DNA from: Candidatus Uhrbacteria bacterium RIFCSPLOWO2_01_FULL_47_17
GTDB taxonomy: Bacteria > Patescibacteriota > Patescibacteriia > UBA9934 > GWF2-40-263
Length of the DNA stretch: 64,000 bases
Assembly (NCBI GenBank): GCA_001791305.1
Contig: MGEI01000004.1
Coordinates: forward strand, 129,804-193,803
Direction: 5' to 3'
The notes below the pieces were generated by a model that worked only from the letters and a program-made list of their open reading frames with translations, did not search any database and had not been told where the DNA came from. The translations under genes were made by a program, and so were the position numbers. The number at the start of each line of letters is the position of its first letter. Within the stretch, counting starts at the first letter, position 1. Below, piece after piece: positions 1 through 64,000 of this stretch.

Positions 1-366
1 GTCTTGTTCGGGATTTTTCTCTGGTTGCTTCATCTTGGAATGGAGGTGTCTCATGTGCAAACATTTCTTTTTGCCGCCGTTGGAATGGATACGTTGTTTT
101 ACGTGTTTGCCATGAAAAGTTTGCGACGCAGTTTGTTTCGTGTGAATCCGTTTTCAAACATGTGGCTGACGCTGAGTGTGTTGTTCGGGTTTTTTCTCAT
201 GTGGCTTGCGGTGCATGTTCCGTTCCTGCAGTCGCTTTTTGAAACGTCCGCGCTTTCCTTGTCGGAATGGGGATTCATCTTTATGATGGGAATCATGAAG
301 TTGATTCTCATCGAACTTGGAAAGGAATTTCTTTTTTATAAGCGAAGTTTACATAAACCGGTATGA
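1..366 (+). CDS. P-type cation-transporting ATPase, C-terminal fragment (5' partial; gene continues upstream of window)
   Basis: Frame-1 ORF open from nt 1; hydrophobic C-terminal helices (LWLLHLGMEV...FLMWLAVHVPFLQSLF) resemble the last TM pair of P-type ATPases; stop TGA 364-366. Confidence 0.5.
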   Translation, partial: VLFGIFLWLLHLGMEVSHVQTFLFAAVGMDTLFYVFAMKSLRRSLFRVNPFSNMWLTLSVLFGFFLMWLAVHVPFLQSLFETSALSLSEWGFIFMMGIMKLILIELGKEFLFYKRSLHKPV

Positions 367-1034
367 TCGCGGATCCGCAAGCGCCATGGATGTTTCGTCG
401 AGATGAAGTCGATTTGCTTGAAGAAGATATCGACGATCTTTATGATTTACACCAATCCACAACCGGACGCGTTCACACAACGGAACAGGCGATTATTTCA
501 GAACAACTCGACACAGAAGAACAAGCCGATGCAGAACTGACCATGCAGATGGATGTTAAATGGCTTACGCGTTTACACGCACAAAAACCATCCTGGGAAT
601 CTGACAGAGAGCGCTTGCGTGATGAAGACGATTTAACGTGTGATGTCTCGCGTCCACCGTTTTATGAACAACTTTTCCGTTTTGCGGATCAGGTGTTTGT
701 TTATGTGTCAGACGTGTATGCACGGCAGGATGAAATAAAAGAGCATGCGTTTCGTGTCCAAGTGAACATAAAAATGGTTCCCATTAAATGTGCGAATGCG
801 CTTTCGGAAGAGCAGCATGATGACCCACTGTCGCTCATGATCGCAAAAAAAGAATTTGCCCTCGCGATTATTTATCTTGAGCGCATTTTACTTTCTCTTG
901 CGTTCATGGCCGCAGCACATGAAGACCGCGCGCAAGAATTTCTTGCGCCTGGCACACAATTCAAACAGCGTTTACAGCAACATCTTGCACGCTTATTACG
1001 TGATCGTCGTGGAATTGGTACGGACTATGAATAA
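363..1034 (+). CDS. hypothetical acidic protein
   Basis: ATG 363 overlaps upstream stop (gtATGA); 223-aa ORF, Asp/Glu-rich N-terminus, no recognisable domain. Confidence 0.45.
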   Translation: MIADPQAPWMFRRDEVDLLEEDIDDLYDLHQSTTGRVHTTEQAIISEQLDTEEQADAELTMQMDVKWLTRLHAQKPSWESDRERLRDEDDLTCDVSRPPFYEQLFRFADQVFVYVSDVYARQDEIKEHAFRVQVNIKMVPIKCANALSEEQHDDPLSLMIAKKEFALAIIYLERILLSLAFMAAAHEDRAQEFLAPGTQFKQRLQQHLARLLRDRRGIGTDYE

Positions 1035-1689
1035 AGAAACGGTCGCGGTCATTATTCCAGCGTATAATGAAGCCAAAACGATTGGAGGGGTTGTTCGTGT
1101 TGCGGTTTCGAGTCCGTTTATTGACGAGGTAATTGTTGTATCTGATGGATCGACAGATGAAACTGTGGAGGTTGCAACGCATGCAGGGGCACGTGTGATT
1201 GACCTACAAGAGAATCAAGGGAAAGGCGGAGCGATGATTAAAGGGATCGAACAAACACGCGCTTCGATTATTGTTTTTTTGGATGCAGATTTGATTGGCC
1301 TCACCGAAAGGCATCTCGAACAACTTGTTCGCCCTGTGCTAGATCGGACGTGCTCAATGCGAGTTGGAATCCGTGATCGCGGTCGATTTTTTACGGCGCT
1401 TACACACTGGTTTCCACTCATCAGTGGCGAACGCGCTGTGCGGCGTGAGGTTGTCGACGCTATTCCGCACACATTTTATTGTGGATTCATGATTGAGTCT
1501 GCGTTCAACTATTATTGCAAGACACACGGACTCCAATACGATTCTGTGGATTTGAAAGGCCTTTCGATTCGTCGGAAATATGAGAAAGTTGGTTGGCCAA
1601 AAGCTGTGGTACAATATCTCACGATGACAGGGCAGATTTTAGCGTCCCTGATTCGTGTGCGTTTCGCAAAATTCATTGGAAAATTTTAA
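1027..1689 (+). CDS. family 2 glycosyltransferase (DPM1 / glucosyl-3-phosphoglycerate synthase-like)
   Basis: ATG 1027 (ATGAATAA overlap with upstream stop); VAVIIPAYNEAKTI...VVSDGSTDET...FLDADL motifs typical of GT-A fold GT2 enzymes; the 856..1026 in-frame extension is rejected. Confidence 0.7.
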   Translation: MNKETVAVIIPAYNEAKTIGGVVRVAVSSPFIDEVIVVSDGSTDETVEVATHAGARVIDLQENQGKGGAMIKGIEQTRASIIVFLDADLIGLTERHLEQLVRPVLDRTCSMRVGIRDRGRFFTALTHWFPLISGERAVRREVVDAIPHTFYCGFMIESAFNYYCKTHGLQYDSVDLKGLSIRRKYEKVGWPKAVVQYLTMTGQILASLIRVRFAKFIGKF

Positions 1690-1693
1690 GTGT

Positions 1694-3190
1694 ATGTCCC
1701 TAGACTTATCCAAAATCGAAAACTTTCAAGATGCCATGGTGACCGTCATGGGTCTTGGACGATTTAAACAGGGAAGCGGTGTGGGTGCCGCAAAATGGCT
1801 CATGCGTCATGGGGCACAGATTGTGATTACGGATTTGAAATCAGAAGCCGAGCTCAAAGAATCGGTTGATGAAATCATGACGTGGTACGACACGTATAAA
1901 AAGGCGCATCCAACGGGTCATGTGTATCCGCCCGTGTTTGTGTTGGGAGAACATCATGAAGACGATTTCACAAACGTGGATCTTGTTATGCAAAATCCGG
2001 GTGTTGCACGTGAATCAGAGTTCGTGGAACTCGCAAAAAAAGAGGGGATCCATGTGGAGTCTGATATCTCGTTGTTTTTTCGCTACTGTCCGTTTCCGAT
2101 CTACTCGATCACGGGTACGCGCGGAAAGTCCACCACGACTGCGCTTCTCGGCGAAATTTTGAAACGAAAAAATCCAAAGACAGTGGTCGCAGGAAACATC
2201 ACGCGTTCACCTCTCGAGGATCTCGACTGGCTCCTCGAGGAGAAAGAATCTGTGCCGATCGTTCTCGAACTTTCCTCGTGGCTCCTCGAAAGTATCCAAG
2301 ACCTCGGCAAAGGCCCCGACATTGCGATTCTCACAAACGCGTATAAAGATCACTTGGATCGCTATGCCTCGTTTGAGGTGTATGTGAAAGCCAAAGAAAT
2401 TATCTTCGAGGTACAACGTCCGGATCAAGTGGCCATTTTTAATGCGGATCAAGAGATCACAAAAGAAATCGCCGATCACGCGCGATCAGAAAAGAAGTTC
2501 TGGGTTTCGCTTTCGCCTCTTACGGAGGGAAAAGTGGGAGCGTATCGCGAGGGAGACGATTTGAAATTTAGTTCCTCGACCACACCTGTCACATTTGCAA
2601 ATACAAAAGATATTGCCCTTGTTGGAGAACACAACGTTTACAACATTCTTTGCGCCTCGCTCGCCGCACACCTGATTGGTGTGAGTGATGAGGATATTCG
2701 AGAGACCCTCAAGTCCTTCGCGGGCCTCCCGGGTCGTCAACAAGTCGTCGGCGAGGTCGAGGGGGTGATGTATGTGAATGACACGACCGCAACGAGCCCA
2801 GAAGGAACCATGGCCGCGCTCGCGCGATTCGGCAATGGGGGAAATATTATTCTTCTCGCTGGAGGATCCACAAAGGGATTTACCTTTGAGCAAATGGGCG
2901 CATCGGTTCAAAAAGAATGTAAGTATGTTGTGTTGTTCGAGGGAACCGCGACGAATGATGTTGAGAAAGCGATTGGAGATGTTCCGCACGTACGGGTCGA
3001 TTCCATGGAAAAGGCATTCGAGGCGGCTGCGACCGTTGCAACACTCGGAGACATCGTTTTGCTTTCACCAGGAACCGCAAGCTTCGGTGTGTTTAAAAAT
3101 GAATTTGATCGTGGCGAACAATTTGAAAAAATGGTCGGAACGCTCATGAAAAAAACAGGAAGCGGGGAACTTGCGCCAAAAGTGACCTAA
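1694..3190 (+). CDS. murD: UDP-N-acetylmuramoylalanine--D-glutamate ligase
   Basis: N-terminal Rossmann region MGLGRFKQGSGVGAAKWL; Mur ligase P-loop ITGTRGKSTTTALLGEIL; C-terminal domain; ATG at 1694 in frame with track ORF 1655. Confidence 0.85.
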   Translation: MSLDLSKIENFQDAMVTVMGLGRFKQGSGVGAAKWLMRHGAQIVITDLKSEAELKESVDEIMTWYDTYKKAHPTGHVYPPVFVLGEHHEDDFTNVDLVMQNPGVARESEFVELAKKEGIHVESDISLFFRYCPFPIYSITGTRGKSTTTALLGEILKRKNPKTVVAGNITRSPLEDLDWLLEEKESVPIVLELSSWLLESIQDLGKGPDIAILTNAYKDHLDRYASFEVYVKAKEIIFEVQRPDQVAIFNADQEITKEIADHARSEKKFWVSLSPLTEGKVGAYREGDDLKFSSSTTPVTFANTKDIALVGEHNVYNILCASLAAHLIGVSDEDIRETLKSFAGLPGRQQVVGEVEGVMYVNDTTATSPEGTMAALARFGNGGNIILLAGGSTKGFTFEQMGASVQKECKYVVLFEGTATNDVEKAIGDVPHVRVDSMEKAFEAAATVATLGDIVLLSPGTASFGVFKNEFDRGEQFEKMVGTLMKKTGSGELAPKVT

Positions 3191-3228
3191 AAAAAGATCC
3201 TCGAATGTTCGAGAATCTTTTTTTACAT
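3191..3228. terminator. bidirectional intrinsic terminator after murD
   Basis: agatcctcgaa-tg-ttcgagaatct hairpin flanked by an A-run and a T-run. Confidence 0.45.
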
Positions 3229-3453
3229 GTCATAGTCGCCTTTGATTTTGTTATCAATTTTGTTATCAAAGCGATCATCTTCGCGCGGATCCGATCCATT
3301 GATCACATAGCCTCGTTTCTGGTTGGTTTTTTTCTTGTCATCGGTTGGACCATCCTCCAGTTCAGGTGCTTTTTTCTTTGGATAACGATCTGGTGGTGGT
3401 TCCGTTGGAAGATCTGGAACGGGGAGGTGGGGCTGCCATTCATTTCTGCCCAT
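3223..3453 (-). CDS. small Pro/Lys-rich hypothetical protein (76 aa)
   Basis: ORF with ATG at 3453 and no obvious SD; hydrophilic, low complexity; could be spurious. Confidence 0.2.
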   Translation of the reverse strand: MGRNEWQPHLPVPDLPTEPPPDRYPKKKAPELEDGPTDDKKKTNQKRGYVINGSDPREDDRFDNKIDNKIKGDYDM

Positions 3454-3537
3454 ACAAAAGGTTAGGTGAATTTTTCACAGTTTAACAAAAAGGGGTTTGT
3501 TCGTCGAGATCACAAAAATTTGCTAGCATACTCGCAT

Positions 3538-4644
3538 ATGAAACAGAACCGTTTCCTCCCAAGAATTGTCGCAGGATTACTCGCGGTCGGCGGAATCAGC
3601 GCGCTTGCGGAACATGCATCAAATACACCCGTAAAAGAATTTGACACACCAGAACGAGATCCTCGCAAGGACGCGTCACAACCTGCCCCTGAAGATGAAT
3701 CCAAAAAATTAGAACGAGCTCGCAAATTTAGCGCTGAGCACCCAATGGAGGCAGAGTTGCGTGCGCATAACGTTCCTGTCGAGAAAATCCAAGCAGCCAT
3801 GATCGACGCTGCCGAGCTCATTCGATCACACAGATACAGTGATGAGGTGAATGAAAAAAATTATTTTGCCGCATGTCGTGAGCCTGAACGCTGGGCCGCC
3901 ATTCAGAAAAGTGTGCAGTATGCATCAGACAAAACTGGAGTACCCGTCCGTGTTTTGAACGCGATGGGACTTATCGAGAGTCAGTTTAAGGAAGATGCCT
4001 CTCGATCGGATACGAATGTTTACGGTCCATATCAAATAACCCTTGCAACCGCGAAAGAGGCGGCGAAAGATGCTGCTGCCTGTTTTGAATTTCCGATTGT
4101 CGTGAATAAAGCCGAGGATCTCAAAGAAACAAAAACGGCTGTGCGCCTTGCAGCGCTTCGTTTACGATCATTGAAGCAACAATACGGTCAGCTCGGACTT
4201 GCGATTATGGATTATGCGGGAGGGCGCGTGGGACTTGAGAAAAAAATCAAAGAAGCGTTTCCAGATGTTGATTTGGGAGAAAAAGATTGGGCAGCGATGG
4301 AGCGTCATCATGCTGCAGAGCGTCAAGCGCAAAAGCAACGCGACGCGATTTTGAAACGCATGAAGGGTGGACGTGTCACAGATGCGGATCGTCAGGCATT
4401 ACGTCGCGCTGTCGGTGCCTTCGAGGCTGCGGGGGCGGCTTATACAAAAGCAAAGAATGCGTGGAGACAAAAACGTGCAGATCTTCCAAAAACGCTTAAA
4501 GATGCCGGTGTAACTGTGGTTGCGCTTTACGAACACGAAAAAGCAAAAGGGGGAGAGGCTCCGCACTCGATCACTTATTCACTTGCGCTCGATGATATTG
4601 GGGCGCGGGCAGAGAAACATGCACAGGAGGCGGTGGAGGAATAA
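3538..4644 (+). CDS. secreted lytic transglycosylase-like (SLT / lysozyme-like domain) protein
   Basis: ATG 3538 then signal-like MKQNRFLPRIVAGLLAVGGISALA; central GLIESQF...YGPYQIT resembles the SLT catalytic E-S ... GLMQ motif; TAGCAT/CATACT -10-like hexamers a few nt upstream (possibly leaderless). Confidence 0.5.
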   Translation: MKQNRFLPRIVAGLLAVGGISALAEHASNTPVKEFDTPERDPRKDASQPAPEDESKKLERARKFSAEHPMEAELRAHNVPVEKIQAAMIDAAELIRSHRYSDEVNEKNYFAACREPERWAAIQKSVQYASDKTGVPVRVLNAMGLIESQFKEDASRSDTNVYGPYQITLATAKEAAKDAAACFEFPIVVNKAEDLKETKTAVRLAALRLRSLKQQYGQLGLAIMDYAGGRVGLEKKIKEAFPDVDLGEKDWAAMERHHAAERQAQKQRDAILKRMKGGRVTDADRQALRRAVGAFEAAGAAYTKAKNAWRQKRADLPKTLKDAGVTVVALYEHEKAKGGEAPHSITYSLALDDIGARAEKHAQEAVEE

Positions 4645-4664
4645 CATGGTAGAATAGATGTGTT

Positions 4665-6014
4665 ATGGTGAAACGAATTGTTCGTAAATTTGTTCCGGAA
4701 TCCCTTATAAATCGCTATCATTACGTCCTTGCACGAGCGGCGGCTGTTTTGTATCGTCATCCTTCAAATGAGCTTGTGGTGATTGGAGTGACTGGAACAA
4801 ATGGAAAATCATCCACAACCGAGTTTATTGGTCGCATGCTTGAACATGCCGGTGCGCGCGTTGGTTGGACCGGAACCGCGAGTTTTAAGATTGCGGAGCT
4901 TGAATGGACGAATGATCAAAAGATGACCATGCTCGGGCGATTCAAAACGCAAAAAATATTGCGTGACATGGTTAAAGCTGGTTGCACCTACGCCATCATC
5001 GAAACATCTTCGCAAGGGATTTCGCAATCGCGTCATGTTGGCATCAACTATGATGTTGTCGTTTTTACCAATCTCACCCCAGAACACATTGAAGCGCATG
5101 GCGGATTCGAAAATTATAAACACGCAAAGAAACAATTATTTGTTCACACAAAACATTCACGTCGCAAAAAAATTCAAGGACACGTGTTTGAGAAGACAGC
5201 TGTTGTGAACATGATGAGTCCTTATGCATCTGAGTTTCTTGCGGTCGGTCTTGATCGCTCGTTTGGGTTTGGGATCGATGGACTTATCTTTGAACCAACT
5301 GAAGAGCGTCCATTATCCATTGTGCCGGTCCTTGCGGAGGATGTTGTCTACGCACCAGATTCCATCGGGTTTGTTCTGAATCGGTTGCATTTTGACATTC
5401 CACTCGTCGGGCGATTTTATTTAGAGAATGTTCTCGCAGCGATTTCTGTCTGTCGTGCACTGGGGCTCGACTGGGAGGCGATTCGAGACGCTGTTGCACA
5501 TCTCGAAACAATCCCTGGCCGATTCGAGCGTATCGAAGAAGGTCAGTCTTTCTCGGTTGTGGTGGATTATGCGTATGAACCCGCAGCCCTAAATGCGATT
5601 TACGACACGGTCAAACTCTTCGCCCATAAAAAGATCATTCACGTGGTCGGCTCGGCCGGTGGAGGTCGTGATGTAGCTCGACGCGCCATTCTTGGACGCA
5701 TGAGTGCGGAAATGGATGATGTGGTGATTGTTACAAATGAAGATCCGTATGACGATGATCCACAAATGATTATTGACCAGGTTGCCGACGCGGCAGTGGA
5801 AGCAGGAAAAAAAGAGGGGATTGATTTGTTTCGTGTGCTTGATCGTGGTGAGGCGATTGAAAAGGCTGTTATGCTCGCGATGCCGGGAGATCTCGTGCTC
5901 ATTACAGGAAAAGGATGTGAACCGGTTATGGCGGTCGCAGATGGAAAAAAGATTCCGTGGGATGATCGCGTTGCTGCGCGCAACGCCTTACACAAGCGTT
6001 TACAAGCCGTATGA
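4665..6014 (+). CDS. murE: Mur ligase family protein, MurE-like (UDP-MurNAc-tripeptide synthetase)
   Basis: VIGVTGTNGKSSTTEF P-loop, ETSSQGISQ, TNLTPEHIEAHGGFENYKHAKKQLF motifs; short N-terminus; TAGAAT 4650-4655 just upstream of ATG 4665. Confidence 0.7.
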   Translation: MVKRIVRKFVPESLINRYHYVLARAAAVLYRHPSNELVVIGVTGTNGKSSTTEFIGRMLEHAGARVGWTGTASFKIAELEWTNDQKMTMLGRFKTQKILRDMVKAGCTYAIIETSSQGISQSRHVGINYDVVVFTNLTPEHIEAHGGFENYKHAKKQLFVHTKHSRRKKIQGHVFEKTAVVNMMSPYASEFLAVGLDRSFGFGIDGLIFEPTEERPLSIVPVLAEDVVYAPDSIGFVLNRLHFDIPLVGRFYLENVLAAISVCRALGLDWEAIRDAVAHLETIPGRFERIEEGQSFSVVVDYAYEPAALNAIYDTVKLFAHKKIIHVVGSAGGGRDVARRAILGRMSAEMDDVVIVTNEDPYDDDPQMIIDQVADAAVEAGKKEGIDLFRVLDRGEAIEKAVMLAMPGDLVLITGKGCEPVMAVADGKKIPWDDRVAARNALHKRLQAV

Positions 6015-6505
6015 AATTAAAAGATTTGGTGCGTCCAAAACCAAACGAACAGATTCTTCTCATTGTCCGTGAATCGCTCGTTCCAAAGAGTGGCAAATTG
6101 TTTCTATTTGCCGTTTGGTTTTTGGTGCCGTTCTTTTTCTTGTATCCATTATTTCGCATGGGAACCATTGGATCCGTAATTTTTACCGCGCTTGTTGTTT
6201 CAGGAATTTTCCTTTTTTGGAAAACGTTTCGTTTATGGTCGCACACGTTGTTTGTTGTGACCGATTATCGATTGATTGATATTGATCAACGAGGATTTTT
6301 TGATCGTGTTGTGACGGAGACAACTTTTGATCACATCGACGAAGTAAGCTATCGTATGCAAGGAATGATGTCTGCGGTATTTGGATACGGAACCATTACG
6401 GTCAGATTACATGGGGAAGCGGCAGACATTGTGTTTGAATCCGTCCGTAAGCCATCTCGCGTTCAAAATTTGTTGAACGATCTGCGCAAAACAATACATG
6501 CATAA
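6011..6505 (+). CDS. membrane protein with bacterial PH (YdbS/YdbT-like) domain
   Basis: ATG 6011 overlaps murE stop; two TM helices followed by a VVTDYRLIDIDQRGFFDRVV beta-rich region typical of the bPH_2 family. Confidence 0.5.
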   Translation: MKLKDLVRPKPNEQILLIVRESLVPKSGKLFLFAVWFLVPFFFLYPLFRMGTIGSVIFTALVVSGIFLFWKTFRLWSHTLFVVTDYRLIDIDQRGFFDRVVTETTFDHIDEVSYRMQGMMSAVFGYGTITVRLHGEAADIVFESVRKPSRVQNLLNDLRKTIHA

Positions 6506-6947
6506 ATCCATCCCACGCTCATTTCCTCAATTATTTCGTACACGATGGTTTTATCTCGTGAATATTTTGTTGATTATCGTGGTTGGATTCTCGTTTGGAA
6601 GAGAAATGATTCGTAGTCGAGACATTGCAAAACAAATTCAATCCCTTCAGAATCAATCACAGGCGTTGCAAACACAGCATTTGGCCATTAAAGATCTCAA
6701 AAATGCGGTGCAAACAGAATCATTTGTGGAACGCGAAGCACGATTAAAGCTTGGATTGAAAAAACCAGGGGAGTCGCTCGTGATTTTAAAAAACGAAAAA
6801 ACAGAGAATGTTACGAATCAACAAATCCACAACGAATCTACGAATGGGGAAGTAAAGACATTAGAACGAAAGTCTCTTGCGAATTCGACCAAGTGGTGGT
6901 ATTACTTCTTCAATAAACAAGCTTATCGCACCGCGCAATCTTTATGA
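6498..6947 (+). CDS. septum formation initiator (FtsB/DivIC/FtsL-like)
   Basis: Single N-terminal TM then coiled-coil QIQSLQNQSQALQTQHLAIKDLKNAV...REARLKLGL, as in FtsB/DivIC; lies between Mur ligases and the cell-division genes. Confidence 0.55.
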   Translation: MHKSIPRSFPQLFRTRWFYLVNILLIIVVGFSFGREMIRSRDIAKQIQSLQNQSQALQTQHLAIKDLKNAVQTESFVEREARLKLGLKKPGESLVILKNEKTENVTNQQIHNESTNGEVKTLERKSLANSTKWWYYFFNKQAYRTAQSL

Positions 6948-8053
6948 TGAATGAACAAGACGAAACGATGGTAACTTCCGGTTCAGATCAAATGCCATCA
7001 AATGACGACGGACATATTTGTACAGATGCCGATATGTGCACGGCAGATCAACCACAAGAGCATTTGGTTGTTTCCACAGATGTACCCGTGGAAAGTACTC
7101 CGGTTCACGCATCTAAACGCCCCTGCACTCGATCTGTTGTTTTAGGGGCGACTGGTGCGATTGTCATTCTTGTTGGTGCATTGAGCGCGTTTGTTTATTC
7201 AAATGCGTCCTCACACAAAACCGTTCATGCCATTACAACACGCTTGCCGTTTCCCGCTTTGTTTGTTGGGAGACGTGTTGTAACGTACAAACAATATTAT
7301 GATGAGCAAGATGCGTTAAAGCGATATTTTGCGTCTACAGCGGCCGCAGGAGCTCCCGCTCCAACATCAGAACAAATGGATGCGCTCATTACGCAAACCC
7401 TTATTAATAAGGCTGTTGTCAAAACGCTCGCCTCCAATTACGGTCTTACGTTAGATCAAAGTAAGATTGAAGCATTTTACGCAAATTTTCTTGCATCAAA
7501 CCAAGGGCAATCAAAAGAGGTGATTGAAGCGGAACTGCAAAAATCATTCGGCTGGACGATTCCGGAATTTAAACAGCGTATTATTGGCCCGATCGTTCTT
7601 TCCGCGCAAGTGGAAGATTATGTGGCATCAAGCGAATTTTTTCAAAAACCGTTGCATGATCTGATTAATTCTGCACACACACGTGTAACAACCGGCGCTG
7701 AATCATTCGAAGAGGTCGGGACGGCTGTTCACAATCAGGTTCAGTTGAATCTGAAGAGCGATTTGGGATTTATCAAAAAATCTGAATTGCCAGAAGCGTG
7801 GGGAAGCAAAGTGGCAGATTTAGAAAATGGTCAGGTGACGGAGGTGATTGAGTTGCCGCAAGGGTATGCGATTTTTACCGTAACCGAACGCATTAAATCG
7901 CAAGACTCCGCAGGAAAAAAGGTTGATCCAAAAGCACTGCCCGCTGACGAACAGGTGCATTTGTACACCATTACGGTTCCAAAAAAGACGTTAGAGCAAG
8001 TGACGCAAGAGTATTTGGAGAACGTCTCGGTTAGGACATGGATCAAACCATAA
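6944..8053 (+). CDS. parvulin-type peptidyl-prolyl cis-trans isomerase (PpiC/SurA-like), membrane-anchored
   Basis: TM helix near residue 70; C-terminal DLGFIKKSELPEAWGSKVADLENGQVTEVIELPQGYAIF resembles the parvulin rotamase motif. Confidence 0.55.
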   Translation: MMNEQDETMVTSGSDQMPSNDDGHICTDADMCTADQPQEHLVVSTDVPVESTPVHASKRPCTRSVVLGATGAIVILVGALSAFVYSNASSHKTVHAITTRLPFPALFVGRRVVTYKQYYDEQDALKRYFASTAAAGAPAPTSEQMDALITQTLINKAVVKTLASNYGLTLDQSKIEAFYANFLASNQGQSKEVIEAELQKSFGWTIPEFKQRIIGPIVLSAQVEDYVASSEFFQKPLHDLINSAHTRVTTGAESFEEVGTAVHNQVQLNLKSDLGFIKKSELPEAWGSKVADLENGQVTEVIELPQGYAIFTVTERIKSQDSAGKKVDPKALPADEQVHLYTITVPKKTLEQVTQEYLENVSVRTWIKP

Positions 8054-8054
8054 A

Positions 8055-8082
8055 CAAAAACCCCGCCCCATGCGGGGTTTTC
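8055..8082 (+). terminator. intrinsic terminator
   Basis: ccccgc-ccca-tgcgggg hairpin + TTTT. Confidence 0.6.
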
Positions 8083-8119
8083 AATTTTTACGGTTTGCGC
8101 TATGATGCCCCCTGTCCCC

Positions 8120-8195
8120 GCCGATGTAGCTCAGTTGGTAGAGCAATACTTTCGTAAAGTAGAGGTCGCGGGTTCGAATCCCGCCCTCGGCTCCA
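8120..8195 (+). tRNA. tRNA-Thr (anticodon CGT)
   Basis: Cloverleaf: acceptor GCCGATG/CCTCGGC, D-arm GCTC-AGTTGGTA-GAGC, anticodon loop TTCGTAA, T-arm GCGGG-TTCGAAT-CCCGC, encoded CCA. Confidence 0.9.
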
Positions 8196-8207
8196 TGAAG
8201 AAATAAA

Positions 8208-8233
8208 GAAACCACCCACCTCGGGTGGTTTTA
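8208..8233 (+). terminator. intrinsic terminator after tRNA-Thr
   Basis: accacccacc-tc-gggtggtt hairpin + TTT. Confidence 0.5.
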
Positions 8234-8280
8234 GGCATGATCCCCTTCGCCAAGGCTTCGGAGGATGATTCTTTTAAGAA

Positions 8281-8308
8281 TCAAAAAACCCATCGCAATG
8301 GATGGGCA
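8281..8308 (-). terminator. intrinsic terminator for the minus-strand gene 8313..8699
   Basis: cccatc-gcaatg-gatggg hairpin preceded by an A-run on + (T-run on -). Confidence 0.45.
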
Positions 8309-8312
8309 AGGC

Positions 8313-8699
8313 TTATGCAAAAACGCGAGGAGAACTGATGTGATAGGGATCCGGAGGATTTTCCCAGACCTCCACACGAAGGGTGTTGTCTCGATGTGCG
8401 ATCACGATGTAGCAGCGAAAGATGGTCTCGTCCCACTCTGTGAGAAAGAATTGCACAACACCACCTTGTGTGTGAGACATGCTTTCGATGAGGAGGATGC
8501 CTGAGATGCTCTTGTCGTCGTCGAGGATAATTGTGATTTCGCCGACGGGTTTTGGAGCACGCTGCGAGTTCCAGCCCGTTTGCAGCATCGTAATCATTTG
8601 CACAAGATCATCTGCTTGCTTGTTGACGTGACCCGTGAACGTTGTGACGAGTTTACGCTTCGGATGCGCAATCGGCGATCCGGTAAATGGTTCGGTCAT
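8313..8699 (-). CDS. hypothetical protein (128 aa)
   Basis: ATG at 8699 (first in-frame ATG; track ORF starts at TTG 8765) with AAGGGAA SD-like sequence upstream; divergent from ftsE; no recognisable domain. Confidence 0.4.
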   Translation of the reverse strand: MTEPFTGSPIAHPKRKLVTTFTGHVNKQADDLVQMITMLQTGWNSQRAPKPVGEITIILDDDKSISGILLIESMSHTQGGVVQFFLTEWDETIFRCYIVIAHRDNTLRVEVWENPPDPYHISSPRVFA

Positions 8700-8847
8700 G
8701 GATTCCCTTGACTTCCAATGTTGGAAGATATGCAGCTTATCACAAATCCTTGACGCGTCAAGCAATCCGTTTGTTTTTTGTGTGCAAAAAGCAGTTGTCG
8801 AATTTATCTCAGACAGGTATTATGAGAGTAATCATTTCACTTCTTAC

Positions 8848-9528
8848 ATGATTCATTTTAAAAATGTTTCCAAATTTTATCCGCCTGACATTATTGGCTT
8901 AGACGCTGTCAATCTTCGTGTTGAACCCGGGGAATTTATTTCGATTGTGGGGCAAAGCGGAACGGGAAAGAGTACGCTTGCAAAATTGTTGTTCGCAGAA
9001 GAACGCCCATCAAAGGGAATTATTGAAATTGGCGGATGGGATATCACCAAAATCAACGCAAGTGATGTTCCGTTGCTGCGTCGGCAAATTGGCGTTGTGT
9101 TTCAAGATTTTAAATTGCTCCCAAAGAAAACGGTTTACGAAAATATCGCGTTTGCGCTTCAAGTCGCAGGCATTCCCTCATTGCGTGTCCGCGAGGTTGT
9201 GCCGCGCGTTCTCTCGATTGTTGGGCTGGATGACAAAGCACACCGATTTCCGCAACAACTCTCGGGCGGCGAACAGCAGCGTGTTGCCATTGGTCGTGCG
9301 CTTGTTCACCAGCCAAAAATTCTTGTTGCGGATGAACCAACCGGAAATCTCGACACATTAAATAGCCGAGATATTCTTGAGCTCCTCAAAAAGATCAATG
9401 AATTTGGAACAACGGTTGTACTTGTCACGCATGATCGTGAAATTGTGAACAGACTAAAACGTCGCGTGATCACACTTGAAGGTGGAAAGATTGTGTCGGA
9501 TGTTGAAGAGGGTCGTTATAAATTATAA
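8848..9528 (+). CDS. ftsE: cell division ABC transporter ATP-binding protein FtsE
   Basis: Walker A GQSGTGKST, ABC signature LSGGEQQRVAIGRAL, Walker B ILVADEPTGNLD; paired with ftsX; ATG 8848 in frame (the 8635 extension is rejected). Confidence 0.9.
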   Translation: MIHFKNVSKFYPPDIIGLDAVNLRVEPGEFISIVGQSGTGKSTLAKLLFAEERPSKGIIEIGGWDITKINASDVPLLRRQIGVVFQDFKLLPKKTVYENIAFALQVAGIPSLRVREVVPRVLSIVGLDDKAHRFPQQLSGGEQQRVAIGRALVHQPKILVADEPTGNLDTLNSRDILELLKKINEFGTTVVLVTHDREIVNRLKRRVITLEGGKIVSDVEEGRYKL

Positions 9529-9532
9529 TGCT

Positions 9533-10447
9533 ATGCTGACTTCCACATATCGCATCATCAAATTTGCGTTTCAGAATTTTTGGCGCAATATATGGCTTTC
9601 CGTTATTACGGTGAGCATGCTTGTGCTTACGCTCCTGACCGTCAATATTTTGCTTGTGCTCAACCGCGTGACAGATCAAGCAATTTCTTTTGTGGAAAAT
9701 CGGATTGAAGTCTCTGTGTATTTCAATGAAAATGCACCGCAAGTAAAAGTGAATGACGCGCTTACCCATCTTCGATCTTTGCCGGAAGTAAAAGACGTTC
9801 AAGAAATTCCTGCCGATGAAGCGCTTGCTGCATTTAAAACGCGTCACGCAAGTGACCCCGCAATTCTCAGTTCGCTTGATGAACTTGGAAAAAATCCATT
9901 CGGTCCGACGCTCATTATCAAAGCACACAGCGCAAAAGATTTTGACGCAATTATTGCTGCGCTCGATAACCCAAGATTCCGCGACGCCATTCGCCAAAAA
10001 GATTTTTCAGATTATCAGTCGATTGTAAGTAAAATCAGACAAACCACAGATGAAATCCGAATGGGTGGAATTATTTTGTCCGGAATTTTCTTTCTTATCG
10101 CCCTTCTCATTATTTTCAACACGGTTCGTGTCGCTATTTTTATCCACCGAGAGGAAATCGGTATCATGCGACTCGTTGGTGCGTCAAGTAGTTTTATCCG
10201 CATGCCATTTCTTGTCGAGACAATTATTTTGAGTGTGTTATCAATTTTGATTGTGGTCGCCATCGTTTATCCAACGCTTGCCTTTATTGAACCAAAGTTC
10301 AATCAGTATTTTGGTTCTAACACCACCGGTCTTGTTTCCTACTTCGAACAAAACGGACTCCTGATCTTCGGATCACAGTTCCTCGCTCTGCTCGTCGTCA
10401 CCATGGGTTCAACAGCCTTGGCGATGAGGAAACACTTAAAAGTTTAA
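9533..10447 (+). CDS. ftsX: cell division permease-like protein FtsX
   Basis: Immediately downstream of ftsE; 4-TM FtsX topology with a large periplasmic loop; ATG 9533. Confidence 0.8.
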   Translation: MLTSTYRIIKFAFQNFWRNIWLSVITVSMLVLTLLTVNILLVLNRVTDQAISFVENRIEVSVYFNENAPQVKVNDALTHLRSLPEVKDVQEIPADEALAAFKTRHASDPAILSSLDELGKNPFGPTLIIKAHSAKDFDAIIAALDNPRFRDAIRQKDFSDYQSIVSKIRQTTDEIRMGGIILSGIFFLIALLIIFNTVRVAIFIHREEIGIMRLVGASSSFIRMPFLVETIILSVLSILIVVAIVYPTLAFIEPKFNQYFGSNTTGLVSYFEQNGLLIFGSQFLALLVVTMGSTALAMRKHLKV

Positions 10448-10454
10448 ACACAAC

Positions 10455-10486
10455 AAAAAACACTCATCAATGATGAGTGTTTTTTG
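10455..10486 (+). terminator. intrinsic terminator after ftsX
   Basis: aacactcatca-a-tgatgagtgtt perfect hairpin + T5. Confidence 0.7.
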
Positions 10487-10487
10487 T

Positions 10488-10561
10488 TGGTTCCCGGACA
10501 GGGATTCGAACCCCGATAAACGGTACCAAAAACCGTTGTCCTGCCTTTAGACGATCCGGGA
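10488..10561 (-). tRNA. tRNA-Gln (anticodon TTG)
   Basis: Reverse complement folds as a cloverleaf: acceptor UCCCGGA/UCCGGGA (U1-A72), U8, D-arm GUCU-AAAGGCA-GGAC, anticodon stem ACGGU/ACCGU with loop UUUUGGU, T-arm CGGGG-UUCGAAU-CCCUG, CCA encoded. Confidence 0.8.
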
Positions 10562-10691
10562 AAAAGGCATGACGGAATAATAGCGGATTATCGAAAAACG
10601 ATCAAGGGATCTTGACTGATTCTTATTGACGTCTTTACACGAGAATGTCAGAATACCCACCTCAAACGCTCTTTCATTATCGGAGGAAGTC

Positions 10692-11246
10692 ATGTCACAA
10701 ACCCATCGTGTTCTCTTGTCGGAAGATGATATCCTCGAAAAGATCGAGGGAATCGCGACGCAGATCTGCGAGGACTATCGCGGCCAGGAAGTGATTCTGG
10801 TCGGCATCCTGAAGGGTGCGTTCGTCTTTCTGTCCGACCTTGCGCGGGAAATCGAACATCAGAGCCAGGATGGCAAAGGCGTCAGTGCCTGCTTCGTTGA
10901 ATTCATGAGTATCTCGAGCTATGGCGATTCTCGCAAGCCGGGAGATATTCGCATCGAGCTCGATGTTCGCCAGTCGGTTCGTGGTCAAAACGTGATCATC
11001 GTCGAAGATGTCGCAGACTCGCTCGAAACGCTTTACCGTGTGCGCCAGATTCTTTCCGAAAAAGGCGCGGCAGAAATTCGTGTCGCGGTTCTGCTCGAGA
11101 AACCAGAAGGTCACAAACGCAGTGACGTCTCGCTCGACTACGTCTGCTTCCGCATCGAAAACGCCGGCTTCGTCTACGGCTACGGCATGGACGTCGCAGA
11201 AAAATCCCGCGCGCTTCCATTCGTCGCGGTCGCAGACCCGGAATAA
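10692..11246 (+). CDS. hpt: hypoxanthine-guanine phosphoribosyltransferase
   Basis: GGAGGA SD then ATG 10692; PRTase motif VIIVEDVADSLETL; typical Hpt length; GC3-rich codon usage unlike neighbouring genes. Confidence 0.85.
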   Translation: MSQTHRVLLSEDDILEKIEGIATQICEDYRGQEVILVGILKGAFVFLSDLAREIEHQSQDGKGVSACFVEFMSISSYGDSRKPGDIRIELDVRQSVRGQNVIIVEDVADSLETLYRVRQILSEKGAAEIRVAVLLEKPEGHKRSDVSLDYVCFRIENAGFVYGYGMDVAEKSRALPFVAVADPE

Positions 11247-11248
11247 CT

Positions 11249-11276
11249 CACAACCCTCGAAGGGTTGTTTTTATAT
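11249..11276 (+). terminator. intrinsic terminator after hpt
   Basis: acaaccctcgaagggttgt hairpin + TTTTTAT. Confidence 0.6.
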
Positions 11277-11280
11277 CCTT

Positions 11281-11386
11281 GAGGTACAGATTACAGATAA
11301 AAAATACAGATATACAGATGGGAAGAACAAGAGGACGAGAATTTGTATATCTGTATGCCGCCATTTGTAATCTGTACCTCAAGCAT
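11281..11386. repeat. nested perfect inverted repeats (outer 18 bp CTTGAGGTACAGATTACA / TGTAATCTGTACCTCAAG; inner 13 bp ATACAGATATACA / TGTATATCTGTAT)
   Basis: Read directly: arms at 11281-11298 / 11369-11386 and 11308-11320 / 11346-11358. Confidence 0.8.
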
Positions 11387-11409
11387 TCACATGCTACAAT
11401 ACATTCATT

Positions 11410-11793
11410 ATGAACCCAGATGTATCTCGCTCGCTCGTGCTTTGGATCGTGATGTGTGTCGCGTTGTATTTTGGGATCGGATATTTTTTGGATCTCGAGA
11501 CTCTTCCTCGACTCCTGTTCACAACCAACTTCGTCACCTTCACGCTCGTGCTTCTCGACAAGATCGCCGCATCCGCGCGCATGCGACGTGTTCCGGAAAA
11601 GGTGTTGTACGTTGCCACGTTTTTCGGCGGCTCAATCGGCATGCTTGTCGGCATGTTTACCATTCGTCACAAATCACGAAAGACATCATTCCAATTTGTT
11701 GTCGGTGTTTTGGTGTTGCTCCAAATGATGATTTTGCTTTGGTATTTCAACCCAGAATTATTCACATCGTTTGGAGATTCAGGCATGCTATAA
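11410..11793 (+). CDS. DUF1294-like small membrane protein
   Basis: 3-TM protein with FFGGSIGMLVGMFTIRHKSRK motif typical of DUF1294. Confidence 0.5.
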   Translation: MNPDVSRSLVLWIVMCVALYFGIGYFLDLETLPRLLFTTNFVTFTLVLLDKIAASARMRRVPEKVLYVATFFGGSIGMLVGMFTIRHKSRKTSFQFVVGVLVLLQMMILLWYFNPELFTSFGDSGML

Positions 11794-11821
11794 TGTTCCA
11801 CGTTGTTCTTAACCTATTGCT

Positions 11822-12175
11822 ATGCCTAACCTCGAGGAAGTTTATAAGCGTTTAGAGAAAAATAAAAAGCGAAAGCGTGAGATTGGGAAGATGATCATGG
11901 ATGAACTTTCGCACTCGAGCAGATATAAAGAAATCAAAGAAGAGTTGATGGCGCTTCGAGAAGAGAAAAAGGCGATTGAGCAAACCGTTCAAGCAGGGAA
12001 TCCGGATTTTAAGGAGATCGAAGAACTCAAGGCCGAAATTCAAACCGATTCTGAAGTTCTCTCGGATCTCGCGCTCAACATGTACATGAAAGATCAAACC
12101 GTCGAGATTGTCGATGATTACGACCAAAAATGGTACCCCCAGTTCAAAGTGGCATTTAAAAAGGGAAATGGCTAA
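11822..12175 (+). CDS. hypothetical coiled-coil protein (117 aa)
   Basis: ORF with charged heptad-like sequence (EELMALREEKKAIEQTVQ...); followed by a strong terminator. Confidence 0.45.
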   Translation: MPNLEEVYKRLEKNKKRKREIGKMIMDELSHSSRYKEIKEELMALREEKKAIEQTVQAGNPDFKEIEELKAEIQTDSEVLSDLALNMYMKDQTVEIVDDYDQKWYPQFKVAFKKGNG

Positions 12176-12177
12176 AA

Positions 12178-12212
12178 CAAAAAAGTTGTCAGAATCTGAC
12201 AACTTTTTTGTT
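12178..12212 (+). terminator. intrinsic terminator
   Basis: aaaagttgtcagaatctgacaactttt hairpin + T-run. Confidence 0.7.
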
Positions 12213-12336
12213 TGTCAGACTATTGACAAAATCGTCTTTTTCAGGTAGTGTATCGTCTTCGTCTTAAGATCGATCTGCGCCGTGCAATCGACTCAAAAGG
12301 CGATAACCCGGTGCCACAAGCACCACGGAGTTCGAC

Positions 12337-12480
12337 ATGGCTTACACCTGCAAATGCGGATATTCGACCCAGAAGGGCGGCAAGGCCGTCGACAAGCACG
12401 AGCGGACCTGCGGTGCGAACAAGAAGGCCAAGGAGTTCCGCGGCCACCTGAAGTCCGCCAACAAGAAGAAGGCGAAGTAG
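12337..12480 (+). CDS. small Cys/Lys-rich protein (47 aa), GC3-rich, possibly zinc-binding
   Basis: GGAG SD 7 nt upstream of ATG 12337; MAYTCKCGYSTQKGGKAVDKHERTCGANKKAKEFRGHLKSANKKKAK; about 85% G/C at third codon positions with purine-rich first positions (strong 3-periodicity) in an otherwise AT-leaning genome; below the track's 60-aa cutoff. Confidence 0.35.
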   Translation: MAYTCKCGYSTQKGGKAVDKHERTCGANKKAKEFRGHLKSANKKKAK

Positions 12481-12559
12481 CTCGTTGCCAGTTCGGTGTT
12501 GTGTGCGGTTGAGGCTTTTGTTCTCGCCTGACGCTCTCGACGCCGTTTACGCCCCACCC

Positions 12560-12918
12560 ACCGTGGGTGATTGAAAAACTTGATCGCATCCCACCCTCGC
12601 AATTTGAATCGTTTGGCGCTTGGTGGACTTGGATGCGCTATGATCAGGTGGCTGCGATTCTGTGTGGGCACACAGGTCCAGCCTCTCCCGGCGAACGCTC
12701 ATCGATTGGATGTGTCGCTTGTCGGGCAGAACGAGAGTGTGAAAACGCTCAAACCCTCGAGCATGCATCTCATGCTCACCCAGCCGTAGATCTGCTCGTC
12801 GCATGTTGCGATTGAGCGTGAAACGGTCGCCTGCGTCCGGTGGCAATGCCCTCCCCACGGGTCCACTGGCCAGGCCGAACGCTCAACCTGATCCTCATCC
12901 GATCAGGTTTTCTTTTTC
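12560..12918 (+). ncRNA. candidate structured RNA (island A), paralogous to element at 40315-40800
   Basis: GC-rich segment with no periodic coding signal and overlapping ORFs in several frames on both strands; contains GAACGAGAGTGTGAAAACGCTCAA (12729-12752) plus a degenerate copy (12812-12832); ends with a cctgatcctcatccgatcagg + T-run terminator homologous to the one at 40768-40800. Confidence 0.3.
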
Positions 12919-12923
12919 ACAAC

Positions 12924-12950
12924 AAAACCGCTCGTGTGAGCGGTTTTTTT
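12924..12950. terminator. bidirectional terminator (serves dus on - strand)
   Basis: aaaaccgctc-gtgtg-agcggtttttt hairpin flanked by A/T runs. Confidence 0.6.
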
Positions 12951-14016
12951 ACTTTGTCAGTTTCATACGTTCACCCGCATTTGGATGCGCGGCGTCTCTG
13001 TGTGCGATCGCGTCTTTCATGTCTGGGTCGAGGCGCATCTCTTCGAGAATGGTTTCGACTTCCTCTCGAGAAGGCGCGGTGTGCAATCGTTCTTTGTATT
13101 TTTTTGCGCCATCTAACCCTTTCAAATACCACGTAAGATGTTTGCGAAATGTTGTCACGGCTTTCTCGCCGTACTGTTCGATGTGTAATCCTAAGTGAAA
13201 ACGAATCGTGTCCACGCGTTCTTCGATCGAAATCACTTTTGGCGATTTGCCTATGAGCATTTCTTCGATCTGTGCAAAAATCCACGGATTGCCGAGAGCT
13301 CCGCGTGCGATCAGAATTCCGTCGCACTTAGTGTGCTCGAGCGCTTTCATGGCGAGTGGCGCTGTGAACATGTCGCCGTTTGCGAGAATCGGAATCGACA
13401 CGGTCTCTTTGAGCTTGCGAATCATTTCCCAATCCGATTCTCCCGAGTATCCCTGCATGCGCGTTCGGCCATGGACAGTGAGAAGATCGGCACCGGCTTC
13501 TTCGAGAGCCTTCGCAAAGGCAAAGCACTCTGTCGGATCACCCCAGCCGAGTCTAATCTTTACTGAGATGGGTTTCGAGGTAACAGCCTTCATGGCTTTG
13601 ACGATTGCGGCTGCGCGTTCCGGTTCCTTCATGAGTGATGCACCATTGAAATTACAAACAAGTTTGTAAACCGGACAACCCATGTTGATGTCGAATCCCT
13701 CGGGATTATGCTCGCGATCGATGATTCTCGTGGCCTCGGCCATCACGTCCGGATCACTTCCGAAGATTTGCTGCACAAGCGGACGCTCATCCGGATGAAT
13801 CTCCGTCATGTCGAGCGTCTTGTTATTTCCGCGAACAACCGCTTCTGCAGAGACCATTTCGCGAAACATCACAAAATTTGCGATGCGCGTTTCTACGTCC
13901 GCACCAGATTTACTCATGACATATTTTACGGTACGACAAAACGCCGAGTCGGTCATGTCGGCCATCGGTGAAAGCGCAATGATTGGGCGTGGAAGGTTTT
14001 TCCAGTTTAATTTCAT
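12949..14016 (-). CDS. dus: tRNA-dihydrouridine synthase (DusB-like)
   Basis: TIM-barrel Dus motifs ALSPMADMTDSAFCR, NMGCP, KIRLGWGDPTECF; ATG at 14016 (MKLNWKNLPRP); the upstream in-frame extension that covers a repeat is rejected. Confidence 0.85.
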   Translation of the reverse strand: MKLNWKNLPRPIIALSPMADMTDSAFCRTVKYVMSKSGADVETRIANFVMFREMVSAEAVVRGNNKTLDMTEIHPDERPLVQQIFGSDPDVMAEATRIIDREHNPEGFDINMGCPVYKLVCNFNGASLMKEPERAAAIVKAMKAVTSKPISVKIRLGWGDPTECFAFAKALEEAGADLLTVHGRTRMQGYSGESDWEMIRKLKETVSIPILANGDMFTAPLAMKALEHTKCDGILIARGALGNPWIFAQIEEMLIGKSPKVISIEERVDTIRFHLGLHIEQYGEKAVTTFRKHLTWYLKGLDGAKKYKERLHTAPSREEVETILEEMRLDPDMKDAIAHRDAAHPNAGERMKLTK

Positions 14017-14027
14017 ATGTTGTGTTT

Positions 14028-14052
14028 GTAGGGGTGCCCCTTGTGGGTATCC
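14028..14052 (-). repeat. 25-nt near-palindromic repeat, copy 1 (inverted orientation): rc = GGATACCCACAAGGGGCACCCCTAC
   Basis: Read directly; inverted partner of copy at 14138-14162; third copy at 31370-31394. Confidence 0.85.
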
Positions 14053-14137
14053 ATACGATCGGATATGAAAGATATCCCAAAATTGTTGGATGCACAAGGG
14101 ATGCATACCATGTTACACTATCCGCATCGTAAACAAT

Positions 14138-14162
14138 GGGTACCCACCAGGGGTACCCCTAC
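14138..14162 (+). repeat. 25-nt near-palindromic repeat, copy 2: GGGTACCCACCAGGGGTACCCCTAC (two GGTACC cores)
   Basis: Ends 4 nt before the ATG of the MFS-like gene at 14167. Confidence 0.85.
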
Positions 14163-14166
14163 AGAT

Positions 14167-14781
14167 ATGTCAAAATTTTCCCACTTTCGCGAATACTTCC
14201 TCTTGAACATGAATGTCGTTGTTCGGTTCATGATTCTCTCTGATGTGATTTGGATGGGAGCCCTCGGGTTTTTGGGCCCCATTTTTTCTTTGTTTATTGT
14301 GGACTACATCGAAGGAGGAGACGCGCGCGTAGCTGGGTTTGCTGCAACCATTTATCTTTTGACCAAAAGTATTTTTCAAATTCCATTTGCGTCCATCATC
14401 GATAAAATCCGAGGGGAGAAAGATGATTTTTGGATTATGCTGATTGGTTCCATGATTTCGGCGTTGATTCCGCTTTCATATTTGTTTATTCATACGCCCA
14501 TGCAATTGTACATCGTCCAGTTCTTTTATGGACTCATGGTTGCCGCAACGTTCCCATCATTTATGGCGGTCATCTCTCGCCATATGGATAAGAACAAAGA
14601 GTGCAGCGAATGGGGAATCTATTTTACGCTTACAGATTTTAGTTCTGCCATTGCTGCAACCATTGGGGGAGTGATGGTGGCCACTTCTGGATTTCATCCG
14701 CTCATTATTGTGACCGTGATCGTGAGTCTTCTTGGAACATTTTTCCTCTATCCACTTCGCCCGTACATGCGGTTGAAATAA
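14167..14781 (+). CDS. MFS-like 6-TM membrane protein (half-transporter), paralog 1
   Basis: 6 predicted TM helices; about 55% identical to the adjacent 14786..15424 product (shared IYLLTKSIFQIPFASIIDK, LYIVQFF, SEWGIYFTLTD). Confidence 0.55.
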   Translation: MSKFSHFREYFLLNMNVVVRFMILSDVIWMGALGFLGPIFSLFIVDYIEGGDARVAGFAATIYLLTKSIFQIPFASIIDKIRGEKDDFWIMLIGSMISALIPLSYLFIHTPMQLYIVQFFYGLMVAATFPSFMAVISRHMDKNKECSEWGIYFTLTDFSSAIAATIGGVMVATSGFHPLIIVTVIVSLLGTFFLYPLRPYMRLK

Positions 14782-14785
14782 TTTT

Positions 14786-15424
14786 ATGAAAAAGCGTGCA
14801 CTTCCAATCCGGCATTATTTTTTACAGGAAATGAACCCGATTGTTCGTTGTCTTGTGATATCCGATATCGTCTGGCGCGGGAGTGTTGGATTTCTTGGGC
14901 CGATCTTTGCGTTGTTTATTGCGGGATTTATTGAGGGAGGCTCGGCAGAAGTTGTGGGGGTCGCGATGTCCATTTATTTATTCACAAAAAGTCTTTTTCA
15001 AATTCCGTTTTCAACGATCATCGACAAGATGAAAGGTGAGTTTGTGGATTTTTGGTTTATGTTTATCGGAACGATTGTTGGTGCTCTGTTGCCGCTTGCG
15101 TATTTGTTTATTCATACGCCCATGCAGCTTTATGTTGTTCAATTTTTTGCCGGTGTGTTTGCTGCTGCGGCATTTCCGTCGTTCATGGGATTATTCACAA
15201 AACATATTGATAAACAAAAAGAGGGAAGCGAATGGGGGATTTATTACACCCTGACGGATTTGTGTGCGGCTGCAACGGCTGTTATGGGTGGAACAATGGC
15301 CGTCATGTTCGGCTTCCGGACGTTGATCGTCGTCGTAGTTGTTGTGGGTGTCGCCGCATCTCTTTTTCTGTTGCCGATCCGCCTCTCTATTCGCCGTACA
15401 TCGGCAAAAAATAGGGGTCTTTAG
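14786..15424 (+). CDS. MFS-like 6-TM membrane protein (half-transporter), paralog 2
   Basis: Tandem paralog of the upstream gene. Confidence 0.55.
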   Translation: MKKRALPIRHYFLQEMNPIVRCLVISDIVWRGSVGFLGPIFALFIAGFIEGGSAEVVGVAMSIYLFTKSLFQIPFSTIIDKMKGEFVDFWFMFIGTIVGALLPLAYLFIHTPMQLYVVQFFAGVFAAAAFPSFMGLFTKHIDKQKEGSEWGIYYTLTDLCAAATAVMGGTMAVMFGFRTLIVVVVVVGVAASLFLLPIRLSIRRTSAKNRGL

Positions 15425-15465
15425 ATGGTCGCTTGCCGATATTAATTCGTGTATACTGGGCACAT

Positions 15466-15849
15466 ATGAAAAAAAATGTTTCTTCTTGGATGCTTTATGC
15501 GGTTGCGGTTTTGGTCGTTGTGGGTCTTATTGGGTTTGTTCTGTCACAACAGTCCGCAAATGTTGATCCAAAAACAGACGCGTTTGCACAGTGCCTCACG
15601 GATCAAGGGGTGAAAATGTACGGCGCGTGGTGGTGTCCGCATTGCAAAGAACAAAAAGAATTGTTCGGAAAATCATTTTCAAAAATTGCCTACACAGAAT
15701 GTTCGGTTCCGGGTTCAAACGCCATGAATCAAACCTGTAAAGATGCAAAAATTGAAGGATATCCAACCTGGGAATTTAAAGATGGGACGCGCGTGAGTGG
15801 AGCGCAAACACTCGAGAACTTAGGAAAGAAAGCTGAATGCTCTCTATGA
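15466..15849 (+). CDS. thioredoxin-fold protein (DsbA-like, CPHC active site), membrane-anchored
   Basis: N-terminal TM, WCPHCK motif; translationally coupled to the VKOR gene downstream. Confidence 0.65.
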   Translation: MKKNVSSWMLYAVAVLVVVGLIGFVLSQQSANVDPKTDAFAQCLTDQGVKMYGAWWCPHCKEQKELFGKSFSKIAYTECSVPGSNAMNQTCKDAKIEGYPTWEFKDGTRVSGAQTLENLGKKAECSL

Positions 15850-16307
15850 TGAAAAAATTAACGCATTGGATGGTTGGTCTTGCGATGGTCGGACTTGCTC
15901 TTTCGACCTATTCGTTTTTGCATAATCGTGGGTTTGTGTCTGGAAGTATTTGCACCATTAACGCCACCATCAATTGTGACATTGTAAACAAAGGCCCGTT
16001 CTCCGAATTTTTTGGCGTTCCTGTTGCGCTTATCGGTATCATCGGCTATTTGTTTTTGTTGATTGGATCACTCCTGAAAATAAAAACACCAAACGATCGT
16101 TCTCTCACTTTGTTTCTGTTTGGAATTGCGTGCGCCGGATTCGGATTCAGTCTCTATCTGACATCTATCGAAGCGACTATTCTCCATGCATGGTGTCTCA
16201 TTTGTGTGCTCTCACAACTCGCCATGCTCGGATTTATTGTTCTCATAACAAAACTCGCTCATGAGGAAAACCATTTTTCGTTTTTGAAAAAATTCTTCCT
16301 TCCCTAA
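15837..16307 (+). CDS. vitamin K epoxide reductase (VKOR) family protein
   Basis: Multi-TM protein with loop Cys pair (ICTINATINC) and active-site CLIC (CXXC) in a TM helix; classical VKOR-thioredoxin pairing. Confidence 0.7.
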   Translation: MLSMMKKLTHWMVGLAMVGLALSTYSFLHNRGFVSGSICTINATINCDIVNKGPFSEFFGVPVALIGIIGYLFLLIGSLLKIKTPNDRSLTLFLFGIACAGFGFSLYLTSIEATILHAWCLICVLSQLAMLGFIVLITKLAHEENHFSFLKKFFLP

Positions 16308-16327
16308 CTCCTCACCCCTTTCCCCTT

Positions 16328-17692
16328 ATGAAAATTTCGTTTTACGGTGCCGCGGAGGAAGTTACGGGATCTTGTCATTTACTGACAGCGAATGATGCAC
16401 ATGGCCAGGAACACCATTTGCTTATTGATTGCGGCATGTTTCAAGGCGAACAATTGTGCGCGACCAAAAACAAGAAACCGTTTGTGTTTGATGTTTCAAA
16501 GATCGACAGTGTTTTTGTAACACATCCACACGCAGACCATACAGGACGGTTGCCTGTTCTTGTCAAAGCCGGATTTAAAGGAAACATCTACCTGACAGAA
16601 CCGTGTCTCAGTCTCACACGTTTGGTTCTTGAGGATGCACATCATATCATGGAAGAGGACGCAAAGAAATGCGGAAGCCCAACCATTTATGAACTCGAAG
16701 ACTTGCACGGCGTATTTGATCAAGCGAAACAGGTTGCGTATCACGAAGAAGTAACGGTTGCTCCTGGAATTACGGTTATGTTTCATGATGCTGGTCACGT
16801 TCTTGGTTCCGCGTATATTTCAATCGAAGCAGAAGGGAAACGTGTTGTCTTCTCGGGAGATATTGGAAATGATGACGTGCCGATTCTTCCGCCAACAGAT
16901 CCCATCTCACATGCCGATGTAGTTGTGTGCGAATCGACCTACGGACACAGGGTTCACGAAGATCCAGCGACGCGTTCGAGTTTGTTGAAAGATGCTATGG
17001 TCGAATCGCTCAAACAAAATGGTGTTCTTCTTATTCCCGCATTCTCCATTGAGCGTACACAAGAAGTACTCTACGAAATGGATTTGATTTTACGTGAATT
17101 AAAAACCAAAGAACCGATTTACCTTGATAGCCCGATGGCGATTAAAGCCACACAGCTTTACCGCGATTTCAAAGCGTACCTCAGATTTCAATCGCCAATT
17201 CTCGATGAACCCGACCGCGACTTTTTCTCATTTCCAAATTTACACGAGACACTCTCGACCGATGCATCGAAGCAAATCAACGACGCGCCTGCACCAAAAA
17301 TCATCATTGCCGGTTCTGGCATGATGAACGGTGGGCGCATCATGCATCACCTTCAGCGATACTTGCCAATCGCATCGACAACGATTCTCGTGATTGGATA
17401 TCAGGCGGCAGGGACACTTGGTCGTCAGATTTTTGAAGGCGCAAAGACGGTCAGGATTTATGGAAAGCCCGTTGAAGTGCGTGCAAAGATTCAAGGAATC
17501 GGTGCGTTCTCCGCGCATGGAGATCAAAATAAACTCACGCGCTGGCTTAAACCGGAAGACGGCGTCATGCCAAAAAAGATTTTTTTGGTGCATGGAGATG
17601 AGGATGCGAAAGTGGAGTTTGCAAAGCATCTTCGTGAGGAGTTGAAGACGGAGGTGTTAATTCCGGGGGAAGGAGAGACACACGAATGTTAA
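16328..17692 (+). CDS. MBL-fold beta-CASP family ribonuclease (RNase J / CPSF-like)
   Basis: HPHADHTG (HxHxDH) metallo-beta-lactamase motif, beta-CASP region, C-terminal motifs H and GD. Confidence 0.7.
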   Translation: MKISFYGAAEEVTGSCHLLTANDAHGQEHHLLIDCGMFQGEQLCATKNKKPFVFDVSKIDSVFVTHPHADHTGRLPVLVKAGFKGNIYLTEPCLSLTRLVLEDAHHIMEEDAKKCGSPTIYELEDLHGVFDQAKQVAYHEEVTVAPGITVMFHDAGHVLGSAYISIEAEGKRVVFSGDIGNDDVPILPPTDPISHADVVVCESTYGHRVHEDPATRSSLLKDAMVESLKQNGVLLIPAFSIERTQEVLYEMDLILRELKTKEPIYLDSPMAIKATQLYRDFKAYLRFQSPILDEPDRDFFSFPNLHETLSTDASKQINDAPAPKIIIAGSGMMNGGRIMHHLQRYLPIASTTILVIGYQAAGTLGRQIFEGAKTVRIYGKPVEVRAKIQGIGAFSAHGDQNKLTRWLKPEDGVMPKKIFLVHGDEDAKVEFAKHLREELKTEVLIPGEGETHEC

Positions 17693-17696
17693 ACAC

Positions 17697-17730
17697 AAAA
17701 CCGCTTGTATGAGCGGTTTTACTTTTTCAA
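17697..17730. terminator. bidirectional terminator between the MBL RNase (+) and fic (-)
   Basis: aaaccgct-tgtatg-agcggttt hairpin with flanking A/T runs. Confidence 0.6.
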
Positions 17731-18312
17731 TCCGACAAAAACAATTTTTTGCATTGGCTTGTAATTTTGTTCCATGCCTTTTACACACGCACTCAGATAT
17801 TCTTTATGCGGCGCAACACTCCAGTCAATCGGTTGATACCCGATCGTACACACCATCAGATCGAGGAACAGACGAATTGTTCGGCCATTACCTTCACGAA
17901 ACGGATGAATCGCATTTAACTCGCAATGAACGAGCGCAATCTTTTTTGCGACGACAGACTTTGAATCCGTCTCGATCGGGATATTCTCTTGAAACAACTT
18001 CTCGAATTCTTTCATGACCTGAGTCAGATAATTCGATGAACAAAAAAGCGTTCCGTTCTTTGAGATATCGACCGTGCGGAGTTTGCCCGCCCAAGTGTAA
18101 AGTGTCCCGAGGAAGTATTGGTGGATTTCGAAGAGCAAAGCAAGATCAATTCTGAGCTTGCTTTCTCGAAGCGCATCCATAAAATGATCGTTTGTGCGTT
18201 GAAGAAGAAGGGTTTCCGTATCACCAAGATCTTTTTCATCTTTGATATCAAGTTTGTTGTTGAGAATCCATGCTTCATCGCCGGCAGCGTTATACCGAGA
18301 TTTTGATGCCAT
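17719..18312 (-). CDS. Fic/Doc family protein (AMPylating toxin-like)
   Basis: Canonical Fic motif HPFREGNGRTIRLF; 197 aa; ATG at 18312. Confidence 0.8.
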   Translation of the reverse strand: MASKSRYNAAGDEAWILNNKLDIKDEKDLGDTETLLLQRTNDHFMDALRESKLRIDLALLFEIHQYFLGTLYTWAGKLRTVDISKNGTLFCSSNYLTQVMKEFEKLFQENIPIETDSKSVVAKKIALVHCELNAIHPFREGNGRTIRLFLDLMVCTIGYQPIDWSVAPHKEYLSACVKGMEQNYKPMQKIVFVGLKK

Positions 18313-18439
18313 ACTTTTTAAGTTTGCGAATCATCGCTATATTTTTTCTTGCACGAGCCAAACTCAACCCTTCCATTTTGGAAGACTGTGCGACTGCCTG
18401 GTCTCTCATTTTTTTGGTAATGACACGAGTTTTTTTCAT
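18290..18439 (-). CDS. putative small antitoxin-like protein (50 aa) overlapping the fic start
   Basis: ATG at 18439 in frame with track ORF 18290..18790; MKKTRVITKKMRDQAVAQSSKMEGLSLARARKNIAMIRKLKKYGIKISV; overlaps fic by 23 nt; basic, beta-strand then helix, possibly RHH-like. Confidence 0.25.
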   Translation of the reverse strand: MKKTRVITKKMRDQAVAQSSKMEGLSLARARKNIAMIRKLKKYGIKISV

Positions 18440-18542
18440 ATTCGTTAACCCTATTTTATCACAAAATACTCGATGAGGCAAAAAGAAAAAACGTCCGCTG
18501 CGTTGCCTTTCGTCAATATTTCCGCTACGATACGCATCGACT

Positions 18543-20333
18543 ATGAAAGATCTCTTGCACATCCGGAACTTCTGTATTATTGCCCATATTGACCACGGAA
18601 AGTCGACCCTGTCGGATCGACTTTTAGAATTGACAGGGACGGTGGAGCATCGAAACATGAAGGCACAGATTCTCGACTCAATGGATATTGAACGCGAACG
18701 CGGAATCACCATCAAACTCGCGCCGGCGCAGATGGCATATAAAGGATTGATCTTAAACCTGATCGACACGCCGGGGCATGTGGATTTCAACTACGAAGTT
18801 TCGCGTTCACTCGCGGCTGTGGAAGGCGCCGTGCTTCTCGTAGACTCAACGCAAGGTGTGCAAGCGCAGACGATCGGAAATTTGTATCTCGCCATTGAAG
18901 AAGGACTCACGATTATTCCCGTTTTGAACAAGATCGATCTTCCCGCATCGGATGTTCCTCGACGCACACAAGAAATTATCAAGTTGATCGGTTGCGATCC
19001 ATCCGAGATTCTCGCTGTAAGCGGAAAAACGGGTGAGGGAGTTCTCGCATTGCTTGATAGAATAATCGAGAAAGTGCCGCCGCCAAAAGGTGATGTCGAG
19101 AAGCCGCTTCGTGCGCTCATCTTCGATTCATTTTACGACGACTATCGCGGCGTTATGGCGTATGTTCGTGTTGTAGATGGTTCGTTCAAGACGGGAGAGA
19201 AGATTAAATTTATGGCGACCGGTGCCGAGGTCGAGATTCTCGAAGTTGGAGCTGTTACGCCAAATGGTCGTATTCCACAGCATGAACTCGAAACCGGTCA
19301 GATCGGGTATGTCGTAACAGGGCTCAAAACGATCGCCCACTGTCGCGTCGGAGATACAATCACATTGGCCGATGCAAAAGTCGAATCGCTTGGCGGATAT
19401 CGTGAAGTGAAACCGATGGTGTTTGCGGGCGTGTTCCCAGCAGAGGGCGATAACTTTGGACGATTGCGCGAGGCGATGGAGCGTTTGAAATTGAACGACT
19501 CCGCGCTTGTATATGAACCTGAACATTCTCCTGCACTCGGATACGGATTTCGTTGCGGCCTCCTTGGGATGCTTCACCTCGAAATTCTCAAAGAACGTCT
19601 CGAACGCGAGTTCAACATTGAACTTGTCGTCACAGTTCCGTCCGTTGCGTACAATGTGTTCAAGCGAAACGGTGAAGTGTTCATGATCAAAAGTCCGCTC
19701 GAACTTCCGGATGTTTCGCATATTGAAAAGATTGATGAACCGTGGGTGACAGCCGACATTGTGACACCAACGGATTATGTTGGAGGCGTCATGCAACTTG
19801 TTCAGGATCGTCGAGGAATTTATAAGAACACCGAGTATCTTTCCGAGAATCGCGCGATCCTCCATTACGAAATACCACTGTCCATGATCATTGTGGATTT
19901 TTACGACAAACTGAAAAGTGTGACGGCTGGTTACGCGTCGCTCAATTATGATTTGAAAGATTATCGCGAAGCGGATGTTGTGAAGATGGATATTTTGGTG
20001 GCGGAAGAGCCTGTCGAAGCATTTGCGACTTTGGTGTATCGTAATGAAGCAGAGCGTTCTGGGCGTCGTATTGTAAAGTCGCTCAAGGAATCCATTCCAC
20101 GCGAAAATTTTGTGATTAAACTCCAGGCCGCGATCGGGGGAAAGATTATTGCGAGTGAACAAATTTCGGCTGTGCGAAAAGATGTGACGGCTGGATTGTA
20201 CGGAGGAGATGTAACACGCAAACGCAAACTTCTCGAAAAACAAAAAAAAGGAAAAGCCCGCATGTCCGAAATGGGTCGTGGTCGTGTCACGATTCCGACT
20301 GATGCATATTTAAAAGTTTTGAAGAGGGATTAA
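18543..20333 (+). CDS. lepA: elongation factor 4 (LepA)
   Basis: GTPase G1 AHIDHGKST, DTPGHVDF, NKID; full-length LepA-specific C-terminal domain. Confidence 0.95.
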   Translation: MKDLLHIRNFCIIAHIDHGKSTLSDRLLELTGTVEHRNMKAQILDSMDIERERGITIKLAPAQMAYKGLILNLIDTPGHVDFNYEVSRSLAAVEGAVLLVDSTQGVQAQTIGNLYLAIEEGLTIIPVLNKIDLPASDVPRRTQEIIKLIGCDPSEILAVSGKTGEGVLALLDRIIEKVPPPKGDVEKPLRALIFDSFYDDYRGVMAYVRVVDGSFKTGEKIKFMATGAEVEILEVGAVTPNGRIPQHELETGQIGYVVTGLKTIAHCRVGDTITLADAKVESLGGYREVKPMVFAGVFPAEGDNFGRLREAMERLKLNDSALVYEPEHSPALGYGFRCGLLGMLHLEILKERLEREFNIELVVTVPSVAYNVFKRNGEVFMIKSPLELPDVSHIEKIDEPWVTADIVTPTDYVGGVMQLVQDRRGIYKNTEYLSENRAILHYEIPLSMIIVDFYDKLKSVTAGYASLNYDLKDYREADVVKMDILVAEEPVEAFATLVYRNEAERSGRRIVKSLKESIPRENFVIKLQAAIGGKIIASEQISAVRKDVTAGLYGGDVTRKRKLLEKQKKGKARMSEMGRGRVTIPTDAYLKVLKRD

Positions 20334-20334
20334 T

Positions 20335-20427
20335 ATGAACAAAAAATCCACACGAATCTTTTGGACAATTATTTCTGTGATTGTCATCGCAAGCATGGTC
20401 ATGTCATCGATGTTGTTTGCGTTTTAA
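20335..20427 (+). CDS. small hydrophobic peptide (30 aa)
   Basis: GAGGGA SD then ATG 20335, 2 nt after the lepA stop; MNKKSTRIFWTIISVIVIASMVMSSMLFAF; TAA 2 nt before the recJ ATG; not in the ORF track (<60 aa). Confidence 0.3.
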   Translation: MNKKSTRIFWTIISVIVIASMVMSSMLFAF

Positions 20428-20428
20428 T

Positions 20429-22177
20429 ATGTCCAAACTCTGGCTCGCCGCTGATCCTGCTCCGGCAGAATTTTTTGCACAATTTCCGGAGCTTCATCCG
20501 GTCCTTTTGCAATTGCTTTATCATCGCGGGATCAAAACACAAGAGCAAATCGATATTTTTCTCGGACCTGATTGGAGTCGCGATACATGTGCGCCATCAA
20601 CGTTTCGAAATATGTCGGTCGCGGTTTCTTGTGTGTTCGATGCATTCTCGAAAGGAGAAGTGATCACGATTCATGGTGATTATGATGCAGACGGTGTGTG
20701 TGGATCTACCGTGCTTGTGACGACACTGCGGGATATTTCTCGAGCATTGAAGTTCGACGAATCAAAAATTGAATACTACATTCCGCATCGCGAGCTTGAG
20801 GGATACGGCTTTTCGACGGACACCGTCGAGCAACTGCGCGAGAAAACTAAACTCGTCATCACCGTCGATTGCGGCATCTCAAACAAACCCGCGATCGATC
20901 TCGCAAAGTCTTACGGAATTGACACGATCGTGTGTGATCATCACACCATGCCAAAAGAATTGCCCGAATCTGCGATTTTGATCCATCCGCTTGTACCTGG
21001 GGAGACATTCTCAAACAAGCACTTGTGCGGCACAGGAGTCGCGTTCAAACTCGCTAGCGCGCTTATCGACGAGGCTCGCGTTCGTGGCGCGGATTTTCCA
21101 ATCGGTCACGAAAAGTGGTTGCTCGATTTGGTTGCGATCGCGACCGTGACGGATATGGTTCCGCTTGTGGGCGAGAATCGCGTGCTTGAGATTTTTGGCC
21201 TTCTCGTCCTCAACAAAACAAAACGTCCAGGCTTGCGTGCGCTCATTGAGATTGCCGGCGGAAAGCTCGGCGAGCTCGACACGACCTCGATCGGGTTTCA
21301 AATCGGCCCGCGTTTGAATGCGGCAGGTCGCATGGCGCATGCGTACGATGCGCTTGAGCTCATGATCGAAGAGGACGAAACGAAAGCGGTTGAGAAGGCG
21401 ATGAAACTTCAGGCAACGAATAAAGCACGACAAGCGCGTTCTGATGAAATGTACAAAGAGGCAAAGAGTCAGCTTGTTGTCCCGCCAGAGGGTTGTATTA
21501 TTTTGTATCAAGATGGATGGCAAGCGGGACTTGTCGGTCTTGTGGCGGGAAAATTAGTGAATGAATACGGACTTCCAACATTTATTTTTGGAAAAGAGGG
21601 GAACCATTATATTGGTTCGGGAAGAAGTACGGATCGTGTTGATTTGATGCCAGCCCTGCATGCAGCAGCCGCGCATCTTGAAAAATATGGTGGGCATCCA
21701 CAAGCATGCGGACTTTCCATTCGGAGCTGCGAAGACTATGAAGCGGCAACAAAAATCATGCGCGAAACGCTTGCGGCAAGTATGGCCGTTGGAGATGGGT
21801 TCGCGCTTCTTCCCATTGACGCGGACATGAAGCTTGAGGATGTCTCTTGGGATCTTGTTTCAAGTTTGGAAAAATGCAAACCGTTCGGCATGGGAAACCC
21901 CTCGCCTATTTTTGCTGCGCGCTCCGTAACGGTGGTTGGCCTTTCAACGGTTGGCGCCGATGGCAAACATTTGCGTCTCACCATTCAATCACCAAACGGA
22001 AAGATTCTGAAGATGATCGGTTTCTCATTCGGATTTCATATTGAAACGCTTCATCTTGGTGATGTTCTTGATGTCGCATTTGAAGTGACCATAAACGAAT
22101 GGAATGGTAATCGAGAACTCCAAGGACGCATCATAGATTTACGAAAAAGCGTCGTCCATACCATTTTCGGAAAATAG
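20429..22177 (+). CDS. recJ: single-stranded-DNA-specific exonuclease RecJ
   Basis: DHH motifs (HGDYDADGVCG, DHH at CDHHT) and DHHA1 domain; ATG 20429 in frame with track ORF 20381. Confidence 0.85.
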   Translation: MSKLWLAADPAPAEFFAQFPELHPVLLQLLYHRGIKTQEQIDIFLGPDWSRDTCAPSTFRNMSVAVSCVFDAFSKGEVITIHGDYDADGVCGSTVLVTTLRDISRALKFDESKIEYYIPHRELEGYGFSTDTVEQLREKTKLVITVDCGISNKPAIDLAKSYGIDTIVCDHHTMPKELPESAILIHPLVPGETFSNKHLCGTGVAFKLASALIDEARVRGADFPIGHEKWLLDLVAIATVTDMVPLVGENRVLEIFGLLVLNKTKRPGLRALIEIAGGKLGELDTTSIGFQIGPRLNAAGRMAHAYDALELMIEEDETKAVEKAMKLQATNKARQARSDEMYKEAKSQLVVPPEGCIILYQDGWQAGLVGLVAGKLVNEYGLPTFIFGKEGNHYIGSGRSTDRVDLMPALHAAAAHLEKYGGHPQACGLSIRSCEDYEAATKIMRETLAASMAVGDGFALLPIDADMKLEDVSWDLVSSLEKCKPFGMGNPSPIFAARSVTVVGLSTVGADGKHLRLTIQSPNGKILKMIGFSFGFHIETLHLGDVLDVAFEVTINEWNGNRELQGRIIDLRKSVVHTIFGK

Positions 22178-22234
22178 AATGAAACCCACCCACAAACCGT
22201 GCATGAAATTTCATTGAACAAATTTTGATTCCTT

Positions 22235-22648
22235 ATGTCCAAACACGCTCACCTAAAAATCTTCACCGACGGTGGATCTCGTGGAAATCCAGGTCCCGCG
22301 GCATCCGGTGCGGTTTTGTATTCGGAAGACGGAGAAGTCGTTGCAACTGCCTCGAAATATCTCGGACGCGATACAAACAACCAGGCCGAATACATCGCGA
22401 TTGTGATTGGGCTTGAGAAGGCAAAATCTCTTGGTGCGGAGACACTCGAGTTGTGTATGGACTCTGAGCTCGCCGTAAAACAATTGAAAGGGGAATATAA
22501 AGTAAAGAATCCTGAAATCGCCAAACGGTTCCTCGAAGTCAAAAATTTGATTGCGCAATTTGATTACGTCAAAATAAAACACGTGCGCAGAGAGTTGAAT
22601 AAAGCCGCAGACGCGCTTGTGAATAAAGTTCTCGATGAACGTGCATAA
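22235..22648 (+). CDS. rnhA: ribonuclease HI
   Basis: IFTDGGSRGNPGPAASG...NNQAEYIAIVIGLE...MDSELAVKQL RNase H catalytic-fold motifs. Confidence 0.85.
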   Translation: MSKHAHLKIFTDGGSRGNPGPAASGAVLYSEDGEVVATASKYLGRDTNNQAEYIAIVIGLEKAKSLGAETLELCMDSELAVKQLKGEYKVKNPEIAKRFLEVKNLIAQFDYVKIKHVRRELNKAADALVNKVLDERA

Positions 22649-22705
22649 TCTTTTTCACGATCATGGTATGATGTTTCACGCATGAGAGTATTTTCAAGAG
22701 GACAG

Positions 22706-23710
22706 ATGAAAGGAAGAAAAAAACTGGTATGGGTGTTTGTTACGGTGATTTTTATCGGTTTGTTTTTTTTATTCAGCTTTACGCAGGCCGTTTCGCCAAA
22801 AATTCGTTTGGCTGTTCCATTTTCGATTCAAATTCCGAATGGAACGTGGGTTCAACCATTTAAAGATGCGTGTGAAGAAACATCCCTGCTCATGGTAAAT
22901 GCGTTTTATCAAAAAAAGACCTTTACAGATAAAAAGGATGTGGTGCGACAAATTCAAGAATTGGTTGCGCTTGAAGATAAGCTTTTTGGATTTAACAAAG
23001 ATACGAGTGCCGAGCTGATGGTGCGGCTTGTCAACAGATATTTGCCGTATGAAGCGCACGTGGTTCAGACGCCGACAAAAGAACTGTTGTTTGATGAATT
23101 GGATCATGGGCGCCCTGTGATCGTTCCTGTCAACGGAAAATTGTTGAAAAACAAATACTATCTTGATCCAAATCTTTTCTATCATGTCATTGTGCTGATC
23201 GGGTACGATGCAGAGACGGGAATGTTTATCACACACGATCCTGGTACAAAGCATGGGGATCAAATGCGTTATGCGATACAAACAATCATGTATGCAAATG
23301 CGGATTTTAATACAAATCCTAAAGGACCTCGTGGGAAAGTCATGATTTTTACGTCACCTATCCTGAAGGAAACAACAGATGGAGATGAAGATCAAGATGG
23401 TCTTTCAAAACAACAAGAAGTGGTGCATGGAACGAGTTTATCTACGTCCGATACCGATCGAGATGGTTTTCTTGATGGAGAGGAAGTGCTCGCTGGTTAC
23501 AGCCCGATAGTTGCAGAACCTTCTTTGCGCCAACCATTCTTGTTGCGCGCGCAAGGCACAAAACAGATTTATCGTGTTGAAGGGTCTGTGAAACGCCACG
23601 TGCGTTCTTTAGAGACCATGCGTGCACATGGCTGGAGGTTCGAGGATGTTGTACACGTTTCATCGCGCTTTGCCGAGACGTTTCCTGTTGGAAATGTTGT
23701 AGAGGATTGA
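22706..23710 (+). CDS. secreted C39-like (papain-fold) peptidase-domain protein with C-terminal acidic DxDxDG calcium-binding-type repeats
   Basis: AGAGGA SD then ATG 22706; signal/TM; catalytic Cys region FKDACEETSLLMVNAFY and His region YHVIVLIGYDAETGMFITHDPG resemble Peptidase_C39_2; TTDGDEDQDGL...DTDRDGFLDGEEV repeats. Confidence 0.5.
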   Translation: MKGRKKLVWVFVTVIFIGLFFLFSFTQAVSPKIRLAVPFSIQIPNGTWVQPFKDACEETSLLMVNAFYQKKTFTDKKDVVRQIQELVALEDKLFGFNKDTSAELMVRLVNRYLPYEAHVVQTPTKELLFDELDHGRPVIVPVNGKLLKNKYYLDPNLFYHVIVLIGYDAETGMFITHDPGTKHGDQMRYAIQTIMYANADFNTNPKGPRGKVMIFTSPILKETTDGDEDQDGLSKQQEVVHGTSLSTSDTDRDGFLDGEEVLAGYSPIVAEPSLRQPFLLRAQGTKQIYRVEGSVKRHVRSLETMRAHGWRFEDVVHVSSRFAETFPVGNVVED

Positions 23711-23762
23711 TAATCTTTTTGTACTACTCAATCTTTGTTTCTGGTGATATAATTGCACCACT

Positions 23763-24860
23763 ATGGGACTCTTCGGATCTTCAAAATCTAAAACATTTCT
23801 GGGAGTGGATATTGGCGGAAGTAGCATTAAAGTTGTTGAACTTGCAAATGAAAAAGGCCGCGCGCGTCTCATGACGTACGGGTATTTAGAGCTACCAGCA
23901 CAAGATGGTGGTGATGGTTTGTTTGATCAACCAAAAAAGGCGGGTGAGTTTTTGGCACGTGTGTGTAAAGAATCGGATGTGAAGGCAACGCAAGCCATGA
24001 CAGCTCTTCAATCTTCGAATGTCTTTTCGACGATTTTATCGTTACCAAAATCCAAAGATCCAAAAATGGTCAAACCCTTGATCGATGCGGAACTCGGCAA
24101 ACTCGCACCGTTGCCCGTGAATGAAATGATTACGTATTCCACCATGATTGATGGGGAGGGGGCGAAGGGAAAGGCGGAGAAGGCGGAAGGGGCGGAGAAG
24201 GCAAAAGAAGAGAAAGACAAATATACGCGGGTTCTCGTGACAGGTGCGGCGAAGACACTTGTGTCGAAGTATATTGAAATTTTTAAGACGGCCAAGTTGA
24301 GTTTGCAGGCGATTGATACAGAATCTTTTGCGCTTATTCGAGCGCTTATTGGAAAAGACAAGGGTGCCATCATGATTCTTGATCTTGGTTCAAAACGCAC
24401 AAATTTATTTATCGTGGAAAAGGGAATTCCGTTTGTGTCTCGAAGTATTAATATTGGAGGAGACTCGGTGACAAAGCGCATGGTTGAACAAATGCAATTG
24501 AATGAAGACGACGCTGAGCGGGCGAAACGTGATTTGGGTATTGCGGGTGGAAACGGTACGCTTCCAAAGATTCTCGAACCTATCATGCAGCCCATTGTGA
24601 ACGAGATTAAGTTTGCGTTTCAGTTATATGCCAACATGGAATTAACGGAACTCAAGCGTGTCGAGAAAATCATTTTAACCGGCGGATCTTCACACTTAGC
24701 ACATGTGCCGGAATATCTCTCGGAGACGCTCAACATGAATGTCTACCGCGGTGACCCTTGGGCACGAGTTGTGTATCCAAAAGACCTCGCGGTGGTTCTT
24801 GAGGAAATCGGCCCACGAATGGCCGTCGCGGTTGGTTTGGCAATGAGAGAGATGGAGTAA
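23763..24860 (+). CDS. pilM: type IV pilus assembly protein PilM (actin-like ATPase)
   Basis: FLGVDIGGSSIKVVEL N-terminal actin-fold phosphate-1 motif and overall PilM architecture; extended -10 gTGaTATAAT 23745-23753, about 10 nt before the ATG. Confidence 0.75.
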   Translation: MGLFGSSKSKTFLGVDIGGSSIKVVELANEKGRARLMTYGYLELPAQDGGDGLFDQPKKAGEFLARVCKESDVKATQAMTALQSSNVFSTILSLPKSKDPKMVKPLIDAELGKLAPLPVNEMITYSTMIDGEGAKGKAEKAEGAEKAKEEKDKYTRVLVTGAAKTLVSKYIEIFKTAKLSLQAIDTESFALIRALIGKDKGAIMILDLGSKRTNLFIVEKGIPFVSRSINIGGDSVTKRMVEQMQLNEDDAERAKRDLGIAGGNGTLPKILEPIMQPIVNEIKFAFQLYANMELTELKRVEKIILTGGSSHLAHVPEYLSETLNMNVYRGDPWARVVYPKDLAVVLEEIGPRMAVAVGLAMREME

Positions 24861-24861
24861 T

Positions 24862-25242
24862 ATGCCCCCAAAGAAAAAACCTTCACTGTTGATCGTCGAC
24901 CCCGATACGCATCTTGCGGATCTTTTGTCGAAGCGATTTTCCGCAGATGGTTGGACAGTCAGATCTGCAAAAAACGTTGAACAAGCCGAAAAACTTCTGA
25001 CACGCAAACCAAGTGATGTTGTGCTCGTGGATCCTTCAAAGGAATTGTTGCCAGAAGAAGTCATGGTAAAGCTCGTGGATAAAACCGCAAAAGGCGCGCG
25101 TACACTCATTCTTCATACTGCCGATTTCACCCGTAAAACCATTGCAGCATGGAAGCGAATTGAGGGAAGTGCTATGATTCGAAAAGGAGAACATTCTGTT
25201 TCGGAGTTTGTAAAACGGATCAAAAAAATAAAAAGCTTATAA
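24862..25242 (+). CDS. single-domain response-regulator receiver (CheY/PilH-like)
   Basis: GGAG SD; LLIVDPD ... VVLVDPS ... K pattern of REC domains; located between pilM and the pilin-like gene. Confidence 0.45.
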   Translation: MPPKKKPSLLIVDPDTHLADLLSKRFSADGWTVRSAKNVEQAEKLLTRKPSDVVLVDPSKELLPEEVMVKLVDKTAKGARTLILHTADFTRKTIAAWKRIEGSAMIRKGEHSVSEFVKRIKKIKSL

Positions 25243-25246
25243 ATGT

Positions 25247-25747
25247 ATGGATCCACAACCAAAAGTTACGCTTGTTGAGATTCTTGTTGTTGTCGCCATC
25301 ATTGCGCTTGTTGGGATGCTTGCGGCCGTTGCGGTTGGTTCGGCACGTTCAAAAGAACGCGACGCCACGCGACTTTCAAATGTCCGTCAAATCCAATCCG
25401 CTTTGGAGGATTATTTTAATGAAAACAATGCGTATCCGGAAGGTGAGGCTTTGCCACTTGGGGATTCTGCTCAAAGTGCGTGTCTTGGCATCACGGGATT
25501 TCACGCAGATTGCTCCACAGAAACCGCAACCATTATACGCGTTGTGCCCCGTACGTATGAATCTGGCCTTCCGGGAAAAGTTACGTGTGGAAATCCGGCC
25601 AGAAAAGCATTTTGCTACTCACTTCTGAGTGAAGGAAACGCTTACGCCATCCAATTCGAACTTGAAAATGCGCTGCCCGGTGCCGGCCTTCAAAAAGGTG
25701 TGAATTGTGCCGTGCCAGGCAAGATGGCGGCAGGTGCATGCCAATAA
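25247..25747 (+). CDS. type IV pilin-like / pseudopilin protein
   Basis: N-terminal KVTLVEILVVVAIIALVGML hydrophobic helix with conserved Glu5-like position, Cys pairs in the C-terminal region; atypical (no Gly at -1). Confidence 0.5.
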   Translation: MDPQPKVTLVEILVVVAIIALVGMLAAVAVGSARSKERDATRLSNVRQIQSALEDYFNENNAYPEGEALPLGDSAQSACLGITGFHADCSTETATIIRVVPRTYESGLPGKVTCGNPARKAFCYSLLSEGNAYAIQFELENALPGAGLQKGVNCAVPGKMAAGACQ

Positions 25748-25755
25748 AGGAATTC

Positions 25756-25784
25756 GTTGACAGTTTTTCAAAAATCCCGTATAA
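25756..25784 (+). promoter_or_regulatory. sigma-70-type promoter (TTGACA-17-TATAAC) for the XRE-like gene
   Basis: TTGACA 25756-25761, 17-nt spacer, TATAAC 25779-25784. Confidence 0.5.
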
Positions 25785-25846
25785 CCAACAAGCTAATCAA
25801 GGTGATTAGCTTTTCTGTTTCGCTCAAAAGAAGGATTGCGATACTC

Positions 25847-28226
<2,380 letters not shown>

Positions 28227-28227
<1 letters not shown>

Positions 28228-28535
28228 TGATTTTTCCTATGTTTACGACAGAAGACGTGAAGAAAATTGCGAAGCTTTCTCGATTACACATCACCGAGGA
28301 AGAAACGGAACAGTACCGTGAGAAACTCGGATCGATTTTGGAATATGTGGATCAGCTTCAAGAAGTGGACACAATGGGCGTGCCTGAGTTGCAACATGCG
28401 GTCGCGGTCGAGAACGTATTTCGATCAGACGAACCCTCGATTGATCTCGATGAACGCGCTCGAGCCATGGAAATGTTCTCAGCACGTAAAGGCGATTTGC
28501 TCGAAGTGCAGGCGGTTTTTTCTAAGGACGAATAA
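28227..28535 (+). CDS. gatC: Asp/Glu-tRNA(Asn/Gln) amidotransferase subunit C
   Basis: About 100 aa; position and partial motif (LSRLHITEEETEQYREKL...ILEYVDQL) typical of GatC; overlaps ligA stop (TAATGA). Confidence 0.75.
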
Positions 28536-28537
28536 GT

Positions 28538-29950
28538 ATGAAAACCATTCGCGAATTATCAAAAGCATTACAGGAACGAACTCTCACCAGTGAAGAACTG
28601 GTGCGTTCTTGTTTGAAAAAGATAGAAGAGGAAAACGAAGCGTTGAACGCGTTCATTTGGGTTTCGGGAACGGCCATTGATGAGGCGAAGGAAATTGATC
28701 TTCGTCGAGAGGCGGGCGAGGAACTTTCTGTCCTCGCGGGAATTCCGATTGCGGTGAAGGACAACATTCTTGTTCAAGGTTGGGAGATTACGGCAGGTTC
28801 GCAGATTCTCGAGAATCATAAAGGCGCTTACGATGCGACCGTTATCGAGAGACTCAAGAACGCAGGCGCGATTTTGATCGGGCGCACAAACATGGATGAA
28901 TTCGCCATGGGTTCTTCGACAGAAACCTCGCACTACGGTTCCACGAAGAATCCACATGATCGCACAAAAGTTCCAGGTGGATCGAGTGGCGGATCGGCCG
29001 TCGCGGTTGCGGCAGGATTTGTTCCGTGCGCCCTCGGATCCGATACTGGTGGATCTGTTCGCCAACCCGCATCACTTTGTGGTGTTGTTGGTCTCAAACC
29101 AACCTACGGCCGTGTCTCTCGATATGGGTTGATCCCAATGGCGTCGAGTCTTGATCAGATCGGACCGTTTACGAATACGATCGAGGATGCCGCGCTCGTG
29201 ATGGAAGTGATCGAAGGGAAGGATGAAAATGACGCGACTTCGATCGAACTTGCCTCGACAACCGCGCCAGAACTTATTGAACCGGATGTAAAAGGATTGC
29301 GCATTGGACTTCCAAAAGAATATTTTGTGGAAGGCATGGATGAAGAAATTCGCATGCGCATCGACGAGGCGGTGAAGAAGTTCGAAGCCGCGGGTGCGAT
29401 CATTAAAGAAGTTTCGTTGCCGCACGCGAAGTATGCCCTCGCGGCGTATTACATCGTTGCGCCATCCGAGATCACCTCGAACTTGGGTCGCTTTGACGGT
29501 CTTCGTTACGGCTATCACTCACAAGGCAGCAACCTTCTCGACACGTATGAGCGAACACGCGGCGAAGGATTCGGACCAGAAGTAAAACGCCGCATCATGC
29601 TCGGCTCGTACACGCTCTCGGCTGGTTATTACGACGCCTATTACAAAAAAGCACTTCAAGTTCGATCACTGATTAAACAAGATTTCGACGAGGCGCTCAA
29701 AGAAGTGGATGTAATTCTCACACCAACGAGCCCATCGGTCGCCTGGGACCTCGGCGCAAAGTTCGATGATCCGATCACCATGTATCTCTCGGATATCTAC
29801 ACCATCACCGCCAACCTTGCTGCCATTCCCGCAATCTCCATTCCGTGTGGAACCGCGCACGGCTTACCCGTCGGACTTCAGCTCATGGGCAAGGCGTTTG
29901 ATGAACACATGTTGTATAGAGCAGGAATGTGGTTTGAGAAAAATACATGA
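28538..29950 (+). CDS. gatA: Asp/Glu-tRNA(Asn/Gln) amidotransferase subunit A
   Basis: Amidase signature [14 protein letters not shown] and Ser-cisSer-Lys triad context. Confidence 0.9.
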
Positions 29951-30693
29951 TTCCTTGGTTTCAATTTACAGTAATCCATTTTGGATTTTTGACGATTCAC
30001 GTCTGGGGCCTCTTGGTTGCGCTCGGTATTTTTTGTGCAACATGGGTCGCTTCTCGAAAAGCAAAACGCGACGGATTAAATCCCAACATTGTTTGCGATT
30101 TTGCGTTTTGGGTGATTCTCGGCGCATTTCTCGGTGCGCGCTTGTTCATGATCGTTTATGAGCCATCTGTGTATCTTGCGAATCCTGTCGAGCTGCTAAA
30201 AGTTTGGCAGGGCGGTTACTCGGAAATGGGTGGATTTCTTGGAGCGGTGATTGTGTTATTGATGTATTTTCGATCGAAGAAACTCGACGCATGGCGCTAT
30301 GCTGGATGTGTCGCGTATGCACTTCCTCTTGGATTCGGCATCGGTCGTATCGGCTGTTTCCTCATTCACGATCATCCAGGAACACTCACACACTTCATTT
30401 TAGGAGTTCGATATCCAGACGGTGTTCGACACGACCACGGGCTTTATCTCTCGATCGAGGGATTTCTTCTCTTTCTTTTATTTGTGTTTCTCGACCGTAA
30501 GCATGCGAAGCCGCAAACCTTTGTCGTTGCTTTTTTAATTCTCCACGGCATCATGCGTTTCTTTTTAGATTTTTTGCGTGCAATCGATGTGCGCTATTTT
30601 TTCCTCACTCCCGCACAATTCATTTCGATTGCCATGGTTTTAGCTGGTTTCGGACTTCTTTGCGTTCCTTTTTATAGATTAAAGCGGTCTTGA
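29947..30693 (+). CDS. lgt: prolipoprotein diacylglyceryl transferase
   Basis: Multi-TM; Lgt signature region GFGIGRIGCFLIHDHPG and Y/H-rich loops. Confidence 0.8.
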   Translation: MIPWFQFTVIHFGFLTIHVWGLLVALGIFCATWVASRKAKRDGLNPNIVCDFAFWVILGAFLGARLFMIVYEPSVYLANPVELLKVWQGGYSEMGGFLGAVIVLLMYFRSKKLDAWRYAGCVAYALPLGFGIGRIGCFLIHDHPGTLTHFILGVRYPDGVRHDHGLYLSIEGFLLFLLFVFLDRKHAKPQTFVVAFLILHGIMRFFLDFLRAIDVRYFFLTPAQFISIAMVLAGFGLLCVPFYRLKRS

Positions 30694-30717
30694 TTCATCG
30701 TTCCTATCATGTTATTC

Positions 30718-30755
30718 TCCCGAAGCTTACAGGTCGTAAGCTTTGCTCTTTTCTC
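30718..30755 (+). terminator. intrinsic terminator after lgt
   Basis: aagcttac-aggtcg-taagctt hairpin followed by a T-rich stretch. Confidence 0.45.
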
Positions 30756-30771
30756 AAACGCAAGGAAACTC

Positions 30772-31275
30772 ATGCGTAACCGTACAGCGGTTGTCATGTT
30801 CTGCGGTCCGCTTCTTGAAAGCGGCAACGTCGAAACTCGTCGTATTTCGACGGCCATCAAGTGTGCTTTGGATGAACGCGTCCCTCTCGTGATCGTAGGT
30901 GATCCTGAACGTCGTACAGAACTGGAGTTGTACGAAAGCATGGCACATGAGCATGCCGTCATGTCTGTCGCAACGGTGTTTGCAAAAGATTCGCTGACAG
31001 AGTCTTATGCAAGCGCGCTTGCACAGCATCTGCAGCAACACCACCTTCCGAAGCTGACGGAAGTCTATCTTGTGACCGATCATTGGCACATGAACTGCGG
31101 GGAACTCATGCTCTATGCATGTTTGCAGGAAGCGGGTCTGCCGATCGTGGTCAATCGCATGGAAGTGAAGTCCGCGATTGAAGCGTCACGCAGTGTTCGC
31201 GATGCCGCACATGCAGAACTCGCCATCTTCGCCAAGAAAAAATTGGGCGTCGATCTTGTTCGTGCGCACGCGTAG
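30772..31275 (+). CDS. hypothetical protein, DUF218/YdcF-like (tentative)
   Basis: AAGGAA SD then ATG 30772; 167 aa; PLVIVGDPERR and VTDHWHM segments loosely resemble DUF218 proteins. Confidence 0.4.
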   Translation: MRNRTAVVMFCGPLLESGNVETRRISTAIKCALDERVPLVIVGDPERRTELELYESMAHEHAVMSVATVFAKDSLTESYASALAQHLQQHHLPKLTEVYLVTDHWHMNCGELMLYACLQEAGLPIVVNRMEVKSAIEASRSVRDAAHAELAIFAKKKLGVDLVRAHA

Positions 31276-31289
31276 GCCGTCCCAAACTC

Positions 31290-31331
31290 AAAACCACCCA
31301 TAGCCTCTGGCGACGGGTGGTCTTTTCTTTA
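31290..31331 (+). terminator. intrinsic terminator
   Basis: accaccc-atagcctctggcgac-gggtggt hairpin + T-run. Confidence 0.55.
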
Positions 31332-31766
31332 TCCCCATAATCCTTTTTTTGGTTCGTCTTTCTTTCCATGGGTACCCACAAGGGGCACCCCTACATTCGT
31401 ATTCAACTCCGTCATCTTCCAGTGATTCACCCAGGCCACAATATATTTCATTTCTTGCTCCACAAGCGGACCTTCATATTCGCCTCCGTGCGCGTGTGTC
31501 CCTTCATAACTTCCCGCTTTTTGATCTAAGTGCAGATTCACTTGGAGTCCGCCATCTTTATCTTCCACATACGCGTGATATCGCGGAAAGTCCCCGCCGG
31601 ATACGCGTTTTATAAACGCGGTTTGGCCAGAGAATTTGTTTTGTTCCCCATACCCAAGTTTGCGCAACAAGTTACGCGCATTATCCGTAAGTGGACCCGG
31701 AATAAATGTTTTCATACAGCCCCAGCGTAGCGCATTTTTCGAAATAAAAAAAGCGACTGTTACCAA
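31329..31766 (-). CDS. hypothetical protein (145 aa)
   Basis: ORF start overlaps the upstream ICMT-like gene stop by 7 nt (possible coupling); contains HAYVEDKDGGLQVNLHLDQK; C-terminal codons are built from repeat copy 3. Confidence 0.4.
   Translation of the reverse strand: MVTVAFFISKNALRWGCMKTFIPGPLTDNARNLLRKLGYGEQNKFSGQTAFIKRVSGGDFPRYHAYVEDKDGGLQVNLHLDQKAGSYEGTHAHGGEYEGPLVEQEMKYIVAWVNHWKMTELNTNVGVPLVGTHGKKDEPKKGLWG
31370..31394 (+). repeat. 25-nt near-palindromic repeat, copy 3: GGGTACCCACAAGGGGCACCCCTAC
   Basis: Identical to rc of copy 1 except one base; lies within the 3' end of the minus-strand ORF 31329..31766. Confidence 0.85.
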
Positions 31767-32341
31767 ATAAACGGCACAAGCATTTTTGAACTCTTTTTGT
31801 ATTCAGAATATTCCGCAGGGAACTGAGCGGTCATTAATGCTTCTTCTTTTTGGATACGTAGAAGAAATCCAATGAGATTTAATACAACCGCAATGTAAGC
31901 GGCAAATGTTCCGATTGCGAGGGCTGTTCCAATGGTGGCAAAAAGCCAACCGGTATAAATCGGATGACGGACGAATTGATAGGGTCCCAATGTAATGAGT
32001 TTGTGATCAGCTTTGAGGGTGATGACTGCACCTGACCAATTTTTGCCGAGGAATACACGCGCCCAGATCGCGAATGCGACCCCTGCAATGGTGAGGAGGA
32101 CGCCGATCGCGCCGAACCACACAGTTTGGCTTGTGGCTGGATACGCGAGAAGACCTTTGAAAAATGGGTTGAACAAAAAATAATAGGAGCTGAATAAGAG
32201 CGTATTTGCAATAAGTTGCAAATACGGATTTGGAAGTTTGGTTGTTTTTTTATTTCTGAAAAAACCAAAAAACCAAACAGTCAGCAGAACGATCCATAAT
32301 AATTCAGAAATGGTGACAAAAATGGTTTGCATACGACACAT
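31760..32341 (-). CDS. isoprenylcysteine carboxyl methyltransferase (ICMT) / phospholipid methyltransferase family membrane protein
   Basis: 5-6 TM; C-terminal FVRHPIYTGWLF...EE motif characteristic of the ICMT/PEMT family. Confidence 0.65.
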   Translation of the reverse strand: MCRMQTIFVTISELLWIVLLTVWFFGFFRNKKTTKLPNPYLQLIANTLLFSSYYFLFNPFFKGLLAYPATSQTVWFGAIGVLLTIAGVAFAIWARVFLGKNWSGAVITLKADHKLITLGPYQFVRHPIYTGWLFATIGTALAIGTFAAYIAVVLNLIGFLLRIQKEEALMTAQFPAEYSEYKKSSKMLVPFIW

Positions 32342-32367
32342 AGCGTAACGTATTTCTCAGAAAGAAA

Positions 32368-32395
32368 AAAGCGACCTTATTGAGGTCGCGAAGGG
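32368..32395 (-). terminator. intrinsic terminator for the minus-strand receiver gene
   Basis: gcgacct-tattg-aggtcgc hairpin preceded by A6 on + (T-run on -). Confidence 0.5.
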
Positions 32396-32406
32396 AAGGG
32401 GGTGTC

Positions 32407-32763
32407 CTACAAAAGCGCGAGGGCTTCGAAAATTCTGTCCGGAAGATTGCGGCGTTCTGCAAAGACTGTGCAACCTGCCTGAATCATTTGCAATTGACGC
32501 GGATAATCCGGCGCAATGCCGATGATTGGTTTTCTGAACGTTTGGCGAATCCGCTGAATGAACGGAACGGCGTTGAGACTTTTTCCATCTTGGAATGATT
32601 CGACCGCGATGAGGGCAAACGTGGGTTTTTCATCAAGAGCGATTTGAGCGTCCTCAAGGGACAAGGCGCTTTCCACATGAAAGCGATTACCCATTTCTAC
32701 TTTCCACGTCTCGTGCAACGAAAGATCACTATCCACGATCAAAATTCGACGCTTACGTGGCAT
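32407..32763 (-). CDS. single-domain response-regulator receiver protein
   Basis: ATG at 32763 with GAGGAGAAG SD; MPRKRRILIVDSD...FALIAVESFQDG...IGIAP resembles CheY-like REC. Confidence 0.5.
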   Translation of the reverse strand: MPRKRRILIVDSDLSLHETWKVEMGNRFHVESALSLEDAQIALDEKPTFALIAVESFQDGKSLNAVPFIQRIRQTFRKPIIGIAPDYPRQLQMIQAGCTVFAERRNLPDRIFEALALL

Positions 32764-32827
32764 GTTCTTCTCCTCAGAAATGCGCCTGCACTTTAGCAAA
32801 AATTGAGGATTTGTCAAGAGAATCCCC

Positions 32828-34243
32828 TCAGGATTCAATGGACTCATTTGTATCTGGTTCGTACATGTTGAGTGGTACAGAACCTTGTGACCATGCCTCC
32901 ACAATAGGATCAATGAAGCGCCACATTGCCTTGAGTTCTGTCGTATTTACAAAGAGTGTTTGGTCGCCGCGTACGGCATCAAGAAGAACTTGCGCATACT
33001 CCTCAACGTACTGTGCTATGGAATCTTTTGGGCGCAGCAAGAAGTCGAGTGTGCGAGATTCCATTTCCATTGTAGCTCCAGGTTTTTTTGCAACGAATTC
33101 GATCTTGATCGCTTCATCTGGCTGCATGGAAATGAGAATGCGGTTTTTTGAATGTCCGTCCGTGGGACACAAACAAGGGGCTGGGTGTTTGAGTGTGATG
33201 ATGATTTGTTTTTTAAGATTGCCAATGCGTTTTCCCGCGTCGAGAATGAATGGAACGCCACGCCAGCGAGGCATATCGATTTCCGCTTCGATGCGAAAGT
33301 ACGTTTCAGTCTGTGAATTTGGACCGACTCCCACGATTTCTTGATATCCATTGTATTGAGCACGATAGGTGTTCGATGCGATTTCGATAGGCGATAATGG
33401 CTTCAAATGTGTGAGTACATCCGCGCGAGCATCTCGAACCGCATCCGGATCTAGACTCGAAGGTTTTTCCATGGCAATGAGCGCGAGGAGTTGAAGTAAG
33501 TGATTTTGCCCAACATCGCGAAGGGTGCCGACGGAATCATAAAACGCGCCGCGTTTCTCGACACCGAGCGTCTCGTGCAAATGAATTTGAACGGATTCGA
33601 TTCCTTGCGCATTCCAAACGGGTTCAAAGATGTCGTTTCGAAATCGAAACGCAAGAATATTTCGAACCATTTCTTTTGCAAGATAATGCTCGATGCGGTA
33701 GATCTGCTCTTCTTTGAATAACTGCGCGAGCTGCTCGTCAATCGCTTCTGCAGTCGCTTGATTTGTCCCGATCGGTTTTTCGACAAGCACTCGTGTCCAT
33801 GAACCCTCTTCACCACAAGATTCTGTGAGTCGAGAAACAGAGAGACTGTTCAAGATTGGATTGTAGAGAGAGGGTGGAACCGCGAGGTAAAAGAGTTTAT
33901 TCGCGCACGTTTTCCACTCGCCGTCGATAAACCCAAGTTTTTCCCCGAGTGGTGTGTAGTCCTCTGGACGGTCGAGCTCGGCGCGTGTGTAGGAGAAGAG
34001 GTTGAGGAAGGTTTGAACTTGTGTTGCCTCGAGGCTGGGCGAGACGTGTTTTTCGAGCATCTCCCGAACATACGTTCGAAAGACATCTGTTGTTTGTTCA
34101 CGACGCGAGAAGCCGATCACGCAAAACATGGCCGGAAGTTGGTTGGATCGGAACAAATGATACAAAGAGGGAATCACTTTGCGGGCGACGACATCACCGG
34201 TTGCGCCGAAAATAACGAGAATCGTTGGACGAGAGGTTTGCAT
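32828..34243 (-). CDS. zwf: glucose-6-phosphate 1-dehydrogenase
   Basis: N-terminal NADP-binding GATGDLA-like (VIFGATGDVVARK), active-site region RIEHYLAKE-like (RIEHYLAKE present), EKP motif. Confidence 0.85.
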   Translation of the reverse strand: MQTSRPTILVIFGATGDVVARKVIPSLYHLFRSNQLPAMFCVIGFSRREQTTDVFRTYVREMLEKHVSPSLEATQVQTFLNLFSYTRAELDRPEDYTPLGEKLGFIDGEWKTCANKLFYLAVPPSLYNPILNSLSVSRLTESCGEEGSWTRVLVEKPIGTNQATAEAIDEQLAQLFKEEQIYRIEHYLAKEMVRNILAFRFRNDIFEPVWNAQGIESVQIHLHETLGVEKRGAFYDSVGTLRDVGQNHLLQLLALIAMEKPSSLDPDAVRDARADVLTHLKPLSPIEIASNTYRAQYNGYQEIVGVGPNSQTETYFRIEAEIDMPRWRGVPFILDAGKRIGNLKKQIIITLKHPAPCLCPTDGHSKNRILISMQPDEAIKIEFVAKKPGATMEMESRTLDFLLRPKDSIAQYVEEYAQVLLDAVRGDQTLFVNTTELKAMWRFIDPIVEAWSQGSVPLNMYEPDTNESIES

Positions 34244-34281
34244 AGGAATATATTCAAAAACAGTTTAGCACACAATGTTCC

Positions 34282-34310
34282 ATTGTCAGTTTTCGGCGAA
34301 TCCTGTATAT
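34282..34310 (+). promoter_or_regulatory. sigma-70-type promoter for tRNA-Ser (TTGTCA-17-TATATT)
   Basis: Hexamers at 34282-34287 and 34305-34310; the tRNA starts 16 nt downstream. Confidence 0.45.
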
Positions 34311-34325
34311 TTTCGCCAGCCTCAT

Positions 34326-34414
34326 GGAGAGGTCGCATAGTTGGTCTAGTGCGCGGTCCTGGAAAGACCGTGTACCGAAAGGTACCGGAGGTTCGAATCC
34401 TCTCCTCTCCGCCA
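34326..34414 (+). tRNA. tRNA-Ser (anticodon GGA), type II with long variable arm
   Basis: Acceptor GGAGAGG/CCTCTCC, anticodon stem CGGTC/GACCG with loop CTGGAAA, variable arm TGTACCGAAAGGTACC, T-arm GGAGG-TTCGAAT-CCTCT, G73, CCA. Confidence 0.9.
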
Positions 34415-34455
34415 GACAAAAATACCGAATATTTACGTTCGGTATTTTTGTTTGG
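34415..34455 (+). terminator. intrinsic terminator after tRNA-Ser
   Basis: aaaataccgaa-tatttacg-ttcggtatttt hairpin + T-run. Confidence 0.65.
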
Positions 34456-34551
34456 CGGAGCCAATTGACTTTTTTCAAAAATTGTTTATACCTGAGCGGA
34501 ATCCTGACAAGGAGTTTGGGTTCGAGTGTCCGTCACTCATGGGAGGATCAC

Positions 34552-35016
34552 ATGTTTCGTCGTGCACTTCGTCGTCTGAAAATGGTTTTTCTTGTGGTGC
34601 CCGAGGATGCCGAGGTGCGTGCGGAAACGTCCGTCGGTTCAAACGCGTTCCAAATCAATGTTGAGTCCACCGAATGGCAGGCACTCTACAAGAATCGTCA
34701 GGAAGGCTCGCATCCCATCGTCGTCATTCGACACAACGGCATTCAATCTTGGCTTCCTCGTTGGGGCGGCGTCTTGCACCATTCATTTGTTGAAAGGCCT
34801 ATCTTTGCCGGCGCTCGTGTCCAATCGTTTTGGAACGTAGGCGCCGTTGAAAAGGTTTCCGCGAACACATATCGCGTGACAGCCTCCAAGGCTTGGGAAG
34901 CGTTTGTCCTTGCCAGCATCAGTGAAATCTTGTCGAGCATGATTGCTTTCTTGGTTTTTGAGGCTCACTTCTACACTTGGTCCCGCTCCTGGAACCGTAG
35001 TCTTCATCATATCTAA
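34552..35016 (+). CDS. hypothetical protein (154 aa), relatively GC-rich
   Basis: TTGACT-16-TATACC promoter-like sequence (34469-34496), strong GGGAGGA SD, ATG 34552; the track ORF 34324.. overlaps the tRNA and is rejected upstream of this ATG. Confidence 0.45.
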   Translation: MFRRALRRLKMVFLVVPEDAEVRAETSVGSNAFQINVESTEWQALYKNRQEGSHPIVVIRHNGIQSWLPRWGGVLHHSFVERPIFAGARVQSFWNVGAVEKVSANTYRVTASKAWEAFVLASISEILSSMIAFLVFEAHFYTWSRSWNRSLHHI

Positions 35017-35017
35017 C

Positions 35018-35046
35018 AGATCCTGTGCGGTCTGTTTTTTTGTTTG
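35018..35046 (+). terminator. intrinsic terminator
   Basis: aacaga-tcctgtgcgg-tctgtt + T7. Confidence 0.5.
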
Positions 35047-35097
35047 CTGGATTGTTTTAAATCTGATAGCCTTCTTTTAATGATAAACACTTCTATT

Positions 35098-35355
35098 ATG
35101 TTAAAAACAAAACAAAAAATCGCGAAACGATCTTCGGAAGCACTCATCACAATCCCGCTTTCAGCGGTGCGATTTATTTCTGGGTATCCAAAAGAGAAAA
35201 AGATTCTCTGTGAAATTACCACAAAAGAATTAAAGAGACTTAATAAACCACAAACATTTGATGAAATGCTTAATGAAGCACGGTTAGATTATGCTCTCGG
35301 TAATTATAAAACAGTTACAAATGCAAAGGACTTGATTACCAGCTTACGTGCGTAA
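35098..35355 (+). CDS. putative antitoxin of a RelE/ParE-type toxin-antitoxin pair (85 aa)
   Basis: Small ORF immediately upstream (6-nt gap) of the RelE/ParE-like toxin gene; AT-rich island. Confidence 0.4.
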   Translation: MLKTKQKIAKRSSEALITIPLSAVRFISGYPKEKKILCEITTKELKRLNKPQTFDEMLNEARLDYALGNYKTVTNAKDLITSLRA

Positions 35356-35361
35356 GCCGGT

Positions 35362-35625
35362 ATGTTCATTAATTTTTCACCGCGGTTTACACGTTCGTAT
35401 AAGAAATTGCCGGAACATCTCAAAAAAGATTTCGATAAGAAAATAGAAATTTTTATTAAGCAACCAAGTCATCCGTCGCTTCATGTTCATAAATTAAAAG
35501 GATCGCTTGAGTCTTGTCATGCATTTTCATTAAAAGATGGGTATCGTGTGTTATTTGAGATTCCAGCACCGCAGACAATCAATTTATTGCAGGTTGGTCC
35601 TCATAAAATTTACAAAGAATATTAA
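35362..35625 (+). CDS. type II toxin-antitoxin system RelE/ParE (YafQ/HigB-like) family toxin
   Basis: FSPRFTRSYKKLPEHLKKDFDKKIEIFIKQPSHPSLHVHKLKGSLESCHAFSLKDGYRVLFEI: consensus layout of RelE-superfamily mRNA interferases. Confidence 0.65.
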   Translation: MFINFSPRFTRSYKKLPEHLKKDFDKKIEIFIKQPSHPSLHVHKLKGSLESCHAFSLKDGYRVLFEIPAPQTINLLQVGPHKIYKEY

Positions 35626-35627
35626 TT

Positions 35628-35650
35628 CGACCCATCCCGGGTCGTTTTGC
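35628..35650 (+). terminator. intrinsic terminator
   Basis: cgaccc-atcc-cgggtcg + TTTT. Confidence 0.55.
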
Positions 35651-35685
35651 TTTTAGGGGGAAAATCCGATAAGCTTCACTTAATT

Positions 35686-37461
35686 ATGGATCCAAAAGAC
35701 GAAATCAAGGCAAAGCTCGATATCGTCGCCGTGATTGGTGAATATTTGGAATTGAAGCCCGCTGGTATGCATGGGTTTCGTGCTTTGTGTCCGTTTCATG
35801 CCGAGAAGTCCGCTTCGTTTCATGTGTCGTCTGATCGCCAGATCTTTCACTGCTTTGGTTGTGGCGAAGGCGGCGATATTTTTACGTTTGTGCAGAAAAT
35901 GGAAGGAATGGATTTTCCCGAAGTGCTCATGCATCTCGGACAAAAGGCAGGAGTTGAGATTAAACGTTTCTCGACGACCGAGGGAAATACAAAGCAACGC
36001 TTGATGGGTATTCACGAACTTGCCACTTCGTTTTATAAAAAGGTTTTGTCGAGCTCGAGTGGTTCACACGTTGCGCGTGAGTATCTTGCAAATCGTGGAA
36101 TCACGTCCGAGCTCATTGATCGATTCGAAATTGGATTTGCCCCAGATGATTGGAGCATGCTTTCGGACGCACTCTTGAAACGCGGCTTCTCGGAAGCAGA
36201 ACTTGTACAGGCCGGACTCTCAATCAAGAAAAAGTCGGGAATCGGAGTCCTCGACCGATTTCGCGCGCGCATTATGATTCCGCTTCGTGATCAACATGGC
36301 AATACGGTTGGATTTACGGGACGCCAATTACCGGGTGCCGACTCGAACATGGGGAAGTATGTCAATTCGCCAGAGACGCTAATCTATCATAAAGGTCGAC
36401 TCGTCTACGGACTCGATCTTGCAAAGCGCGCCATCAAAGATCACAAGTGTCTCATCATTATGGAAGGGAATTTGGATGTCGTCGCCTCGAATAAAATTGG
36501 TGTTCAACATGTTGTCGCAAGTTCTGGAACTGCGCTTACACAAGAACAACTTGAACTTATCAAACGATACACTGATACGGTCGTCTTTTGTTTTGATCGT
36601 GACGCAGCTGGACTCACCGCTGCAAAGAAAGGTGTGACCATTGCGCGTTCACTTAGCTTTGATGTTCGCGCGATCTCACTTCCAACGGATGTAAAAGATC
36701 CCGATGATCTTGTTCAAAAGAATCCAGAGGTTTGGAAAAAGCTTTCGAATGAATCGATCCCATTCATGCAGTATTTATTTGATCGAACCTTGTTTTCTCG
36801 AGACATCTCGAATGTGGATCACAAGCGACTCATCTCGCAAGAACTTCTTCCCGCCATTAGTGAAATTTCAGATGTCGTTGAGCGAGAACATTGGCTTGCA
36901 AAGCTCGCTTCACTTTTGAATATTGATCTTGCGATTCTTCGAACGGCCATCCATCCAAAATTGGAAAAGTCCGTTATTAAAACGAACACAAATAGTGTTC
37001 ATCCAATTAAGCTTGGAAAAAAAGATCAGGTGCTTCTTGTGCTTATTGGTTCCATTTTGAATGATGAGCTCAATCGAGACTATGTTCGAAAACAGCTCGA
37101 GTTGACGGTCATCGACCATGAACAGATCGCGAACCTTTACAAATTCTTAGAAGAGACATACACTTCAGACATTGAGACAGCAAAAACAAAGTCCTTTTTT
37201 GCAAAAGCTCGAAATCTTCTCCAAAGCGATCCATCGAAGGAAACCCTTCTTTCCTTGCTTGATCAATCAAGCCTGATTGCAGAACAACAGTTCGAGAATC
37301 TTTCGCCCGCTTCTTGTCTCACACAATTGAATACGCTTTTCGAGACCCTGCACGCAACCGATCGTCAATCAAAACGATCCATCCTCGCACAAAAACTTCG
37401 CCAAGCAGAAGACGCCGGCGATGTTGAGGCTGTGAACAAATTATTGTCGGAGCTTAATTAG
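35686..37461 (+). CDS. dnaG: DNA primase
   Basis: Zinc-binding domain CPFHAEKSASFHVSSDRQIFHCFGCGEGGD, TOPRIM (EGNLDV...FDRDAAG); the track ORF starts at TTG 35647 and the first ATG is 35686. Confidence 0.85.
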   Translation: MDPKDEIKAKLDIVAVIGEYLELKPAGMHGFRALCPFHAEKSASFHVSSDRQIFHCFGCGEGGDIFTFVQKMEGMDFPEVLMHLGQKAGVEIKRFSTTEGNTKQRLMGIHELATSFYKKVLSSSSGSHVAREYLANRGITSELIDRFEIGFAPDDWSMLSDALLKRGFSEAELVQAGLSIKKKSGIGVLDRFRARIMIPLRDQHGNTVGFTGRQLPGADSNMGKYVNSPETLIYHKGRLVYGLDLAKRAIKDHKCLIIMEGNLDVVASNKIGVQHVVASSGTALTQEQLELIKRYTDTVVFCFDRDAAGLTAAKKGVTIARSLSFDVRAISLPTDVKDPDDLVQKNPEVWKKLSNESIPFMQYLFDRTLFSRDISNVDHKRLISQELLPAISEISDVVEREHWLAKLASLLNIDLAILRTAIHPKLEKSVIKTNTNSVHPIKLGKKDQVLLVLIGSILNDELNRDYVRKQLELTVIDHEQIANLYKFLEETYTSDIETAKTKSFFAKARNLLQSDPSKETLLSLLDQSSLIAEQQFENLSPASCLTQLNTLFETLHATDRQSKRSILAQKLRQAEDAGDVEAVNKLLSELN

Positions 37462-37462
37462 A

Positions 37463-37503
37463 CTTCTCTGCACGCCAGCAACGGCAGAGAGGCGAATTTT
37501 TTT
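37463..37503 (+). terminator. intrinsic terminator between dnaG and rpoD
   Basis: ctctgc-acgccagcaacg-gcagag hairpin + T-run. Confidence 0.5.
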
Positions 37504-37506
37504 CGT

Positions 37507-45690: not shown

Positions 45691-46596
45691 ATGATTCCAG
45701 GGTTTTTAATATCACTGCTCACATTTCCAGGTGTGGTTTTACATGAATTCGCTCATAAGAAATTTTGTGATTTGTTTAATGTAAAAGTTTTAAAGGTAAA
45801 TTACCTTACCTTGTCTGGTGACGGCTATGTTATTCATGAGAAGCCAAAAGACTTTAAATCAACCTTTTGGATTTCGGTGGGTCCATTAATTTTAAACTCT
45901 GTCTCTTGTTTTGTTTTGGGATTGATCACCGCATCACAAATTCTCCACGCCGGTGCTTTGTACTATTTAGCAGGCTGGCTAGCGATTTCATTCGGCGCAC
46001 ACTCCTTTCCAAGCAACCACGATGTCGAACATATCCTTAAGGAAAGCAAGAACAGAATCCAGAATAATGAAAGTTTTTTGCATTATCTTTCATACCCATT
46101 TGTCGGTCTTATAAAAATCGCTAATTTGTTACGATTTTTTTGGATTGATTTTTTGTGGGCGTTCTTGTTGATTGGATTTGCTTTTAACATTTTTAATCAA
46201 AACGTTTTTGCACAAGATTCAACACAAAAGAATAAAGCAGAACGACCTTCTGATACTTTGGTTGTTGGAGATTATTATTGTTCACGATTCCACGCTTCTG
46301 AATCAGAAAAGATTGATCCGATTAATAAAGAAGAGGTGAAAATGTTAGAAAATGAACTAATGGCCGATAATCTATACCTGGAGACACTCGCTAGCGAAAT
46401 CAAGAATATGCATGTAGATGAATACTCACAAGAGTCGATAGATAGATATAAGTTAAAAGTGAATTATTATGATCAAAAATTTGAAGAATATAACGATGCC
46501 TACTCGCTGTATTCATTCAAACGTGCTCTCTATAATGAGATGGCAGAAAAGTATAATAACTACCTTAAAGAGAATTGTGAAATGAGAAGTAATTAA
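45691..46596 (+). CDS. putative membrane-embedded zinc metalloprotease (HExxH; DUF3267-like)
   Basis: TATAAT 45651-45656 upstream; N-terminal LHEFAHKKF (HExxH) within a multi-TM region, soluble C-terminal half. Confidence 0.5.
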   Translation: MIPGFLISLLTFPGVVLHEFAHKKFCDLFNVKVLKVNYLTLSGDGYVIHEKPKDFKSTFWISVGPLILNSVSCFVLGLITASQILHAGALYYLAGWLAISFGAHSFPSNHDVEHILKESKNRIQNNESFLHYLSYPFVGLIKIANLLRFFWIDFLWAFLLIGFAFNIFNQNVFAQDSTQKNKAERPSDTLVVGDYYCSRFHASESEKIDPINKEEVKMLENELMADNLYLETLASEIKNMHVDEYSQESIDRYKLKVNYYDQKFEEYNDAYSLYSFKRALYNEMAEKYNNYLKENCEMRSN

Positions 46597-46697
46597 AGTT
46601 TCGAGTTGGTAAAAGAACCGTTTCTCCTCTAGATTTAGATGAGATCTGAAAAACTTATGGTCATATGACTCTAATTAGCTCATATTAGTTGAATTAT

Positions 46698-47162
46698 ATG
46701 CAAAAACTATTCATCTTACTTATAGTGGGACTGTTTTTAATGGTTGCTGTTCCAAGTCCTTCATTAGCGGTAAGTGTAAAAGGTTACTATAAAAAGAATG
46801 GCACTTATGTAGCACCCTATGTTCGAAGTAGTCCTAATGGTCTGAAATACGATAATTATGGCTATAAACCATCCCAAGGACTCTATAACAAGACATATGG
46901 AACAAATGGGTCTTATTGGAATACTCCTTCATATATCACTGATCCAAATTACTACAAAGAAAAAAGCTTTTATGATTCGAAGTCTGTAAGCTTGCCGTCT
47001 TATTCAACTTACGCAGCTCCGAGCTACAAGGCTGCTCCTATATATAAAGCACCAGTTTATTTGGCTCCAATCAATGTAAAATCATACAAAGATTGTACTA
47101 AAGGATTTGGTTATTCCTATATCATAAAAGATTGTATAGCTTTAGCACCAGGTTCGTTTTAA
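46698..47162 (+). CDS. secreted Tyr/Lys-rich hypothetical protein
   Basis: Signal peptide LFILLIVGLFLMVAVPSPSLA; repetitive Y/K/P-rich mature region with two Cys near the C-terminus. Confidence 0.45.
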   Translation: MQKLFILLIVGLFLMVAVPSPSLAVSVKGYYKKNGTYVAPYVRSSPNGLKYDNYGYKPSQGLYNKTYGTNGSYWNTPSYITDPNYYKEKSFYDSKSVSLPSYSTYAAPSYKAAPIYKAPVYLAPINVKSYKDCTKGFGYSYIIKDCIALAPGSF

Positions 47163-47181
47163 AATCATTTCAGAATTCCAT

Positions 47182-47210
47182 TTGACTAAACACTTAATTT
47201 CACCTATACT
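47182..47210 (+). promoter_or_regulatory. near-consensus sigma-70 promoter TTGACT-17-TATACT
   Basis: Hexamers 47182-47187 and 47205-47210. Confidence 0.55.
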
Positions 47211-47216
47211 TTAGGA

Positions 47217-47400
47217 GTAAAAGTGAAGAGGTAAGTTTGTGACCCTCACAAACCCCGCATCGTTCCCGTAAGGGTAGGTCATCAGGGAAATCTGCTGATG
47301 ACCACATACAATGCGCGGACTAACTGCAAAAGCGGTTGGGAGATTTCATCCAGTGTCGACTGGGTCAAACCTCCTGATCGCTTTTTACGTTTATTTATAA
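47217..47400 (+). ncRNA. candidate structured leader / small RNA (about 180 nt) between the promoter and the HD-hydrolase gene
   Basis: No ORF; stable hairpins TTTGTGA-CCC-TCACAAA, GGTCATCAG-GGAAATCTG-CTGATGACC (9 bp) and CCAGT-GTCG-ACTGG; 5' GGAGTAAAAGTGA and 3' CCTCCTGATCGCTTTTTAC could close a terminal helix. Confidence 0.3.
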
Positions 47401-47412
47401 CGATTAAAACTT

Positions 47413-47982
47413 ATGACTTTAGAAGAAGCATACGAACAATTTGAGAGACTCAACCCCCTCGCCGAGGCGTTGGTGATGAACAAGATTAAGGGCACACGTA
47501 AAGGTTTGCCAGACGAGAAGAATTATAAACATTCATTGCGAGTTCAGAAGCTCGTCATGGACTGCCATCACTGGGACGACCCCGATCATGACGTTTTTTT
47601 GGCCGCTATTTTGCATGATGTGATCGAGGATGGTGGTGTGACATTTGATGAGTTAAGAGCGAATGGTTTTTCAGAACGAACAATTGAGCTTGTGCAACTC
47701 TGCACTCACCAGCTGGATGTTGAAAATAAGACAGAACGATGGGTACTCATGATCGCAAAGTTGATCGAGGCAAGAGATGAGGATGCGTGGCGTATCAAGC
47801 TCGCTGATCTTACAGATAATCTGAAACAATCTCGAGGTCTTACAGTCGAGAATCGAAACTTTATGGTTGAGGTAAAAGCACCTCTGATGTTGCGCCTGAC
47901 TGAGCAATATATCTTCATTGGGAAAGCGTGGGGTACGTTAGTGGAGGAAATGGAGAAACAACACAAAGACATGATTGCTTGA
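47413..47982 (+). CDS. HD-domain (p)ppGpp hydrolase-like protein (small alarmone hydrolase, SpoT/Mesh1-type)
   Basis: H...HD motif (SLRVQKLV ... AAILHDVIEDGG) and KLADLTDNL, matching the RelA/SpoT hydrolase HD fold; 189 aa, no synthetase domain. Confidence 0.65.
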   Translation: MTLEEAYEQFERLNPLAEALVMNKIKGTRKGLPDEKNYKHSLRVQKLVMDCHHWDDPDHDVFLAAILHDVIEDGGVTFDELRANGFSERTIELVQLCTHQLDVENKTERWVLMIAKLIEARDEDAWRIKLADLTDNLKQSRGLTVENRNFMVEVKAPLMLRLTEQYIFIGKAWGTLVEEMEKQHKDMIA

Positions 47983-48151
47983 TTTTCTAGTGCAACACAT
48001 AACGATTGATTGGTTGAGAAAAACTCGATACAGCTATGTGCATCAATGGGATCACTAAACACAATCTTTCACCGTAAGCTTTGGTATCGAAATATAACCA
48101 TCATGCGCCTCAATCGCGGTTCTTACTTCCTCGATGATGCGGAGCCATACA

Positions 48152-48183
48152 AAAAACCCCAGCTTTACGTTGGGGTTTTTTGT
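48152..48183 (+). terminator. intrinsic terminator
   Basis: aaaaaacccca-gctttacgt-tggggtttttt. Confidence 0.65.
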
Positions 48184-48234
48184 TTATACCCAAGTAGAGG
48201 CGTGAACTGGTATACTAAATAGGGTATTTATTTC

Positions 48235-48906
48235 ATGATTGGATTCAACAGAAACGTAATGTCATCTATGAAAAATTTTGCACGGCATAAAACAACCCGG
48301 TTGTCTGTGTTGTTGGCAATGACACTTTTATTATTCGTGTTATTGTTGGGTATCCTTCTTGGTTTCACCTACCAGAAAATTGCACATGACAAGAAGATCG
48401 CCGCATTTCCCGCTAATGTTCCTTCGATCGCTTCGTCTTTCGTACAAGATGAAACAACAATTACAGACAATGATATTCCACAATCTTTTCTTCAGGCGAA
48501 GTATCGTGTGTTAGGGGTTTATACGAGTGGAAAAGACAAAGATATTAAAAATCTGGCAAACCAAGTTGCTTTAGTTGTTGCGAATGAAAATAATACTGAT
48601 TACGGGAATGACGATCTTTGCGGTTCCATGTATTCACCGTTGGTTTGTTATTTCTTTATCCAACCACTTTATGTTTTTGGGGCTCCAGATGCCGACAGAT
48701 ATCTAGGAAAGTTAGACGGTCAAGGGGCTTTTAATCCCGGGACATTAAAATTTATAGATCCGGATAAGGTAGAGTTTCAAACCGCTGATGGCGATGCGGG
48801 CTATAGCATGACGAAAACTTGGGAGCTGAATCTGACGAGTGGAAAATTCACTTTACTTGATACAGAGACGATTGAGCCCGAGACGTTTGAAGCAAAAAAT
48901 GATTGA
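48235..48906 (+). CDS. membrane-anchored hypothetical protein (223 aa)
   Basis: TATACT 48211-48216 upstream; N-terminal TM (LSVLLAMTLLLFVLLLGILLGF); no known domain. Confidence 0.45.
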   Translation: MIGFNRNVMSSMKNFARHKTTRLSVLLAMTLLLFVLLLGILLGFTYQKIAHDKKIAAFPANVPSIASSFVQDETTITDNDIPQSFLQAKYRVLGVYTSGKDKDIKNLANQVALVVANENNTDYGNDDLCGSMYSPLVCYFFIQPLYVFGAPDADRYLGKLDGQGAFNPGTLKFIDPDKVEFQTADGDAGYSMTKTWELNLTSGKFTLLDTETIEPETFEAKND

Positions 48907-48912
48907 AATTAT

Positions 48913-50253
48913 ATGACAAAACGTATTTCCATCCCAACATCTTGGCGCAACACTGGAGTCTTGGCTTTTCTTGTGCTCATGTTATTTTTGCTATTTGAAA
49001 GTACTCACGCAAACGTATGCGCTTTAAATAAGAACTACGCATACAAGGCTCCGAGTTCTTCCGCCATTTATTTCATTACAGAGACTTGCACAAAACGTGC
49101 GTTCACGAACGAGATGATCTTTTTTACGTATTTTCCATCGTGGGGTCATGTTGAAGCTGCGCCGACTTTATTGTTAAAGAAAATACCGAACGATGCGCTC
49201 GGGTTTATGCCGTATGGACCACTGTATGATCCACAATATGGTGCACTCGTGAAGACTGTGACGGATCCAAAAGTGTATTTGTTGCTTGATGGGAAAAAAT
49301 ATTGGATCACTTCTGAAATGATTTTTACGAAATTACGTTATCGATGGAATTGGATTGAAGATGTTGATTCACGCCTTCTTTTGCAGTATCAATCGGGAGG
49401 AGAAATAACAGAAACACACAGGCATCTGAATGGAACGCTGATCAAGTATGAAGGGGATCCGGCGGTTTATCGGCTAGAAGATCAAAATGGAAAACAAGTG
49501 AAACGTCATATTGCTTCAGAAGAAGTTTTTAAGAGTTTGAAGTTCCGTTCGGATCGTATCATCACAATTTCTCAAGATGAAAGCTATCCCGACGGATCTC
49601 CCATTTCAGAAAAAATTGTCCAAAGCCCATCGCAAGCGGATCCATCGTGTGTGAAAAATATAACCCCCGTCTTCACGCACCATCTTGTAGATCCGAAGTT
49701 GGTCACAAATATCGTCCCACCACCGAATATTCATAAAGCGAGCGGACACTTGAAAACACACAGTTATCTCAATACCACATCCGTAGGGATTCCTATTTAT
49801 GCTCCTGTGGACATGTCGTTGTTTAACGGAGCCCACTATGTTGGTGGTCCGTATTCGTTAGATTTTCGTGTGAGTTGTGAAGTTCGGTTGCGATTAGCTC
49901 ACATTGATCCAGTGCAAAAAATTAAAGACGCCCTGCCAAAAGAGGCAAAACTTGATTCAAAAGATACGGCGGTAAACCCACCCATCACATTTAAGGCTGG
50001 CGAAGTTATCGCCTATATTTATCAAGATGTGGGGGTTTTGAGTGTCGGATTGGATTTTGGGGTTTATCATCAGGATCGACCTAACCGATATGCTTCAAGC
50101 ACCAACCCCGAAATTCTTCAGAGTGTTATTTATACTCGAGCCGTTTGTCCATACGAATTTTTTACGAAGGAATTGAACTCCAGCTATCGATCAAAATTTG
50201 ATCTTATTGGGCAAGAAGGATTGGTAAAAGACGGTGTTTCGTTTTGCGATTGA
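48913..50253 (+). CDS. secreted hypothetical protein (446 aa)
   Basis: Signal-anchor at the N-terminus, Cys-containing extracellular domain; no confident domain assignment. Confidence 0.5.
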   Translation: MTKRISIPTSWRNTGVLAFLVLMLFLLFESTHANVCALNKNYAYKAPSSSAIYFITETCTKRAFTNEMIFFTYFPSWGHVEAAPTLLLKKIPNDALGFMPYGPLYDPQYGALVKTVTDPKVYLLLDGKKYWITSEMIFTKLRYRWNWIEDVDSRLLLQYQSGGEITETHRHLNGTLIKYEGDPAVYRLEDQNGKQVKRHIASEEVFKSLKFRSDRIITISQDESYPDGSPISEKIVQSPSQADPSCVKNITPVFTHHLVDPKLVTNIVPPPNIHKASGHLKTHSYLNTTSVGIPIYAPVDMSLFNGAHYVGGPYSLDFRVSCEVRLRLAHIDPVQKIKDALPKEAKLDSKDTAVNPPITFKAGEVIAYIYQDVGVLSVGLDFGVYHQDRPNRYASSTNPEILQSVIYTRAVCPYEFFTKELNSSYRSKFDLIGQEGLVKDGVSFCD

Positions 50254-50309
50254 GACAAGACCCGATCGACATTTTGTTTAAGAAGATAATAACTCGCTCA
50301 TCGTAAGTT

Positions 50310-50780
50310 TTGCCATCAAAATTTCTTATTATGCAAACTGAACACTACCGCAGTCTTGTCGCCGTCTATGTCATGGCAGTTAACGATCGCGAAGAGATTC
50401 TTTTGCTCCGACGCGCCAATACCGGCTATCGCGATGGTTTTTATGATATGCCTGCTGGGCATCTTGAAGAAGGAGAAACATTACGGCAGGCAGCTTTGCG
50501 TGAACTCAAAGAGGAAACAGGGCTCGTTGTGTCTGAGGATCAGCTCGAATTCATGGAGCTTCTTCATCGCATGTCTGGTGATCGCGTTTATTTAGATGTA
50601 TTTTTCGAAGTGAAACAGTGGAATGGCGAAGCTTGTATTATGGAACCAGAAAAGTGCGACCATCTTGCATGGTTTCCCCTCGGGTCACTTCCGGAAAATA
50701 TTGTTCCACATCAACACCAGGTTCTTCAAGACAGATCTGAACAATGTGCCTATCGCGAGATTTGGGAAAGCATTGTCTGA
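50310..50780 (+). CDS. NUDIX hydrolase
   Basis: Nudix box AGHLEEGETLRQAALRELKEETGL (GX5EX7REUXEEXGU). Confidence 0.75.
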   Translation: MPSKFLIMQTEHYRSLVAVYVMAVNDREEILLLRRANTGYRDGFYDMPAGHLEEGETLRQAALRELKEETGLVVSEDQLEFMELLHRMSGDRVYLDVFFEVKQWNGEACIMEPEKCDHLAWFPLGSLPENIVPHQHQVLQDRSEQCAYREIWESIV

Positions 50781-50813
50781 TATACTTAAAGTATTATTTG
50801 AAAAACCAATATT

Positions 50814-51137
50814 ATGCTCAACACCAAGATCCTCAAACAAAGTTTGTCATTTTCGTTCTTAGCCGTTCTCTACGTCGTGATGATCTCGACGATCATGCAA
50901 AATGCATCTCGTTTCATCGGATCCGACAACGATAGCATGTTTGCACCCATGGTCTTTCTGCTTCTCCTCGTGATTTCTGCTGCAACAATGGGAGTGTTGA
51001 TTTTTGGAAAGCCAGTCATGTTATACATCGACGGCAAGAAACGCGAGGCTGTTCAGATGGTTGCGTACACCATCAGCTGTCTTGCGATTTTTACCGTTCT
51101 GCTTTTTGTTGTGATTGCTGTTTCGCGTGTCGTTTAA
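50814..51137 (+). CDS. small membrane protein (107 aa)
   Basis: Three hydrophobic helices. Confidence 0.35.
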
Positions 51138-51147
51138 AGGGTCTCGT

Positions 51148-51639
51148 ATGCAAAAAACAAAAACAGCCATTTTTGCCGGAGGGTGTTTTTGGGGAATGGA
51201 AGAGTTGTTTCGAGCGCGACCAGGAGTGATCGAAACGGAAGTGGGATACACGGGTGGGGAGAATGAGCGTCCGACGTATGAAAATCATCCTGGACATGCG
51301 GAAGCGATTCGGATTGAGTATGATCCGAGCATGACATCATATCGCGAACTGTTGGACTTCTTTTTTCAGATGCACGACCCGACAACAAAAAATCGTCAAG
51401 GGAATGATGTCGGTACGTCCTATCGTTCCTCGATTTTTTATGCGACGGACGAGGAAAAGAATGAAGCGCAAGAATTTATCGACCTCGTAAATGCTTCTCA
51501 TCGATGGCCAAATCCAGTCGTGACAACTCTCGAACCTCTCAAGGAATTTTATCCCGCCGAGTCTTCGCATCAAGATTATCTCCAAAAAAATCCGCATGGG
51601 TACACGTGTCACCGCATCCGATTCGGAAGTTACCTTTGA
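51148..51639 (+). CDS. msrA: peptide methionine sulfoxide reductase MsrA
   Basis: Active-site GGCFWG motif ([13 protein letters not shown]) and overall MsrA length; AAAGGG SD then ATG 51148. Confidence 0.85.
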
Positions 51640-51671
51640 TTTTTTATCTAACATCGATCGACGATCTTTTT

Positions 51672-52367
51672 ATGGAACGCCCGCGCTTTGAGATCATGGT
51701 GAATACTCGACCAAAAGAACAAAAAGAAAAAGAAGAACTTCCAAAAATTGGGAGTATGAAAGAATTTTTGATGCGTTTGAGAGAGGTTTGCCCAGATATT
51801 TCTGACGCGGAGATCGCGAGTTTTAAGATGGCGAAACCTCTGTTTAAAGGGCTGTCTCCGGAAAAGCGCGTGCATGCGAGGAATGTTTCGCTTCGTGTTG
51901 CTCGGATGTTGCCTGAACATCAGGTGATTCTTGGCGCGCTTCTTCACGACACACAAGAACAAATTCCAAAAGAGTATTTGGCCCTCAAAAAAGAATTGCC
52001 ACAGACAGTTGCGGATCTTGTGGATGCATTATCGGAAGATGCATCTCATGTAGAAGGGGAAGAGAATGCACCGTTTGCACACTTGAAGGCCGTACTTCCA
52101 ACACTCTCGTCAGAGTTCAGAAATCGTGTGATTCTCATTAAGCTTGCGGATCGACTGGATAATTTACAAAAGAGACGTCAGGACGGAAAGATTCCAAAAG
52201 GGTATCGAAAAAAATCAAAAGAATTGATCGCGTATCTTGAATCCGAGTTTCGTCCCAATGAATCCGATCCTCTCAACGAGCTTGTTTTTCGTCGGGTAAA
52301 AAATGAACTCGCGCAATTGTTGACGCCAACCAAAGAACACAAAGAACGATTCAAAGAAGCTGCATAA
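51672..52367 (+). CDS. HD-domain (p)ppGpp hydrolase-like protein, second copy (SpoT-type HD fold)
   Basis: LGALLHDTQEQ and IKLADRLDNLQK motifs; ATG 51672 in frame with track ORF 51504. Confidence 0.55.
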   Translation: MERPRFEIMVNTRPKEQKEKEELPKIGSMKEFLMRLREVCPDISDAEIASFKMAKPLFKGLSPEKRVHARNVSLRVARMLPEHQVILGALLHDTQEQIPKEYLALKKELPQTVADLVDALSEDASHVEGEENAPFAHLKAVLPTLSSEFRNRVILIKLADRLDNLQKRRQDGKIPKGYRKKSKELIAYLESEFRPNESDPLNELVFRRVKNELAQLLTPTKEHKERFKEAA

Positions 52368-52396
52368 GTAAGAAAGTATCAGTCTGGAAAATAAAA

Positions 52397-52419
52397 ACTC
52401 GAGCACATGTGGTGCTCGA
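52397..52419. terminator. bidirectional terminator
   Basis: ctcgagcac-atgtg-gtgctcgag perfect 9-bp hairpin between convergent genes. Confidence 0.55.
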
Positions 52420-52434
52420 GGAGATGTCTGTATT

Positions 52435-52932
52435 TTAGCAATACAGGCAGTGCTGAAGTTTGTGGATGGCTTCTGTCCAGGTTTTTGCCTCCAGGTTTTC
52501 CATGTAGTGATCTCCTGACCAACACGCATGAATACCTGACGCAAGAACCATGACAAAGCTGCGACGCTCTCCCATCTTCACGGCCGCAATCGGCTCGTTG
52601 TTGTGGAAGAGCATCACGTTGTCTGAAACAACGATTGGCTGTTTATCACCCGTCCAGATCAATCCACCGCGAGATGGATGAAAGACAAAGGTACCGACAG
52701 GACGTGAGTCCCGTTCAATGGACACGATGTCATAATGAGCACGAGGTTGCGATCGATCGCCGTAAACCATCCAGCGAGCGGATGGCCAATCGACGTATTC
52801 GAGACGAAGGGGCAGGATCACGAGAATCTCCGAGTTCTGATCGAACACGCGACACCTCCGTAGAAAACAATGGTTGAAACGCATGAACACGCGGGTAGAC
52901 AGCCAAAGCTGTTTTTCTCTTCGCGTGATCAA
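52435..52932 (-). CDS. hypothetical protein with C-terminal Cys/His cluster
   Basis: 165-aa ORF (start uncertain); ...GIHACWSGDHYMENLEAKTWTEAIHKLQHCLYC; no domain recognised. Confidence 0.35.
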   Translation of the reverse strand: MITRREKQLWLSTRVFMRFNHCFLRRCRVFDQNSEILVILPLRLEYVDWPSARWMVYGDRSQPRAHYDIVSIERDSRPVGTFVFHPSRGGLIWTGDKQPIVVSDNVMLFHNNEPIAAVKMGERRSFVMVLASGIHACWSGDHYMENLEAKTWTEAIHKLQHCLYC

Positions 52933-53136
52933 TCACGTCTCAAAACACTTGCTCCTACGAAGCATGCCGGATTCGTCTGAATCCCATAAAATCGCGCTCT
53001 GGCGTTTTTTGGGCGAACTCGTCTTGCTTGTGCAGACCTGCCGGAATGTAAATCCTGCAGATTTGAACCGATGAACTTAACAGCTTTTATCGTATTTGTC
53101 AAGGGTTTTCAAAAGTGATCAAAGAAAAATACCCAA

Positions 53137-53565
53137 TTATTGGGTATTTTTCTTTTTGTTCTTTTTTGCACACGGACTGCACAAACATCCTTTTGGTTTG
53201 ATAAATGCATTCCAATATTCTTTGCCGTAGTTATAAACGACCTCCTCGTTTGGCTTGATTTGTTTTGTGGAGAAGAGAAACACGTGATTTCCGGAAATGC
53301 GCACTTCCGCATTCGGGCGACAGCTGTGGTTTGCGTAACGTGCGGTGTTTTTGTGCGTGGTTCCTACAATCGTTTTCCCATTTTCGAGTTCAAAAAGATA
53401 TCGACCGCCAATTTTTTGTGCCTCGTCATCGGTTACGAGGTTGCCCCAGTATTCAATCACGAACCGATTTTTTGGAATTTCATCCATCGCAAAAAGACCG
53501 TGCCCCGTTGCACTTTTACGGACACGTGTCAGATGTTTTGGCTCGCGAGGGAATGAAAATTTCAT
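53137..53565 (-). CDS. SET-domain protein (putative protein-lysine methyltransferase)
   Basis: SET motifs GHGLFA, RYANHSCRPN, EEVVYNYG and post-SET Cys cluster CLCSPC. Confidence 0.75.
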   Translation of the reverse strand: MKFSFPREPKHLTRVRKSATGHGLFAMDEIPKNRFVIEYWGNLVTDDEAQKIGGRYLFELENGKTIVGTTHKNTARYANHSCRPNAEVRISGNHVFLFSTKQIKPNEEVVYNYGKEYWNAFIKPKGCLCSPCAKKNKKKNTQ

Positions 53566-53636
53566 AAAGAAGTTTGAAGTTTAGCAGATCTTTGCCATTT
53601 AGGCAAGATAAGGAAATTACGCTATACTCAACGAAC

Positions 53637-55481
53637 ATGACGCAAAATAATTTTGATAAGTCTATTGTTTTGGAAGAGGCGAAGGATCATATTGCGGCAA
53701 TTCAAAACGCTATTGAGCAAGAATCAAAATCCGTAGAATTATCTGCTGAGAAGCTTAAAAGATCTTCCGGTGGGTATGATGACGCAACGCGAGACAAAAT
53801 CCTCGCGCATTTTGCGGTTCGCGAAGATCAGTTGCATCAGCTCGCGCCAAGCCCGTATTTTGTACGATGCGATGTTCTCACCGAGAATGGGGAAGCGAAG
53901 CCGTACTACTTCGCCAAGTTTCCGTTCATGGAACAGTCTATCTTCTCCTGGATGTCACCCGCAGCTCGCCTCCGGTTCTCGGACATCGGCCAAACTTCTT
54001 ACCAACTTCAGGACGGGACGGTTCGAACGGGGGAGCTCAAGCGCAAGGATCAGTTCATGATCGTGAGTGGAAAAATTGTGTTCATGACGAGCGAGTCGGA
54101 TGTGTATGGGCGTACGCTCGTATATCAAGAAAAGTTGTCGCAGAAAAAAGGGGGATTCATGCTTCCAGAAATCGTGGAGCGCATGGAGCGCGCGCAGGAT
54201 GATGTCATTCGTGCACTGGCTCAGGGATCGTTTCTGATTGCCGGTCCAGCAGGATCTGGAAAGACCACGCTCGCGTTTCACCGCATCGCGTATTTATTAC
54301 AGTCGCCAGACACTGCGTCGAAGTTCTCATCGAAAAACGTGATCGTTTTCGTTCAAGATGAAGGAACAAAGGCATATTTCTCGAAGTTGCTTCCAGATCT
54401 CGGAATCCACGATGTGTTCGTCACAACATTTGGAGAGTGGGCGATGGAACGCTTGTCGATCAAGGACGCGAGCTTTGTGCGAAGACCAAACGGCGTTGAT
54501 GACGCAATTGATGCGTACGAGCATCGCAAGTGTATCGCGTTGCGTTCGCATGTTCTTCTCGAGAAATCCGCCGGCAAATCAAAAGACCTTTTTAAAACAC
54601 TTGAACACATTTATAGTTCAGTATTTCTCGAACAAGATCTCGCTCGATTCAAACAACAGGCACGCGATCGAGAGCTCGATCGTTTCGACCTGACCCTCTT
54701 GTTGCAGCTCGAGCGAGAAGCTAAGGGGCTTTTCGAGAAGCTCGAGGAGTATCTCATTCAAAAGAAGAACTTCGTCGTCACCCGAAAGACTCGATCTGTC
54801 CCGCTCATCTATTCTTTGATCGTGGTCGACGAAGCCCAGAACTATTTGCCAGAACAAGTGACGCTTCTTCGAACGTGTGTCTCGAATGACACACAAGCCA
54901 TGCTCTACGTCGGCGACCTCGGCCAGCAAGTTCTGCTCGGTACTATGCGCAAATGGTCGCACGCGGGCGAGGACTTCGCGAGCGGACAAAAGGTTCAGCT
55001 CGAAAAGGTGTATCGAAACACAAAAGCGATTCTCTCGTACATCGCATCCCTCGGATTCGAAGTTTCTGTCCCGGAAGGATTACGCGAGGGAATCTCGGTC
55101 ACAGACGAAGTTTGTTCCTCGACACAGGAAGAACTTGAACGGATTCGAGAAGTGATCGAAACAAAAGACACACAGACACAGGTTGGAATTCTGAGTCCGT
55201 CGGCGGATTATCTGGATGTTTTTCGTGAAGTATTTCGAGAGCGCACGAATGTCCATGTACTAACGATCCACGAATCTCAGGGTGTGGAATTCGATGAGGT
55301 TTACCTCGTCGGTGTGCCTTCGGACTACTTGGTCGAGACGCAAGCGATCTCGGACGAATTCGCTGAGGAGCGACTGCGAATTAAGCGCGACCTCATTTAT
55401 GTGGCGCTGACGCGTGCCATGGAGCATGTCTCGATACTTGGTCGAAAACGGCTGTTCGAGATTTTCACCTCCAAACATTGA
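53637..55481 (+). CDS. UvrD/Rep-family helicase, HelD (helicase IV)-like
   Basis: N-terminal HelD-type segment (SPYFVRCDV...GEAKPYYFAK...IFSWMSPAARLRF), Walker A AGPAGSGKTTLA, DEAQN (Walker B), UvrD-like C-terminal domain; TATACT 53623-53628 sits 9 nt upstream of the ATG (track ORF starts at TTG 53574). Confidence 0.7.
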   Translation: MTQNNFDKSIVLEEAKDHIAAIQNAIEQESKSVELSAEKLKRSSGGYDDATRDKILAHFAVREDQLHQLAPSPYFVRCDVLTENGEAKPYYFAKFPFMEQSIFSWMSPAARLRFSDIGQTSYQLQDGTVRTGELKRKDQFMIVSGKIVFMTSESDVYGRTLVYQEKLSQKKGGFMLPEIVERMERAQDDVIRALAQGSFLIAGPAGSGKTTLAFHRIAYLLQSPDTASKFSSKNVIVFVQDEGTKAYFSKLLPDLGIHDVFVTTFGEWAMERLSIKDASFVRRPNGVDDAIDAYEHRKCIALRSHVLLEKSAGKSKDLFKTLEHIYSSVFLEQDLARFKQQARDRELDRFDLTLLLQLEREAKGLFEKLEEYLIQKKNFVVTRKTRSVPLIYSLIVVDEAQNYLPEQVTLLRTCVSNDTQAMLYVGDLGQQVLLGTMRKWSHAGEDFASGQKVQLEKVYRNTKAILSYIASLGFEVSVPEGLREGISVTDEVCSSTQEELERIREVIETKDTQTQVGILSPSADYLDVFREVFRERTNVHVLTIHESQGVEFDEVYLVGVPSDYLVETQAISDEFAEERLRIKRDLIYVALTRAMEHVSILGRKRLFEIFTSKH

Positions 55482-55541
55482 CATAAAGCGCTTTCGCCTG
55501 TAGCATTGCGGGATTCTGTTAATCAACAGAGCGAAAAAAAT

Positions 55542-56129
55542 ATGTTTAAACGAAATAATGGATTTGCTGGCAAATCCTTCGGAAAGAGAGACGGGGGGCC
55601 CGTCACGATGCACAAAACGTCTTGTGCGCAATGTGGAAACTCTTGTGAGGTTCCATTTAAGCCAAATGGCAAAAAGCCAGTACTTTGTGGAGATTGTTTC
55701 CGTAAAGACGATAACGGTGGGGAACGCTCAGAGCGTCCATCCTTCCGTTCGAACGACCGATCTTATGATCGTTCGGAGCCAAAGTATTCAAAGTTTGATG
55801 ACTCAAAGCCTTCTTACCCAGCGACTTGTGGAGAATGTGGCGCACGCTGCACCGTTCCATTCAAGCCAATGCAAGGAAAGCCGGTAAAGTGTCGCGAGTG
55901 TTTTGTTCCAGGTGACCGCCCATCCTCAAACGGAGGAAGCGGAATGACACAAGAGCAATTCAACATGTTGAACACAAAATTGGACTCCATCTTGAAAGCG
56001 CTCGGAACATACGTTTCAACGCCAAAGCGTTTGAAAGAGCCAACAGATGAATTTTCTCTCGAAGTCGACGCGACTCCAACAGAGAAACCAGAAAAGAAAG
56101 CTTGGGCAAAACTCAAGTACAAAAAGTAA
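55542..56129 (+). CDS. protein with two tandem C4 zinc-ribbon repeats
   Basis: CAQCGNSCEVPFKPNGKKPVLCGDCF and CGECGARCTVPFKPMQGKPVKCRECF repeats; Lys-rich C-terminus; first ATG 55542. Confidence 0.5.
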   Translation: MFKRNNGFAGKSFGKRDGGPVTMHKTSCAQCGNSCEVPFKPNGKKPVLCGDCFRKDDNGGERSERPSFRSNDRSYDRSEPKYSKFDDSKPSYPATCGECGARCTVPFKPMQGKPVKCRECFVPGDRPSSNGGSGMTQEQFNMLNTKLDSILKALGTYVSTPKRLKEPTDEFSLEVDATPTEKPEKKAWAKLKYKK

Positions 56130-56132
56130 TTT

Positions 56133-56168
56133 AAAAACCACCAACAAATCGTTGGTGGTTTTGTTTTC
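56133..56168 (+). terminator. intrinsic terminator
   Basis: aaaaaccaccaac-aaatc-gttggtggtttt + T-run. Confidence 0.65.
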
Positions 56169-56207
56169 TTGATCGTGTGGAGAAATGCTATACTGTCGCA
56201 ACAGCTT

Positions 56208-57611
56208 ATGACCCAAGCCCAAGCGCTCAACATCTTAAAAACCGGTAACTCGGTTTTTTTGACCGGTGAACCCGGAGCGGGAAAGACGTATACCATTAAC
56301 AAGTACGTCTCGTATTTGCGTTCCAAAAAGGTGAATGTCGCGATTACGGCATCGACCGGAATCGCTGCAACGCATGTTGGCGGAATGACAATTCATTCTT
56401 GGAGTGGGATTGGGATTAGCAAGATGCTTTCGAAAGAGGAGCTTCGAGAGATCGCAAGAAACAGTCGGATTCTGAACAGAATGTTGAAGACAAGTGTGCT
56501 CATCATTGATGAAATCTCGATGCTCGACGGTCGAACCTTCGACTTGATCGAACTCGTGTGCCGCACGGTTCGCAAAAAAGATGAACCATTCGGCGGAATG
56601 CAAGTTGTCTGTGTTGGTGATTTTTTTCAGTTGCCGCCCGTTTCTCGACAAGGCGAACCAATTCCCGAGTTCGCATTTCAGTCGAAAGCCTGGCAGATGA
56701 TGGATCCTCGCGTGTGCTATTTAACTGAGCATCATCGTCAAGATGACAAAGTGTTTCTTGGTGTTTTACGATCGATGCGCTCGGGCTTTCTCTCTGACGA
56801 AGATAAAGATGTGCTCCTCTCGAGGTCTGTTGATACGAATTTCGACCACGCCGATCTCGACGTACCGAAGTTGTTTACGCACAACGCGAATGTGGATCAA
56901 CTGAACGAGTATGAGCTTCGGAGAATCCCAGGAAAGAAAGAATCCTTCGACATGGAAATGCATGGCGCGCCGCCGCTTGTTGAGCAACTTAAACGAGGAT
57001 GTTTGTCGCCCGAGACATTGCATTTGAAAAAAGGGGCGCAGGTGATGTTTACAAAAAACAGTTTCAACGAGAATTACGTGAATGGAACGATTGGAGTGAT
57101 TACTGGATTCATGCCCGAGTCGAAGTACCCAATTGTGCGTACAAGATCAGGACAAGTGATTGAGGTCGCGAAGTCGTCTTGGTCCATTCGCGCGGAAGAC
57201 AAAGAGCTTGCGAGTATCGTACAGTTTCCACTTCGCCTTGCCTGGGCGATGACGGTTCACAAGAGTCAGGGTATGTCGCTCGATGCGGCGTTTGTTGATC
57301 TCTCAAACGCGTTCGTGTGCGGGCAGGGATATGTCGCGCTTTCCCGCGTGCGCAATCTCGAAGGCTTACATCTCGGCGGACTGAACGCACAGGCGCTCGA
57401 AGTGAATCAGGATGTGCTGATGAAAGATGCAGAGTTTCGTGATCAGTCACATGATGCAGAGGAGCTTCTCGAAATGCTGACGGAAGAGGATCTGAAAACA
57501 CGGCACGATGCGTTCGTTCGTGATTGCAATGGTATTATTGAAAGCGATGTCGAGGAATGGATACAGTTGCTCAAAAAACCAAAAAAGGCTATAAAGAAGC
57601 GCAAAAAATAA
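56208..57611 (+). CDS. PIF1/RecD-like 5'-3' DNA helicase
   Basis: Walker A GEPGAGKTYT, DEISMLDG, PIF1 signature VVCVGDFFQLPPV, and motifs IV-VI; TATACT 56189-56194 upstream; first ATG in frame 56208 (track ORF starts at TTG 56169). Confidence 0.7.
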   Translation: MTQAQALNILKTGNSVFLTGEPGAGKTYTINKYVSYLRSKKVNVAITASTGIAATHVGGMTIHSWSGIGISKMLSKEELREIARNSRILNRMLKTSVLIIDEISMLDGRTFDLIELVCRTVRKKDEPFGGMQVVCVGDFFQLPPVSRQGEPIPEFAFQSKAWQMMDPRVCYLTEHHRQDDKVFLGVLRSMRSGFLSDEDKDVLLSRSVDTNFDHADLDVPKLFTHNANVDQLNEYELRRIPGKKESFDMEMHGAPPLVEQLKRGCLSPETLHLKKGAQVMFTKNSFNENYVNGTIGVITGFMPESKYPIVRTRSGQVIEVAKSSWSIRAEDKELASIVQFPLRLAWAMTVHKSQGMSLDAAFVDLSNAFVCGQGYVALSRVRNLEGLHLGGLNAQALEVNQDVLMKDAEFRDQSHDAEELLEMLTEEDLKTRHDAFVRDCNGIIESDVEEWIQLLKKPKKAIKKRKK

Positions 57612-57614
57612 ACT

Positions 57615-58334
57615 ATGTCAAACATTCCAAAACACATCGGGTTTATCATGGACGGTAATCGTCGTTGGGCAAAAGAGCGCGGACTCAGCTCAGGTGATGG
57701 CCATGCGGCGGGAGTTGAGAATCTCACGACCATCCTCGAGGCTTGTGCGAAGCGTGGGGTTGAAACGGTGACGATCTACGCGTTCAGCACGGAGAATTTT
57801 AAGAAACGATCACAAAAAGAAATCGCGACGCTGTTTGATCTGCTCGGACTCTGGTTGCAACGCAAATCAAAAGTGATGCGCGAGCGAGGCGTGTGTCTTG
57901 CGTTTCTTGGTGACCTCTCGAAGTTGCCTGAACGCCTTCAGCACAAGATCAACCACGCCGTTGATGTTCTCAAAACAAACGAGCGCATTAAATGCAATGT
58001 ACTCATGAATTATGGTGGACGACCTGAAATCGTAAATGCATTAAAAGAGATTGTGAAAAAGGGAATCGTCGCAGACGAAATCAACGAGGAACTCATTGAA
58101 CAACATTTGTATACAAAGGGTCAGAGTGACCCGGACCTCATGATTCGCACCGGCGGCGAAATGCGCGTCAGCAACTTCTTGATCTGGCAGCTAAGTTACT
58201 CGGAGTTATATTTTACAGACACGTTCTGGCCAGCGTTTGACGAAGCGGAACTCGACAAGGCGCTCGCAGAGTATGTACGTCGAGATCGACGACTGGGAGG
58301 GGATACGGTTGCTGAGGCGGTAAAATCAATTTAA
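57615..58334 (+). CDS. uppS: isoprenyl transferase (undecaprenyl diphosphate synthase)
   Basis: HIGFIMDGNRRWA and YAFSTENFKR cis-prenyltransferase motifs. Confidence 0.9.
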   Translation: MSNIPKHIGFIMDGNRRWAKERGLSSGDGHAAGVENLTTILEACAKRGVETVTIYAFSTENFKKRSQKEIATLFDLLGLWLQRKSKVMRERGVCLAFLGDLSKLPERLQHKINHAVDVLKTNERIKCNVLMNYGGRPEIVNALKEIVKKGIVADEINEELIEQHLYTKGQSDPDLMIRTGGEMRVSNFLIWQLSYSELYFTDTFWPAFDEAELDKALAEYVRRDRRLGGDTVAEAVKSI

Positions 58335-58336
58335 TC

Positions 58337-59251
58337 ATGTCTATCGAACACAAACTTATTATTTTCTACAAATACACTCCTGTCACTGACGTGGAGCGGT
58401 TTGTGATTTGGCAAAAGAAGCATTGTACAGAACTTGGCTTGCTCGGTCGCATCTTAATTGCAAAAGAGGGAATCAATGGAACGGTTGAAGGACGGATCGA
58501 GAATATTGAAGAGTATGAGCGCCGGATGCATGCTCTCGATGGGAGTGCGGGCAAGTTCGGAGACTTCTCGAATGTTTGGTTTAAAGAGAGTCCATCGAAT
58601 GGAGGAGCGTTCGAGAAGCTCAAAGTAAAAGCACGAACGGAGATTGTTGCAACGGGGTTATCTCTCGACGCGGATATTGATCCAAATGAGGTTACGGGAA
58701 CGCATATTGAAGCCGCGGAACTCAAGAAGTGGATCGAGAGCGGGGAAGAGTTTGAGATTATCGACATGCGTAATGATTATGAATATGCGGTCGGACATTT
58801 CGCAGGTTCCAGACAAAGCGGCATGCAAAACTTTCGGGATCTTCCAAAGATCGTTTCGGAGCATGAAGAGCTCAAAGACAAAAAAGTGCTGACTGTTTGT
58901 ACGTATGGCGTGCGATGTGAGAAAGCATCCGGTCATTTGATCCGCCAAGGATTTAAAGAGGTGTACCAACTTCATGGGGGAATCGGAACCTACATGAAGG
59001 AATATCCAGGCCAAGATTTTCTCGGCTCTCTCTACGTCTTTGACGACCGCATGACCGAGCAATTCACAGATCAATACCAAAAGATCGGTGTCTGTGTCGT
59101 CTGTTCATCCACGAGCGAACGCTTCGGAAATTGTGCCTGGCCAGACTGCCACAAACAGATGATTATTTGTGTGGAATGTTCGCCTCAAGAAAAGACCATT
59201 TATTGCCGAAAAGACTGCGAATTATCGCACTTAAAAGGGGTTGTCAAATAA
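58337..59251 (+). CDS. trhO: rhodanese-domain tRNA uridine(34) hydroxylase-like protein (TrhO/YceA, UPF0176)
   Basis: N-terminal ACT-like region, rhodanese active-site loop CTYGVRC, C-terminal Cys-rich zinc motif. Confidence 0.7.
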   Translation: MSIEHKLIIFYKYTPVTDVERFVIWQKKHCTELGLLGRILIAKEGINGTVEGRIENIEEYERRMHALDGSAGKFGDFSNVWFKESPSNGGAFEKLKVKARTEIVATGLSLDADIDPNEVTGTHIEAAELKKWIESGEEFEIIDMRNDYEYAVGHFAGSRQSGMQNFRDLPKIVSEHEELKDKKVLTVCTYGVRCEKASGHLIRQGFKEVYQLHGGIGTYMKEYPGQDFLGSLYVFDDRMTEQFTDQYQKIGVCVVCSSTSERFGNCAWPDCHKQMIICVECSPQEKTIYCRKDCELSHLKGVVK

Positions 59252-59302
59252 CCCTTTTTTTGTTACACTTCCGGCGCCTGTAAGACGCGGTGGCATTCGA
59301 GC

Positions 59303-59335
59303 CTTTTCCGCCCTTTCCGGCTTTTCCGCCCTTTC
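59303..59335. repeat. tandem direct repeat 2 x CTTTTCCGCCCTTTC separated by CGG
   Basis: Read directly at 59303-59317 and 59321-59335, upstream of the 59360 gene. Confidence 0.7.
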
Positions 59336-59359
59336 TAATTCACCTAACCAGTCTCACCT

Positions 59360-59659
59360 ATGATGCTTTTTTTCATTGGTCTTGTCGAAATGATCATTGC
59401 GACCATTTGGACACGATTCGTATCACAGGGAAAAATGTTTGCGAGCGCGTTTATCACGTTTGTGAACATCCTGATCTGGTATTATGTCCTGCAAGAAATC
59501 ATTTCTGATTTAAGTGATTGGACGATTATTGTTCTGTACGCCGCTGGTTGTGCGGTCGGAACAATGCTTGGAATGTATCTGTTCGATCGTGAACAGAAAC
59601 CAAAAGCGCGTCCCCTCACAGAAGTCGAAATTGAACACGTATTGCCGGACACTGTATGA
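59360..59659 (+). CDS. small membrane protein (99 aa)
   Basis: Three TM helices; no domain recognised. Confidence 0.4.
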   Translation: MMLFFIGLVEMIIATIWTRFVSQGKMFASAFITFVNILIWYYVLQEIISDLSDWTIIVLYAAGCAVGTMLGMYLFDREQKPKARPLTEVEIEHVLPDTV

Positions 59660-59700
59660 TTACAGCAATACCGCAACCCCCGGACCCTGCGCCCGGATAA

Positions 59701-59746
59701 AAACACTACCCACATCGAAATCGAAGGGTAGTGTTTTTGTTTCAAG
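59701..59746 (+). terminator. intrinsic terminator
   Basis: aaacactaccc-acatcgaaatcgaa-gggtagtgttt + T-run. Confidence 0.65.
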
Positions 59747-59775
59747 GTCTTTCTGGTAAACTAGAATGAACGCAT

Positions 59776-60684
59776 ATGCATTTTTTGAAAAAAAATTGGC
59801 CAGTTCTGATTCTTGTTCTTTTTGTTGTTTCCATCGTGACCTGGGTTCTCACAGCGCCATCTCAAAAACAATCAACGAATTCTGCTGATCAAAAACTTCG
59901 AGTTGTTGCGAGTTTTTATCCGATCGCCGAATTCGCACGACACGTTGGTGGAGATCTTGTGAATGTTGAAACCATTACACCTGTTGGTGTGGAGCCACAT
60001 GAATATGAGCCGACCGCACAACAATTAGAACGTATTTCAGAGTCTGATCTTTTTTTGTATAACGGCGAAGGACTTGATGCGTGGGCGGATCCAATTGGAG
60101 CAAAACTTGGAATTGGGGAGCGAAGTTGGATTATGTCGCATACGGTCACCCTTATTGAACACGACCCACATATTTGGTTAAATCCTGTTTTGGCAAAACA
60201 GGAAGTGATGTGGATTTACTCAGCTCTTTCGTATGTTGATCCAACACATGACGCGATTTATAAACAAAATGCAGAAGCATACATCAATCAACTCTCCGCA
60301 CTCGATGAAGCCTATGCTCATGGACTGAAAACCTGCGCAAACAGAACAGTTGTGACTTCGCACGAAGCATTCGCTTACCTTGCCAAACAATACAAATTTG
60401 AAACGATTGCGATCACCGGTCTCTCCCCAGAAGAAGAACCATCTGCTGGTCGACTCGCAGAGATTGCGAAGCTCGCAAAAGAAAAGCAAATCAAATACAT
60501 TTTTTTTGAAACACTTGTCAGTCCAAAGCTTGCCCAAACACTCGCGTCTGAGATTGGAGCACAAACACTCGTCTTTGATCCAATCGAAGGTGTTTCGGAA
60601 GAAGACCAAGCGGCGGGAAAGAATTATGTGAGTATCATGCAAGAGAACTTAACCAATCTTAAAATTGGAATGATGTGCCAGTAA
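59776..60684 (+). CDS. metal (Zn/Mn) ABC transporter substrate-binding protein (TroA/ZnuA family)
   Basis: Signal-anchor, His-containing metal site (EPHEYEP, DPHIWLNP) typical of cluster A-I SBPs; followed by the ATPase and permease genes. Confidence 0.7.
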   Translation: MHFLKKNWPVLILVLFVVSIVTWVLTAPSQKQSTNSADQKLRVVASFYPIAEFARHVGGDLVNVETITPVGVEPHEYEPTAQQLERISESDLFLYNGEGLDAWADPIGAKLGIGERSWIMSHTVTLIEHDPHIWLNPVLAKQEVMWIYSALSYVDPTHDAIYKQNAEAYINQLSALDEAYAHGLKTCANRTVVTSHEAFAYLAKQYKFETIAITGLSPEEEPSAGRLAEIAKLAKEKQIKYIFFETLVSPKLAQTLASEIGAQTLVFDPIEGVSEEDQAAGKNYVSIMQENLTNLKIGMMCQ

Positions 60685-61436
60685 AAAAGTCTCGCCCGAT
60701 CATTCAGGCAACCAATTTAACCTTTGTGCGGAACGATGAAGAAATTATTCACCATTTTTCGTTTGAAGTGAATGCGGGTGATTATGTTGGAGTGATTGGC
60801 CCAAATGGGGGAGGAAAAACCACACTGCTGCGACTGCTCCTCGGGCTTCTTGAGCCAACACAAGGGAAAATTCGTCTTCTCGACGGCTCACCTACGGATC
60901 GACATGTGCGAAGACAGGTCGGATACGTTGCGCAGCGCGGAGGAAATATTGACGCGCAGTTTCCGGCAACTGTCGAAGAAGTTGTGCGATCTGGTCGCAC
61001 AGCACGTCTTGGATTATTCGGACGCAGCTCGAAGAAAGACGAATTCGCCATCGCTCGCGCGATCGACATGATGAATATTGCATCACTTCTCGGCCGCCCA
61101 ATCGGAAAACTTTCCGGGGGAGAGCGTCAAAAGGTTTTACTTGCCCGTGCGCTTGCGGGGGAGCCGAAGATTTTATTTCTCGATGAACCGGTCGACGGAT
61201 TAGATCCAGCCTCGCGTGATGAGTTTTACGCGTTGCTTCGAAAATTAAACAAAGAGGGGCTCACGATTATCTCTGTCTCGCATGATGTTCATACCGTTGC
61301 AGAAGAAGCGCGCTCAGCGATTTGTTTGAAACATCAACTCGTTTGTCATGGTTCAAAAGCGTGTCTTATCGGCGAGGAAGAGTTGAAAGATCTGTTTCAC
61401 AAAGATCGCAAGGAATTGTTGCGTCATCATCACTAG
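60675..61436 (+). CDS. metal ABC transporter ATP-binding protein (ZnuC-like)
   Basis: Walker A GPNGGGKTT, signature LSGGERQKV, Walker B ILFLDEP. Confidence 0.85.
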   Translation: MPVKKSRPIIQATNLTFVRNDEEIIHHFSFEVNAGDYVGVIGPNGGGKTTLLRLLLGLLEPTQGKIRLLDGSPTDRHVRRQVGYVAQRGGNIDAQFPATVEEVVRSGRTARLGLFGRSSKKDEFAIARAIDMMNIASLLGRPIGKLSGGERQKVLLARALAGEPKILFLDEPVDGLDPASRDEFYALLRKLNKEGLTIISVSHDVHTVAEEARSAICLKHQLVCHGSKACLIGEEELKDLFHKDRKELLRHHH

Positions 61437-61437
61437 T

Positions 61438-62241
61438 ATGCTCGAAATACTTACCTTAGAATTCATGCGTCGCGCGTTTGCCGTTGGGCTCGTCGTCGCT
61501 CTTGTTGCGCCAACGATCGGATTGTTTTTCGTCGTGCGTCGATATAGTTCGATTGCAGATACCCTCGCACACGTCTCGCTTGCAGGTGTCGCGATCGCGC
61601 TTGTCACAGGACTCGCGGCTATTCCTACTGCACTTGTCGTCTCAATCATATCGGTTCTCGGTATTGAGAAGATGCGTGAACGCAAAACATTACCCGCTGA
61701 GACTATCGTCTCGTTGTTTCTTTTCGGTGGACTCGCACTTGGTGTTGTCCTTCTCGGCCTTGTTCGAGGGAAGAACGTGAATATCGTCAATTATTTGTTT
61801 GGAAATATTCTTACAGTCACGAATGCCGATATTCTTTCGGTCAGTCTCATCGGCGGCGCAGCATTTTTTATCGCCCTGATCCTTTGGCGCGCTCTGTTTG
61901 CTGTTTCTATCGATGAAGACACGGCGGAAGCAAATGGGCTTCCTGTAAAATGGCTCAATCGTCTTCTTGCGATCCTCGGCGCTGCAACGATTGCAATCTC
62001 GATGAATGTTGTGGGTGTTCTCCTGATTGGCGCGCTCATGGTCATTCCGGTTCTTGCGGCCATGCAGTTCAAAAAAGGTTTTCATACAACATGGGTCATT
62101 TCACTTTGTGTTTCGATCATCTCGGTTGTTGGCGGTCTTATGGCGTCGTATTATTTTAATCTCGCGAGCGGAGGAACGATCGTTCTTTGCACAATCGTCT
62201 GTTTTATTCTCGCGTCGATTTTTTCAAAAGCAACCGTATGA
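61438..62241 (+). CDS. metal ABC transporter permease (ZnuB-like)
   Basis: 8-TM ABC-3 family topology immediately after the ATPase gene. Confidence 0.8.
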   Translation: MLEILTLEFMRRAFAVGLVVALVAPTIGLFFVVRRYSSIADTLAHVSLAGVAIALVTGLAAIPTALVVSIISVLGIEKMRERKTLPAETIVSLFLFGGLALGVVLLGLVRGKNVNIVNYLFGNILTVTNADILSVSLIGGAAFFIALILWRALFAVSIDEDTAEANGLPVKWLNRLLAILGAATIAISMNVVGVLLIGALMVIPVLAAMQFKKGFHTTWVISLCVSIISVVGGLMASYYFNLASGGTIVLCTIVCFILASIFSKATV

Positions 62242-62639
62242 AATTTAAACACGCGTTTTTTGCCATTCTGTTCGTTCTCGCTATTCATGGTGTTTTGATC
62301 CTGACACAAGGATACTACCACTTGAAGCAGATCGATATTCCCATGCACATCATGGGCGGATTCGCGATGGGTATGCTCGGACTTGCGATTCATCACCAAA
62401 TTTCGACGCGTCATCATAATAAAACCTCACCTTGGTGGTACCACTTCACCTTCGTGGTCGGATTCGCCATGCTGATCGGAGTTGGTTGGGAGTTTTATGA
62501 ATTTATTATGGATCAAACAGTCCATGTTTGGCTTCAACAACCCCTTTCGCAGCCATCGCTTGCGAACACTATGAAAGATTTGCTCGATGATTGGATCGGC
62601 GCCATGCTTGCATTCTGGATATTTCGTAAAAAGATTTAG
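62238..62639 (+). CDS. His-rich membrane protein (133 aa)
   Basis: ATG overlaps the permease stop (gtATGAaa); 4 TM helices; HHQISTRHHNK loop. Confidence 0.4.
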   Translation: MKFKHAFFAILFVLAIHGVLILTQGYYHLKQIDIPMHIMGGFAMGMLGLAIHHQISTRHHNKTSPWWYHFTFVVGFAMLIGVGWEFYEFIMDQTVHVWLQQPLSQPSLANTMKDLLDDWIGAMLAFWIFRKKI

Positions 62640-62679
62640 TGCTTTTCTCGGTTGTGGATCTGTGATAGGATTTGTTCAT

Positions 62680-63009
62680 ATGAAGTCTCTCAGCCTCTTC
62701 ATTCTTGCTGCCACGTTGTTTATCGGCCTCACGTTTGCCGGTAATGCTTTTTTTGGCATGGATCATGGAATGGAGATGGGCAGTGTTGAGTGTGTGAATC
62801 ATTGTTTGAGTACGTTTGTCTTTCCGGCTGTATCCTCGAGTGCACTTCCATTAATTCTGTTTGTTGCATTCTCGATTGCGCTCGCATTACGATCTATGGG
62901 CGGGTCACGACCCGCCTCTACGAATCCGATGCAGTACAATCGTCTAACCGAACCGATCGGTTTATTGTTGCGTTCCAGAAAATTATCACCCGTCATGATT
63001 CGGGATTAA
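62680..63009 (+). CDS. small membrane protein with HGMEMGSVECVNHC putative metal-binding motif
   Basis: ATG 62680; signal/TM; the 3' coding region contains the second copy of the GGGCGGGTCACGACCCGCC palindrome. Confidence 0.4.
   Translation: MKSLSLFILAATLFIGLTFAGNAFFGMDHGMEMGSVECVNHCLSTFVFPAVSSSALPLILFVAFSIALALRSMGGSRPASTNPMQYNRLTEPIGLLLRSRKLSPVMIRD
62898..62916. repeat. GC-rich palindrome GGGCGGGTCACGACCCGCC, copy 2
   Basis: 24 of 26 nt identical to the copy at 38896-38917 including flanks (..GGGCGGGTCACGACCCGCCyCTAC..). Confidence 0.8.
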
Positions 63010-63055
63010 ACCAAGCGGCTGATTTTTTTAAGTCATCTAGTTTGGTTTTTGTTTT

Positions 63056-64000
63056 ATGGAAAATATCACATTTATTTCAGCCCTCATTCTGGGCTTGGTT
63101 GCCGGAAGTTCCTCTTGTCTTGCTGTTTCCGGGGGGCTTTTGTTGTCGGTCGTCGGAAAAGCCCACGATCGTCTCGGTTCGATGTCCAAAAGCTCACGCT
63201 TACAATTCACCTGGATGTTTGTTATTGGTCGAATCGCGTCATATACGATCCTTGGCGGACTCATCGGCTTTCTTGGTTCTACGTTTTCGTTCTCACCTCT
63301 TGCAACAGGCGCTATTACGCTCCTTGCTGCCGCATACATGATTATTGCCGGCCTCGAGATGCTCGAGTTGTCACCGAACTGGTTAAAGTGTGCGATCCCT
63401 CGTCCGCCAAAATGGCTCTCGAATAAAATTCTTGACGCAGATGGAAATCCAAATCGATTTGCTCCACTTCTCCTTGGTGCTGCGACATTCTTTTTGCCAT
63501 GTGGCTTCACACAATCTCTTCAGATTTACGCTCTCACAACCGCAAGTTTTACAACCGGTGCGATGGTTCTTGGTGCGTTTGCGATCGGAACCTCTCCTGC
63601 GCTTCTGGCGCTTGGGTATGCTTCCGGCGCACTAAAGGGAAAAACAGGGAAGTATGTTTTGAAACTCGCTGGCGTATTTATTTTGTACCTTGCGATTGGA
63701 AATGTTCAAAATGGGCTAACATTGCTTGGTCACCCAATTGATTTTGTTTCTGCGGCTCCTTCGAGTGGTTATCGCGTGGTGTCTCCTCTCGATGAGACCA
63801 ACGGGACAAATAAGACTAATTTGCCCGCCGTTGTAAACGGTGTGCAACAAATGAAGCTTCAACTCACAAACACCGCGCCGTTTTATGCACCAGCAAATCC
63901 TACGGTGGTTGCAGGCAAACCGGTTCGTCTTGAAGTTGAAGGATCGGCCGGTGGATGCCGAAGTGTTTTTCAAATTCCGGGTCTTGGCGTTCAATTGTCT
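63056..64000 (+). CDS. membrane protein with CcdA/DsbD-like Cys-containing TM domain and C-terminal cupredoxin-like domain (3' partial; not in the ORF track because it runs off the window)
   Basis: ATG 63056; GLVAGSSSCLAVSGG and FFLPCGFTQSLQ (Cys in TM1 and TM4 as in CcdA/DsbD_2); C-terminal MKLQLTNTAPFYAPANPTVVAGKPVRLEVEGSAGGCRSVFQIPGLGVQ beta-sandwich-like; no stop before nt 64000. Confidence 0.5.
   Translation, partial: MENITFISALILGLVAGSSSCLAVSGGLLLSVVGKAHDRLGSMSKSSRLQFTWMFVIGRIASYTILGGLIGFLGSTFSFSPLATGAITLLAAAYMIIAGLEMLELSPNWLKCAIPRPPKWLSNKILDADGNPNRFAPLLLGAATFFLPCGFTQSLQIYALTTASFTTGAMVLGAFAIGTSPALLALGYASGALKGKTGKYVLKLAGVFILYLAIGNVQNGLTLLGHPIDFVSAAPSSGYRVVSPLDETNGTNKTNLPAVVNGVQQMKLQLTNTAPFYAPANPTVVAGKPVRLEVEGSAGGCRSVFQIPGLGVQLS

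Follow-up and report, generated by a model that had tools for sequence, protein, structure and literature searches.

The CsrB, RsmZ and CrcZ RNAs combine a repeated short constant element with rapid divergence elsewhere, are transcribed from their own strong promoter to a terminator and occur as several paralogs. We describe here two islands, A and B, within a stretch of 64,000 nucleotides of Candidatus Uhrbacteria DNA (the window), which are best explained, from their sequence, as two paralogous genes for long (0.32-1.3 kb), strongly folded non-coding RNAs of the + strand that would be transcribed from predicted sigma-70-type promoters and ended by intrinsic terminators. Similar to CsrB/RsmZ and CrcZ, the island RNAs repeat a constant element a variable number of times while the rest diverges fast, and the B-type RNAs have their own promoter and terminator, with several paralogs per genome. 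The A/C-rich stretches that follow their hairpins (AACAACAC, AACAAUAC) are reminiscent of the 'CA' motifs of CrcZ. They differ from all three in that the element is GAACG(A) beside a GNRA-type hairpin, rather than GGA in hairpin loops or AAnAAnAA, and in that the spacers are folded domains of 110-350 nt with covariation of their own and no match in Rfam.

A second likeness is to OLE, GOLLD, ROOL, HEARO and raiA, which are also long, GC-rich with respect to their genome, highly structured and found in a single lineage, and whose neighbouring genes, like those of the islands, do not reveal function. Unlike these, the island RNAs are unmatched in Rfam, and whereas each of the known RNAs has one fixed architecture, the island RNAs consist of exchangeable modules and range from 0.32 to 1.3 kb among close relatives.

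A third likeness is to repeat arrays. CRISPR arrays have repeats of 23-50 nt and spacers of 25-70 nt, and ToxI has 36-nt repeats. TIGR arrays, which are present in CPR bacteria, consist of 36-nt units, each with an edge, a spacer A, a loop and a spacer B, carry box C/D motifs and lie adjacent to a Tas gene that encodes a Nop domain (PMC12045711). In the island RNAs, as in CRISPR, TIGR and ToxI arrays, a short hairpin-bearing repeat separates variable segments within one transcript; in contrast to those arrays, the units here fold, are irregular at 110-350 nt and show conservation between genomes, the vicinity contains no gene of the cas, tas (Nop-domain) or toxN-like kind, and box C/D motifs are absent. 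In lambda boxB, the pentaloop takes a GNRA fold, with one base extruded, when it is bound by an arginine-rich peptide. The island hairpins resemble boxB in their short length and in their loops, which are GAAA or pentaloops (GAAUA, GCAUA, GAAAA) that possibly take a GNRA fold, but differ from it in having no phage context, no boxA and many copies per RNA. As a peptide partner of such boxB-like hairpins, a speculative candidate is the small protein, rich in Lys, whose gene precedes island A. By these comparisons, the island RNAs would at most work like a sponge or scaffold RNA and look like OLE, GOLLD or ROOL, and their modular, exchangeable build differs from both. We found no description of this RNA family in the literature on structured RNAs of CPR bacteria, Uhrbacteria or Parcubacteria.

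Islands A and B in the window

An earlier note on this DNA, made from the letters alone, had drawn attention to both islands as GC-rich and as sharing a repeated motif. Indeed, GC content is 0.573 in island A and 0.576 in island B (57-58%), compared to 0.46 (46%) in the window. The 24-mer GAACG(C/A)GAG(C/T)GTGAAAACGCTCAA is located once in island A (12729-12752) and twice in island B (40411-40434 and 40710-40733), as the note had it, with a chance expectation of 0 (100 shuffles, ≤3 mismatches allowed). The copy at 40545, with which the spacing in island B is 134 and 165 nt, is real, but it had been called degenerate and is rather a compensated variant, GAGCU-GAAA-AGCUC, with 5 bp and the GAAA loop kept. 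Similarly, the second copy reported for island A is present but is split, and its parts, TTGAGCGTGAAAC at 12812-12824 and GAACGCTCAA at 12877-12886, can pair around an inserted helix; a further short GAACGCTCA lies in island A at 12693. The hairpin itself stood up, whereas the repeat unit proved to be larger than the hairpin: it is a junction, composed of GAACG, a GNRA-capped hairpin and an A/C-rich linker, that lies between variable domains.

Both islands fold more stably than their dinucleotide shuffles, with MFE z-scores of -5.25 on the + strand and -2.91 on the - strand for island A, and of -6.65 and -4.49, respectively, for island B. Besides the fold z-scores, three features point to the + strand as the RNA strand: terminators with U tracts, loops of the GNRA kind and, at stem position 4 of the island A junction, a U-G pair for which the opposite strand would give A-C. 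The loops GATCCTCAYCCGATC, located at 12890-12904 and 40771-40785, form a pattern that is weakly significant alone (≥2 matches in 6 of 100 shuffles); both sit within terminator-like hairpins followed by U tracts, and the two terminators are homologous, as proposed. The note had also denied the islands any 3-nt periodicity, which holds to the extent that the period-3 signal is weak, with values of 1.5-1.7 versus 2.4-6.9 in the flanking genes.

Island A sits between a 47-aa ORF (12337-12480, +) and a convergent dus gene (12949-14106, -); homologs of this Dus carry Uhrbacteria names. The boundary drawn earlier at 12560 has to be moved, as the non-coding stretch begins at 12481, right after the stop codon of the 47-aa ORF. 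The features of this locus are as follows, with the L numbers denoting loci of related genomes.

12223-12251, +: putative promoter of the island A transcript, with -35 TTGACA at 12223-12228, a 17-nt spacer and -10 TAGTGT at 12246-12251
12310-12324, +: 5'UTR hairpin GGUGC-CACAA-GCACC, directly preceding the small ORF's Shine-Dalgarno, GGAG
12337-12480, +: small ORF (47 aa) with a Cys-x-Cys...His...Cys pattern ahead of a Lys-rich tail
12481-12884, +: structured RNA body of island A (z -5.25), with syntenic homologs in L004, L006-8 and L073
12729-12752, +: island A junction, with GAACG at 12729-12733, A, hairpin GAGUGU-GAAA-ACGCUC at 12735-12750, and AA
12812-12886, +: extended 3' hairpin, in which UUGAGCGU (12812-12819) pairs with ACGCUCAA (12879-12886)
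12885-12918, +: intrinsic terminator, with stem CCUGAUC/GAUCAGG, loop CUCAUCC and a U tract

The promoter of the small ORF was read from the sequence and is not listed by a consensus promoter rule; its -35 hexamer, its spacing and a TAnTnT -10 are kept in L004, L006-8, L070 and L073. Because this promoter is conserved in five relatives and no promoter was found between the 47-aa ORF and island A, the two are probably co-transcribed, and island A is probably the long 3' part of the mRNA of the 47-aa ORF. In the 5'UTR hairpin, relatives keep the stem and vary the loop (GGUGU-GAAA-ACACC, GGUGC-GAACA-GCACC and GGUGUG-UAAA-CGCACC). Orthologs or variants of the small ORF were translated from L006, L070, L073 and L004, and the sole match in a homolog search of the protein database was the protein itself.

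The body of island A includes a conserved hairpin (12650-12683), a helix closing on GGGCA (~12687-12728) and two further hairpins (12759-12777 and 12800-12810), and its junction scores 38.2 bits with a covariance model of the junction. The extended 3' hairpin encloses GCCUG/CAGGC and an apical stem, and carries the terminal GAACG at 12877-12881. Its basal stem covaries, as read by eye, with GUCG/CGAC in L004 and L006, and GCCAGGCCGAACG within it is unchanged in three genomes. Related RNAs in L004, L006, L066, L069 and L073 end in a terminator of the same type as that of island A, in the form CUCGAUC...GAUCGAG followed by Us.

Island B sits between a 135-aa ORF (39513-39920, +) and a convergent mutY-like gene (40791-41786, -). 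Candidatus Uhrbacteria bacterium RIFCSPHIGHO2_12_FULL_47_12 has a protein with 100% identity to the mutY-like protein of the window. The locus has the following features.

40279-40307, +: putative island B promoter, with TTGACA at 40279-40284, 17 nt and TTTAAT at 40302-40307, and a TG at 40299-40300
40315-40434, +: module 1, with helix GGUGGG/CCCACC, hairpin GCGCGG/CCGCGU, GAACG at 40411-40415 and hairpin GAGCGU-GAAA-ACGCUC at 40417-40432
40435-40566, +: module 2, with GAACG at 40545-40549 and hairpin GAGCU-GAAA-AGCUC at 40551-40564 (37.1 bits)
40567-40757, +: module 3, with GAACG at 40710-40714, a hairpin at 40716-40731 and hairpin CCUCCC/GGGAGG at 40740-40757 (38.9 bits)
40766-40799, +: intrinsic terminator, CUCGAUC-CUCACCC-GAUCGAG followed by a U tract, abutting the convergent mutY-like gene at its stop codon

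Island B thus has three junctions, and island A has one full junction and an extended version. The promoter that had been proposed ahead of island B, TTGACA-17-TTTAAT, is present at 40279-40307; it was read from the sequence, and a stricter consensus rule left it unlisted. The motif TTGACAGA(A/G) with an A/T-rich -10 also precedes the B-type RNAs of L066, L069 and L092. Module 1, whose junction scores 40.7 bits, has homologs in the first modules of the L066 and L069 RNAs.

Relatives and modular build

At the same two loci, which are syntenic, five further assemblies of Uhrbacteria carry related RNAs, as listed here.

JAPLZK010000003 (L004, L066): island A ortholog, plus a pair of RNAs at mutY, one of ~0.97 kb with 3 junction hairpins and one of ~0.46 kb with 1
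CAYOCD010000003 (L006-8, L011): island A ortholog
L073: island A ortholog with two junctions
L092: B-type RNA of 0.5 kb
L069: B-type RNA of 1.3 kb with six junctions

These homologs were found by walking out from the flanking proteins. The search by sequence that the earlier note had suggested was carried out but was not what found them: used as an exact pattern, the window-type 24-mer matched nothing in genome contigs or in metagenome contigs (0 matches in each), since hairpin sequences vary between genomes and the pattern is therefore too specific. A generalised hairpin pattern gave 16 matches in metagenome contigs, which we attribute to chance; 11 of these fall in frames of ≥250 codons and none has the context of the family. 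The single match in pattern scans of viral contigs, which lies within a coding region of a high-GC phage, is likewise attributed to chance, and blastn against phage and plasmid collections gave no match.

The junction covariance model was run over 550 kb of Patescibacteria loci, where it returned the 14 training instances and five more (four with E≤0.02), and all five lie in L069, within one RNA and on its strand. The 18 junction instances in these 550 kb are all inside the RNAs described here, on the same strand as promoter and terminator, and the model found nothing convincing in the other ~50 Patescibacteria loci. In a Dus-anchored scan of GTDB species genomes (57 loci), island A was found only in the closest relatives.

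Even close relatives can lack the RNAs, which argues that they are accessory and turn over fast. Neither the small ORF nor island A is found in L010 and L072, the small ORF is kept with a short terminator in the place of island A in L070 and L071, and another gene occupies the island A site in L012. Island B is absent from L068, and the short mutY-rpoD gap in L091, where the sequence was not read, suggests that it is absent there as well. The A-rich tract of L069 holds just a 21-aa Lys-rich frame, which we do not take for a gene.

Each module consists of a variable folded domain, GAACG(A), a hairpin of 5-6 bp and an A/C-rich linker, in this order. The helix that closes the variable domain has a G-rich 3' strand and lies ~2 nt before GAACG(A), which is predicted to be a single-stranded constant element of the junction. 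In most copies the junction hairpin starts with GAG and ends with CUC, and its loop is GAAA, GCAA, GAAAA, GAAUA or GCAUA, so that the cap is usually GNRA or GNRA-like. The linkers after the hairpin include AACAACAC, AACAAUAC, AAACAAAUC and AAACC. Instead of the small hairpin, the last module has the terminator hairpin (CUCGAUC...GAUCGAG followed by Us), 6-9 nt after GAACG; island B is an exception, as its last GAACG (40710) keeps the small hairpin and the terminator comes only at 40766. Across the related RNAs there are 1 to 6 modules in 0.32-1.3 kb, and units of 110-350 nt follow one another without regular period.

Compensatory changes, for which the earlier note had suggested looking, are seen in the junction hairpin and in two larger domains. 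Over 18 instances, the junction hairpin is 96.6% paired and double changes occur at 4 of 5 pairs, and none of 500 shuffles is as high; sliding the 3' partner lowers pairing to 15-49%. The pair types seen in it include A-U in place of G-C at positions 1 and 3, C-G, U-A or U-G at position 4, and U-A, A-U or C-G at the innermost position. The domain of ~300 nt that recurs in modules 2 and 3 of L066 and module 4 of L069 (3 sequences) is 92.7% paired, with double changes at 17 of 60 pairs (0/500 shuffles), and the first B module of the window, L066 and L069 (3 sequences) is 91% paired, with double changes at 8 of 30 (4/500 shuffles). As these alignments are small (3 sequences, or short hairpins) and also served to predict the structures, the covariation figures are supportive of conserved RNA structure rather than proof of it. 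MAFFT alignments of island A with island B, and of four island A orthologs, are too diverged except in the junction, the 3' domain and the terminator.

Module types are common to different loci. The last module of island A in L073 resembles the last module of the RNA B1 in L066, and modules 2 and 3 of L066 match module 4 of L069. Junction hairpins are alike within some genomes: all five in JAPLZK are GAGCU-GMAUM-AGCUC, across paralogs, and GAGYGU-GAAA-ACGCUC accounts for three out of four in the window genome. Junction hairpins are thus homogenised across paralogs in these two genomes, while orthologous ones differ between genomes. The junction hairpins of L069 are heterogeneous, and homogenisation is not universal; it may reflect recent duplication or gene conversion instead of co-evolution with a factor.

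Known RNAs, repeats and coding potential

The only matches to Rfam 15 at the gathering score in the whole window are three tRNAs and a group I intron. At E≤10, there is nothing in island B and only noise at the level of the terminators in island A, and nothing relevant was found in the arrays of L066 and L069. The earlier note could not identify either island with RNase P RNA, tmRNA, SRP RNA, 6S or 5S by eye, and the Rfam covariance models for these agree in being unmatched. RNase P RNA, with its P4 core (GAGGAAAGUCC...ACAGAA...) and P1-P4 architecture, was rejected, as neither RNaseP_bact_a nor RNaseP_bact_b has a match at the gathering score or at E≤10; the resemblance of short strings in island B to RNase P, which the note had mentioned, thus finds no support. 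For tmRNA, which is defined by a tRNA-like domain and a tag reading frame, ARAGORN gives only the 3 tRNAs in the window and Rfam is unmatched; the models for SRP RNA, 6S RNA and 5S rRNA are unmatched in the islands and in their relatives. A group II intron has one match in island A (D1D4-7, 15.4 bits, E=0.74), which is on the - strand over the terminators, and none in island B, and group II domain V was set aside since the junction hairpins have 5-6 bp and no bulge. Group II introns are recognised by a 5' GUGYG, by a domain V of 34 nt with an AGC triad, a bulge and a GNRA loop, and by a domain VI.

Arrays and most regulatory RNAs fared no better. The spacings of 134 and 165 nt, 'spacers' that are folded and conserved between genomes, and the lack of cas genes among the neighbours speak against a CRISPR array; units of 110-350 nt, no Nop or Tas Pfam among the called neighbours and no RUGAUGA/CUGA pairs in the islands speak against a TIGR-Tas array. 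The CsrB/Rsm family (Rfam clan CL00106) carries several GGA motifs in its hairpin loops, whereas the junction loops are GAAA, GCAA and GAAUA and the islands have no Rfam match; the only RsmW match (17.7 bits, E=0.87) is in a neighbouring block, outside the islands. For the CrcZ type, with its several single-stranded AAnAAnAA motifs, the outcome is mixed: the linkers are A/C-rich but most fit AAnAAnAA inexactly, and CrcZ has no Rfam match on the islands. A riboswitch or 5' leader, which lies ahead of the co-oriented gene that it controls, was rejected because each island closes with a terminator facing a convergent gene, dus for A and mutY for B. REP/BIME or MITE elements were rejected because the motif occurs only in these transcripts and on one strand, in the 64-kb window and in 550 kb of related loci, whereas such repeats are dispersed in many copies and both orientations; we also saw neither terminal inverted repeats nor target duplications, and no genes for transposases.

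ORFs of 80-130 aa are present on both strands of the islands, but they have no Pfam match and are not conserved between relatives, in which gene callers gave inconsistent ORFs on either strand. A six-frame comparison of related islands finds similarity in every frame, with switches of frame along the sequence, and this frame-independent similarity implies that conservation is at the nucleotide level and that the islands are not coding. A protein-coding gene was therefore rejected, given no conserved frame, weak period 3 and no family match.

The central proposal of the earlier note, conservation at the RNA level in a candidate new structured-RNA family, is thus upheld by the negative Rfam results, folding beyond that of shuffles, homologs with compensatory changes and the lack of a conserved frame. 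From these sequence comparisons, we put the probability that islands A and B are members of a real structured RNA family at roughly 0.85. The family is new and lineage-restricted, being confined to a subclade of Candidatus Uhrbacteria (six assemblies) and having no match in Rfam.

Possible function and significance

The repeated constant junction may be the binding site of a hypothetical RNA-binding factor, in which case the RNA would be a multivalent platform, working in trans to titrate or assemble this trans-acting factor, analogous to RNAs of the CsrB/RsmZ/CrcZ type. We favour this mechanism tentatively over the alternatives, because the constant single-stranded element, beside a hairpin of conserved shape, is repeated variably in a fast-evolving RNA with several paralogs, homogenised hairpins within a genome and no downstream gene to regulate; indeed, no co-oriented gene lies downstream of either island. 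The large inter-junction domains with conserved structure, unlike the simple hairpins of CsrB, RsmZ and CrcZ, count against it. Domains of different kinds that are strung together, with the same types recurring across loci and genomes, would fit a polycistronic precursor, in which the junction would be an endonuclease processing signal and each domain would be released as a small structured RNA, for which CRISPR pre-crRNA, TIGR arrays, ToxI and tRNA operons provide parallels. This would also fit the junction being the sole constant part and the variation in unit number from 1 to 6, but we consider it rather unlikely, as the loci have no nuclease gene among their housekeeping neighbours and the units are irregular at 110-350 nt. 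The RNA could also be an architecture in its own right, a structural particle or ribozyme like ROOL, GOLLD or OLE, in which the GNRA-capped hairpins make tertiary or intermolecular contacts. Most junction loops (GAAA, GCAA, or pentaloops such as GAAUA and GCAUA that are able to mimic GNRA), the very stable fold, the structural conservation of the larger domains and the length of these RNAs despite a small genome are what would be expected; however, no canonical 11-nt GAAA receptor (CCUAAG/UAUGG) was found, and free variation in the number and content of modules, together with dispensability in some close relatives, is a poor fit to one defined 3D architecture, which makes this unlikely.

Also unlikely is that the RNAs have no function in trans, and are either cis elements (in the case of island A, a 3' UTR that stabilises or terminates the mRNA of the small ORF) or selfish hairpin repeats of the REP/MITE kind, which would expand through duplication and gene conversion at intergenic sites that tolerate them. 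Presence and absence do differ among close relatives, hairpins are homogenised within a genome, island A is directly 3' of an ORF and the loci lie between convergent genes. On the other hand, the B-type RNAs have their own conserved promoters with no ORF upstream, compensatory changes keep helices well outside the repeat, the motif is confined to these transcripts in a single orientation, and the hallmarks of mobile elements (terminal inverted repeats, target duplications, transposase genes) were not seen. It is highly improbable that the islands are a divergent version of a known RNA (RNase P, tmRNA, SRP, 6S, 5S or a group II intron) or encode a protein. Short RNase P-like strings in island B, ORFs of 80-130 aa on both strands and a string, CGAAC...GUGAAAC, that recalls what we take to be a conserved stretch of 5S rRNA could be read in this way; but the Rfam 5S model is unmatched, no relevant Rfam match is found at E≤10, ARAGORN reports no tmRNA, the ORFs are unconserved and without Pfam match in sequences whose similarity is independent of frame, and an essential housekeeping RNA would not be expected to have 2-3 paralogs per genome or to be missing from close relatives.

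Returning to a junction that is read by a factor in trans, a more elaborate and doubtful version is that the RNAs are cassette-like arrays, in which unrelated structured domains are joined by GAACG and a GNRA-capped hairpin, and a dedicated factor would read the junction and release the domains or assemble them into ribonucleoprotein particles. Modules shuffled between loci might then diversify RNA functions quickly in a genome-reduced CPR symbiont. The small zinc-finger protein, rich in Lys, that the island A transcript would encode is one speculative possibility for such a factor.

The genomes of CPR/Patescibacteria, to which Candidatus Uhrbacteria belongs, are ~1 Mb and gene-dense, and to our knowledge their repertoire of non-coding RNA is almost unexplored. 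In this setting, one subclade devotes 0.32-1.3 kb per locus, at at least two loci, to folded RNAs that turn over fast and keep one junction. If the RNAs are unexpressed or are selfish repeats, the finding is minor. If they are expressed, they would be a new orphan family of large structured RNA and a case in which to study module shuffling and homogenisation within a genome. The junction, GAACG and its hairpin, offers a precise handle for finding an interacting factor, and the importance of the family would rise sharply if the junction is a dedicated processing or assembly signal.

Neighbors of island A: a small ORF and a shared hairpin

The structured RNA of island A lies between a small ORF and the convergent dus gene, and on both sides it is bordered by sequence that is also found in relatives.

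12337-12480, + strand: small conserved ORF of 47 aa, with a 5′UTR at 12259-12336
12924-12947: second hairpin, AAAACCGCUC-GUGU-GAGCGGUUUU, adjoining the island A terminator on its 3′ side

The ORF has a conserved promoter and a hairpin immediately 5′ of its Shine-Dalgarno sequence, and encodes a Cys-x-Cys...His...Cys arrangement followed by a Lys-rich tail. In relatives, the N-terminus is either of this type or C2H2-like (MAGRHTC.NKGCRF...H...H). The tail, KEFRGHLK...KKK, is common to the relatives that carry the island, while the C-terminus differs in L070, a related locus with the small ORF and without island A. The 47-aa protein matched nothing beyond itself in a database of 5.8 billion proteins, and its Pfam match to DUF1390 was weak, below the cut-off.

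The hairpin, bordered by A and U runs, is retained in all relatives, with or without island A, and looks like a bidirectional terminator of dus. The mechanical ORF of dus (12949-14106, − strand) specifies 385 aa versus ∼350 aa in homologs, with a Dus query coverage of 92%; that of mutY, the gene convergent with island B (40791-41786, − strand), specifies 331 aa versus ∼297 aa. The real start codons of both genes are probably internal to these ORFs.

A tRNA gene interrupted by a group I intron

43625-43978, + strand: intron-split tRNA gene, with a group I intron in the anticodon loop

The intron (43660-43929, ∼270 nt; Rfam Intron_gpI, 73 bits) separates exons that read UCCGAGG...GCUCGCU and UGUAACGAG...CCUCGGAGCCA. 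With splice sites assigned by eye, the predicted spliced product is most likely tRNA-Thr(UGU). ARAGORN made no call for this split gene.

The mutY locus and the block upstream of island B

In relatives, the mutY locus has additional features. The 1.3-kb B-type RNA of L069 contains a very A-rich tract of ∼130 nt (∼6020-5900, − strand) located between its last GAACG(A)-hairpin junction and the terminator; the sole frame in it is a 21-aa Lys-rich one. In L066 (JAPLZK010000003), a 175-aa gene (4916-5443, − strand), with no Pfam match on record, immediately follows the second RNA and terminates in an island-type terminator, CUCGAUCACCAUGAUCGAG plus Us.

39975-40192, − strand: conserved block of ∼220 nt, with a promoter −10 at 40199-40207

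This block directly precedes island B, and is ∼90% identical across L066, L068, L069 and L092, a set that includes relatives without island B. The extended −10, TGTTATAAT or TGTTACAAT, is conserved and directed into the block on the minus strand. The ends of the block pair with each other in a closing stem of ∼19 bp, the consensus fold has 66 pairs (double changes in 8), and the L066 copy accommodates a 20-nt hairpin insertion. Rfam yielded no match to the block, which is probably a second, unannotated ncRNA, separate from island B.

Follow-up and report, generated by a model that had tools for sequence, protein, structure and literature searches.

Probable GTAG-tagged REP elements of the RAYT subclass 2.4 type in an Uhrbacteria genome

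The divergent intergenic region between a dus gene and a pair of MFS genes in this Uhrbacteria genome is bracketed by two inverted copies of a 25-nt, near-palindromic, GGTACC-containing sequence, which raises the question of what kind of element these copies represent. The initial annotation, made on the window (the whole stretch of 64,000 nucleotides analyzed here), offered three candidates: a miniature inverted-repeat element with 25-bp terminal inverted repeats, a transcription-factor operator built of dimeric sites, or a cluster of KpnI-type restriction or methylation targets. Sequence comparison points instead to a fourth, namely that the repeats are very probably GTAG-tagged REP elements of the type that goes with the RAYT/TnpA_REP transposases of subclass 2.4 (Bertels group 4), and that they were recently inserted singly.

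The three copies originally recognized are exact matches to the pattern GGRTACCCACMAGGGGYACCCCTAC, on the minus strand at 14028-14052 and on the plus strand at 14138-14162 and 31370-31394; in 100 dinucleotide shuffles of the window the pattern has no match. There are no further matches to GGRTACCCACMAGGGGYACCCCTAC in the window at up to three mismatches, and a search of the window tolerating up to seven substitutions yields no extra copy of this form, here called variant A. When the three copies are aligned with 40-nt flanks, a conserved block of about 28 nt, ATGGRTACCCACMAGGGGYACCCCTACA, stands out from surrounding sequence that is unrelated among them. A second variant, with copies B1 and B2, surfaced in a general scan for GTAG-headed GC hairpins (0 of 100 shuffles); the count of three therefore holds for variant A in the window, but it missed these two hairpins at 38897-38920 and 62898-62921. 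A fourth variant-A copy lies past the left end of the window, in frame in murG (L164:4585-4609; …SS-VGVPLVGTH-GNG…), in a stretch of the protein that gives only a loose alignment to solved MurG structures. REPs classically occur as tens to hundreds of dispersed copies per genome; in all, six copies of two variants are present here in ~82 kb of the source genome, comprising the window and ~18 kb on its two sides, and half of them are intragenic (A3, B2, and the murG copy) and half intergenic (A1, A2, and B1). The annotated distance of the second copy from the MFS-like start codon was accurate, with the ATG at 14167. In the case of B2, the host is a small, unannotated ORF (62587/62680-63009, plus strand) in which the REP encodes …GGSRPAST…, and this ORF is called as a gene on a sister contig. 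Contigs of Rifle groundwater MAGs (GCA_001791205.1 and others) match the window at 99.95% identity or more, and homologs of its proteins occur in Candidatus Uhrbacteria, which places the genome in the CPR/Patescibacteria.

Table 1. Probable REP copies and adjacent features in the window.
Feature	Position	Strand	Description
REP copy A1	14028-14052	GTAG strand +	GTAG-GGGTGCCC-CTTGT-GGGTATCC; 11 nt upstream of dus start codon
REP copy A2	14138-14162	GTAG strand -	GTAG-GGGTACCC-CTGGT-GGGTACCC, perfect 8-bp stem; 4 nt upstream of MFS ATG (14167)
REP copy A3	31370-31394	GTAG strand - (the gene's sense strand)	in frame, encodes VGVPLVGTH
REP copy B1, second variant	38897-38920	-	GTAG-GGGCGGGT-CGTG-ACCCGCCC; 6 nt upstream of sigma-factor ATG (38927)
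REP copy B2, second variant	62898-62921	-	GTAGAGGCGGGTCGTGACCCGCCC, 1 mismatch to B1; in frame in small ORF
Native divergent intergenic (promoter) DNA between dus and MFS	14053-14137		outside any mobile unit; aligns to REP-free relatives L143 and L145
dus, tRNA dihydrouridine synthase	12949-14016	-	Pfam Dus 3.3e-76; downstream of A1
Two tandem half-size MFS genes	14167-14781, 14786-15424	+	Pfam MFS_1 in both; first is downstream of A2
Sigma-70/ECF-type sigma factor gene	38927-39541	+	Sigma70_r2/r4; downstream of B1

Read on the opposite strand, variant A is laid out as 5'-GTAG-GGGTGCCC-CTTGT-GGGTACCC-3', that is, a GTAG head followed by an 8-bp GC hairpin with a 5-nt loop. The unit as a whole is ~25-28 nt and consists of the 5' GTAG, an 8-bp stem with a foot of three G-C pairs, and a 5-nt CTNGT loop, which in variant B is the 4-nt CGTG. 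GTAG is followed immediately by the 8-bp stem in all five window copies and in the murG copy, and this is the feature that defines REPs, described as 20-50-nt palindromes preceded by GTAG (PMC8266576). Two positions vary among the three variant-A copies of the window, and they give G.U or A-U pairs on the GTAG strand and A.C mismatches on the complement. Because the variable positions stay paired on the GTAG strand, the two palindromic half-sites previously seen in each copy, although they exist as short palindromes in the window's variant, are better taken as the two arms of one 8-bp hairpin. The predicted fold energies show the same asymmetry, at -15.4 to -16.7 kcal/mol for the GTAG strand versus -7.9 to -15.4 for the complement; in the case of A1 the values are -16.7 kcal/mol (z -3.2) on the GTAG strand and -7.9 (z -0.7) on the mRNA-sense strand, and it is this complementary (CTAC) strand of A1 that the dus mRNA would carry. 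The hairpins correspond to no Rfam family at gathering score in the window, and to none at E≤1 in 13900-14300. Together with a conserved flanking T and A the unit measures 27 nt, or nine codons, which fits the copies that survive in frame.

The same architecture is found far outside this genome. In a scan of one genome per species, GTAGGGGNNCCCCTNGTGGGNNNCC matches at least 120 genome stretches, against a chance expectation that we estimate at ~4, and among the matches listed are Acidobacteriota, Chloroflexota, Cyanobacteria, Planctomycetota, Bacteroidota, several proteobacterial classes, Peregrinibacteria, and others. An exact-variant scan of metagenomes that included the T…AT flanks gave 18 stretches with a GC content of 32 to 60%. 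Sister copies flanking the matches keep the GTAG, the GGG…CCC foot, and a CTTGT or CTCGT loop, and their inner stems differ yet are complementary, as in GGGCAGGC/GCCTGCCC and GGGCAACC/GGTTGCCC; these copies often stand in close inverted heterodimers or in arrays with a 39-nt period. Neither arm is a palindrome by itself in most family members, and the arms lack GGTACC.

To quantify the pairing we used 39 sister copies anchored on head, foot, and loop alone, which are thus unselected for pairing of the inner stem. All five inner pairs are formed in 36 of the 39, versus ~10 expected with partners shuffled. Across 45 distinct sequences, 96.7% of cells are paired versus 81.9% in shuffles, a level that 0 of 500 shuffles reach; both-sided changes occur in five of the eight stem pairs, and slid registers drop to 27-59% paired. 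Two pairs of the GGG…CCC foot are the same in 45 of 45 sequences and the third in 44 of 45, and G:T exceeds A:C on the GTAG strand by 14 to 4. Conservation of pairing with free sequence, combined with this strand asymmetry, argues that the conserved entity is a folded single strand and not a duplex protein-binding site.

The family is also physically linked to RAYT genes. Transposases of TnpA_REP subclass 2.4 are characterized by the motifs NH[IFV]H, WQ, and YIxNNP (Quentin et al. 2018, PMC6006769), and it is the only subclass in which REPs sit in the reading frame of tnpA_REP, in the part between HuH and Y (PMC6006769). In its REPs a 5' GT[AG]G stands at the foot of the hairpin, and the stem begins with three G-C pairs in a row (PMC6006769); at least some of those in the supplement have the 4+8+5+8 = 25-nt architecture (PMC6006769). 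In three of the matched sequences (L006, L040, and L023), Y1_Tnp ORFs with MPNH[FIL]HGII, WQ, and YIxNNP motifs lie beside or around the repeats, and in L023 and L040 the repeat is in frame directly after the HUH motif, where it encodes VGAPLVGA. L132, one of the 18 metagenome stretches, has a GC content of 32% and encodes such a transposase; the exact variant of the window is part of its reading frame (…NVGVPLVGTH…), and a second REP copy lies 30 nt past the transposase stop codon. Homologs of the L132 protein are named 'REP element-mobilizing transposase RayT' and include proteins of Candidatus Peregrinibacteria and Candidatus Portnoybacteria, and the RAYTs of these CPR lineages (L150 and L151, respectively) themselves have the same REP family in frame, encoding the peptides VGAPLVGA/RAGTRPAPT and VGAGLVPA. 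The top match for all these transposases is NCBIfam REP_Tyr_transpos (NF047646), with L006 above the curated cutoff and the others split by the insert. The subclass 2.4 motifs are therefore present, and five transposases (L023, L040, L132, L150, and L151) have a REP in frame after HuH. A RAYT gene typically has REPs on its flanks, an arrangement termed a REPtron, and RAYT genes accompany this REP family in L006, L040, L023, L132, L150, and L151. Searches of the window and of the ~18 kb beyond its two ends (~82 kb in total, with ~10 kb walked off each end) revealed no RAYT gene.

Evidence for mobility comes from sites in relatives that are filled or empty. Four syntenic relatives (L143-L146), whose Dus proteins are 86-91% identical, have no GTAG hairpin in up to 21 kb each, and A1 is absent from the dus upstream region in all four. 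L144 and L146 have the MFS gene pair but not A2, and L143 and L145 lack the pair. The 85-bp spacer between A1 and A2 is homologous to the REP-free intergenic DNA of L143 and L145 (…ATAGTGTAACAT…CATCCCTTGTGCATC…), with the alignment pattern …ATAGTGTAACAT.GT.T.CA.CCCTTG.GCATC…TTTT.GGGATA. The earlier observation that the inverted pair brackets the divergent promoter region is thus sound, and because the spacer is native DNA of REP-free relatives, the pair at 14028-14162 is best read as two separate insertions.

A second informative site is that of A3, which had been placed in the 3' end of an unrelated ORF. It does lie inside an ORF, the gene of a conserved CPR protein of 128/145 aa (31329-31715/31766, minus strand), but specifically as an in-frame insertion (…NVGVPLVGTHG…) in a variable C-terminal linker, and the conserved C-terminus KKGLWG comes after it. 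When the orthologous site is compared at the DNA level, L147 has the same element with a compensated C-G to T-A pair, L148 has an element with a different stem, GGGCAGGT/GCCCGCCC, and L149 is empty. In a strain variant of B2 (L165), a C-to-T change keeps the pair as G.T on the GTAG strand. Presence and absence at orthologous sites are accordingly seen both upstream of dus (L143-L146) and in the 145-aa gene (L149), in each case with no target-site duplication, and the indel polymorphism that the initial annotation had looked to related strains for is found. The flanks of filled and empty sites have diverged and do not define the insertion boundaries or the cleavage sites.

The inverted arrangement could also suggest that the 135 bp from 14028 to 14162 were inserted as one block, as a MITE with terminal inverted repeats of 25 bp or as a REPIN. 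The GTAG heads of A1 and A2 do point away from each other, as they do in REP dimers and REPINs, close inverted heterodimers of the family are common in other phyla, and dimers are frequent among GTAG REPs (PMC3733652). We nevertheless regard a single block as very improbable, given that the spacer matches native DNA of REP-free relatives, that the 135-bp block has no second copy, that the other four copies of this genome are singletons, and that no direct repeats flank the copies, including at 14027/14163, so that the target-site duplications envisaged around 14028/14162 are missing. Assignment to the REPIN class fails for the related reason that there is one inverted pair only, with a native spacer, and not a doublet with a conserved spacer in many copies. 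The part of the miniature-element proposal that stands is mobility, as close relatives lack the element at the orthologous sites; the 135-bp unit does not stand. An operator, in which dimeric half-sites in double-stranded DNA would bind a transcription factor controlling dus, the MFS genes, and others, would account for three copies lying 4-11 nt upstream of start codons and for the two short palindromes of the window's variant. However, the inner-stem sequence changes freely while pairing is kept, which is the opposite of how an operator behaves, and the G:T bias is strand-asymmetric; three of the six copies are in ORFs, in frame in unrelated ones, the same promoters in close relatives lack the element, and the element is physically associated with RAYT genes. 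We consider an operator highly unlikely on these grounds. The suggestion of KpnI-type GGTACC targets shaped by restriction-modification pressure, for which the one or two GGTACC sites in each variant-A copy were the motive, is more improbable still, and to an extreme degree: bare GGTACC, whose under-representation would have indicated such pressure, occurs 9 times in the window versus ~13 expected from composition and is not depleted, and variant B and most family members (GGGCACCC/GGGTGCCC, GGGCAGGC/GCCTGCCC, and others) have no such site.

Several smaller candidates were rejected as well. A small peptide gene starting from the ATG of 'ATGGGTACC…' is contradicted by three downstream frames that, read by eye, differ in length and content. 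A loose intrinsic-terminator pattern fits the A2 antisense strand only, and the copies lie 5' of genes or inside ORFs. As for a promoter borne by the REP, no sigma-70-like site was found in the copies, and the hexamers formed at the CTAC+N junction (TACAAA, TACAGA, and TACAAC) have no conserved final T as -10 boxes, with two of them too near the ATG. A Shine-Dalgarno role for AGGGG is disfavored by its distance of 13-20 nt from the ATG and by genome SD motifs at background level, and phage as the vector by the occurrence of the motif in only 12 viral contigs.

With REP elements as the preferred reading, a mechanism can be proposed from what is known of related enzymes. TnpA_REP recognizes the folded single-stranded REP strand and not its complement, and cleaves at CT or CA beside the hairpin (PMC8266576), with GTAG acting like the guide sequence of IS200/IS605 elements (PMC8266576). 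From these homologous systems and from the physical linkage in other genomes we infer RAYT-mediated single-strand cleavage and transfer here. If the system works like the TnpA_REP/REP pairs that have been examined in vitro, the GTAG strand would fold as single-stranded DNA and would be recognized by a single-copy HUH/Tyr transposase that is presumably encoded elsewhere in the genome, and which may still be active. The transposase would cleave beside the hairpin and transfer the unit, a single hairpin of ~25-28 nt, to new single-stranded sites, and would make no target-site duplication on insertion. Single units would in this way have been inserted recently between the promoter and start codon of dus, of the MFS gene, and of the sigma-factor gene, and others in frame, as 27 nt or nine codons with the conserved flanks, in tolerant loops of the 145-aa protein, of MurG, and of the small ORF; the two members of the inverted pair would have been inserted independently, one at each side of the native divergent promoter region. 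Since more than 10 phyla share an identical head, foot, and loop while the inner stem is free to covary, the sequences also suggest that it is the head, foot, and loop of the hairpin that subclass 2.4 RAYTs recognize.

One aspect of the placement deserves separate consideration. All three intergenic copies lie 4-11 nt before genuine start codons, and each time the GTAG strand is the template strand; the chance of such placement is ~7e-5, a rough figure that assumes uniform intergenic insertion and a distance window picked after seeing the data. The genome is compact (88.5% coding, with a median gap of 48 nt), and its translation signals are of relevance. An SD-like motif precedes 5 of 47 long ORFs, which is the background level (11%), while strong -10 boxes ending 5-13 nt before the ATG occur in 9/47 versus 2.7%, an approximately seven-fold enrichment that peaks at 8-10 nt and indicates many leaderless-type promoters. 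In the relatives, -10-type boxes precede dus and the MFS gene as TTGACA-N17-TATTCT-N9-ATG, TATACT-N11-ATG, and TACACT-N8-ATG, and since these boxes are so close to the ATG, the REPs sit in the segment between -10 box and start codon. Proximity to start codons could reflect selection in a compact genome, a single-strand transposase that prefers melted promoter DNA, or co-option of the hairpins at the 5' ends of mRNAs, and we regard it as an open lead rather than a result. In the family across other phyla there is no head-side bias toward ORF starts (20 on the head side versus 18 on the tail side).

Two more specific proposals follow from this lead. Co-option, which is compatible with a REP origin, would mean that the copies before dus, the MFS gene, and the sigma-factor gene serve as 5'-leader hairpins that modulate translation or mRNA stability. 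The shared orientation and the 4-11-nt distance of the three copies, with the reservation on their chance estimate given above, speak for it, as does the mRNA-sense hairpin of A2, which is perfect, has a fold energy of -15.4 kcal/mol, and ends 8 nt before the AUG; moreover, with SD motifs at background and leaderless-type promoters enriched, an inserted leader with a GC hairpin should matter, and REPs influence mRNA fate in other bacteria (PMC8266576). We still judge co-option unlikely, in view of the relatives, in which the same genes work without the element, of the missing family-wide bias toward ORF starts, and of A1, whose mRNA-sense strand contains two A.C mismatches and is no more stable in folding than shuffled sequence, so that the conserved structure is on the GTAG strand and not on the strand in the sense of the transcript. 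The other proposal, which we hold to be quite unlikely, is that REPs insert preferentially and strand-specifically into the melted -10-to-start segment, as single-stranded DNA of open complexes, with GTAG on the template strand, and that leaderless dus, MFS, and ECF-type sigma genes would thereby become leadered genes with a GC hairpin before the AUG; Y1 transposition would then be targeted to the transcription bubble, or the REPs exapted as 5' regulators, or both. If proximity to start codons proved general, single-strand transposition would be tied to promoter melting.

To our knowledge, REP/RAYT systems have been studied almost entirely in Proteobacteria, and our literature search found no paper linking REP/RAYT to CPR/Patescibacteria. 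The REP class itself has already been described, and what is new is its presence in a CPR genome and its recent mobility there. CPR genomes are roughly 1 Mb, and if REPs have been recently mobile in a tightly packed Uhrbacteria genome of about this size, then ultra-small, symbiont-type genomes tolerate selfish or domesticated REPs, for which such a packed genome would leave room only in protein loops and within the handful of nucleotides that separate a promoter from its start codon. Otherwise the outcome is one of routine annotation, with the repeats entered as REPs and not as a MITE, an operator, or a restriction-site cluster.

Comparison with known systems places the units as follows. Rickettsia palindromic elements (RPE) are about 100-150 bp long and, unlike the units here, are lineage-restricted, have no GTAG head, and have no known RAYT partner. 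They resemble the units in being small palindromic repeats that are tolerated in frame in protein genes (PMC3733652). The subterminal hairpins of IS200/IS605 are similar in combining a hairpin with a 5' guide tetranucleotide that a Y1 transposase uses on single-stranded DNA, but those ends flank the transposase gene and move with it, whereas the units here are dispersed singly and have no coding capacity. The REP/BIME elements of E. coli and the REPINs of Pseudomonas, which go with RAYT groups 2 and 3, share the GTAG guide and hairpin for an HUH/Tyr enzyme, the non-autonomous state, and the absence of target duplication. E. coli REPs are longer and have a bulge, in contrast to the short, perfect or near-perfect single hairpin seen here, and REPINs replicate as inverted doublets with a conserved spacer, in contrast to a sole inverted pair with a native spacer.

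Closer still is the GTAG super-family, in which stems span 6-9 bp and pairing is of the G:U type, dimers are inverted with spacers that vary, and copies inside genes occupy tolerant positions (Di Nocera, De Gregorio & Rocco 2013, PMC3733652). The units here likewise are short, GTAG-tagged stem-loops in which G:U-type pairing is found on one strand, and they too can occur as inverted dimers and now and then lie within genes, at termini or in loops. Most families of the GTAG super-family have many copies, placed 3' of genes where ORFs converge or run in the same direction, whereas here each of the three intergenic copies directly precedes a start codon and three of the six copies are inside genes. 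The exact CTTGT-loop, or GGG-N5-CTNGT-N5-CCC, consensus is not among the REPs in the accessible portions of the supplements of PMC6006769 and PMC3733652, nor among full-text sequence strings. An intragenic share of one half among six copies is atypical for classical REPs, but intragenic copies are documented for subclass 2.4, and it is this subclass that the units resemble most fully. They have in common with its REPs the GT[AG]G at the foot of the hairpin, the three G-C foot pairs, the 25-nt architecture, the in-frame insertion in the transposase (L023, L040, L132, L150, and L151) and in other genes, and a patchy, multi-phylum spread; the survey of Quentin et al. gave the range of subclass 2.4 as 'Cyanobacteria, Bacteroidetes and various phyla', with a patchwork distribution (PMC6006769), and contained no mention of CPR/Patescibacteria (PMC6006769), the group to which the present host belongs. 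The elements are thus of an ordinary class, and it is their host that is unusual.

REP copies also lie inside genes. In DNA of the same genome to the left of the window, a fourth copy of variant A, the REP form found three times within the window, is read in frame by a murG-like gene, whose protein reads …NVESS-VGVPLVGTH-GNGNYF… across the repeat. In the case of the 145-aa gene, which encodes a conserved small CPR protein, the window copy (31370-31394) has the stem GGGTGCCC/GGGTACCC, and at the orthologous position of the related locus L148 (2497-2521) there is a REP with the stem GGGCAGGT/GCCCGCCC. Because the stems are quite different while the codons flanking the repeat are near-identical between the two loci, the comparison suggests that the stem difference arose when one REP was replaced or converted, or when the site received insertions more than once, rather than by gradual drift. 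Close to this copy, an ordinary hairpin is bounded by the convergent DUF218 gene (ending at 31275) and 145-aa gene (ending at 31329), and it looks like a bidirectional terminator. It was not called by a simple terminator scan.

Features located in the window and in its left flank (L164)
Feature	Position	Strand	Basis or setting
Two tandem half-size MFS genes	14167-14781, 14786-15424	+	Pfam MFS_1
Ordinary hairpin	31283-31325		T-runs on both sides (AAAACCACCC…GGGTGGTCTTTTC); between convergent genes
tRNA-Thr(UGU) gene with group I intron	43625-43978	+	ARAGORN; Rfam RF00028 (73 bits)
HNH endonuclease ORF	44044-44607	+	~65 nt downstream of tRNA-Thr(UGU)
Fourth variant-A REP	L164:4585-4609		~5 kb beyond the left edge of the window, in DNA of the same genome; in frame in murG-like gene

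Across the whole window, SD-like motifs precede the start codons of 5 of 47 long ORFs, which is the background level, and TATAAT-like boxes ending 8-10 nt 5' of the ATG are enriched about seven-fold in the same set; together these signals suggest that gene expression is largely leaderless in this Uhrbacteria-like genome. Where a single full-length transporter would be expected, the tandem MFS genes encode two half-size proteins of 204 and 212 aa that are similar to each other; the Pfam model has 347 positions, and either protein matches approximately its first half (positions 11-176). Of the syntenic relatives, L144 and L146 have the pair, and it is precisely missing from L143 and L145, where a 127-aa thioredoxin-like gene directly adjoins the same promoter region. 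The anticodon loop of the tRNA-Thr(UGU) gene is split by a 279-nt group I intron, and the gene was detected with the ARAGORN intron search switched on, having been overlooked by the default tRNA scan.

The identical 25-mer, GTAGGGGTGCCCCTTGTGGGTACCC, recurs in metagenome contigs (L125-L142) with GC contents from 32% to 60%, forming a GC-rich island even where the genome is very AT-rich, and the family motif is also found in 12 IMG/VR viral contigs (L152-L163). In other phyla the family is arranged as same-orientation arrays as well. Seven copies sit within longer repeats of ~150-200 bp surrounding a RAYT gene (L006:3700-5310), and tandem runs (L023:1799-2274 and L027:32-134), which lie partly within a RAYT reading frame, have a 39-nt period composed of the 25-nt REP and a 14-nt spacer. 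In a Candidatus Peregrinibacteria genome (GCA_016220165.1; L150:6403-9200), the CPR RAYT gene is located inside an R-M cluster, since it is flanked by an HsdM-like type I R-M methylase gene and a weak HsdS-like ORF.

Follow-up and report, generated by a model that had tools for sequence, protein, structure and literature searches.

A conserved leader RNA precedes a gene for a putative small alarmone hydrolase in Candidatus Uhrbacteria bacterium RIFCSPLOWO2_01_FULL_47_17. We interpret it as a member of a new class of cis-regulatory RNA that is absent from the RNA family database and lies within a known kind of regulator, which makes it an orphan riboswitch candidate. The reading that we favor, with reasonable though limited confidence, is that the class acts as an ON riboswitch for HD_4 small alarmone-hydrolase-type genes in CPR/Patescibacteria, in which an aptamer bound to a putative ligand would block transcription termination. 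Features by which riboswitches are generally recognized occur together in this leader: a conserved sensor domain backed by covariation, a constant sense position in the 5' leader of one functional gene class in divergent organisms, and a predicted intrinsic terminator (a stable hairpin and U-run) directly after the sensor. An earlier sequence-only reading had proposed a riboswitch or attenuator at this site. That general idea was borne out by the conservation, the covariation, the gene association and a terminator overlapping the conserved core, whereas its specific guesses, a ykkC-subtype aptamer or a 6S-like RNA, were not.

Leader RNA and promoter

The window is the whole 64,000-nt stretch of contig MGEI01000004.1 that was analyzed (positions 129,804 to 193,803 of the forward strand, assembly GCA_001791305.1). 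Numbered from its first base, the leader and the gene that follows it have these features:

47182–47210, + strand: predicted sigma-70-type promoter, with the −35 box TTGACT at 47182–47187, a 17-nt spacer and the −10 box TATACT at 47205–47210 (10 of 12 consensus bases)
About 47217–47386, + strand: structured leader RNA of about 170 nt
47228–47253, + strand: 5' domain, with hairpin P1 (stem 47235–47241/47247–47253, loop 47242–47246) and the tail-to-loop pseudoknot PK1
47229–47231 with 47244–47246, + strand: PK1, from covariation; AGG (possibly with G47228) pairs with CCU of the P1 loop (possibly with C47247)
47254–47318, + strand: three-way junction, from RNAalifold and pair counts, with P2 (47254–47263 with 47308–47318), P2a (47265–47274) and P2b (47277–47303)
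47287–47347, + strand: proposed pseudoknot PK2, in which GAAAUCU of the P2b loop (47287–47293) pairs with AGAUUUC (47341–47347) inside the terminator 5' strand
47318–47337, + strand: linker GACUAAC (47318–47324) and hairpin P3, in which AACUGC (47322–47327) pairs with GCGGUU (47332–47337)
47332–47386, + strand: predicted intrinsic terminator, a 20-pair hairpin (47332–47381) followed by a U-run (47382–47386)
47413–47982, + strand: gene proposed to be regulated, encoding a 189-aa stand-alone RelA/SpoT-type HD hydrolase domain, small alarmone hydrolase-like

The leader ends, at its U-run, 27 nt before the ATG of the HD gene. As the sequence-only reading had remarked, it is highly structured: the 201 nt from 47215 fold at −71.5 kcal/mol (z = −5.05), and 0 of 200 dinucleotide shuffles equaled this value. 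About 50 bases are invariant or nearly so across the class. No family in Rfam 15 matched the leader, either when the whole window was scanned at gathering thresholds or when 47100–47500 was scanned at E ≤ 10 with permissive filters, and none matched 14 homologous leaders at E ≤ 1. The Rfam members left unmatched on both the leader and these homologs include the c-di-GMP, T-box, ykkC and 6S families, and the only matches on the leader were at chance level (RT-14, with 16 bits where the threshold is 48 bits, and a plant microRNA). A search of openly accessible full-text literature, conserved sequence strings included, returned no description of the class.

The promoter had been noticed before, together with a start about 195 nt ahead of the HD gene. 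We found TTGACT-17-TATACT to be the sole promoter-like site on the + strand within 46500–48300, and we note that a single match in this interval is not above chance (2 found versus 4.9 expected). The promoter call is supported by recurrence, since a −10 box, often TGnTATAAT, lies 9–15 nt upstream of the start of the RNA model in most of the homologs scanned, with a conserved GUA after it. Transcription is predicted to start at about 47216–47218, roughly 7 nt past the −10 box, and a start at about 47217 would lie 196 nt from the ATG, in line with the earlier estimate. We also considered whether a TTGACA-like box where the RNA model begins might be the −35 element, and rejected this. The box stands too far from any −10-like sequence, and P1 and PK1, which are downstream of it, covary and must be transcribed.

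The leader had further been called ORF-free. This does not hold literally, as a 48-aa mechanical ORF (47298–47444) overlaps it, but no ORF is conserved among the homologous leaders, whose median longest ORF is 24 codons and whose lengths (159–231 nt) show no 3-nt periodicity. Attenuation by a leader peptide was rejected on these grounds.

The downstream hydrolase gene

The gene downstream was described previously as a SpoT-type hydrolase, and at the family level that description is fair. The 189-aa protein matched Pfam HD_4 with E = 1.8e-5 (25.0 bits, just below the 27.2 cut-off) and HD weakly, and its match to TIGR00691 (spoT_relA) was partial, covering the hydrolase part (E = 7.9e-11). When a profile of the family was compared with solved structures, it recovered Mesh1 (3nqw, E = 3e-9; Drosophila and human Mesh1), Rel/SpoT hydrolase domains and the (p)ppApp hydrolase 7smg. 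Residues corresponding to the metal-binding and catalytic motifs H...HD...ED...D..N, namely H40, H68-D69, E72-D73, D132 and D135-N136, are invariant or nearly so across the family. The protein thus combines an HD_4-type domain carrying these motifs with the lack of a synthetase domain, as is expected of small alarmone hydrolases. We assign it to the small-alarmone-hydrolase type, its activity on such a substrate being putative.

Homologs and gene association

The starting set for homologs consisted of HD-protein homologs and their loci, with one genome per GTDB species. Searches with nhmmer and blastn placed the leader directly upstream of an HD-gene homolog in 27 further species-level genomes, in which the proteins are only 43–80% identical. 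These genomes are labeled Uhrbacteria, Magasanikbacteria, Paceibacterota or "Patescibacteria group", and some are automatically labeled MAGs. Their leaders share three near-invariant blocks: UAGGC..CAG-GGAAAUCUG-CUG..GCC, GACUAAC and GCGGUUGGGAGAUUUCAU. Metagenome contigs were scanned with an exact pattern uniting two of the near-invariant blocks, which returned at least 119 loci. Because this pattern fixes both strands of PK2, the metagenome set cannot test that pairing. Altogether there are at least 132 distinct leader copies (less than 96% identity), all from CPR/Patescibacteria-type contigs. In the viral collection IMG/VR the same pattern gave a single instance (L207), on a contig classed as viral and with no HD gene downstream.

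A covariance model was built from a structure-blind MAFFT alignment. It detected exactly one copy in the window (47223–47388, 143 bits), with none upstream of the window's second HD_4 gene (51504), and a search for divergent copies ahead of the HD genes of other CPR loci, run with filters off, found none. The sequence-only reading had named a lack of homologs or of covariation as the outcome that would count against its proposal; the opposite was clearly the case, with at least 132 distinct homologs and extensive covariation among them.

Of the 119 metagenome loci listed, 100 extend at least 700 nt past the RNA. An HD-family gene lies on the same strand within 1.5 kb downstream at 81 of these 100 loci among the matches listed, usually 10–130 nt after the RNA, and the other 19 have no recognizable HD gene downstream. 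At some loci the HD gene is preceded by a small ORF of no known function, or its HD domain carries a fused N-terminal domain of about 95 aa. Pfam HD_4 was by far the commonest family in the loci listed, both among first ORFs (42 out of 108) and among genes two to four (17 out of 117). The sole other recurring enzyme was histidine phosphatase, whose genes occur instead of HD genes at two loci.

The HD proteins associated with the RNA are mostly only 16–30% identical to the protein of the window, with a minority at 38–65%, which indicates that the link between RNA and HD gene is old and functional and goes beyond shared recent ancestry. The neighborhoods are rich in restriction-modification, Fic, Panacea-antitoxin, Bro-N and HNH genes, and no alarmone synthetase gene was seen among the neighbors of RNA-associated HD genes. 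Given the 19 loci without an HD gene and the many defense- and antitoxin-related neighbors, classical stringent control may have nothing to do with the physiological signal.

Sensor fold

On the MAFFT alignment, RNAalifold predicted a 10-bp P2 closing a three-way junction with P2a and P2b, followed by a long 3' hairpin; the 5' hairpin P1 was added to this consensus. In this structure-blind alignment, 93.4% of cells are paired, compared with 80.5% in shuffles and 37–46% with slid partners. None of the 500 shuffles reached the observed values, and 27 of the 45 pairs change on both sides. The pattern was similar in a set of 100 sequences, 99 of them metagenome sequences outside model building: pairing reached 95.6% of cells, with 31 pairs changing on both sides. 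Changes on both sides in this set affect all five modeled pairs of P1 (95.9% paired), all 10 pairs of P2, all three of P2a and six of the seven of P2b.

The perfect 9-bp hairpin pointed out in the sequence-only reading is P2b, formed by GGTCATCAG and CTGATGACC at 47277–47285 and 47295–47303, with the loop GGAAAUCUG at 47286–47294. Around it, the junction bases U/A47275–47276, A47304 and A47306 are invariant or nearly so. PK1 is likewise detectable across the class: the longest Watson-Crick run between the 5' tail and its own P1 loop averages 3.31, versus 2.77 ± 0.08 with permuted partners, and covarying examples include CUG/CAG, GUG/CAC, AAGG/CCUU and UACC/GGUA. A pairing between the two ends of the leader (GUAAAAG with the U-run), which had also been suggested, is not conserved, as its mean complementarity of 4.27 is close to that of permuted partners (4.15 ± 0.08).

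Predicted terminator and proposed competing pairings

The predicted terminator hairpin has a folding energy of −31.2 kcal/mol (z = −6.3), and hairpin and U-run are present in 100 of the 100 aligned sequences. In these sequences the hairpin is 95.6% paired, with seven pairs changing on both sides, and conservation of the U-run is at least 90%. Two internal mismatches caused a simple terminator scanner to overlook the hairpin. The two strands of the hairpin differ in how they vary: the 5' strand is near-invariant, while the 3' strand drifts via G.U pairs and mismatches, so that 10 pairs vary on one side only. This asymmetry suggests that the 5' strand has a second role.

Hairpin P3 is one candidate for that role, as its 3' strand doubles as the base of the terminator 5' strand (its first six bases). 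Pairing in P3 reaches 97.4% on the MAFFT alignment, with two pairs changing on both sides, and 91.6% in the 100 sequences; its variation is mostly one-sided wobble. The hairpin is predicted in the fold of the leader once the terminator 3' strand is omitted, and it is extended or preserved by insertions in two leaders (L031 and L023). In another leader, L208, P3 reads AACUAU/AUAGUU and the terminator 3' strand also reads AACUAU, a three-way covariation of the shared strand. L208 is one further member of the variant lineage of L043 and was found via relatives of the L043 protein.

The second candidate is PK2. Its strands, both invariant or nearly so, are complementary at seven out of seven positions, and a run of at least seven would arise by chance with a frequency of about 0.01 in shuffled loops. 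We propose this pairing on the strength of complementarity and thin covariation. At one position, where most sequences have an A-U pair, L009 and two metagenome sequences have G.U, and L043 and L208 have G-C. The U of the shared strand has become C in this L043/L208 lineage; the loop compensates with a change from A to G, but the terminator partner does not, which leaves a C.U mismatch there, and the neighboring PK2 pair is a G.A mismatch. The conserved 5' box UUGAAAAU was also tried as the partner of AGAUUUC, with which it pairs in the aptamer-only fold of the window's leader, and was rejected, as common variants such as UUAACAAU do not pair.

Taken jointly, P3 and PK2 are 98.5% paired, compared with 30–58% for slid controls, and together they occupy 13 nt of the terminator 5' strand. 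Since they share these bases, we propose that the sensor and the terminator are mutually exclusive. For the PK2 part, this proposal draws on near-invariant strands and one compensated position in one lineage.

Proposed mechanism

We propose that RNA polymerase would start about 7 nt past the −10 box, at about 47217, and that the first ~130 nt would fold into the sensor, consisting of the 5' pseudoknot with P1, the three-way junction of P2, P2a and P2b, P3, and PK2. P3 and PK2 would draw on 13 bases that can also form the 5' strand of the very stable terminator (47332–47381 plus UUUUU). When the signal is absent, the terminator would win and a transcript of about 170 nt would be released. When the sensor is stabilized, most likely by a small molecule, P3 and PK2 would retain the terminator 5' strand and allow read-through into the hydrolase gene. 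Such switching would be kinetically driven, with the stabilized sensor forestalling a terminator that is far more stable and would otherwise form.

The regulated enzymes are Mesh1/SpoT-type pyrophosphohydrolases and occasionally histidine phosphatases, which makes a phosphorylated nucleotide due for degradation the natural guess for the ligand. The ligand is perhaps the hydrolase's own substrate, an alarmone-type nucleotide, or a close relative of it. Candidates of this kind are the 3'-pyrophosphorylated nucleotides (p)ppGpp, pGpp and (p)ppApp. In light of the gene neighborhoods and the one contig classed as viral, the signal may instead be a toxin- or defense-related nucleotide, or a macromolecular effector. 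More tentatively, and with doubts that outweigh our confidence, we suggest that this could be the first riboswitch class specific to CPR/Patescibacteria, sensing a signaling nucleotide for which there is no known natural riboswitch ((p)ppApp, pGpp, or one derived from defense or toxins) and turning on a detoxifying alarmone hydrolase.

New ligands and new biology have repeatedly come from riboswitch classes that combine many diverse members with a clear gene association. With at least 132 representatives, a complex fold, a readable expression platform and a strong link to one enzyme family, the present RNA is a notable candidate. CPR/Patescibacteria account for a large part of bacterial diversity; most remain uncultured, and very few of their regulators are known. 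A ligand would reveal what these cells monitor and would give a functional handle on orphan small alarmone hydrolases. The RNA could, moreover, provide the emerging genetics of CPR/Patescibacteria with a native inducible element. If our interpretation is correct, it would point to alarmone-type signaling, possibly tied to toxin or phage-defense nucleotides, in bacteria of minimal regulatory repertoire.

Alternative explanations and known systems

The fold, the terminator and the alternative pairing would suit any antitermination factor equally, and an attenuator read by a macromolecule has a modest chance of being correct. In such a system, an RNA-binding protein (perhaps the hydrolase or a different CPR-specific factor) or a tRNA, in the manner of a T-box, would stabilize the antiterminator. 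The bulge of T-box leaders pairs with the tRNA 3' end, and the invariant single-stranded UUGGG next to the shared strand loosely recalls it. Hydrolases related to the HD_4 protein are known to undo the pyrophosphorylation of tRNA 3' ends by toxic synthetases, and the genes neighboring the RNA are often toxin-antitoxin- or defense-like. T-box leaders also share with this RNA the competition between terminator and antiterminator and a conserved shared 5' strand. However, neither the leader (E ≤ 10) nor the homologs (E ≤ 1) matched the T-box family, and the leader, at about 170 nt, has no specifier and no long element resembling Stem I. Its fold is compact, with two pseudoknots, and the invariant bases are concentrated in junctions and loops, an arrangement typical of metabolite aptamers. 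No gene for an RNA-binding protein is consistently linked to the leader.

The polarity of the switch could instead be reversed. In an OFF riboswitch, the ligand-bound structure would include or favor the terminator, and P3 and PK2 would form in the free RNA alone. The terminator, at −31.2 kcal/mol, is indeed far more stable than P3 plus a 7-bp A/U-rich pseudoknot, and PK2 shows little covariation. We nevertheless regard the OFF arrangement as unlikely. It is the P2b loop and the terminator 5' strand that hold the near-invariant bases, whereas the terminator 3' strand does not, and the L043/L208 lineage keeps the compensated pseudoknot pair while losing the terminator pair. Expression of a degrading enzyme induced by its substrate would also be the simpler logic.

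It is considerably less probable that the RNA comes from a separate small RNA gene (6S-like or acting in trans) that has a promoter and terminator of its own and merely happens to lie upstream of the HD gene. The conserved promoter and the strong predicted terminator would fit such a gene, although a terminated product of about 170 nt would arise from a riboswitch anyway. A length of about 170–180 nt and a promoter and terminator of its own are shared with 6S RNA. Against this idea stands the fixed sense orientation directly upstream of HD-family genes, even where these have diverged as far as described above, and the 27 nt from the U-run to the ATG show no evident promoter of the HD gene's own. 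A 6S RNA is a stand-alone gene untied to one downstream family, whereas this RNA is cis-linked to HD genes, which follow it at 81 of the 100 listed loci. The earlier guess of a 6S-like RNA also finds no counterpart in Rfam, where neither 6S nor another small RNA family matched, and the multi-branched, pseudoknotted fold is unlike a 6S rod with its central bubble.

The possibility of a divergent ykkC-subtype riboswitch for ppGpp or PRPP, which the sequence-only reading had put forward as the obvious hypothesis, is negligible: an alarmone-related gene downstream gives it a functional theme only, there was no match at E ≤ 10 for the leader or at E ≤ 1 for the 14 homologs, and the supported helices differ from the ykkC layout. 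The ppGpp (ykkC 2a) and PRPP (2b) riboswitches are terminator-based and generally ON, and they resemble the present RNA in being leaders with an intrinsic terminator that are tied to alarmone or nucleotide-pyrophosphate metabolism. The known ppGpp class controls genes for amino acid biosynthesis and transport in Firmicutes. Here, by contrast, the gene under putative control is the hydrolase itself, in CPR, and the helices and conserved bases are different.

The ON riboswitch that we favor has parallels among second-messenger riboswitches, in regulatory logic, and in pbuE, in the way it would work, though the leader belongs to none of these families. Riboswitches for c-di-GMP (classes I and II) regulate enzymes that make or destroy their ligand, and class II uses a pseudoknot. 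The proposed system would follow the same logic of a sensor controlling its enzyme, but with a different fold and with a RelA/SpoT-type HD_4 enzyme rather than EAL or HD-GYP. The pbuE adenine riboswitch is a kinetically driven ON switch in which the 3' part of a three-way-junction aptamer is shared with the 5' strand of a more stable terminator, whose formation is prevented when ligand binds during transcription. The overlap between aptamer and terminator is the same here, although the sequence and model differ and the shared strand would be retained by P3 and a pseudoknot from a loop to the 3' tail, not by a helix P1 as in pbuE. The leader described here is also much larger and carries an additional 5' pseudoknot domain.

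Nucleotide-pyrophosphate hydrolases and a PRPP synthetase-like ORF

The regulated gene (window 47413-47982, +) encodes a RelA/SpoT-type HD (HD_4) hydrolase. Two further hydrolase genes lie 2-4 kb downstream of it, one of the NUDIX type and the other a second HD_4 gene, whose product is the longer of the two HD proteins. Together, they form a cluster of nucleotide-pyrophosphate hydrolases. The covariance-model search of the window found no copy of the leader RNA at the second HD gene. An ORF resembling ribose-phosphate diphosphokinase (PRPP synthetase) scored below curated cut-offs (98 bits vs 113 for TIGR01251) and could belong to that family as a divergent or repurposed member.

42128-43243: PRPP synthetase-like ORF, 371 aa
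50310-50780: NUDIX hydrolase gene
51504-52367: second HD_4/SpoT-type hydrolase gene, 287 aa

Genes and genomic regions associated with the leader RNA in homologues

At some homologous loci, the HD protein is accompanied by a domain of approximately 100 aa with a motif like ...Y.V.VDD.FH....E.Y..G.F.S.EEA...C.... This domain forms an N-terminal extension of the HD protein at some of these loci; at others it has a small ORF of its own, located after the leader RNA and before the HD gene. Other genes found behind the leader RNA, among the matches listed, were histidine-phosphatase (His_Phos_1) genes at two loci and, at one locus, a fusion of HD_4 to a Zeta-toxin-like P-loop kinase domain.

L043 1219-1500 and the first ORFs of L108, L130 and L136: domain of approximately 100 aa
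L193 244-858 and the second ORFs of L144 and L164: His_Phos_1 genes and HD_4/Zeta-toxin-like fusion, jointly

Frequent neighbours of the motif (L088-L206 among the matches listed, and L209) included restriction-modification, Fic/DOC, SocA/Panacea antitoxin, Bro-N, and RadC genes. One leader RNA copy was present on an IMG/VR contig classed as viral (L207, 4876-5058, -), with no HD gene downstream. The neighbouring genes suggest that variable or mobile genome regions surround the motif.

Conserved elements at the leader RNA ends

Homologues conserve GUA at the predicted transcription start and a UUnAcAAU box upstream of the first pseudoknot, which reads GUGAAGAG in the lineage of the window. Many homologues also carry a conserved box, (C)AAAGGUCG(A), 5-40 nt past the U-run that ends the terminator; this box is missing from the window. 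Its GGUCG could pair with CGACU of the conserved GACUAAC linker within the leader RNA, a pairing that not every homologue permits.

Model positions 1-8, window 47217-47231: GUA and UUnAcAAU box
L011, L012 (e.g., ~1385-1400), L017, L022, L027, L028, L036, L037, L043, L208: (C)AAAGGUCG(A) box

Other structured RNAs

Directly downstream of the HD gene in L043, a CPR-like contig, Rfam identified a SAM-I riboswitch (2155-2312) at 46.3 bits, barely over the 44.4-bit gathering score; at least some classical riboswitches are therefore present in these CPR-like genomes.

Within the window, Rfam also matched a group I intron (73 bits, spanning the full-length model) that splits a tRNA gene within its anticodon loop; the acceptor of this tRNA is TCCGAGG...CCTCGGA-G-CCA. 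ARAGORN did not detect the unspliced gene and recovered the tRNA with all trial splices. The anticodon varies with the exact splice junction, and junctions near the Rfam boundaries give GUG (His). An HNH endonuclease ORF lies 66 nt beyond the split tRNA.

43625-43978: split tRNA gene with group I intron (core 43660-43929)
44044-44607: HNH endonuclease ORF
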